DNA from: Dimorphilus gyrociliatus
Lineage: Eukaryota; Animalia; Annelida
NCBI GenBank assembly: GCA_904063045.1
Contig: CAJFCJ010000001.1
Coordinates: 2,914,001-2,978,000 of the forward strand
DNA: 64,000 bases
Direction: 5' to 3'
Shown here: piece after piece, positions 1 to 64,000 of the stretch
Position numbering within the stretch: the first letter of the stretch is position 1
How the letters are laid out: every line of letters begins with the position of its first letter
Made by a program: the position numbers and the translations under genes
The notes under the pieces: generated by a model
Told to the model about the DNA's origin: nothing
The model's input: only the letters and a program-made list of their open reading frames with translations
Databases searched by the model: none

Positions 1-742
1 AAACATATATATATATATAAGAATATATATATATATACGTTTACTATTGAATAACCTTGTCCTCTGCAAGGAAAAGAAAATTATCTTGTGTTATTTTTTC
101 TTGCCTCCTTAAAAAATTAATTATATTCTACTGAAAAAAAACTTAATAAAGGATAATCAAAATATAAAATGTCATCGTTATAAAACCTTTATAGACCTTT
201 TTAACGTTTAGATATATTGTATATAATATATTTAATTTCAGCTTTTTTTCATTACTATAATTATAGGGATAATGTACTTTATTAAACATAATCTTTCGTT
301 TTATATATTGCTATTAAAAGTCTCTTTTTTTTAAATATATAGTATAGCCAAATCAAGCAACTTTAATAATATTGTGATTTAACCTAGTAACTATACTTTT
401 CATATTCTTTTTCATTTAGAACTATTAAGTGATTTATATTTATTAATGTACATATTTTTGGGTACATTTTCGCTCCTTAACTGAAAAGAAAAGCAACGCT
501 CTCCCGTATTTAAATTGCTAATATATCAATATAATTTAACATACATAATCAAATTTCTTTTTTATATACCTTGGTAGGGTAATATTGAATTAAATCTATT
601 GTATAGAAAATACCTATCAACTTTTATAAATGACTGGTTTGCTTATTTGTTTTGATTCACTTGTTTGAATACCGTAAAATTAATAAAATGTAAAGATAAT
701 TTGCCGTAAATAAAAAAGTACGAAAATAGCTCTTCTGCTGAA

Positions 743-758
743 ACCGGAAATACGTCAT
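743..758 (+). promoter_or_regulatory. ETS-like (ACCGGAAAT) plus CRE half-site (ACGTCA) upstream of TADA3
   Basis: aaccggaaatacgtca lies ~90 bp upstream of the ATG at 847. Confidence 0.4.
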
Positions 759-846
759 AGAGTTAATGTTTGGATTTTGTCGCTCAACGAATTTTATCGA
801 AAAAACACCCATAAATCTGTCTATATGCTGTCTTTAATTATCTATA

Positions 847-2670
847 ATGAAGGGAAAATCCAAATCTAATAATTCTACTTCGGCAAATAATAACGATGGA
901 GAAGAGGAAGAGTGTCCTTTGCAATTTCCAGATTTCAAGCCTGTCGATCATGCCCGAGTCTGTCCCAGGTTTGTGTGGTTGTAGGCCTACTAGACCAAAA
1001 CAATTGCTCAATCATACTATATTTCTCAGTATGTCATTGTAAAGATGTACATATTTAATCAAATCACTGTAAATATTAGTAATTATCCGGGATTGCAATA
1101 TTAGATATTGATATTCTATACTCTACATAAAAAGTGTTCTTTAAAAAGAATACTTTTACAATTCATTTAGTAACGGATTTTTTTTTTAGGTATACATCAG
1201 TCCTGACTAGACAACAGTCCGAAACGATCGGGCCTGAGGAATTGGATACTTTACAATCAGAATTAGAGACCCTGCTATCTTCCGCCGCTAAAAGGATGAA
1301 ATTGCTTGAAGAGGAAAAAACAACCCTTACTCTTTGGCAAGAAAAGGGTGAGATTAAACGGGCACCAAATAAATCAAAAGATTTAAAACGAATGGCTAGT
1401 CCTGTGTCCTCCGAACGGCCATCTAAAAAAGCAAAAGTTGAAAAGAAGAAGGCCGTAAAGTTAGAACTCGTAGAAGAACCAGACGCTGCGGCAACTATTC
1501 CTAAGATTCCCAGAAACGAAACTCCTTTAAAATTCTGGCGAACAGTTGATATGTATTGCAATGATTTTTCCGGAGAGCATCTAAAAACACTGGAAGATAT
1601 AATACGAAGTTTATCCGACCAATTAGATTATTACAAAGTTCCTGCTTTAGGTAAAGGGGAAAATTATAAAAAATCTTTTTCATTTAAATTTTACAATGAT
1701 TGTTATTGTTTTAATTAGGTAAGCATTACTCTGAAAAATGGGCCATAAAAGATTTAGAAAATGAAAAATCGAAAACTGACAAAGATAAGAAAAAACGCTT
1801 AGGAGAAGATTTTACTCCCCCCGAAGATAGGGAACCGGAAATTTTAATGAAAAATTTGCAGGCAAATGAAGAAGATGATCCGTTTCAACCTCTTACAAAG
1901 TATTTATTATTAGTTTAAAGCAAATTATCTCAATTGATTTTCATATTTTTTCTCAATCGCAGATTACTCGTACAGTCTCTCCTAGACGATCCGGAGGCAT
2001 TATCGATTTTAAACGAGCCAATGTCCGATGATGTTGACATATCAGAAGCTCCTACAGTTACTACTAAGTCATTGGCAAAACAAGTTAATGTAAGACACAT
2101 AGCAAGCATATCATACAATTAATTTTAAATTCTATGTAAATACTTCATTTATCTGACTTTTTTTTTTAGATTAATATGGGTAGTGCTCTTTCATTGGAAA
2201 GACGAATAAAACGAGAATTAACCATACAAGATCTGCTAACAAAAGAGACTGAAAATAAGAACGGGGTATTAGAATCACCATCTGCTAATAATGCAGATGT
2301 TGATGATGAAATTCTCAAAGAGTTGCAAGAAAAACAAACTCTTTTAAAATCTTTAACAGATAAAACTTTAAAACAGACAAAGAGGCTTTATAATTTAGCA
2401 AAAGCCCAGATGCAGATACAACAGCTAAGAAATAAGAAGAATAACTGCGATCAGAATGTAATAGACTCATATAATAAAATTTTAAGTATTCGGTCAAAGA
2501 AAAAGAGTCCCAGCAAAAAGGAGAAAGAGGGAGTTATAAAAAGTTTAAAACAGCGTCAAGCTCTCGTAGACACTTTAAATGAATCAAAAAGACATTTTAA
2601 CGATCTTATGCGGAAATTCGAGACCGATACGGAAGATGGTGCTGTTATAACGAATGGTGCTTCCGATTAG
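847..2670 (+). CDS. TADA3: Transcriptional adaptor 3 (SAGA/ATAC HAT module), 5 exons: 847-968, 1190-1650, 1719-1899, 1963-2089, 2170-2670
   Basis: GT-AG splices keep the frame. Ada3-like segments: PLKFWRTVDMYC, PALGKHYSEKWA, PFQPLT..LVQSL, LERRIKREL, DDEILKELQEKQ. Confidence 0.9.
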
Positions 2671-3840
2671 TTGAGGTTTAGCGGGTTTTTGTTGTAAAGA
2701 TAGATATTCGTCTTCAAAAGTGCCCCTTGACGAAGAACTGGAGGTGACCTCACCTTCTTTCTCCTCACACATCTCTTCTCTTCATGCTGTGTATGTCAGT
2801 CTCTTCTTATTTCTCCCTTCAAAGTATTTCACTTTTTTTCTCTATATACATCTTTTTCCTTCTGTCGTATGAACTTGATCAACTTTAGAATGGATTTCAG
2901 AACAAAATCGTTATTGGGCACTTAAGAATACTAATATCTATTCATTTAATGAATGCTTGGTGATCTGTTCTTTTATTATAATTCGTTTTTCGTTCTTTAC
3001 ATTTTTTTGTACTGAAAATGAGCTCAAAATTGTACAAATCATTTATAAGTAAGAAAAATTTATTAATAAATGGTTTACAGAATGTTAATTTTTTGTACTC
3101 TTTTTTTTTTTATACAAAAATAAATATAAATGAGATAATAAATTTAGGTAATGCACATCAAATAAACAGAAACCAACTCAATCTTTCTTTACATCTCATT
3201 TTGATCAGGTTTTCCCTTGAGAAACTAAAGTGTTGTCAATAGTATGCTTCAAACGTGACTATACTGTATTTCTAGAGGCGTAGAGAATTTAAAATCATTT
3301 CTAAGTACTATTACTTCACTTTAAGCTCTATTCTCTGCTGTAACATTTTTTAAATGGCGCTCCGTTCAAAAATATAATCTCATTATTATAGAAGAAAGAA
3401 TTAGGTCAAACTTTCTAGAAAATTTCATCTGTAATAAGAGACAATTTATAAACTTATCCTTGATCTTATTGAGAATCATAGCGCATGAATGAGAACTCTC
3501 AAACTGAACATTGTAATTTTATAGAGACAACAAACACTGCTAATTCCAAGAAATTTGCTGAGATGAAGTTAAATTAACGAGTATATCGATTTCCATTCGT
3601 CTTATCTATTTATATCTCGAGAGATGTGAGAGTAAACAATTTTCCTTTTAAAATGTCAATTTGCAATTACTTTAAGCAAAAATTTCTCTTTGCTTTGAAT
3701 CAATTTCTTACTAATTAATTTCAAGAAGTTATAGATAATAAAATCAATTTACAATGGTATGTTTAATGTTTTTAATTCTAATTTCTGCAAGTATTGTTCA
3801 TTCAAATTTATTAATTTCTTTCTTTTTTTTTAGCATATAA

Positions 3841-3988
3841 ACTTCCGGTTAATTATTTCCGGTGTGGTATACTGTCTGGAGTTTGCTTAGCAATAACACT
3901 CCTAAGAACTTTAACTGAAAATAAACTGTCCATGTGTATACTGTATATACTGTATATATACAGTTGTTTCTTAAATGCGCATGCGCGT
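3841..3988. promoter_or_regulatory. TBRG1 promoter with ETS (ACTTCCGG, TTCCGG) and NRF1-like (TGCGCATGCGCG) motifs
   Basis: acttccggtt at 3841 and tgcgcatgcgcg at ~3976, in a CpG-richer patch before the ATG at 4073. Confidence 0.5.
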
Positions 3989-4072
3989 ACTATGATAGAT
4001 TCTCTGGTTTCGGAATTTCAATTTAGATCTGAGTGACTTTTGTACAAGATCGTCTTAGATATCGAGTAAATC

Positions 4073-5826
4073 ATGGACAAACCGAATAATAAACTTAATA
4101 TGGAACTTCGAAAACTATTTATGGAACAAAAGCGCCTTCTAGCAGAATATGAGCGTCAAAAACAGGTTTGATTGCTTTTTCAGAGTGTTCTTTATAATCG
4201 TTTTTGAATGAAACAATCTAAATACATGTGACTGTCAGAATAAATATTATGTAAGATAAATAAAAACAATTATAGCTCCATAACTGCAAAATTAAAAACG
4301 AAAAATTAATTAAATTAAATAAACTAACTATAGTATTTGTTTATATATAATAGATATCAGCTAAATTTCGAAATACCCCTCTCCCGTACATAGAGTAAGT
4401 ATATATTTTTATGATCCAAAATATTCAATACTAACCCGTCTGCATTGCGTTTAGGCAAGATAAAGAAACCATTGAGAGAGAATTATGGTTAAATGCAACC
4501 TGTCAAGTTTTACTTCAAGTTGGTAAACCCGTTCCTCAAGCTGGTATAAGTCAAGCTGTATTAGCTCAGGGAATAATACCTTCAGAGTAAGCAAGATGAC
4601 AATTATCAAAAAGTGTCATTGATAAATATCAATATGAATGACTGACCAATGATTATAAATATTTTTGCAGTATGTCAGTTAGTCTGTCAGATGCAGTTCA
4701 AAAAGAATTAAATAGGAAATCAAAGAGTCGAATAAGAGGAGTTCCCGGTCAACCAGGTGTCATATGTCTGGCAGACTCGGAAGTTGGGAATAGGGGATCA
4801 AAAGCAAAAAAAGAAAAAAGTGCAACCGAATGGCGAGAAAAGTATAGGGAGTTAAGGGCTTTCGTTAAAAAGATGATATTCGTAAATTCAGCTTATTGCG
4901 ATCAAGTTTGTAAAGTTGAAGAGAAGATCGCTAGGGCTAAAAATGTTAGAAGATGCTTAGTAAAGAAATTGTTAACATGCATGGTTGAGCATAGTGGAGC
5001 TAATGGAAAAGTTTCAAATGCAGCCTTAGAAAAGCTAATAGCCGTTTCAAAGAATTCGTCAGCTGGTCGACGTATACCTGCTCCTAGGAAAAAACGAACC
5101 ATAAGGGAAACATTAGAAAAACCAAAATTATTAGTTCAGCCTCTACCGGTAGATTCAAATGGAAAGCCAGTCTTTCCGATAGTTCTTCAAGAGTTAACTG
5201 TACACTCTTTAGGCGTTATACCTCCAATAGAAAAATTACCATTATTTAATGATAGCAATTGTATATATCCAATTGGATATTCGAGTTCGAGAACATTTCT
5301 ATCCTTTTTAGTAAGCCAAGGCTTACAAGCCTGTACTTATTTGTGTAGGATAGAAGATGACGGTGGAAAACCAAAGTTTATAATAACTATAGACGATGAG
5401 AGATTTACCCATAAATTTGCATCAAATAGCATAGATCAAGTACATTCACTTCTTCTTCAGGGAATCAATCAATCCTTGTAAGTTGATTTATGTTTATTAA
5501 TATTTTTAATATTTTTTTAACGTAACCTTTTATTAATTTAGAACAAAACAAACTTTACCAAATGAACCAAATGGAGCTGCCTTTTTTGGTCTTGATAATC
5601 CAAATGTTATGGTAACTACACATAATATATTATATATATTGTATATATATGTAAAAGTTCTTTAATTTTATAGAGTTTAATTCAATGTTTATCTGGAGCT
5701 AAGAAATGTTCCAAGTACGACTGGAAAAAGTTTACTGTCAGTAAAAGAGAAGGAGTTCAATGGACTGAATCTAATAAGCCTTCTGTAAGTTTTACAGCGG
5801 CTTTGAGATATTTATCAACACCTTAA
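4073..5826 (+). CDS. TBRG1: TBRG1/NIAM-like FYRN-FYRC protein; exons 4073-4165, 4354-4394, 4455-4586, 4671-~5478, ~5542-5611, ~5675-5826
   Basis: N-terminal coil EKYRELR..VKKMIFVNSAYCDQVCKVEEK; FYRN segment LPVDSNGKPVFPI..LTVHSLG..YPIGY; FYRC segment GAAFFGLDNP..LIQCLSGAKKC. Splice phases of the first exons are consistent. Confidence 0.88.
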
Positions 5827-6310
5827 AACACGAAAAAATGATGCATTTCCTTTTATACCATTAAACATATTTCTTTTGTTGTTAAAAAAATAAAAAACTA
5901 ATAGTTAACTTTGTAAACGTAGCCTTTATACACTGATTTTTAAGTTTTTAGTGTTATATACTTTAATATATATTTGTATATAAAAGTCCATTCCTATATA
6001 TAACACTTCCATGATTAACACAGCATATGAGCTTGAATAATGGGAATAAAACTATTGTGCAATTGAACCAGTTCTTCACATAGGAAAGGTATATTAAAAT
6101 TATATATAGAACTGGTAGCCTTATTTTTCTGAGCGATAATTGGGAATAGAAAAGACTTATAATTTTTTGTTAGAAAGCAAAAATAAATAATCTAGGATGT
6201 TAACACTTGATAATACCGTCCGTAGATGAACCGTAGAAAAATTTTCTCTATTAAAGCCTTGAAATATCCTCTACTTGATTGTCAATTTTCTAACCTAACG
6301 GTATAAAGTA

Positions 6311-9300
6311 ATGGCAGATCCAAAAGCATTACAAAAAGATGCTTTTACATTTGCCAGCAGAGCTGTTGAATGTGATAAACAAGATATGATTGAAAATGCA
6401 GTGTTCTATTATCAGGTAAATCAATAATGAACATTTTGTATAATTTCAATGATATAATATTATTGTCATACAAAAGGAGGCAGCAAACGCTCTATTATCG
6501 GCATCTTTATATCAAAACGATAGGCCAGATTTTATAGAAAAAGCACAAGAGTACCTTAATAGATCGGAGCAGTTAAAAACTTCACAACATGCTAGAACGT
6601 CTTTCAACGAGCCAGTAAAAACAGAAATTCAAGTATGAGTTTTAACTTTTTGTGTATTTGCAGTACTTTGATTTAAATAATATTAATCTTTCTAATTTAT
6701 TAAAGAAAAATATAGAACGAATAAAATGTCTCTTAAACGAAGCTTGCGAAGCAGACGAAATTAATAAGGATGAGGAAGCTTTAGAGATTTATATGGAAGC
6801 TGCTGAAATTTGCATTAAAATAGTATGTTTTATCTTTTAAAAGCCGCAACTGATCAGTTAAATTCTTAAACAAATATTATTTAATAGTCTAAAGAAACGA
6901 CAGATGAAATTTTAAAAAAGAAACTAAAAGATCAAGCTAGTAATGCTTTATCGAGGTAAACGATCATTCTATCTTTAGGAGTATACTATACTCTATATAT
7001 ATACATTCTAGAAGTTTTACTTATTTCTGTTTAGGGCTGAAACTTTAAAATCCAGAATAAACTCTGTTGCCTCAAATACAACTAGAAAAAATTCAACAAC
7101 TAATGCAAAACCTCTTGGAAGTCTATTGAATGATGGTGAACCTTCATTGAGTAGTGGAAGTAAAGGAACTGCACCAAAACCAACTGGTGGATCATATACG
7201 AAAGAAGAAAAGGATGTACTTAAGTAATTATTAATAATTAAATAGTTAATAGTTAGTTTTGCACATTATAATACAAGCTCTTTTTCATTATAACCTTTAA
7301 AGAACCACATCAACCATTAATGGAAGAGAATATGTTCCTTTTATGATTGGAGATTTAAAGGAAAAATTTGCCTTTCCAATCCCTTATACGTTTGTATTTA
7401 ATATGTTTACTTTTCTTGTCTTATTTATATAATCTTAATAGAGATAAATGGGGACATCTGCAAATGTCTGATAAACAGAAACAGAGATTTTCTCGTTGGG
7501 TTAGGCCTGACGAAATAACCCCCGAACCAAAAATGATTTATATTGTCTCTCCTATGAGCATTCGACAAGTATGTTTTTCATAATTTCCTTATTAATATTA
7601 CTCTTCTTCTCTTTCTCTCTAAATCAAAATCGTGGTTTTTTTCCCTCTAATAGACGATTATTTCCGATTGCTCTTTCGTCGCCTCATTAGCCGTTAGTGC
7701 ACAATATGAAAGACGTTTTAATAAGAAACTTATAACAAGGTGATTTTTAATTGCTAAATAGTAGGGTCATAACTGTAAAATCGTTTTTTTTTTCAAGTAT
7801 AATCTATCCTCAAAACCGACAAGGACAACCTGTATATAATCCCTGTGGGAAGTATATGATCAAGATGAATATTAATGGTATCCATAGAAAGGTTACCATA
7901 GATGATCTTTTACCAATGAGCGCTTCTGGGGAGTTATTGTGTTCTTATTCGTCAAACAAGGGAGAGTTATGGGTCTCTCTTTTGGAAAAAGCTTATCTGA
8001 AAGTAATGGGTGGTTATGATTTTCCTGGTTCCAATTCTAATATAGATTTACATGCGCTTACTGGTTGGATTCCTGAAAGATTATCGATTGATAATGAATT
8101 TGACGCTGATAAGGAGTATAAAAGGATTTGCGAAAGATTTCACAGAGGCGATTGCTTGGTAACTGTTGCCACTGGGAAAATTTCTGAGGGTGACGCGGAT
8201 AGGGCTGGACTAGTTCCTACTCATGCCTATGCCTTATTGGATATACGTGAAGTTAAGGGCCATAAGTTAATTCAGTTAAAGAATCCCTGGAGCCATTTAA
8301 GATGGAGAGGAAATTTCTCTGAATTGGATATTAATCATTGGACTCCAGAGATGCAAAAACTTTGCAATTATAATCCGGAAAGTGCTCAGAATCATGATAA
8401 TGGCGTGTTTTGGATTGATTACGACTCCCTAAGGAAATTTTTCTCAGTCATTTATCTTAACTGGAATCCTGAATTGTTTAAGCATACTACTTGCGTTCAT
8501 CAGTAAGACTACTATAATTATTCGTATAATTTATTACAAATATCGATTCCCTGTATAGTACATGGAAAGCTAAAGAAGGACCTAAGAAGGATAGCTATAA
8601 TATTGGAGATAATCCACAGTATAAGCTTGAAATTAAACAAAAGGGAAGTTGTGCAATATGGATTCAGTTAACGAGGCATATAACGGATAAAGACGACTTT
8701 GCCGAAAATAAAGAATTTATTACTGTTGTAGTGTTTAAAGGAAACGGAAAACGAATTTTTTATCCATGTAAATAGATATTTACTTAATTTCTTCTAAATT
8801 ATCATTATCCCACATTAATCGTACAGATAATCCTCCTCCTTATAAAGACGGTGTTCGAATTAATAGTCCTCACTATTTATGCAAAATGGTTGAAGAAGGT
8901 CCTGCAGCTTATACATTAGTTATATCTCAAGTAATTTTCCTTTTTTATTATATATTAATGAATTTTTAATATTAATCAGTTATCGTCGTTTTTCTAGTAT
9001 GAAAAATCAGTTACGACTCATTATACTCTACGAGTTTATTCATCTCTTCCATTCGGTTTGTCCAAAATCAACGATCCTTATAATTCAAGATATGAAAGAG
9101 ATATTAATGATAAATGGGAAGGAAAAACTGCTGGTGGTTGCTCCAACTATCCAAATACTTGCCGAAACAATCCTATTTATCAAATTCATTTAGATAATAA
9201 TCACGCTAACAATATGATGCTATTTGAACTAAAAGCTCCAAAGTATATTGTTTTTTCTTTTATATTCTAACAAGTTAATATAACATTGCTATTTTTCAGA

Positions 9301-9537
9301 CAATATTCAGTTTGTGTTGAAGCGACTACTGTTAATGAAAATGTACCGGGAACTGTTGGTTCTTTTAAAAAGAAAGATTCGGGAAGTTATAGACCAGGCT
9401 TTTGCGTTCTCGATTTAGAAAGCATATCTGGAGGAGTTTATAATGTAACCGTCTCTACTTTTAAGCCTGAACAGGAAGGGCCATTCATTCTCACTATAAA
9501 ATCTTCGGAGAATTTTAAAATTTCGAGACTTCAATAG
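6311..9537 (+). CDS. CAPN7: Calpain-7 (PalB-like): two MIT domains, catalytic domain, two C2-like domain III; multi-exon
   Basis: Starts [22 protein letters not shown]. Catalytic triad motifs are [15 protein letters not shown] and LKNPW; [25 protein letters not shown] and [11 protein letters not shown] also match. Confidence 0.95.
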
Positions 9538-9621
9538 AAAATCAAAAGAAAAAAAATGAAAGAAAAAACTTTAATTTACTGATTTTAACGTATTTTATTA
9601 AGAAGAATTTCATGAGGAAAC

Positions 9622-9645
9622 CAACAACAACAACAACAACAACAA
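9622..9645. repeat. (CAA)8 microsatellite
   Basis: Read directly from the sequence. Confidence 0.9.
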
Positions 9646-10445
9646 TAAGAACAGCTGACGAAGACAAACAGATTTTTTTCATTCATTTTACATTCAAGCT
9701 GGCTGTTTTCTAAAGTGACAAAAAACTAATAGACAACTATCCTAAAAACCTATTAATTATATATTATTATCAGTTATATATCATATTAAATACAACCTTT
9801 AAAATATTAAAATAGTGAGACTAACAATAAAAATTAAAAGATAACTATAAGAAATCAATTATCAATTAGGCAAGCTGTAGAGTCTTTTATACTGTGTTAT
9901 ATTTTGGTGATTTTCTTTCTCTTTCAATGTTTGCTTAGTAAGTTTTGACGATACGAGGAGAGACAAGAGTTATTTAAATGCAAAAAAACGCTGTAGGACA
10001 TTTGTTTCTTGATTAATCCCATTAAGAGTCTTCATCATTCCTTCTCTATTTACGGGTTATTTAGGGTTGATTCTCTGAGGATATTTGATTTATTCTTTTA
10101 GTTTTAATCATCATAGTGTTCGCTCACTATTATATCTTAAAGGCTACAATCAATTCTATAATATAAAGAGGAGAAGAAAGAATATTAAAAGAAAAGAGAG
10201 CGAGAATTCTGATATTTTATGATATTGGTTTATTTATCAACTTCATTTAATCAACATTCCCAATGACTATCTAAAGATATACACTAAAAAAGCACTAAAA
10301 GAGTATATAAATATGAGCTGTACGTTATTTAAAAATATACAGTATATACTATATAGACATAAAATTTGTTTATCAGTCATAATACGAAGATATCTTTTTC
10401 TATCTGTTTAATGCCGATAATAAACAGTAGGATATAACAGTTCGG

Positions 10446-12180
10446 TTAGAAATCGTAAAATTCAGTATCACTTTCATCTGAATGAACTTCTATTGGAGGG
10501 AGATTTTCGTCCAAGAACTTTTTCCTTTGGTAGATTTCATTAGGGAAATATGAATTGAACGCTAAATAGTCTTTTAATTGATTGTCAATTTGTAAATGAT
10601 TAATTTTTAAATAAGCAAAACGACCAAGTGTTTTAAATATTTTTGCTCTGACTAGAATTTTTAATGGTCTAGGATTTTTGCAAATTTGTTTGATAAAATC
10701 TTGAACTGTTTGTCTTCTATGTAGGGCTAGAGGCCAATCTAAAATATTTTCTCTTAGCCATTCCTCATTCTGATATGTCGGCTTTATGTCTAAAAGAAAA
10801 CGAAAGAGTATAAATAAACATTTTTCGGCAACTTCCTTGACAGTGATGTTCAATTTGGAACCGTATCTAACAAGTGTCATTGCGCAACTTTCTTCACCTA
10901 AATTTAGACACATTTGCAGAGGAGTTTCATTCCAATGAAACTTTTTATCGCCATTTGTTCCATAATCGCAAAGTAACCTTACGCTCTCGGCGTCACCTGA
11001 CTTAATTGCTAAGCTTAAAGGCGTCATGTTTGAGTTTGTCTTTGCGTACTTATCAGCTCCATGCTCTAAAAGCATTTGACAAAATTCATAACGCCTAAGC
11101 CAAACTGCAAAATGCAGAGCAGTCCAACCATTTTCTGCAGTCGCGTTGATTTTTACAAGAGAGTTAAGTAGAAGTTGAACCAAATGTATGTTTGGGTTCT
11201 TAACTGTCCTATATAAAAGGGAAAAAGTGAGATAATTGATTAAGAATAATACTAGAGTATTTCAACCAATATTTTATATCAAATATAAGAGTTTTACGGG
11301 TAAATATTTGATTATCACTACACTACATTATACTAAACCCCACTCTCTAATTCTCTCTCTCTCTCTCTCTCCCCTCTCTCTCTCTCTTTCTCTACCCCCT
11401 CATTCTCTTTCTTTCACTACCTTTTCTTCTATAGAAATTGAACAATAATAAATACAGAGAAATAGAATATGATATTTCTATTCTTTTCTCTTTCTTCTTA
11501 TAGGTAAACTTTGGTTTTATCCAAGTGTACACATTTAATACAAACAATTGTCTCTTTTACTCATTTACATTGGGAATAATTGATACGAAATCAATACAAT
11601 TCTTTAACAATTGCCCAACTAATTTATCATCAATTTCGATTAAACAATACGATCTATCATTAAAAATTAATTTATAAAAAAATAACAATAAGGAATTAAC
11701 AACAACTAGCCTGATAAGGGGCGATTCTCCTTCATCTTTTAATGCTATACTCCTTAAATTAACATCTGCTCCATAGTAGACCAAAGCTTTACACATTTCA
11801 ATATTTTCATTAATTAAAGCTTTATAGAATGGTGAATATCCGTATCTACGGTCTAAATAGTTACATTCGCATTTATTTCTTTTTCCTTTACCTTGGAACA
11901 GCGCTGATAAAGTTTCTAAATCATTGTTTAAAACTGCAAACCATATTGGCCTATTTCCTGATTTATCTTCGGCGTTTCTATCGGCTGTAAAGTTTTTATT
12001 TTCTAATAAAATCTTAGTAATCTCTGTTATTTGATGTTGGCAGGAATATAAAAGAGCAGTTCGTCCCTCTTCATCTCTCTTATTTATATCAAAATTTAAA
12101 TTCCTTTTAAGGAATTTCTTCAAATCCTCAATTTTATTTTCTTTAATGAAGGACCAAAATTTTTTCGTCGTGTCGTCCAT
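10446..12180 (-). CDS. Ankyrin-repeat and SOCS-box (ASB-like) protein, ~410 aa; exons 12180-11711 and 11208-10446
   Basis: Multiple ankyrin repeats (GRTALLYSC, GNRPIWFAV, GYSPFYKAL, GWTALHFAV, NMTPLSLAI, NETPLQMCL). C-terminal SOCS box NPRPLKILVRAKI..L..LQIDNQLKDYL. The join requires a GC-AG intron. Confidence 0.85.
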
Positions 12181-12841
12181 GTTTATGAGTGTTGGTGTTG
12201 AGGTTAAATAGGCCTAAACCATTGATTTGTATAACACTTACACATATAGTTATTGATTATTTACAATCAAGGATTTCGAGTGCAAGCTACTTATTAATTC
12301 CAGCCTTTTGATTGTTGAATAAATATATACTACTAGTTGATCATTTTTTATTTAGACTTAGATATCCAATATATCTATATAGACAGTTTATATTGCTTTA
12401 TATTTCCCTAAGTCTGATTATAAATTAAGAAAGAAAGCCTTTATATATATCCTTTGGCCGATTGTTTACTAGTATATATTCAATAAACAAAATCGCTATA
12501 TAAACTGTGTATATTTTGAAAATATTATAAATTTTCAACTTGATCTATTAAATATTCATTTGTTTTTCTTCTTATCTTCTCAATTTTCCTACATTTTAAC
12601 CGATTAATTTTCTATTAAAAGAAAAAAGATCAGTGAAGATAGTGTTTCATACATCTCTTATCTTTACCATTTTTCTCTTTCTTTACTGGACGCTCTTTTC
12701 TCAGTGAAAACGTCTCAAACTTCTTTTAAAGACATATTATACTTTTCTAATTTTTTTTATCTTTTTTTTTATATAAAAAAAAGATTTTTTCAAAGAGTTT
12801 ATAGTAAAATATCTAGTGTATTTCTTTATACCTTGGAATAT

Positions 12842-12853
12842 TTTGGCGCGAAA
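12842..12853. promoter_or_regulatory. Overlapping E2F site TTTGGCGCGAAA in the divergent ASB/ECI2 promoter
   Basis: Matches the classic TTTCGCGCCAAA E2F element on the minus strand, ~65 bp before the ECI2 ATG. Confidence 0.5.
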
Positions 12854-12916
12854 TCGCGCTACTGTACAAAGTCTAATCGTGCCGCAGCATCTAGCAGACT
12901 TACTTCTTTAGCGAAT

Positions 12917-14465
12917 ATGTTTAAAAACGTTACAAGTGCAGTTTTCCGTTCTTTTACTAGACCAATGAATAACAGGTTTATTAATTTACCCTAAGTTGTA
13001 TATATTCTTTAAAGATTTTTGTCAAAATGTTCAATTTTCCACTTGTTTGGAAAAAATAAAATGATTTGGATGACGGGTCAAAAACTATAATTCTCTTTTC
13101 AACAGCCGCTTATTGAGTTTAACTGTTGCCAGAAGATCGTCTCTGGATGATCATTTTAAACAGAGTCAAGATTCTTTAAATAAAGTAACAGTAGATGTTG
13201 ACAATGACACAAAATTAAAGTTGTATTCGTTATTCAAACAAGCTACTATTGGTACTTGTAACGCTCCTAAGCCAGGTAATTAGGTCTTCAAGATATTTTT
13301 GCGTAAAGCCTTAAACCTGTATATTTAAACAAAGGAATGATGGATTTTGTTGGTAAGGCGAAGTGGGATGCGTGGAATAAATTAAGAAATATGACAAACG
13401 ACGACGCAAAGAAGCAATATATAAACGTTGTTGAGGACCTTCTAAAGCAGAGTGGTGCCCAAACTGAAGCATCCTCTTCATCAGATCAATCAGCCCAAGG
13501 TCAAGCCTATGATGGCTTGTCTGTAAAAAAGGATGGACATTTGATGACCATAGCCTTTAATAGACCAAAGAAATATAACGCTATCACCACCAAGATGTAT
13601 GCCGATTTAACTGAAATTCTGAATACGGCTGCCAAAGACGATTCCGTTAGACTGGTCGCTTTTACTGGAGTAGGGTCGTACTATTGCAGTGGGAACGATT
13701 TAAATAATTTTATGGGTGTAGATCCATCTGACATTTCGAAGATTGCTAAAGAATCTGGCAGTTTACTCGAGTTTGCATTCACTTTAATAGCTTATTCTAT
13801 TATCTATAATAATTATCTTTTATCTTCCCCTACACAGAAACTTTGTTGGAGCTTTTATCAACTTTCCGAAGCCGTTGATTGGTCTTATTAATGGTCCTGC
13901 CATTGGAATTTCCGTTACCGTTCTAGGCTTGTTCGACACTGTGTACGCTTCAGATAAAGTGAGTACAAGTAAATTCTGTTATCTTTTTGTTACAAAGTTC
14001 TATCTATTTTTAACCTTTGAATTCTAACTAATCGTATTTCTTCCTTTATACTTTGAACACGAAAAATGAAAATAGGCCACATTTTCGACGCCGTTTACAG
14101 TTCTAGGCCAAACCCCTGAAGGATGTTCGTCTTTTACTTTCCCAAGAATTATGGGTAATAGTAAAGCTACCGATGTACTTATGTTTAATAGAAAACTTAC
14201 GGCCGCCGAAGCTGAAAAGTGTAACCTTGTCTCCCAAGTTTTTCCATCTGAGAGTTTCGAGACGGAAGCCTTTGAAAAAGTCAAAGAGTACTCTTCCCTA
14301 CCTCCACAATCGATGAGATATCAGAAAGATTTAGTAAGAACTTTCGATAGAGAACAATTACACAAGGTGAACAAGATGGAATGCGAAAGATTGGTCGAAA
14401 GATGGCAATCGCAAGAATGCATGGAAGCAATTGTTAATTTCTTTACTAGAAAATCTAAATTATAA
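12917..14465 (+). CDS. ECI2: Enoyl-CoA delta isomerase 2 (ACBP domain plus crotonase domain); multi-exon
   Basis: Basic amphipathic N-terminus [16 protein letters not shown]; [34 protein letters not shown]; crotonase [40 protein letters not shown]; C-terminal PTS1 -SKL. Confidence 0.95.
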
Positions 14466-14749
14466 TAAAAAAGATAAAGTTTATTATTTTCAAATTGAGA
14501 AACAAAAAACAAAAAGTTAAATATAGAAAGATTAACAGGTAAACAATAAAGATTAATTTGCATAATAGCCCTCTTGATTACATAGCATGTTAATATGATT
14601 GAAATGATAATTACTTCCTTTACATTTTAAATTAATAAAATAATACTAAATATATTCTATAATTGTTATATGCATATCTTTTATTTCAATATCAATTTAT
14701 ATAAAATCATATAGAAAGTAGACTTTTTTCAATTTTCAACTAGTCAGTC

Positions 14750-17107
14750 TTAGGACTTAACACCTAAACTTTTCAATAGATCTACCGCTTCTTTATGAGC
14801 CTGGAAAGAATAAAATAGAGCTTCTATTTCTAATGTTAATTAATGGATATAAGTTTATATTTTCTTACATCTTTATCATCTGGAGTTTTTACTGGATGAT
14901 CTCTAGCAAGTAGCAAATATTCTTTAGCTTTTTCATAATTCTTCATTCTATAGTATGTCTTTCCAATCATTAGACGATTCATACTATAGAAACTTGGATC
15001 AACTGTAAAAGAGTTAAGTAAACGAGTATTAAAAAGGAAATTAAAGATACGATAAATACAAATAAGTTTTAGGAGTATTGTATATTATAAACAACTTCTC
15101 ATATGGCTAAATCTTAAATAAGTATAATGATGAAATGTTTGCCAAATGGATATACGTCGCATAATGTATGACATATATTTTTATTAATATATACACCTAT
15201 ATACATTATGTATATATATACATTTATATATATATATATACTGTATGTAAACATACAACGATTCCTAACTTACGAGTCTCTGGCTCAATTATATCTGAAA
15301 CTATTAATAAAGTAAAGTAGGGAAAGAGAGAGAGAGAGAGAGAGAGGATCAAAGTGAGAAAATTGATGAAAGAGATGATGATAAAAATATAATTATAATA
15401 TCATTTTATATTTGAACAACAAATACTTGATACCTACTTTTTTCAGCACCGAGGAAAAACTCTAAGGCCTGAAAAACAATAGATTATGTATACATATATC
15501 TTTTAAAACACTATAATATACATTAATATAGTATTAATGATAAAATTAAAGAAACCTCTTCGTATTGACAGGTTGGTGGCGATGCAAATAGTAAAGCAGC
15601 AATTTTTTTTTCGTACCATGTCAAGTCAGCGAATACAAAACACCTTTTTTTGTTGTTGTTGTTGTTTTGTTTGTTTTTAGGATCATTGAAAGAAGAAAAA
15701 AAATAAAAATCATATGAATATTCATAGACTAATTAAACTATATAATTAATATATATTATATATATAAAGATAATCAAAAATCTTATGTAGAAGGCTTTTT
15801 TGTTAATTAATCATCTTTTTTGTTATAATATCATTAAGCTAAATATTTTCTATGGAAAACCTCGGCATAAGTAGAATTAGGAGGAGACGCTAAAAGTGTA
15901 GAGGCAATTGTTCTTTCAAATCTCGACAGATCGGCAAAGAGAAAGCACCTTTTCAAAAGATTACGTAATACATACAGTAAAAGAAATAATAATTACAAAA
16001 TTCTAATAAAAACGGAAAGTCTAATAAAGAAATAAAGAGGAGAGAAAGAGAAAAGAGAGTAACGGCTTAATAAATAATCTAGCCTGACTTCCCGCAACGT
16101 TTCACTTATAAGAACTTATCAATCTTAAATAAAAGTATTACATAAATAAGTCTACTTACCAATACCCTAATGAATAATAACAAGTGGGATCCTTAGGATT
16201 GAGTTCTATAGCTTTCTGTAAAAGAAAAGAAGGAATAATAATAATATATGAATATAAACGATATAGAATGATGACAAACCAAAAAATGTTCTTTAATAGT
16301 ATAAGCATTAGATATACGTTTCTTAGTTCCTTCATAACCTCCAATGTAGTCCAACATAATGGCGTACCACTTTATTAAAGTGAAATAATAAAGATATATG
16401 TATATATATATATATTAATATAAATAGTTAAAATATGAATAAAAAAACCTTATGACAAGCTGAATTTTCTGAATTCAAGTCTAAAGCTTTCTTTACGTAT
16501 TCGAAAGCATCGTACATCAATTTTTTCTTCTCTTCTCCACCTAAAATTTTTCCCTTATCGCAAGCAGATCTTGCTAAACGCCATAGAATTTCGTCATTTT
16601 TACAATCCTATAGGTGTATTTAGTGAATATTAACGTTAAGAATTCAATAATTTTATTATATAAACCTTATATTTAATCAACAAATCATATAGAGCCATCA
16701 TTTCATTTTGTTCGTAAAGCTTTTTAGCCTCCTCTATTACCCTATCTTCTTCAGAGAGTGTGTTCTTTACTTCTTTTTGACCTTGTAAAAGGAAAAGTCA
16801 AGAGAGATTATTAAACGCCACTTGACGTCTACAGTTAATTATAGAGCACTTAGCGGTCACAAGTTTTAAATAGATATATAATGCCATTTCCTCTTTTTGA
16901 TATAGAACTTACCGAAACTTAGACTATGAACAGTTGGTATCACAGTGAAAGTCATTACAGGATATTTATATAGGTTGCAAAATTTCTATTAGTTAAAAAA
17001 TGATAATTAATTAATTTATTAATTAACCAATCAAAATTTTGTTATTTCTTTTATACCTTTATTTGCGTCCATCCTCTAGCGTTTCTTTGAACGTTCAGCC
17101 ATGTCAT
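14750..17107 (-). CDS. RMDN1: Regulator of microtubule dynamics (RMD1/FAM82B-like, TPR); multi-exon
   Basis: Exons encode EEAKKLYEQNE..LYDLLIKYK, DEILWRLARSACD, KAIELNPKDPTCYYSLGYW, ALEFFLGAEK and DPSFYSMNRLMIGKTY; stop TAA at 14750-14752. Confidence 0.87.
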
Positions 17108-17571
17108 TCGGCTTCTTAGCATATTAAAAAAATTAAAAGTTCTCCAAGAATTCATCGTTGAAATGTTTCTGTTTGTATGAAAATGAATAATAAGCAATGT
17201 CTTTTCCTCTTGTCTCAGGATATTAAATGATTCGTTCCAGATATAGTTGACGTAACTAATTAATAATTATAAATATCTTTTTCTAGTGCATCATATGTCA
17301 TTAACTGGGGCACTGCTTAATCTTTTTTTGTTTTTTGTTACCAATATCATATATAAAAAATATTGATTTCGAGTAACTTAACTACCAATATATTTGTTAT
17401 TTTTTGATAACATACAAGTTAATTATTTTTAAATAATTATTTGTTATGTTATTTAACTTTTTATTGATGAAAGCTATTGACACACTTACCTGATATTAGT
17501 TTTTCTTACTTGTAAAAGAATTTCTCCGATCTCTAAAGTTCAGAAGTTCATTTCCAATATCGTCTGCTAGA

Positions 17572-17670
17572 TCACGTGACAATAATCGTAAACTGGTTAC
17601 AATTTATTACTATTCCCAATGTTGTTATAGTAACAGGCGGAAATCGATTTTAGAGTTACTGCGCATGCTC
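17572..17670. promoter_or_regulatory. Bidirectional RMDN1/DYNLRB promoter: E-box TCACGTGA (17572-79), X-box GTTGTTATAGTAAC (17621-34), NRF-like TGCGCATGC
   Basis: Motifs read directly; the X-box fits the GTHNYYATRRNAAC consensus exactly. Confidence 0.55.
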
Positions 17671-17705
17671 TAGTGGCCGTTTGGAAACTTAAAATTGTTG
17701 AAAAA

Positions 17706-17897
17706 ATGGTAACTATTACTTAATTTGCAGGTGATACTTGACGAAGTTATTCTAAAACTGTTAAAGTAATCAGTAACTAAAAAATTTCAAATCTTCAGTA
17801 ATAAAGTATAGATTTAAAACGGCAAAAATTAATATTGTTTATGAAGCAAAGTGTTTAAACAAAAAGATAAAGTATTATTTATTTAATAATACATAAA

Positions 17898-17932
<35 letters not shown>

Positions 17933-19327
17933 TATTTTACCATAATCGAGTGTTATGTATGTCTTTTTTTTATATTTAAAACAAAGAGCTACTCGTCCCA
18001 GGTGAGTAGGTACTTTTTGTTGTCGGCAAACAAACTACTTACTTTTTCTATTTCCCTCTATATAATTTGGAGATTATGGCACATAGAACCTTATAATAAT
18101 TCTTGCAAAAGCATAAAAATTCTAATATATAAAGCATAAAGCAATGTATATTCGTATAAATTATATATTTGTATATTTATATAAAGTACATAGTAAAGTA
18201 TACATTGTAGATAAAATATACAATTTATACGAAAATAAACAGAATAAGACAACTGTTTTAATTAATTATTTTCAATTCTAATTAAATGGAAAAGAAAAAC
18301 CAAAATACTTCATTTGTATTCAAACGTTGATCTTTTACTTTCAATTACAATTTCAGGCAGAAACTGTAGAAGAAACTTTAAAACGAATTCAGAGTCATAA
18401 AGGTGTGATTGGAGTTATAATAGTAAATTCTGAAGGTAAATTGATAATAATTGGAAGATGCTATTAAGTTGTTATTAATTTGTTATTGACATATAAATTT
18501 GTTATAAGAGAGAGAGTAGTAAAATTTTTAAAAAGCCTTTTTTTATGTTATTTAGGTATTCCAATCAGAACAACTCTAGATAATTCAACTACTGTCCAAT
18601 ATGCGGGTCTTTTGCATCAACTAACTGCAAAAGCTCGTAATGTTGTCAGGGATTTAGAACCTTCGAATGATCTGCAATTTTTGCGAGTTCGTTCCAAAAA
18701 GTATGAAATTATGATTGCTCCTGGTAAGTTTAATAATTGTATTTTAAAGAGAATAATTCATTTAACTTGTACAAGTATTAAAATTTCCCTTTTTCTTCTT
18801 CCAAAATCTTCTTTATCTTCTTTATCTTACTTTCAACACACTGTAACAATTCTATCAATTATATTTATATTACATTTACTGTATACATAAATGTATATAT
18901 ATCTGTATACTATGTTTAAGTATACGTTTAATTTTTACTAAAATATTTAAATGACAAACAACAGAACAGGATTACATCTTAATCGCTCTGCAAAGTGTAG
19001 ATGGCACTACAACAACTATTTAAATAATTATTAAATACAAATATTATACCATCCGTAAGGCAAACACAAAAAAAAGAGAAAAAAACAAAACCCATTAACA
19101 TCTCCCCTCCAAATTCAAAAGCAAAAACAAACAAATAAACGAAAGAAAACACTTTTCCAAAAGTTTTTCCTTCCTAACTTTTTCCTTAGTTTTGAATTGA
19201 ATTTATTCTTTTTTTGTTTATTTTGCTTTTTTTAATTGGCTTAATAGCGCTTTCCTATGTTCTTTTTTTTGTTGCAGACAAGGAATATTTGCTGATAGTT
19301 ATTCAAAATCCTTATGACAAGTCTTAG
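17706..19327 (+). CDS. DYNLRB: Dynein light chain roadblock; exons ATG 17706-17708, 18357-18435, 18556-18723, then last exon 19278-19327 (or alternative 18965-19023)
   Basis: [71 protein letters not shown] is near-canonical roadblock. Confidence 0.96.
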
Positions 19328-22300
19328 GCTTTTATTTGCTTACGGTTTGCCGTGTGGTTTAAGCATTTTTTCCCTCTATAATCTGGCATATATAAAAGAT
19401 AATATATAACAAAATTGATTATACACAATATGTATGTATATATATATAGGCTCAAATATACTCATATATAGAGAACAATTATGTACTTAGTTTTTAATAG
19501 GTAAAAGATGAAAATAACAGAGGCATCATGTATATGCGGAGTACATATCGTGTATATATCATGATACATTCTATACAAGCTGTCTTTATATAAATGGTCA
19601 TATTTGTGTCTTTTTTAATAATATTCATTTTATTCTTTGATAAATAAATAATAATATACATATATGCATATGTATAAAATTTATATATATAGTATACTGT
19701 ATATGTTCAGTATATAAATAGTATACATGTACTGTATGTGTAGTATTTTTTAATTCATCAATAATCGCAGAATGATTATGAATATTTTATCAATAAAGAA
19801 ATCACTGTATCAACTAAAAATTGTTTCTTTTTTATTATTAACAACCATAATCACCGTTTAGGTTTATTTTTATTTTCTTTTGTACTTTTGTTTTTTTAAA
19901 AAAAAAAGGAAAACTTTGTTTCATTGATTTTTTTTATAGGTAAAGTAATATATAAAATTCGTGACTTATTAGTCAACCAGATGCTAGTTTCTTGCAGCTC
20001 AACAGCCTTCATTAATTACCTAGTCATAAGAAAGACATGCCCGGAATTTTGTGATGAATCACTTTTAAGGTTTTTTCTTGTTTGCCTGTTAATTTTTCCA
20101 TGTCGAAATCAAACGGCTTTTTTCTTTATTTGGATTTATATATATATATATATATATTGATTGCAAAGATATAATCTATTACACTGCTATAAGTCGGTGA
20201 ATTCGCTATTTTTGCAAATAGACTTTTTAAGAAATTATCCCTTCAGGTCCTTTTTTTTTCTAGATTGAGATATTTTCTTTATAGACTAAATTCTTGGAAA
20301 TGGAGAAAATGGTGAGAGAAAGAGTTAGGAAGAGAGAGAGGGAAGCGTTAAAGATAGAGATAGAGGCAGTAAAACCAGAAAATTCCAACACTTTTCGTTT
20401 TTTTCTCTTATGTCATGTAGACAATCAGTTGTTTTGACGTTGAAAATAATTAACTTTTCCCATCTTATTTTCTATATTTAGCTATTAAAAGAGTAGTATC
20501 TAATTTCTCTTCTATTATTTGCTTAAACTTGAATCCTTCTTCTCTATATGTTGAGTGAAGGATTATTTTATCTTTAAATATTTGACCTAATTTTGCTTTC
20601 TTTCCACCCACTCAAAATGAAATCTCTTCCTTTCAATAATAACTAAATATAGATTCATTCCGTTTATGTTCTATGTTCCTTTTTTTTTATTTAGCCGCCT
20701 ATAATTAGAAAAAAATTGATTTATCAAACATTTAAACCATTGTATTAAATTCTCAAGGAAATCTTTATTATTCATACATTTTTTATCAATAATCTATCAC
20801 CTTTACTGTAGGGTTTATTACCATATTCCTTCATTATAGAGAAGATAGATAGTCGTTAATTCTTTCTCCCTTTCTTTTGCTCATTCAATCTCTTCCTTTC
20901 ATTCTCTCCGGCTCGTTCTCATTCTTGTTCGCTTATTCTCTCTGTTCCTCAGTCTCAATCGTTCTCCCTAGCTCTATCTTTTCCTCTTTGTCTTGTTTAA
21001 ATAGATAAACGATAATCTTTGATGATTTTTCATCGGAAATTAAATAAGTAAATAATCTAATTGGTATATAACGATTCAAAGTGTTGTATTACGTGAATAA
21101 TTCACAAAAGAAGAGTAATAGATGTGTTTTTTTATTTATTCGTAAGCCTATGGTGTGTTTTCAGAGTTCTAAATATAGAAAATAGAAGAAAAACATTTTA
21201 ATTTGATTGAAAAAGTAAAAAACAGCTACGTTTTTCTTTTGGCTTGTTTTGTTTCTTTAAAAAAAATAGAAAAGAATCAAAAATAGAGAAAAATTCCACA
21301 TTTTATGTATATGATTTTATTAAGGTTGAAAGAATTTTAGAGCTAAAGGACTAAAGAAAAATCTTGTAAAGAAGAGTTTCGTGTGTAGTCAACATTTAGG
21401 AGAAGAAAGATGGAGAAAATAGGATTCGATGACGGTCCGTGTTATGCAAATTGCAGGCGACGTCTACGTAGGGTAATTATGGGAGATATATGTTAAAAGT
21501 TTCCCATCTTGATGGGTTACATTTTTAAAGGTTTGTCTTCTTTTAGGGACTATAAGAAAATAATGGTGTAGATACTATTTTTCTTTCTTCTTCCCTTTAT
21601 TTTTTGAAGGGGAGAAGACAGGCACTATTGCTCTCTTGTATATTATATATCTATATATCAATACGGAAGAGTGGAAAAAAATGCGTTAAATCCACTCCTC
21701 AACAACGAAATTAACCATCAAAGACGTTCGATTGAAGCCAGAGATCTCTTTTAGATTTTAATATAACAAAAGGATAAATTTTAAATTTATATTGATTGAA
21801 ATAAAAGATGGAATATACTTTCTCCTCTTTTTTTGGCTACAAAAAGAAGACGTCAACGTTTGCCACAATCATAGCAATTTATTACGAAATATCTGATTAT
21901 CTTCGAAAGATCACATCCGCAAATTCTTTTGGTTGTTGGATGCATTTCTAATCTTCCAGTTTTTTTTTCGTGACACTATACAAAGTGAAGTGAAAAGACT
22001 AAAAGAGACGCTTTATCCAGTAACGCTTTGAAATTTTTGTCGAATTTGTAAATTTGTCACAGATACTATCGTTCTAACTGCTTAAATTCCTTTAATCGAA
22101 ATGGAGTTTTCTCTTACTTTGAAGCTTATAGAGGAAAATTACTATCTACTCTTAGCCAATGTTGAACTAACCTTCCTTCATTAAACTGTTACGTTACGGT
22201 TCACCATCTGGAAGCAATTTATTGCAGTATTATATCCAATGAAGGGTGAAATTTATTGCAGTAGATCTAAAGGTGAAATGATTGTGTAGTAAGTACTTAG

Positions 22301-22803
22301 ATTTTTCGATCTTTAGTAATTTACATCATTTCCCAGAAAAAGGTTGTCAACGGAAAATTGAGTTCTCTTCGATTGTTGTTTTAGAATAGGAAAAGCTTAT
22401 ATACTCATAAAAAATAATGTTTTCCTCCCTACACCATCAATCGTTTTCTCTCTAGTTAAAATATTCATAAAATCATTAGTCAGCAAAAAGAAATGTTGAT
22501 CCTTGTTAAGTAACATCATCCCTTGATAAAAAAGCGAGAAAAACTATCCTAATGCTGTTGATAGTAACTTGGATATTCGATGTACTGCTATTCCATTTAA
22601 ACAATGATGGATACAGTATTATCATATTACAGATGGAGGAATACTAATTTAATTATATAAACAAACAAACATTTTAGCCTATATGATTATTATTATTGTA
22701 TTATTGTCTAATTAATATTTTATTGGATACGAATGTATCGACAAAATTCATCACTTTATAGAAGCTACATATAAAAATAGTAACACTATAGTGATTATAT
22801 ACA

Positions 22804-22806
<3 letters not shown>

Positions 22807-22838
<32 letters not shown>
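22807..22838. repeat. (CT)n microsatellite
   Basis: Read directly; a similar tract lies at 23208-23238. Confidence 0.9.
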
Positions 22839-22842
<4 letters not shown>

Positions 22843-23202
22843 CTCGTCATTCCTCAACACAATAACAATTTTCCACACTCAATTGATGTTTGCGTTGTTT
22901 TGCTATAAATATTGATAGATGTCGTCAGTTGACCCTTTTATTTTTCTCTCTCCTCCTTTTTCCATAACCCAAAAAGGTCTATTGATTACAGGGAATCTTT
23001 TGAAGGGAATAAATACGTTAGAAGCGTGATAAGAAACTGTATAACTACGTCGTTCTAAGGAAGTATTTAGCCTCGAAAATCGTGCAATCTTGACAATGAC
23101 GAAATGAAATGTATTTAATACTTTTCCATTTTGTTTTATTTTGGCAATAAACTAGGTTTTTTATGATTATTATTATTTATTTTTTACACATTTACTTGCT
23201 GC

Positions 23203-23242
<40 letters not shown>

Positions 23243-23405
23243 CTATCTGCATTTAATAAGAAATTTTGCTGAATTTCTAATTTTATGTGTTTTTTTTGTT
23301 TTTGGTTATTTTTTTAGGACAATTGAATCAATTAATTAACTTTCAAATGTTTTAATTAATTAGTTAATTGATTATATATTTCTTTTTCTTTTTTCTATTT
23401 TGTCG

Positions 23406-27664
<4,259 letters not shown>

Positions 27665-28811
27665 GACTCTTTTTCTTCTTTTTCTATGTCTTTAGAACTT
27701 TAAACAGGTTGGCAGATTTCTTAGGCCTAGATATTTGAGTTTATTATCCACCGTAATCTTTTCGTCGAATCTTCCTTCGTATTTGAATAAAATAGGATAA
27801 CCTTATTAAATTTTTGACTTATAGAACTATGAAATCTATTGGGAAAAAAATCAATGGGTGCACGAAAAACGTCTGAAAACGACGAAAATCCCTTACTGTG
27901 ATTTTCCTAGTGCGCCGCTCATGAATATTAATACATAATTCCTCGTTTCTGATTGGTTATTGAGAAATTCGCGCAAATTATGAAAATTTTCTATAACCAA
28001 ATATCATTTAATTATGAAAACGTTAGGGGTGACAGTACTCAGTTAATATTTTTTAACTAATATTTTAATAATTAAACGTAATTTCACGTGAATGAGATAC
28101 AAAGGAACATACATACACAGACACACACACATATATATATATATATTTATATATATACACATATACGACGTGTTTTAATTTGACGCCCATATAAAGTTTA
28201 ACCTTTTCGAGAGGCGAAAGATGACCTGAATGGAATGACCGGAGATGAAAGAAAACAATATGAAGATTTATATATATATATATAATATAGAGTATATCGC
28301 TATATAAATCTATATTTACCTATAGATTTCTTTTATTATTTATATTCTTTTATTGATGATGCTATGGCATTTCAAAATATTAAAAAATTATTCTTATTCA
28401 ATCATTTAACCGTTTCAGCTTTAATTCATTGTTCTATAAGGATTAATAAGAAGTCTAAGGGTGTAATTAAGCAAAAATCTACACTGTAAAATCGTCGCTT
28501 TGTTTTTAAAAGGTGAAATCATTCGTGTATAAAAAAGCTTACTACAGTCGATTAACAAAACGACTCAGCTGTAAAGGTTCCTCATTCTCGCATATTATTT
28601 ATCCTTATTTTGTTATTATATATCTATTAATGCAGTATATTAGATGATTTCTTCCATAATTTATTTAGAAAACATTTGTTTGTCCGGTAGATGGCTTTTA
28701 TATTTCTTTCTACCGTTTGATAACTGGTAACAGTTAGGCGATATTTCTCTCTTACTTATGATATTTTTCAAACATATAAAAAACAATTAATTCTTCTGTC
28801 GTAGTATTATA

Positions 28812-30090
28812 ATGGCTGCTGGTAAACACTTAATGTTTGTCTATGGTACATTAAAAAGAAATCAACCAAATTATATTTTCAACACATCGGCGTTTGACGG
28901 TATTTCTATATTTAGGGGTAAAGGTCGAACTGTTGAAAAATTTCCTCTAGTTATTGCTACAAAATATAATGTACCATACGTTCTAGACAGTCCTGGAAGA
29001 GGAAATGTTTGTTTAAACTCTTATATTTATATAAAATCTTGTAAAGAAGTCTTATTAATAATCAATATATTCTTTTTATAGAATATTGAAGGAGAAGTTT
29101 ACGAAATTGACGATAAAAGATTAAAAATATATGACGACCTAGAATTATATCCCATAAATTACAATAAGAAACAAATCCAAGTAAAATTGAAAAAGGAAAT
29201 TGAGGACGAAGAACACAGCGACAACAATCATGAGATTTTACAATGTAACATTTATATTATAACCGATTTTAAGAAGGAATTACTTTCCAAACCTGTTTTA
29301 TCAAATTATGATGATAACTTACAAGAGAATAAGTACGTTACTGGAGAAAATCGTTATCAATTCGATAACCTTAATTATGATACTAAATGTGATGTAAAAG
29401 AAAATTGGCCAAGTGAGATATACTTTTTTTTTTAAAAAAAACAAAAACATTCTTTTCTTCTTTTTTTTTTTACTAAAGAAATCGAAACTAACAATCCAAA
29501 CCTACCAATTCCAATATTTGTATATGGAACGTTAAAAATTGGAGAGCATTATCACAAATATTTAAAAAACCCTGAAAAAGGAAAGGCTGAATTTGTAGGA
29601 GAAGCCGAAACTAACACAAAATACCCACTAGTTGTTGAATCGAAGTATAATTTACCATATTTACTATGGTCACCAAACAATGGAAATGTAAATAATTCCT
29701 TTTACTATATTCAATCTTTTATCACTGATTTTTATATGAAAAAATGTTTATCTGTTATTTTCTTTTTTTAGAATGTTAAAGGTGAAGTTTATAATATTGA
29801 TAAAGATCTTCTAGCATGGTTGGATGAGTTTGAAGACCATCCAAAAACTTATATAAGATTACCGTCTTTAGTAAAAATTAATGGAGTTTTGAAAAATTGT
29901 TGGTGTTATTTTACATATTTTCTCAAGACTATTGACGCTGAACTATTATCTAAACCAACATTGGAAAGCTATAGTCAAGCTCAATATCCCTGCCTTGAAA
30001 TTGGTGTAAGTTAATATATTTTGTTATTTCTTCATTTCTTAATTGGTTTATTTCTAATTAAAATAATGATAATTCATTTTCCAGTGGTAG
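28812..30090 (+). CDS. GGACT: Gamma-glutamylamine cyclotransferase-like protein with two tandem GGACT domains; exons 28812-29006, 29081-29412, 29479-29687, 29772-~30005, short last exon (uncertain)
   Basis: Two FVYGTLK motifs, two (K)YPLV..KYN(V/L)PY motifs, two GEVY motifs, catalytic-type DDLELYP and DEFEDHP. Intron 29413-29478 joins the domains in frame. Confidence 0.82.
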
Positions 30091-30173
30091 GCCCAATAAA
30101 GGAATAAAGAGAGAGAGTACTATTTGTTTTTTGGAAGATAAGGAAAAGCCCGTCGTCTCTCCCCTGAGTTGTT

Positions 30174-31650
30174 TCATAAAGTTAACTTTAAGAATTCATC
30201 TTTTTTTCTATTATACTCCCCAAATCTTACGATAGAATATCTGCAAAATATCAAATAATTAATTATCTTTAGTTTACCAGATTGATATTAAAACTTACTC
30301 TAAGAAATCAAAATCAATTGAAGAATTTGCCGCTTGAATTAGAGCCCAAACACCCCAGAAAAAGTGAGATAATAAGGAAAACTTATTAACTTGAACATAA
30401 AGCTTTTCAACTTCTTTATTGTCCACATCTCCACCGTTTTTCTCTCGTAGAAATGTCTTGAGCCATTTCATTTGATATTCTTTATCCGGATATCTTGAAT
30501 AGTCTACTTCATTAACTCCGGCGTATTCGTTGAAGTGATTGGCTATATCAAATGCCTCGTAGTTGTAAAATCCGTATTCGTAATCGATAAAGTAAACTCT
30601 GTCTAAATAGAAAAGAGTGTGAGGAGGGGGGGAAGAGAAAATTGCACTTTTATCAGAGTTTTAATTACTTAACTAACTTTTTTCTTTATTATAAATAAGA
30701 TTTTGCAATAATAAATCGTTATGGCAAAAGCATACGGGAGAATCTAAATTCGACAATTCATTTTGCAACATTTCCATCTCATTTAAGAGAGTTTCTTTCG
30801 AGGCAATCTTTTCTTTCAACCTATCAAAGGAGGAGCTGTAATTTAGCTATTGATTTATTTTCCTTTTTCCTAATATTTAATAACTTGGAGAAAAAAAAAA
30901 AGATGATGGAAATAAAGGGGAAAAAGAGGGTAAAAGAGAAAACAAATTATAATAGGTGAAAATGTAAAGTACTTTTTAGTGCGTTCCTCTTCGGGAAATT
31001 TTTCTGGCATATTTTCAATAAACATTCTGGTCTTTGTCCAGATATAGGCTGATTTTTCCCCATCACACTCAACAGAATGAAATCTAATTATCTCCTTGCA
31101 AATACATCTAAAGTAAAGAAAATGGAATCGAACCTTCTTTAGAATGCTAAATAAGATCAATAGTTTTTTTTATATACCTATAAATTTCAGGATCTTTTAC
31201 AGTTTCTTCGTCCAAAGTGACGCCTTCAATAAATCCGTAAGCAATTCCATTATCAAAAGTAGCATATAGAGGTTTCGAACATCCAACTTTACACAACAAT
31301 TGAATATTTCGGCGTTCGACGCTTCTATCAATAATGACATCAGTATTAGCGCCATAAACTCTAACTAGGATACCATTCTCCCTCTCTCCACTCCAAATAA
31401 GTATAATCTTATTGGTAATACCCTCGGAAAATTCCTATTTTTTATAAATATATTTTAGTTCTATTTGTATTGTTTTTAGTTAATAGGACAAAATGAATGA
31501 CAAACTTTCGTTTGTATATCTTCATCTTTCCATTCTGGTTTTATCTTCTTCACAATTTTAATAGCATCCTCTTTGAGATTATCCTCCCTAACGAAGCCAT
31601 CAATTTTACCCATTAGGCCAAATTCATTGAAAGAACTACCTTTGTCCATG
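30174..31650 (-). CDS. ETNK: Ethanolamine kinase; multi-exon
   Basis: FSEGITNK, LVRVYGANT, YATFDNGIAYGF, Brenner motif FCHNDLL, FIDYEY..YNYEAFDIANHFNEYAG, HFFWGVWALIQA, EYSIVRFGEY. Confidence 0.93.
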
Positions 31651-32584
31651 TTTTAAATCAATCTGTTTGGACATTGATCATACTGATTAGTAGGTTGGTT
31701 AACAAAATAAATTGTACGTATATCTTTAATAGTCTTTTCAATATTTTAGGAATTGTACACTTCAAATCATATTAATAGAGCTTTCTCTTACTGTTTATCT
31801 CCATATTTTTATTATAAAAAGCATATATTTATTAATCTATTGTTATTTTATCCATTTGATTTACACCTTTCTTCTTCCCCCTCACCCTTACCCCACTGTC
31901 ACTCTTTCTCTATCTCTGCAAAACCTACTTGATATATATATATATATATATATACAAGTATATATGTTAATAAATTAGCAAAATTTAGACAACTAATGTT
32001 AGCTAGTAAAAGTTAGCTATTCAGCTGATATTTATTTTTTAAGTACAAGATATTAATCAATAAAATATCGCTGATGTTTCAACAGTTCTTATTAAATAAC
32101 ATCATTCAAATCGGTACTTGTTAGAATTTTTAGATGTGCAATTATTAATTGGACGAAAAAGATCTATTTCTTACTGACTTTAAAGGGAGTAAATTATAGT
32201 AAAAACTTGTTACTTTGTGAAATGAATTCCTATACCAGTTTTCGTTTTAGAGAAATTGCATACTTTTCGTAATTTGGCTCGGTCTTCCGCACATTTCAAT
32301 CGCTTATATTTCTTTAAAGAACTGGGGACGTACTTTATGAGTAGACGTTACCCTATTAATTAAATAGCAAGGACCTTTTTTTTATAACGTTATAATTACG
32401 ATTTCAATTATTAACGAACTTGATTAATTCGAGCTATAAGCATTACATCGAATCCTTGGTTTTATGTATTTTATTACAAGAGAATTTAATGAATGGATGG
32501 CGTAGAAAAAGTTAGTATAATATAATACTATTTTATCGCTCAAGTTGTGAATACCACGCCTCTTAAAAACAGATCTCGCCCGAA

Positions 32585-34950
32585 ATGTCGACTAAACATC
32601 GAAGAACCCTTAGTCTAGTCAAATACGCTGGAAGTCATGTTGCCGAAAGGAGTGTTAATCTTGTTAAAAAAGGAAGGCGAGCAATCGGTATCAAAGTCTT
32701 TCTATACTTATCCAATATAGTCCTTCTTGTGGCAATATTTGTCGGTTTATATGCAAGATGGCAACAAAACTCTGAAAATTTTATACTTTGGTTATCAATT
32801 TTGGGGATAATAGTTTTTCTATTGTCTGGTGCATTAATGCTTTATACGTCATATAATGAATTTGGTATGCATTTATCAAGATTATGGATGGGAGCTTTCC
32901 TAGGATTGCTAGCATTTACGCAGAAACCGAATATGTATGGGGAAATTACTCAGATGATGGATAGTCTTTTTATAACAAGGTAATAATTGATTAATAAGAC
33001 CAAAAATATCTTTTCTTTTAAAAATCAATATCTGCACACATATACACACGTTTATATTCACATAATATCCATCGATAAACTCCATGTTATTTACTATTTC
33101 AGCATCTGTTTGAAGGCTTTTGATAGTTTAATCAGAAGAGTTTTGGGTTATGCTAATAATGTGGTACTTTTATCAAAATTTGAATCTATCGAATTATTTG
33201 GACTTATGTGTTCTTCAACACTTTTTCATTCTCAATATCTTTCAATTGCTCTACTCTCGTTGGCGTTCATTGCTTCAATTATTGGTATTCGTTTGAAATC
33301 TTTCTCCTGTCTTGTTCAACTAGTTGCATTCCTAATAACTGCGAGATTGGAAATCTTTCCAAGATTATTTCAAATTCATCCCAACGTTCCTGCATTAGCA
33401 GCATTTGCTAGTAGATTTTGTTTCTCGGCTGCTTTTGATCTGTATTTCGGGGCTCAATCTCAATTGGAGAGATGGAAAAAGTTGTTAAGAACACCATCTA
33501 TAATAAGAAAATTGTCACTTATATTCCTTTTTATCATTCAAATAGCTTATCTTACTATTCATTCGTTGTTAATTAAGAATCATAAGGAATGGTTTATAGT
33601 TGTACCGTTATTCGGTGTATTTAGTGCTATATGGTGCGTTTTTCATCTAGCATTTATTGCCTGTTGTTGGACTATTTCGAATCGAATTACCCTCTGCAAT
33701 CAGTCCTATTATGAAGATAAAGAGTCATATAGTAATGTTTTAGCTAGTCGAGGCGTTCGTCATTTGGCGTTAACAGCTAGCCGTCTGGTAAAGGCAGCTG
33801 TCTTTCTTACTTTTCTTATAACAATTATATCATGGAGAACAAAAACCGCCCTCAGCCTATCATTAGCTTGTTTTCTTCTTCCTCTTGAGCTAGCTATTTG
33901 TAGTCTTGTTGGATCTTTTGGATCTAAATTGGGTGGAACTTGTATTGGTTATGCTCTTGTAGCACCCGCTGTTAATGTTCGTCCTGATCTAAGTCCAACT
34001 TTGCTACCATCTAGCCACGTTGCGGATGTAAGTGGCAGAGCAACCACTATACTAAATGTTATACAGCAGTTTTTTGTTAGTCATCTAATTGATAATGCCG
34101 GTTGTGATTATACATCTTCAGGCGTTACCCTTTCGGACGTAAAAACTAAATTATGCTCACTATTCTCAAAACGAACCTCGGATGGTCCAAGATACGATAC
34201 CTATATTGTCTATTATTCAGGTCACACTCATCAAAATGGGGATTGGGCTTTAGCGGATAATGATATTTTGAAGTTTGATTTTATATTGCAGTGGTGGAAA
34301 GAGCAGGTTATTATTATTATAAGCAACCTATATACTGTATATATACATATACCTTTTGTTCTCTTACTATTATATAATGAATATGTAAATTACTTTAGAG
34401 TTATAAAGCATTCATTAATCAAAGCGTCTTTTAATAAGTTGTTTATCTTTTTTCGTTTCTTTCGTAGGGAGACAGTGGCTCAAGATTACTTATAATTGTT
34501 GACGCTGATAAGGCTTACAATTGGTCGAAGGTTGTTCGTAGAGCCGACGAATTCGTTGCTTTACAAACTTGGCAATGGAGGAAGGGTGCTGACCTGGAAA
34601 ATTCAGCTATAGGTTGCTTTACGCACGACTGGGTTACTTTCAATTCGGAAACTGATAATGATATTGACTGGCTCCAGCGACCGTATAGATGTATCTATTC
34701 AGTTTCTTCAGATTGGCCGGATTTTCAACTTCAAACACCAAGCGGTCAAGATGTATTAGATCATTGGGGAGCTTGCGTACCCAAAATGAGCCGACCACTC
34801 CTTAAATTTGTATCAACTCCAAACTCGAATTGTTTTGCTATATTTACACCTTGCGAATGCGTTATAAAATGTCTAAGAAAGTTGAGAATGGCTTGGGTAC
34901 CGCCAAGACATATCGATACATCGCATGGGTTCAAGTTATTTAGGACTTGA
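32585..34950 (+). CDS. TMEM168: Transmembrane protein 168; multi-exon
   Basis: Polytopic N-terminal half; HKEWFIVVP, ASRGVRH, GGTCIGYALVAP, YDTYIVYYSGHTH..GDWAL; C-terminal IDTSHGFKL. Confidence 0.88.
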
Positions 34951-35235
34951 ACGCATTGTTTCCTATTTTTTTTTGTTTTCTGTTTATGGATATTCATACT
35001 GTGTGTTTTTTTTTCTTTTTTTATATAAAAAATTTCGAGTATCTTGAAGAAGTTGAAAAAAGAAATAGTTTCAAATTTAAGCCTATAAATTTATAAATCA
35101 TTCAGTTCACTCGTGAATACTCAAATTTTTATCTCTCTCTCTTTTTTTTCTATTTTTATCGAATAATGTTATTCTTTATTGATAAAAGGGAATTTTTTTA
35201 TATATATTTAATTATTTTAGGCCTTCGCTGTGAGA

Positions 35236-35526
35236 TTAATTATCGAAAAATTGATCTCGTACTTGCTGATCGGATAAATGAGTATCAGAGAAGCTAGTAT
35301 CGTACGCTTTAAGATCTTCTTTTGTCTTTTCCCAAGCGTTACATTCATCTTTTAGCCTTTTAATGACTTTTAAACATAAAATACTCATTAATAACACTAG
35401 AAGGCACATTAAGAAAATAATTGTCACTAATATTAAAACGCTATACGTATATTCGTCATTCTCCTTAAATAGAGACGAATCGTTTCTAAACTGTTTATTT
35501 TTTATAATAGAAGATGAAAAGTTCAT
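35236..35526 (-). CDS. Orphan single-pass membrane microprotein (~96 aa)
   Basis: The first ATG at 35526 gives a short N-terminus with NFS/NDS sequons, a ~25-aa hydrophobic helix YSVLILVTIIFLMCLLVLLMSILCL and a basic stop-transfer KVIKRLK. Confidence 0.5.
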   Translation of the reverse strand: MNFSSSIIKNKQFRNDSSLFKENDEYTYSVLILVTIIFLMCLLVLLMSILCLKVIKRLKDECNAWEKTKEDLKAYDTSFSDTHLSDQQVRDQFFDN

Positions 35527-36562
35527 GTTATTCAACAGTCTAAATCTAAAAAAGCATTATCTTCTTCGTATTTATGGAATTTTTTTCATCTGGAAGCAAA
35601 AATAATCTACGAAAACATTAAAATGAAAATTTCAAATTGAATTGATGATCCAAAACGAAGATATATACATACTGTATATGAATTTATTGGTTTTTAAATC
35701 ATCCTATTCCCTTTATACTTTGTATTGTTTATCTAGAGAAGAAAGAGAAGAAGAAGAAGAAGAGAGACAAATGAAATGTATAACCCTTTTGCGTAATTAA
35801 TTAAAATATGTCTAAAACATGATAATTATCTTATTTGCATATCTAATTTAAATTAGAATGATAGACATATCAGTTAAAAAGTTTGTCAATATTACGTAAT
35901 TTTTACTTTAATTAACGGCTGATAACACAACAATTATATAATATTCAATAAAATGTGAATATTTTAGAGATAAGTTTCACTATGTATTAGTGTATAGGAT
36001 ATTGTACTATACTTAAACACAGTATATATCGTCTCTGAGTTTGAAAGTTTGTCAAAAAGCCAGACTGGTGACAACACGAACCTAATCAACTATTTAAATT
36101 TAGGTTACCAGTTTCTATTCAAAGGTATAAATTAAAACGTAAAGTTTATGCGTAATTTCTCGCTATATATAAGGACTTTATCTTATTTTTTTAAAAAAAA
36201 GAACAAAAAAGCTATTCAGGTACTTTTACACCTGAAACTATGAACTATCGTTTAAAAGTCGTACAATAATTGATTGACCGATACGGCATATTTCTCAAGG
36301 ACTTTTGTTTTAATACCTCTCTTTGTGTTAGATATATAATTTATTCGTTTTACCTTTGAACATCATTCAATGAGCGGTCTGTGACCATAAAAGATGACAT
36401 TATCTGATTAATTCCAAATTATCTTGTATCATTAAGACACCTAGCGTCTAAAGAGGCTTATTTAAGGGAATTATCAATGTTAATTGGTTAATTTTTTATT
36501 TACATTTGTGTTGTTTGTTAAATTTTTACAAGTATTGTTTTTGAACTGGAATTTAGATTCGA

Positions 36563-38007
36563 ATGAAGGAGACTACTGGACTATTGTCAACGGAGGAGAA
36601 TACTTATGAGAGTAACCCGGAAAAAGAGCCTATAACTAAAAAAGAGGCTTATAAGGCTCTTCTCGCTGTTTCTTTTTCTTTTATGCTCGTTTTTACTGCT
36701 ACAATATCAGTATTCGCATTACAAAGCAGTATAAATGAGATAGCTGATTTGGGAGTTATAGGTTTAACTACGAATGGAGTTGGTATTATAGTTTCTTGCC
36801 TTTACGCTCCTATTTTTGTTAAAAAGTTTGGATGTAAGAGATCACTACTAATAAGTTTAACTTGCCAAACTGGAATAGTTTTGGCTCAGTTCTATCCTAG
36901 AATATATACTCTTGTACCCGGAAATATTATTTCTGGATTTCTCTACGGACCCATGTGGACTTCTCAATCAGTTTATATTACAATGATTGCGATTCGTTAT
37001 GCAAATACTTATAAGCTAGATAAAGGCGAGATTATTAATCATTTTAATGGGATATTTTGGGGAATTTGTCTAACAATGAAATTATGGGGGAATTTGATTT
37101 CCGGTTTTATATTGAAACCATCTGGAGAGAACATGTTGAATGTTACAGAGTGCGGAAAAAATTATTGCCCTTATAGTGTTCCAGAAGAAGTTTTAAGGCC
37201 TAAGAAGCCATCTCCATTTCAAATATATACAATTATGTCAATATTTTTGGTTTTTGATATTTTAGCTATTTGCACAACTGCAATATTCCTTAAAAAACAA
37301 CAATTAACTGTTAAGTTACGAGCAACGTCATTTAAATCTTCTGTATTATCAACTTTAAAGGCTCATAAGAATCTTCTATTCATTCTAATTATACCAGCAA
37401 CTATCTTTACAGCCTTTGAACAGGCTTTTATGACTGTTGAATATGCTCAGGTAAGCCTCTTTTATTCTAATTTATTCAATAGCATATTAATAACTTTTTT
37501 CTCATACAGTCTTTCGTTAATTGTGCAATAGGCCTATCTTACGTTGGATGGTTTAACGTTATATTAGGTATCGGTAGTTCGATATCATCATTCCTTCTGC
37601 CTAAGGTAGTTAAAAGAGTTGGCCAATTAACAATAATATTTATAGCATTCTTCATGAATATGGGATTATTAGTATTTTTATATCTTTGGAAACCTGGACC
37701 AAATTCGAAAGCATTACTGTTAACATTTCCAGCGTTATGGGCTATAACAGATTCTGCTTGGCAAAATACTCTACCATCTTACCTAGGTCTACATTTCTCT
37801 CATAATCAAGAATCAATATTCGCTGCATATAGATTATGGCAAGGGGCCGGTTATATGTCCAACAACGGTTACAGCCCCTTCTTATGTATGAGCCAAAAGA
37901 TAATTATATTAATGTCTGTATTAGTATTAGCTCTTATAGCTTTTACAACTTCAAAGATGGTTATTAGATTTAGGTTAAAGAAGATGATAAGATACAACGA
38001 CTTGTAG
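36563..38007 (+). CDS. UNC-93-like MFS membrane protein (UNC93A-like); intron 37451-37509
   Basis: SFMLVFTA..ALQSSIN, LYAPIFVKKFGCK, YGPMWTSQSVYIT, HFNGIFWG..LWGNLIS, SFVNCAIG, ALWAITDSAW, FAAYRLWQGAGY. Confidence 0.88.
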
Positions 38008-38254
38008 AAGAAGTGTACAGTAAGAGATACTGTACTTTTTTTGATCTCCTCTCTCTTCTCCTGTCTCTTTTTATCTCTCTAGGTTTTTTTCTATCTGTTA
38101 CTGTAATTTCTTTATCTTTTCTCTCCTTTGGATTATTTTTTACATCATCTATTAAAAAGCAAAGAAAAAGTACTCATACTGTATATTGATAAATCTGTTC
38201 ATACTTGAATATATGTACAATATATGAACATGCTATTCATATGTTACAACATAG

Positions 38255-38297
<43 letters not shown>

Positions 38298-38438
38298 CTA
38301 GGTATATTTTGTTGTTTTTGTATTATTTTATTAATATATTAGATATTCTTTTTTTTTTATAAAAAACAACTAATCAATAAAATTAGAAATATCATCAGAA
38401 AAAGTCTATCACTCCTTCCTCTCCTCTTTTTAAATATA

Positions 38439-40886
38439 CTAATTAATTCGTATCTTTTCTTCAAAGATTGCCAGTATCAACATTAGTCCAATACCAATTA
38501 AACTTCCGCCATTTGCCACCAAGAATTTTTTTATATTTTCTCTTCCTTTTAAACGATCTAATAATTCGGGCAAAATATCAACAGCAGCGACGTAGATAAA
38601 CATTCCTGCGGTTATCGCAAATATCCAGTTTCTAGTTTCATCTGTACTCGATACTGCAACTCCTATATAGAGTCCTATGAAAGCTGTACATGCTGACAGA
38701 AAATTCAAAAGGGCAGCTCTCTTCACCGACCAACCGGCATCAAACATAATAGCCATATCTCCTATTTCATGGGGTACCTCGTGCAATAGAACGGCTAGAG
38801 ATGTTGAAATTCCAGATTTCCAACCAACAGAAAAAGCGGCTCCAATCGCTAAACCATCTGCAAAATTATGAACTCCGTCGCCAATGGTAGCCATCCATGC
38901 GACGCTTCTATGTATTTTTGGTTTCTCTTCTTCAATGCTCTCTACCTTTTCGAGAGGTTTCTCGTTGAGATTTTCCGGATCAATAACTGGTTGGACGGTG
39001 GAAGAATCTTGAAGTCTTTCACTAAAATAATGTAGTATATACTGAAGAGCAAAGAATGCCCAGAGGCTAGCTAATGTGCTGAGCATTTTCCAGACGAATG
39101 GTTCCACTTTAATTCCGCTGGAAGTTTCACCTTCGTGTTCATGTTGTACAGTAAAGAAATTTTTATACTCAATGTTATTTCTATGCGAAAGTGATAATGG
39201 ATGGGTATGATTATCACTTCCAGAGTGATTGTGACCGTGGTCGTGATCATGATCATGATTATCATGATTATGTAGACCTAGTGAATGAGGTATCAGATGC
39301 AAGAAAGTATCTCCTAACAAAGCACCAGCAGCAAGACCCAGGGCTGCAGCCATCACGAAGTCGTAGGCCTTAGAACCCTTTAATTTAAATATGAATATAC
39401 CAATCAGGCAAGAAATACTGATGATAAAGACGGCAATTGTACCATATCCGTATTCTATTGGAGAAAAATAATAGTAGGTTAGAATGAAAAGCACTTAACT
39501 TGAACACCCTTTGTAAAAGGGTTAAAGAAAAAGAAACTACGAAATATTAGAGAGTAGCTCCATCTTATGGCATAATTTTTATATCTCCTCTGGATTGATT
39601 ATAAATGCCATGTAATACATTCATGATTCAAGTGTCTTATCAACAGTTGAATAAAGCTATATAATAGTTCAAGTAGTTGTTAAATCTTTATTAAAAATTA
39701 TATTTATCTTATCAGGATTCATGTAGGAAAAGTGTACTATTTCGATAAGACAATTAAAATTAGCCTTGAAATAAATTGTGAAATAATATAATTATCTCTA
39801 ATGATAATGAGACTGTTTGAACTAATTTTTATAATTGATAAGAATGTCATTATATGTTAGGAAACTAAAGAAGTAAATATAATTTTTGTTTAGTTTCGTG
39901 TGCAAATTTTAATAATATATATATATAGATGTACTTACGTTTTGCTTTAGTATAACTGTTATTGGTTTCTGGTGGATGACTATGAAGAGGTTCAACTAGA
40001 AAGCAGCTATCTGAAAAATATGAAAAATTAATAAAGGAAATATGATCAATTGCGAACTATATACCTTTTAGATAGTTAATTATAATTGAACTCGTCAATT
40101 CAGCTAATTCGTAGTGTTTTGATACAGTTCTTAAAGGATTTTGTAAAGTTGCTACATCGTAGAAAATAGTTGTGTCAACAATCTATAGAATTGTTAAATG
40201 GTAATAAGAGAGAGAGAGAGAGAGAGAAGGAAAGAAAGGAAGACTTACTTCTTGGCAATTTTTAAAGAAATAGTCGTTGTTCTCTTGAATAATTTGCAGG
40301 TTTATCTTTTTACTTAATTCATTTAATAATTTATTTAAATTATTGAATGAAAAATATTGATTATTTTGTATAAAAGATAAAATATAAGTTGAATATATCG
40401 AATGATGAATATCATTTGGACATTGTCCACTCTTTATGATTGACAAGGCTATTAAATTTGCTTGATTAAATTCTTTTTCGTTCAGATTTGCAGATTGATT
40501 CTTTTCAAGAATTCTATATATATTTTCAGTTGTAAGACACTGTAAGTATAATATATAGAAAATATACTTATGAATTATTTTAATATAATTCAATATATTT
40601 CTAAATTAACCTCTTTACAGCTAGTACACTCTGATTTATCGAGCAATTTTTCAAGCCAAACTTCAAGGGTATCTTTACCTATTTCATTAGTTTTTGGCTG
40701 ATAATCGCTGTCAAAAAGTTCTAATGTCTCGTCTAAACTAGACAAATAAGTTTGATGGGTTTTATTGTACAATATCAATGAAATTAATAAGAACGTTGAA
40801 AGTTTGAAACTGTTGAAAACAAATATTAGAATAGTTGAAAATTTTTTCTTTTTAAGAATAAAAGAAACTTACAAATATGTTGCCAT
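38439..40886 (-). CDS. SLC39A: LIV-1 subfamily ZIP zinc transporter (ZIP4/ZIP12-like) with signal peptide and ectodomain; first coding exon 40886-40873
   Basis: Spliced start MATYFFKLSTFLLISLIL; LAAGALLGDTFLHLIPH, His-rich loop, GDGVHNFADG and HEVPHEIGD (HEXPHEXGD). Confidence 0.9.
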
Positions 40887-41763
40887 GGCTGTTGAAACTT
40901 TTCAATTTTTACCAAAATATGCAATGTGAATCAGTACGTGAGTTGCAGCTTTTATATTTGAAGGCGATAACCTAGTATCATGTGATATTTCTGCACTCTG
41001 CTCTAAAAAATGTGATAAAGTTTTGAAAACCACTTGAAATTTCCAAATATAATATAATTCTATGAGCACTGTATACAAAGTACAATTGTTCTAATTGACA
41101 GAACCTAAAGTAGTTAAGATAACATACTCTAAATATTTTCAACCTTTTTCCTTGGTTGATAGAAATTAACTATTTTCAACATTTTCCTTTTAATAAAATA
41201 ATAATAAGGATAATTTATTTTTCGTGTGCAAATCTTATCGTCACAATTCATCAGAACTAGGTTACAAAATTACAATGAAAACATGAAAAGAATAATCAGT
41301 CTATAATAATTATTTATGTATACCTCATGAATGAGCGAATAAGGGAAAGACAGAGGATGATACTATAATAGAAAGTTACAAAGCAAAAAAAAACTAGAAA
41401 TATTATCAATGACAGACGACAAAATTTGACATTTTTGTAACTTTTGTTAGAACAAAGAAAGAGATTAATTCTGATAATGATAATAATAAATATCAATCTT
41501 TCTAAAAAGTCTAAAGGTTCCGATAAAAGTGAATTTTATTAATTTTTCATAAATTCATTTTATTTTATAAAATTCTAAATTTTTCTTTGGTCTTTTTAAT
41601 AGAAAACAATAACTAAAATATTCTTTTTCTAAATAAAACAAAAAATTAACTGGGAAACTTTGAGAAAAATTGTGTTATTTTTTATTTTGTAAGAGATTTT
41701 AGTTAATTTTTTCAGTCAATTTTTTAAGTAAATATATATATATATATATAAATTCATACATAC

Positions 41764-41798
<35 letters not shown>

Positions 41799-42548
41799 GC
41801 TATTTTAAAAATGCGTACACGAAAACCCGAACAATTAATTCAATTTTGTTTTGAACAGAATGTTAATAATTTTGAACAAAAATTAAAGTATATATGTATA
41901 TATGTACATATATAGTGTATCAGAGAATAAGAAATGCAGAATTTTACTTGTTAAAGTTTCGATTTCTGAAAATCTTCAGCCAATTTCTTTTAAATTCTGA
42001 AAATGATTGATTTTTTTTCTTTTCCATAAGCACACAGACATACGCACATATATACATACACACATATACATATATATATATATATATATGTATCTATATA
42101 TATATATATATATATTGTACAGTTGTTAAAATACTTTTCTCATTCAAAAATTATTTTGTTCAAACAACACTATCAATGGCGTACCAGATCTTGTCTTAAA
42201 AAAATATATGCCACGATTTTATCACTTCTTATCCGTCTAACCCAAATTTTTCCTATGTTTGGTGAAAAGAGGCGTAGTGATTGTGTTGAAAAAAAAAATT
42301 ATTTCCTTTCTCTCATTCTTGTCTAGTTCATTTGTTTGTTTTTTTTGAACTTGAATGGAAGAAAAACATATAATGAACAAAGTTCGATCCAAAAAAATAT
42401 AAATACTTCTTTTTCTGTTTAATAGATAAAAAAAAACATTTATGTTCAGAGAACGTGAAAAAAAGAATCCTCGTTTCTCGCGATTCGTGTACACTCCATT
42501 CGACTTATTCCGCTTTTTTTTATCATTTTATACACCAAAACCATATTT

Positions 42549-43175
42549 CTACTGCTTTCTTCTATCTTCTGTTAACGTCCGTAATAGGATATAGGACAAG
42601 AGAATTTTCATAAAATTTGGACGATAGTGTACCGGATGTTTGTCTTTTAATCTTGTTTTACTATCGCTTTCACGGTATCTTGACAATATAGGCGTCTCTG
42701 ATCCGTGTATTCGAATTTTGTTATAGTATTTCTATTGCGTATTAACATAGAGAAAGAGGGTATATATATATATATACATATATATATATACATACATATA
42801 TATATATATATATTTATATAATTGCTATATATAGATATATATATATATATATATGTATAAGTTGTTTCTCCATCCGTTTAAACGATCTGTATAAAGATAA
42901 TAGTTATAAACGTTTCGTTTTTCAACAAATAATATATTTACCATTCAATCAGAGTTGCTTTTTAAGTGCCTTGATTTTCTTTCTTTCTTTCCTCCTCCCC
43001 CCCTCCCCCTCTTTCCATTTACGCCTTTCAAGGCAATTAATAGGCTCGTAATCTAGATAAATAGTTAAAAAATTAATTAATATAAACAATTTATGTTAAT
43101 TAATTATTTACAAAAAAAAACTGTAATAAATACCGAATCATCGTTGGGTAGGCGACTGCTTTCAATGGGCGCCAT
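42549..43175 (-). CDS. Possible two-exon orphan microprotein (74 aa): 43175-43134 plus 42731-42549
   Basis: AAAATGGCG start, phase-0 donor and acceptor, a 60-codon open second exon, CpG-richer than its surroundings. No recognised homology. Confidence 0.28.
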
Positions 43176-43647
43176 TTTAATCGAGCCACGTCCTTTTACG
43201 ACTGTTACCAAAATCATTTTTATGATTTATACTCCATTCCGTCGACGTTGGCTTCGACTAAAGGCACTCCTCCTATAAACGACTAATATTATATTCATGT
43301 TTTACACATTAAGTCTTGTTAAATCAAGATAAACAATTAAAAAAAACGATTATTTCGTACCGAGAGACAATTCTAGATCGTAATTTTGTTCTCCCTGTCG
43401 CCTACTAATTCTTGTCTAACCAATCAGATATTAGCAAACTACCAGGGGCATTTGTATCGACGATTCGTATTGGCCATTTAATAGGCCTATAAGTATATAA
43501 AATTGCATATACGTATATATATATATATACATATAAACACAGCTTAAAGTGCATAATAAAGCTCAATATTTATTTATATATATAGAAATTACCTTGGCAG
43601 ATTAGTTACATGTTTTTTATTTTATTCTCATAGGCCTATAAATATAT

Positions 43648-44181
43648 TTACTCACTTAAAAATGTCTTAGTTAAACTATTATCAGTATTATTACTATTAT
43701 CAGACAAATTAGATTTACCAAATGTATGAAAAGTTGGATAATTAAACAACGTAGACGGTGTTTTAGGCGTATTTAGTATTGGTGATGATTTTCTCATTTT
43801 AGATAGCGTTGGAGATGATGATGCTGATGCTGAGGGTGACGATGACGGTGATAGTGCTTCAACGCTTGATTCTTTATCATCCATACAAAATTCATTATGA
43901 ATTTCATAGAGTGAAGTTAGAGTTGAATATATTGAATTATTTAGCTGAATTCTTCTATTTTTCAAATATATAACACCTGCCGTAATTACCCCAAGAACTA
44001 TTGCCATACCACATACAATTATACCAGTTATTATATTATTATAACGCTCAGATTCGTCCAATGAGCTAACAAGTTTTCCTGTTTAAATGGTAAATATTTA
44101 TAATAATAAGCGTCTCTCTCACTATCTCTATTCTATATTGAACGGATATATACCAGCTATGAACTTTTTGTCAATTTCCAT
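43648..44181 (-). CDS. Orphan type III single-pass membrane protein (~152 aa); exons 44181-44154 and 44078-43648
   Basis: A phase-1 splice gives MEIDKKFIAGKLVSSLDES..; TM IITGIIVCGMAIVLGVITAGVIYL followed by KNRR and a Ser/Pro-rich tail. Confidence 0.6.
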
Positions 44182-44502
44182 TTATAAATAGAAAGATATA
44201 AGCATGTAGACCTATAATTAGAATATATAAGTATATATATATATATATATATAATTTATAGCTTTAACAAAAACACTCTAAAAAGAATAAGAGTAAAATT
44301 TAGCACTGAAAAGAACAAATAGTTAGTAGAGTGCGCCATCTAGATTGAATTTGTTTTTATGTGTTTTTGAGTAATTTTTTTGGAATAGCTCTATATTTTG
44401 GACAAGTTTTTTAAGAGGAATAGAAGATTTACTTAAATAGTAAACATATATAGATATGTATATATATATTTAGTTTTTATTAATCAATTAATCAGAACAG
44501 AT

Positions 44503-57522: not shown

Positions 57523-57596
57523 GGCTCTGTGGCTTAGTTGGTTAAAGCGCCTGTCTAGTAAACAGGAGATCGAGGGTTCGAATCCCTCCAGAGCCT
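57523..57596 (+). tRNA. tRNA-Thr(AGT)
   Basis: Same body as the 55722 copy in the opposite orientation; followed by TTTTT. Confidence 0.97.
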
Positions 57597-57773
57597 TTTT
57601 GTTTGCAAATACACAACACGTAGTTCTTGTTCCTGCAAAAATAACGCATTTAAAGATACATTTAAGAAGATGATAACTTTATTTAAAAAAGCGTATATAA
57701 CCTTCGCTGTGTAATCCTTTTTGATGATAACTCTTTATTTAGAAAATTGAAATATGCAACAAAAAGATTGGAA

Positions 57774-57801
57774 TGGTTCCACTGAGGATCGGAACCAGAA
57801 C
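57774..57801 (-). pseudogene. Truncated 3' fragment of tRNA-Val
   Basis: tggttccactgaggatcggaaccagaac matches the Val 3' end (tggttccactgaggatcgaactcaggac) and then diverges. Confidence 0.7.
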
Positions 57802-57948
57802 TGAATTACATCAGAAGTTTTTTCAAAATTGAATAAACGAATTGCTGCTAGTGATCATTATGAAAGTGTAACTGCTTTTACTATATTAAATTACTAGAAT
57901 TATTATCTTTATAATATATTTATATGATGATTAAAAAAATATATAATT

Positions 57949-58021
57949 TGGTTCCACTGAGGATCGAACTCAGGACCTCTCGCGTGTAAAGCGAGCGTGA
58001 TAACCACTACACTATGAAACC
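57949..58021 (-). tRNA. tRNA-Val(TAC)
   Basis: Anticodon arm CTCGC-TT-TAC-AC-GCGAG; the body differs from Val-AAC at only 2 positions. Confidence 0.93.
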
Positions 58022-58666
58022 ATCTGATATCGGCTTGATAACGTTTTTCTTGTAGTTTATTTCAAAGTCAAGAAATTTATAAATGAAGTTTTCAGAATGA
58101 TTGAAACAGTTTAGAAAATGTATATTAAACATTTAAATTGCATCAATAATAAATATTATTAGCTGAAATTATTTTATAGCCAAATGTAGATTATAGAAAT
58201 GGTAAACTTCAAGAGATATAACCCATTTTTTACATAATTCAAAGTTATAAAACATTGCTAATAAACGTTTTTTTTATAAAAAGTATAATACGTTATATAA
58301 TATAATAAAACTGTTAAAAACTAGTAAAAGAAAACTGTATGGAAATTAAACTAATAGCAAAAAAAATCTATTAAAAGGATAGATTAAGAGAGAGAGGGAA
58401 GAGAATCAGCTCTCTATTGACACTTATTTAACTTTCTTTCTATTGCGTTCATTGTATACTGTATATCTTTCTTATCGCGAAAGAATGGAATATTCTCTAC
58501 AGTATATACAGTATATATATAACAGAAATACTTTAGATCTAAATAAAAAGAAAACAATAAAATATACGTCACGTGTTTTCTATTACTGAAAAAAACTTCA
58601 TATAAAAGAATGTACCAGGTTTTTTTAGTTTAAAATTAGTTGAAATTTTAAAAAAGACTGTTGAAA

Positions 58667-59133
58667 ATGCTTTCTTCCAAAATAATGATTTCTCTTTATG
58701 TTATTCTTTTTGGGTTGTTTGTCAGTCAGGTATATTATTTTTACTCTTTTTCTTCATTAACTAATTGTCTTTCTTCAATATTTTTATATAGCTTTCTGTG
58801 GTCGAGAGTCAATCTGATGGTCCTAACAGTACTGCAGCTGCAGAGATGATAACTACACCGAGCTCGAATACAACTTCACCGAGCTCGAATACAACTACAG
58901 AGGGCAAAACGATTGACGATAAAGAAAACGAAACAGAAAATAACAATAGCGATGAATCTGATACTGAGAAAGACAGTGAGGAAGATGAGGGTGACAACGA
59001 TGACGATGATAAGGACGACGATGATAATGATAACGATGATGGTGACAGCGATGATAATGACTCCGATGAAGACGACGATGACGATTGCGACAAGGACAAA
59101 GATGAATCAGAGGATACAGACGAAGAAAAATAA
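58667..59133 (+). CDS. Secreted, extremely acidic Asp/Glu-rich protein (~134 aa); exons 58667-58729 and 58792-59133
   Basis: A phase-0 GT-AG intron joins the signal peptide MLSSKIMISLYVILFGLFVSQ|LSVVES to a Thr/Ser segment and a D/E tail (46 of the last 72 residues acidic, counted by hand). Confidence 0.85.
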
Positions 59134-59637
59134 TACATTTTAAACTGTGACTTATTGTAACAACATTGAATAATACAATTCAAGAATAAATGCAATTATA
59201 ATAAATAGTTAATTTCATTTTTTCATAATTTCTATATTAAAATATACAGCCTTAACAGCGTTTACTATAAACCAAACAGTTGTTTGTCGTTTTTCAATAA
59301 CAGTTAATTGTTCAAGTTGTTTTCATTTAACAAAGTTATATTTATTGAGTAATACTGATAAAAACTCCATATTTATAATTACACTATTTTCAATTGAACT
59401 ATATAGTATTAATGAAAAATTTAACACTTTGTTATATTTGCCATTTTCGTTTATTGTCAATTCACAGAAAAACTTCAGTTAGGCTGAAAGATAACTCATT
59501 GACAAGATATACTTTTCAATAAAATTCTTTAATTTATATAATGTGCAATTAAGTATCATTGTTTTTAAATTGAATCTAATATATTCTTCATTATTCTATT
59601 ATCGTTTTCATTTCGTTTTCAAGTCATTTGTAAAGCC

Positions 59638-62169
59638 CTAGCTTCTTAGTTTTTTCAAATAAATTGCTCGAAGTTTTGCCAAGTGTTTTTGCTGAACTAG
59701 TCGTTCATGTGCTAGTCTTTTTTGATGAGCTAATAGTTGTACTCTGAGTTTATGTTGAAAGGCTCGTTGTTGGACTATTAACCTATGACGAACAGCTGCT
59801 TGTTGTTGGGCCAATTTTCTCTGATGGACCAGACGTTGGTGGATCAGTCTTTTTTGTTGGACCAATTGTTGGTGGATCAGTCTTTTATGTTGGACCAGAC
59901 GTTGGTGGGTCAGTAGTTTTTGGTGAACTAGACGTTGGTGGGTCAGTTGTCTTTGGTGAATCACACGCTGGTTGGCTAGTCTCCTCAGCTGAACCAGCTG
60001 CTGTGTTTTGAATTTTTGTTGAATTTGTCTTTGATGCGCCAATAATCTTTGTTGAAGTATTCGTAGTTGTGTTATTCGTCTCTGATGAACCAGCTGCTGT
60101 GCTCTGAGCCTTTGTTGAAAAGCTCGTTGTTGGGCCACCAACCTTTGATGAACTATTGCTTGTGCTCTTTTCTGTGCAATTTGTTGCATTCTGAGTTTAT
60201 GTTGAAAGGCTCGTTGTTGGGCCAACAACCTTTGACGAACTACTGCTTGTTGCTGTGCCAGTCTTCTTTGTTGTACCACACGCTGTTGGGTAAGTCTTGA
60301 GTTTTGCAATTGTTGCTGTTGTGCTAATCTTCTTTGATGAGTTAACAGCTGTATTCTAAGTCTATGTTGAAAAGCACGTTGTTGGGCCAACAACTTCTGA
60401 CGAACTGCTGCTTGTTGTTGTGCCAATCTTCTTTGTTGAATCACACGCTGGTTGACTAGTCTCTTCTGCTGAATCAGTTGTTGTGCCTTGAATTGCTGTT
60501 GAATTCGTCTTTGATGGGCCAATAGTCTTTGTTGAATTAGTCGCAGTTGTGCTATTTTTCTTTGATGAGCCAATTCCTGTGCATTGAATCTTTGTTGGAA
60601 TGCTCGTTGTTGGGCCAACAACCTTTGACGAACTGTTGCTTGTTGTTGTGCCAGTTTTCTTTGCTGATTGAAACGCTGTTGATAAAGTCTTGTGTTTTGG
60701 ATTTGTTGTTGTTGAGCTAGTTTCCTTTGCTGAGTTATCTGCTGTATTCTGAGTCTTTGTTGGAATGCTTGTTGTTGGGCCAACATCCTTTGACGAACTG
60801 CTGTTAGTTGTTGTGCCAGTTTTCTTTGTTGAGTCACACGCTGTTGGTTAAGTCTTCTCTGCTGGGCCAGTTGCTTTGTTCTAAAGTTCTGTTGAATTTG
60901 TCGTTGTTGAATCAGTAATCTTTGATAAATTTGTCGCTGTTGTTCTAATCTTTTCTGATGAGCCAATAACTGTGCTCTGAATCTCTGCTGGTATGCTCGT
61001 TGTTGGGCCAATATTCTTTGATGAGTTGCTGCTTGTCGCTGAGCAAGTGTCCTTTGCTGAACCAATCGTTGCTGTGTAAGTATTCTTTGCTGAACCATAC
61101 GTTGTTGTACTAACTTTCTTTGTTGTTCAGTCAATATTCTTTGCTGATTTAATCGTTGTTGTGCAAACCTATTTTGCAGAATTACTTGTTGCCCTTGAAG
61201 TTTTCGTTGGATAGCCTGTAGCTGAGCAACTCTCCTTTGATGAATTAATAATTGTTGTGCTAGTTTTCTTTTCTGAAGTTTCCGTTGTTGGGCAAATCTA
61301 TTTTGCTGAATTAGTCGTTGATGAGCCAATTTTCTTGATTGAACCGTTTCCTGCACTCTGAGTTTATGTTGAAACGCTCGTTGTTGGGCCAATATTCTTT
61401 CATGAACTACTGCCTGTTGCTTCGCAAGTCTCAATTGTTGTTGTAGTCGTTGCTGTGCAAGTCTTGCTTGCTGAGTTAGTCTCTGTTGTGCCAATATTTT
61501 TTGTTGTTGAGCCAGTTTTTTTTGCTGAAGCAATCTTTGCTGGGCCAGTCTGGTTTGTAAAACTACTTGTTGTTTTTGGAGTCTTTGTTGAATTGTTTGT
61601 AACTGAGTAATTCTCCTTTGATGAATTAATTGTTGTTGCGCTAGTCTTCTTCGCTGAATTTCTTGTTGTTGAACAAGTTTGTTTTGTTGAACTTCTAGTT
61701 GCTGATCCAATCTTCTTCGTTGAACCACTAGCTGTGTTCTGAGCCTTTCCTGGAATGCTCGTTGTTGAGCCAATATTCTTTGGTGAACTGCTGCTTGTTG
61801 TTGGGAAAGCCTGCTTTGCTGAAGCAAACGCTGTTGGAGAAGTGTTTTTTGCTGAGCCAATTGCTGAGCTCTGAGTTTCTGTTGAATTCTTTTTTGTTGG
61901 GCTAGTGTCCTCTGTTGAATCGATAATTGGCTCTTAACTCTTGCTTGGAGAGTTCGAAGCATGGCAAGCTTTTTTTGTTCAATTGCTTTTTTCTCTGTAA
62001 CAGAAACAAGGAAAGAAGCTATAATACGAGAGAAAAAAAAGAGTACAAAAGATGAAATTAAACCTGCAATTTGAGAAAGATCCGATGAATCGGGTTGTTT
62101 TAATGATCCATTAGATAAAACAATTTGAAATAGAGACAAAAAAATGAGGCAGCTAATAGAAAGCCTCAT
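59638..62169 (-). CDS. Secreted Gln/Arg/Leu-rich basic repeat protein (843 aa unspliced; likely 45-nt in-frame intron 62019-62063)
   Basis: Signal peptide MRLSISCLIFLSLFQIVLS; ~2.4 kb open frame; 9 copies of an LAQQRAFQ-type motif; 33-bp DNA periodicity. Confidence 0.9.
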   Translation of the reverse strand: MRLSISCLIFLSLFQIVLSNGSLKQPDSSDLSQIAGLISSFVLFFFSRIIASFLVSVTEKKAIEQKKLAMLRTLQARVKSQLSIQQRTLAQQKRIQQKLRAQQLAQQKTLLQQRLLQQSRLSQQQAAVHQRILAQQRAFQERLRTQLVVQRRRLDQQLEVQQNKLVQQQEIQRRRLAQQQLIHQRRITQLQTIQQRLQKQQVVLQTRLAQQRLLQQKKLAQQQKILAQQRLTQQARLAQQRLQQQLRLAKQQAVVHERILAQQRAFQHKLRVQETVQSRKLAHQRLIQQNRFAQQRKLQKRKLAQQLLIHQRRVAQLQAIQRKLQGQQVILQNRFAQQRLNQQRILTEQQRKLVQQRMVQQRILTQQRLVQQRTLAQRQAATHQRILAQQRAYQQRFRAQLLAHQKRLEQQRQIYQRLLIQQRQIQQNFRTKQLAQQRRLNQQRVTQQRKLAQQLTAVRQRMLAQQQAFQQRLRIQQITQQRKLAQQQQIQNTRLYQQRFNQQRKLAQQQATVRQRLLAQQRAFQQRFNAQELAHQRKIAQLRLIQQRLLAHQRRIQQQFKAQQLIQQKRLVNQRVIQQRRLAQQQAAVRQKLLAQQRAFQHRLRIQLLTHQRRLAQQQQLQNSRLTQQRVVQQRRLAQQQAVVRQRLLAQQRAFQHKLRMQQIAQKRAQAIVHQRLVAQQRAFQQRLRAQQLVHQRRITQLRILQQRLLAHQRQIQQKFKTQQLVQLRRLANQRVIHQRQLTHQRLVHQKLLTHQRLVQHKRLIHQQLVQQKRLIHQRLVHQRKLAQQQAAVRHRLIVQQRAFQHKLRVQLLAHQKRLAHERLVQQKHLAKLRAIYLKKLRS

Positions 62170-62682
62170 TTTCTATTTATTTTTCCTTTATATATTCTTT
62201 TGGTTATTACTTTAAATGAAAGAAACTTTTTGACTATGAAATTAACGAATATTCAAAGTTCTTTCACAACAGTATTAACTTTTCATATTCGTATTTATAC
62301 CATTCATTACGTGTTTTTACAAGAGTTAATTAAACAATATAACAAGTCTGTTGGCTTTCTTTCCCATGTTTTCTCTTTTATAAAACTATATTTCTAGGTA
62401 GATATTCATAAATTATAGGTTTTTTTTCATTCAGACTACTTTATTCTTTTATCTACCAATAAAATAATTTCAGTTTTATTTTTACGACAAATAAAACTAC
62501 AGAATGTTGAATGGAAAAGAAAAAATGGTAATTGGTCTCATTTCTAGATTACTATTCAAGATAGAATTATATATTATACATCATTTCTTGCAGTCTAGTA
62601 GTATAGCAATACAATTCTGGACTATGTGAGTTTATTTGGAGAAATAAATAAATAGAAATTTCAATTTTTAAAAAGTATTATT

Positions 62683-62755
62683 CGCCCAATGTGGGGCTCG
62701 AACCCACGACCCTGAGATTAAGAGTCTCATGCTCTACCGACTGAGCTAACCGGGC
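62683..62755 (-). tRNA. tRNA-Lys(CTT)
   Basis: Same tRNA body as the other Lys copies. Confidence 0.98.
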
Positions 62756-62957
62756 TTACATAAGATAAAAAAACCCTCCTATTATTTCATACACATTCAT
62801 TCATCTCTTCTTGCTACTTGCTTTCACTTTGAAGTAATTGTAAAAAATTCTTTATTTAGACATTAGACATTCTTTTATCTGATCAGGGAATCAATATTTC
62901 AATACTTTCTTCATTAATCCTGGATTGATTAAGTTATTGTTGGTTAATCCTTATATA

Positions 62958-63030
62958 GGTTCCATAGTGTAGTGGTTATCACGCTCGCTTAACACGCGAG
63001 AGGTCCTGAGTTCGATCCTCAGTGGAACCA
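62958..63030 (+). tRNA. tRNA-Val(AAC)
   Basis: Same body as the 56131 copy; T-run terminator. Confidence 0.97.
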
Positions 63031-63639
63031 TTCAATTTTTTTACTATTTTCAACAATAAATTTATATATACTGTATACTATATACATTATTCAATGAATA
63101 GATTATAACGTTTATACGCGTTCATATACATTCTAAAGCGTTTCTTTCATATTAATTAAAAATATGAATAATTTCAATTAGATAAAATGTATTGAATCAT
63201 ATTTGACAAACTAACAAAACAAACAAATTCGTTAAATTTTCAAGAATTTCGTCTATTCCTTATAAAATTTTGAATAATTTTACCAAATAAATTAATTAAA
63301 TATCTTGATTGTTTTGGTGTTAAAATATCAAAAGTACCAAAAACTTTAATTTGAATATTTTGGTTTGAATTGACAATTTTTTTTTCAACAAATATTTGTT
63401 TAGTATTGAAATTTTTAAGATAAATATAATTTTCATCAAATTCAATTAATAACTTAATTAATGATTTAGCTATTTTATAAATAATTATAATTTTAAGGTT
63501 AATCTTAGAAATTGAATCGAAAGGATATAAAGTTGAATTTGAATATTGACAACCAATAAATCCAATTCTATTGGCTAAATAGAGTATTTCGCAATCTGAT
63601 GATATAAAAGTAATTAATAAGTATATATACAATTATATG

Positions 63640-64000
63640 TTATTTTATACTTCTTTCGGCAATTTTAATCCTTTTACTTTTCAATAATCTTTTAATTGTT
63701 TTTAAAAAGTCAGAACAAAAGTGTGAACAGTAGATTATTGGATTTAAAGAGCAGTTTAAGGGTACTACAAAACCAATTATATATGCGTAACTAGCCGACG
63801 TTAAAGGTGATATTGACAAAGCCGCAAGAGTACCTTTACACATGGAGGAAAGATGATAATCTCTATTTATAAGTTTGTTGGAAAATTCTGTAACTAACTA
63901 AGAAAGAAAATTGGTAATGAAGCTAAAATGTTTGTCCAGACAACTGGTAGAACTTTCTTTAATAGTTGCATATTTTCTTTGTGAACAGTCTCTTTTGATT
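63640..64000 (-). CDS. 3' end (TM6-TM7, tail) of a class A GPCR, LGR/RXFP/GRL101-like; runs off the window edge
   Basis: KENMQLLKKVLPVVWTNILASLPIFFL|STLAAL..YAYIIGFVVPLNCSLNPIIY, with a phase-1 intron between TM6 and TM7. Confidence 0.8.

Follow-up and report, generated by a model that had tools for sequence, protein, structure and literature searches.

Most known underwater polyelectrolyte materials consist of disordered proteins, either of the Gly/Lys/Tyr type or rich in phosphoserine. Mollusc shell proteins of the Aspein/Asprich type and the acidic granins have a signal peptide followed by a long, low-complexity Asp/Glu-rich stretch that binds divalent cations. Charged single alpha-helices and Glu-Arg-Lys repeats (e.g., of the KRLAEQKAAEE type) have an 11-residue rhythm and a helix-forming composition.

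In annelids, the sabellariid cement proteins Pc-1 to Pc-5 form a set of secreted proteins with repetitive sequences, low diversity, and opposite charges. They are held in gland granules and are thought to form complex coacervates (PMC4275877). The polyanion Pc-3 is dominated by serine and rich in phosphoserine, and in the polycations Tyr residues are converted to DOPA, which serves in surface coupling and curing. The secreted, cohesive repeat protein Mlig-ap1 of the flatworm Macrostomum lignano has no homologues elsewhere and is blocked by polyanions (PMC6410801). It contains extremely positive Lys/Arg-rich regions, which together exceed 3,600 aa. It also carries central domains that bind carbohydrates and proteins, among them C-type lectin, von Willebrand D, and C8. 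Attachment of M. lignano is blocked by negatively charged molecules, and the releasing factor proposed for it is small and anionic (PMC6410801).

We analyzed a 64,000-nucleotide stretch of Dimorphilus gyrociliatus DNA (assembly GCA_904063045.1, contig CAJFCJ010000001.1, positions 2,914,001 to 2,978,000), here called the window. It contains two probable genes, A and B, whose products resemble the sabellariid cement proteins in being repetitive, apparently secreted, and of opposite net charge. They differ from the cement proteins in composition and, for B, in predicted fold.

Locus layout

The initial annotation had described two adjacent signal-peptide genes that point tail to tail, with stop codons about 500 bp apart. 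Both genes were recovered. They are convergent, with A on the plus strand and B on the minus strand, and 504 nt separate their stop codons (Table 1). Together they form a 4.7-kb island flanked by tRNA genes. The N-termini of both products fall in the top 2 to 3% of the window's ATG-started open frames for signal-peptide-like hydrophobicity. The upstream regions of A and B have k-mers in common at the chance level only, and no joint promoter motif was found in them.

We considered whether gene B is a piece of the adjacent receptor gene. This was ruled out, since two tRNA genes intervene. A ZIP transporter frame lies nearby and is 99% identical to D. gyrociliatus DgyrCDS780.

Table 1. Features of the gene A and gene B locus (positions in the window)
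Feature	Position	Strand	Description
tRNA cluster, 8 genes	55722..58022		Flanking; Thr-AGT x2, Lys-CTT x3, Val-AAC x2, Val-TAC (ARAGORN)
Gene A	58667-59133	+	Two exons, 62-nt intron, product of ~134 aa
Gene A exon 1	58667..58729	+	21 codons; ATG in AAAATG context; signal-peptide-like N-terminus, hydrophobic core in the window's top 3%
Gene A intron	58730..58791	+	62 nt, GT..AG, 58% T, phase 0
Gene A exon 2	58792..59133	+	Ser/Thr/Asn-rich stretch, then Asp/Glu tail; TAA stop at 59131-59133
Two AATAAA polyadenylation-signal-like hexamers	59185..59205	+	51 and 66 nt 3' of the gene A stop
Spacer between stop codons	59134..59637		504 nt; minus-strand AATAAA/ATTAAA-like hexamers for gene B
Gene B	62169-59638	-	843-codon open frame; signal peptide; probable in-frame 69-nt intron
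Gene B exon 2	59638..61994	-	784-aa Gln/Arg/Leu repeat body; TAG stop at 59638-59640
Gene B probable intron	61995..62063	-	69 nt, GT..AG, 58% T, phase 1, in frame
Gene B exon 1	62064..62169	-	ATG and signal peptide: MR, hydrophobic core, small residues at -3/-1
tRNA-Lys-CTT and tRNA-Val-AAC	62683..63030		Flanking; between gene B and the receptor gene beyond (ARAGORN)

Coding status and structure of gene B

Gene B is clearly a maintained coding gene under purifying selection. Its frame contains no stop in 843 codons, and each of the other five frames contains 18 to 84. Under neutral drift, 7 to 29 stops are expected. In neutral simulations the probability of finding no stop was 0.002 already at 5% divergence, and the repeats of B differ by 24 to 29%. 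Between internal repeats compared in frame, dN/dS was 0.32 (95% CI, 0.18 to 0.55) and 0.38 (0.23 to 0.60). In shifted frames it was 0.7 to 1.27.

The start codon at 62169 has an AAAATG context, and an in-frame TAG lies 6 nt upstream. The TATA-like box is only about 25 nt 5' of the ATG, too near for a normal leader, and so does not define a promoter.

The probable intron has splice sites like those of the neighboring annotated gene. It is T-rich, as is the intron of gene A; the coding strand of the exons is A-rich instead. This 69-nt segment is in frame, and its translation would give 23 residues, most of them hydrophobic, with Lys-rich sequence next. If it were retained, B would sit in a membrane through a single span, with very little of the protein outside and a huge basic tail in the cytoplasm. 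We find that reading scarcely credible. The segment has GT at its start and a pyrimidine run plus AG at its end, the same T content as the gene A intron, and a length typical of introns in this species. It also contrasts with the A-rich exons on either side.

Composition and predicted shape of protein B

The product of about 800 aa that the initial annotation had reported, made of Q/R/K/H/L with almost no acidic residues, was found as a 784-aa body with 11 acidic residues (1.4%). There are 14 Asp/Glu over the whole frame. The body contains 31% Gln, 21% Arg plus Lys, and 15% Leu, and Gln, Arg, Lys, His, and Leu make up 67% of the protein. The body has no Pro and no Cys. Protein B is about 96 kDa, and its net charge is about +155 (+0.20 per residue), with a pI at the calculator's ceiling of 12. 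The DNA of the body contains repeats of 33 nt and of 381 to 393 nt, and an anchor motif of about 25 aa occurs nine times.

B has no sequence similarity to the sabellariid cement proteins. Unlike their polycations it contains little Tyr (0.5%) or Gly (one residue, 0.1%), and it is Gln/Arg/Leu-rich and predicted to be helical. B resembles Mlig-ap1 as an apparently secreted, extremely positive repeat protein without homologues elsewhere. Mlig-ap1 is larger and is Lys/Arg-rich, whereas the bulk of B comes from Gln and Leu. B also has no Pfam domain. B shares the 11-residue rhythm and helix-forming composition of the Glu-Arg-Lys repeats but has Gln in place of Glu. This is a likeness of rhythm, not of ancestry.

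The AlphaFold model of B, made from a single sequence, is helical save for a few short breaks, with a low mean pLDDT of 60. B is thus predicted to be almost wholly helical, in keeping with a body that lacks Pro and has a single Gly in 784 residues. The hydrophobic residues recur with a period of 5.5 residues, at which the normalized Fourier power is 68. It is 0.1 to 0.4 at 3.5 to 3.67 residues, with 0.3 at 3.5 and 0.4 at 3.67, and the predicted helix would not be amphipathic. Canonical coiled coils (heptad or hendecad) and amphipathic antimicrobial helices were both rejected as descriptions of B, since the periodicity of 3.5 to 3.67 is missing. A Glu-Arg-Lys single alpha-helix, in which acidic and basic residues alternate and pair in i to i+4 salt bridges, was rejected on the scarcity of acidic residues in the body.

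The repeats also bear on whether B is a polyprotein precursor that is cleaved at its many dibasic sites into cationic peptides. Cuts at the Lys/Arg runs would yield recurrent pieces of 9, 20, and 30 to 31 residues, and the 31-residue piece has the anchor motif at its start and occurs in five or six near-copies. However, adding the dibasic pair to each piece gives 11, 22, and 33, so the spacing simply restates the repeat period. The body has one Gly, and B has neither Gly amidation signals nor acidic spacers. Unlike membrane-active helical peptides, the pieces show no amphipathicity at 3.6 residues. Cleavage of this kind is very unlikely in our view.

Composition and coding status of gene A

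The acidic tail of gene A contains 60 to 66% Asp plus Glu, depending on the chosen start of the tail, and bears out the value of about 64% D/E given in the initial annotation. The Ser-x-Glu sites noted there are also present (three S-x-E sites in exon 2), together with six N-x-S/T sequons. The exon 2 product is 113 aa, with a computed net charge of about -44 at pH 7.5 to 8.1. Its composition of 30% Asp, 14% Glu, and 13% Ser differs from that of the serine-dominated Pc-3. The Ser/Thr/Asn-rich stretch contains a 21-nt repeat in 2.3 copies. Gene A is like the Aspein/Asprich proteins and granins in its order of signal peptide and acidic low-complexity stretch; the word search and the ESM Atlas found no sequence similarity to Asp-rich secreted proteins. 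D. gyrociliatus is not known to have a mineralized structure.

Without splicing, the frame of gene A ends after 62 codons. The splice donor and acceptor are like those of real introns in the neighboring annotated gene. The intron is close in length to the median of 66 bp for D. gyrociliatus (PMC7854359). The Asp-codon repeat DNA leaves several further frames open, on both strands, which makes open-frame length uninformative here. The case for gene A as a coding gene is instead made by its signal exon, its in-phase intron, and its AATAAA signals.

Gene A may instead be no real gene. An Asp-codon-like simple repeat would then lie behind a chance hydrophobic frame and a GT..AG pair, and only B would be functional. 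The several open frames on both strands are consistent with this, and gene A is unannotated and has neither relatives nor paralogues for a selection test. A chance origin would, however, have to account for the signal-like exon, the AAAATG start context, the 62-nt in-phase intron, and the two AATAAA signals shortly past the stop. In addition, the single-step neighbors of Asp codons that occur in the tail are all hydrophilic (Asn, Gly, and Glu), and Tyr, His, Ala, and Val are missing, a weak sign of constraint. We regard a chance origin as unlikely, though it deserves serious weight, and we treat A as a gene below.

Relatives and gene annotation

The queries were B as the unspliced frame and A as exon 2 alone; the joined exons of A served for its translation and composition counts. 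Neither protein had been recognized in the initial annotation, and the searches agree. Pfam returned no domain for A or B at E values up to 10, apart from a lone and meaningless match to DUF6325 (E = 0.28). A word-indexed search of 5.8 billion proteins gave no match for either, nor did it contain A or B themselves. No match was found in the PDB, either by sequence or with an anchor-motif profile. Exact-sequence look-ups returned no entry from a collection that may leave out the genome of the window itself. The ESM Atlas gave no usable match for A or B. Within the D. gyrociliatus genome, B, A, and the anchor-motif profile returned only their own locus, and no paralogues were found.

An exhaustive HMMER search with B returned only 22 weak matches (best E = 3.9e-10). 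Those inspected were generic repeats with an 11-residue rhythm and were mostly near-neutral or acidic; the charged single alpha-helix and Glu-Arg-Lys segments among them contain about 20 to 35% Asp/Glu and are near neutral. A small net positive charge was present only in weaker matches (P0004, P0006, P0018, and P0019). These matches were rejected as homologues, since none unites the Gln content of B with positive charge.

A and B are both absent from the public gene set of D. gyrociliatus. The published annotation pipeline dropped models that overlapped masked regions by at least 90%, and the two genes were probably missed because models in masked repeats were discarded. The published gene set of this reference genome thus misses two probable genes, one of them, B, clearly under purifying selection. 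This annotation and others like it probably count too few secreted low-complexity proteins.

Proposed roles of A and B

Our preferred reading, which we hold with about even confidence, is that A and B are two separate, lineage-restricted genes for secreted low-complexity polyelectrolytes, and that B is a polycationic rod that condenses polyanions. The gene structures, the compositions, the selection on B, the lack of relatives, and the helical prediction come directly from the analysis, whereas secretion, a role in a material, and any partnership between A and B are what we infer. Past the signal peptide, B would be a nearly unbroken helix-forming chain built from units of 5 and 6 residues that follow the pattern basic-Leu-hydrophobic-Gln-Gln and place a positive charge at intervals of about 5 residues. 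It would leave a gland as an extended polycationic rod. B may bind and condense polyanions by charge, either within secretory granules or once released. Candidate polyanions are acidic or sulfated mucus glycans, acidic proteins, and surfaces. A transglutaminase could cross-link B through its many Gln and some of its Lys residues. A would be a small, Asp/Glu-rich secreted peptide, probably glycosylated, that binds divalent cations or polycations. The genome carries FAM20-type kinase loci and transglutaminase-core loci. Seawater ionic strength weakens purely electrostatic complexes.

Should B prove to be a secreted structural polycation, it would add a helix-forming, Gln/Arg-based design to the underwater polyelectrolyte materials. 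It would also offer a very small, genetically tractable annelid model for the packaging and release of such materials.

The initial annotation had gone further and proposed a two-component secreted material modeled on sandcastle-worm cement. That A and B are co-secreted and form a glue, cocoon, or mucus material by complex coacervation is in our judgment improbable. Part of the proposal stands. Both products look secreted and are extreme polyelectrolytes of opposite sign, such that about three to four A would neutralize one B. The genes are immediate neighbors in an island between tRNA genes. The worm makes secreted materials, including gland secretions, the products of male adhesive glands, and the cocoons in which its eggs are laid (PMC5101659), and the principle exists in annelids, as the sandcastle worm demonstrates (PMC4275877).

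The sole link between A and B, however, is adjacency. Runs of 7 or more acidic codons gave 3,386 pattern matches, with about 23 separate plus-strand loci in the first 3 Mb of the contig. An acidic-tract neighbor is therefore not rare, because such tracts are common in this genome. Promoter motifs in common did not exceed chance, and B is predicted to be helical rather than disordered. The cement analogy itself fails on its defining chemistry. The acid is Asp/Glu and not polyphosphoserine, and the base is a Gln/Arg/Leu helix-former without the Gly/Lys/Tyr (DOPA) make-up.

In a related scheme, A and B would form a glue-and-release pair for temporary adhesion of the duo-gland type. The cationic B would be cohesive or adhesive, and the small anionic A would compete it off. 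The positive regions of Mlig-ap1, the block of attachment by negatively charged molecules, and the anionic releasing factor proposed in M. lignano all offer a parallel (PMC6410801), and dinophilids have adhesive glands near the male gonopore (bioRxiv 10.1101/491886). But B has no lectin, von Willebrand, or other Mlig-ap1 domains, and the flatworm releaser is not known to be a protein. We consider the scheme highly improbable.

In its boldest form, the partnership would be real, with A and B as the two components of a secreted polyelectrolyte system that gives this miniature annelid a glue, a cocoon jelly, or a glue with its releaser. The polycation B would then represent a novel type of material protein, a Pro- and Cys-free Gln/Arg/Leu rod with a 5.5-residue rhythm that folds or bundles only when neutralized by A. 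This is a long shot. We estimate that a fully helical B rod would be roughly 118 nm long (784 residues at a rise of 1.5 Å).

Coding status of genes A and B

The case that gene B, the candidate secreted polycation, is a real gene is strong. Its frame contains no internal stops, versus 18 to 84 in the other five frames. It offers 479 single-base changes able to create a stop, and in a neutral simulation it stayed open in 0.2% of trials at 5% divergence. Its internal repeats differ from each other by 24 to 29%. Between the large repeats (127 to 131 residues), dN/dS was 0.32 (95% CI, 0.18 to 0.55) and 0.38 (0.23 to 0.60) in frame and 0.7 to 1.27 in shifted frames. The dS values of 0.6 to 0.8 indicate that the duplications are old and that the protein has been conserved since.

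Gene A, the candidate secreted polyanion, is probably also a real gene. Its coding case is made by the signal exon (top 3% among ATG-started frames of the window), the in-phase intron, the start context AAAATG, and two AATAAA hexamers 51 and 66 nt past the stop. The Asp-codon repeats of A leave several frames of its DNA open, and no paralogue or relative was found. That A is not a gene, a reading that bears on A only, appears doubtful.

The proposed introns of A (62 nt) and B (69 nt) fit the species (median intron, 66 bp; PMC7854359). Their splice sites resemble real ones of DgyrCDS780, a public ZIP transporter gene model that neighbors A and B. The 69-nt segment of B begins 16 residues past the signal peptide and is very probably an intron that is in frame by accident. 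Retention of this intron in a membrane-anchored B would preserve the frame and leave the intron-like ends unused; we consider it highly unlikely.

The public D. gyrociliatus gene set contains neither gene (window positions 58000 to 62700). Neither has even a self-match in a collection of 5.8 billion proteins, though DgyrCDS780 is present there. The published pipeline dropped predictions with at least 90% overlap with masked regions, and A and B are almost wholly tandem or low-complexity repeat. Their absence is therefore most probably a filtering artifact and not evidence against expression. The same filter may hide other secreted repeat proteins of this worm.

Features of the A/B locus and its surroundings (window positions)
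Feature	Position	Strand	Description
A exon 1	start ATG 58667	+	21 codons; typical signal-peptide shape
A intron	58730-58791	+	GT..AG; 58% T; in-phase junction to exon 2
A exon 2	to TAA 59131-59133	+	113-residue product
B frame	ATG 62169 to TAG 59638-59640	-	843 codons; in-frame TAG 6 nt upstream of ATG
B putative intron	62063-61995	-	GT start; pyrimidine run and AG end; 58% T
tRNA genes (n=8)	55722-58022		
tRNA genes (n=2)	62683-63030		
Doubtful tRNA-Trp	39191-39266		within ZIP transporter coding frame
ZIP transporter frame	38439-39494		99% identical to DgyrCDS780
DgyrCDS780 alignment	39937-40808	-	98.5% over 2/3 exons; only 77% over residues 72-135 (40182-39937)
G-protein-coupled receptor, last coding exon	63640-63843	-	NPxxY-type motif; gene runs past window end
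RYamide-type neuropeptide candidate	49579-49842	+	87-aa open frame; signal peptide
Possible neuropeptide precursor	54804-55067	+	87-aa open frame; signal peptide; Lys-Arg site

Composition and repeats

The initial annotation had described B as about 800 aa of Gln, Arg, Lys, His, and Leu with almost no acidic residues, and the composition bears this out. The 784-residue body contains 30.5% Gln, 15.6% Arg, 14.9% Leu, 9.4% Ala, 5.6% Lys, and 3.7% His. It contains 11 acidic residues (1.4%), one Gly, and no Pro or Cys. Computed values are about 96 kDa for the mass and about +155 for the charge, or +0.20 net per residue. That B is instead a peptide precursor cleaved at dibasic sites seems quite unlikely.

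In its DNA, B repeats with a period of 33 nt, and higher-order units span 381 to 393 nt. The protein unit is basic-Leu-hydrophobic-Gln-Gln, in which 5- and 6-residue versions alternate. In a periodicity analysis, normalized power at 5.5 residues was 68 for hydrophobicity, 37 for charge, and 77 for Gln; at 3.5, 3.6, and 3.67 residues there was essentially no periodicity in these properties (0.0 to 0.6). A conserved anchor motif, roughly 25 residues long (consensus xLAQQQAAVRQRLLAQQRAFQxRLR), appears in nine copies, spaced 127, 127, 76, 55, 76, 55, 29, and 120 residues apart. A genome-wide search found it nowhere else in D. gyrociliatus.

AlphaFold, given B as a single sequence, predicted helix across nearly the whole chain with low confidence (mean pLDDT, 60), in agreement with the absence of Pro and near-absence of Gly. 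On an alpha-helix, the 5.5-residue period would place successive Leu residues on opposite faces. From this periodicity, we expect neither an amphipathic helix nor a canonical coiled coil. With about one positive charge per five residues and scarce acidic residues, self-association of B should need neutralization by a polyanion.

The exon 2 product of A runs from a short complex stretch through a Ser/Thr/Asn-rich part, whose coding DNA repeats every 21 nt, to the acidic tail. Asp makes up 30% of this product and Glu 14%, and the computed charge is about -44 at pH 7.5 to 8.1. The tail is 60 to 66% Asp plus Glu, matching the 64% first reported. The Ser-x-Glu sites reported earlier are present (n=3), together with six N-x-S/T sequons. 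The exons were joined in script only, for translation and composition counts.

Relatives and known systems

Neither protein had been recognized initially, and neither had relatives in Pfam, PDB, or ESM Atlas. Search and fold inputs were unjoined: B as the unspliced frame and A as exon 2 alone. An exhaustive HMMER search with B gave no strong match and 22 weak ones (best E = 3.9e-10). The weak matches are repeats that show a comparable 11-residue rhythm, such as the KRLAEQKAAEE type. In the matched parts, acidic residues mostly make up 9 to 35%, and the charge is mostly near neutral or negative; P0004, P0006, P0018, and P0019 are mildly positive. None pairs a Gln content like that of B with its positive charge. 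We read the matches as having rhythm, but not ancestry, in common with B.

In function, the nearest analogues are the cement proteins of the sandcastle worm (PMC4275877) and flatworm Mlig-ap1 (PMC6410801). A and B resemble both in secretion signals, repetitiveness, and extreme charge. Unlike the cement, they have no polyphosphoserine, and Tyr and Gly are nearly absent, leaving no DOPA chemistry. Unlike Mlig-ap1, they have no lectin or von Willebrand domains. Because these defining features are absent, A and B belong to neither family; they are at most another version of the physical principle behind both. That the two form a pair of glue and releaser, after the flatworm model (PMC6410801), is very unlikely.

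Pairing and proposed function

The two genes lie tail-to-tail with 504 nt between their stop codons, close to the 500 bp noted initially; all figures in the initial annotation hold up. Runs of at least seven acidic codons gave 3,386 pattern hits genome-wide (77.9 Mb, 349 contigs), with about 23 separate loci on the plus strand of the first 3 Mb of this contig. A reversed-pattern control gave roughly half as many hits. By rough estimate, such tracts occur in a few per cent of genes, which means that an acidic neighbor is no rarity. A small, secreted, mostly acidic protein is certainly rarer. The upstream regions of A and B have no words in common beyond chance. Neither acidic-run counts nor upstream words set the adjacency apart from chance. 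The initial annotation's reading of A and B as a complex-coacervate adhesive or cocoon pair fits their opposite charges and arrangement, and we consider it unlikely.

In the mechanism we propose, B would act as an extended polycation, binding polyanionic material and condensing it either inside granules or once released. Its Gln and Lys could be cross-linked by transglutaminase. A would act as a small, glycosylated polyacid able to bind divalent cations or polycations. The chances that both are gland products acting in this way seem evenly balanced. The genome contains FAM20-type kinase and transglutaminase-core loci, which show only that enzymes for Ser-x-Glu phosphorylation and cross-linking exist. 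Several sources of secreted material exist in the worm: egg cocoons (PMC5101659), various gland cells, and adhesive glands close to the male gonopore (bioRxiv 10.1101/491886).

Surroundings

The window is AT-rich animal DNA with a G+C content of about 30%. A and B are alone in a 4.7-kb island flanked by ten tRNA genes on both strands (four Lys-CTT, three Val-AAC, one Val-TAC, and two Thr-AGT). B as part of the receptor gene ending near 63640 is ruled out because two of these tRNA genes intervene. The sole further tRNA call in the window is the doubtful tRNA-Trp. The low-identity part of DgyrCDS780 may reflect either another choice of exon or an error in the model.

Two other frames suggest neuropeptides. 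The first has Lys/Arg pairs able to release peptides, the last of which would end in Pro-Arg-Tyr-Gly-Lys-Lys, suggesting C-terminal amidation. Neither frame had a Pfam match, and the second had no exact match in the protein collection. The second encodes a Cys-Gly-Ala-Phe-Gly-Cys loop and, further on, Tyr-Gly and a Lys-rich site; it may be a disulfide-looped, amidated precursor, reminiscent of CCAP-like peptides.
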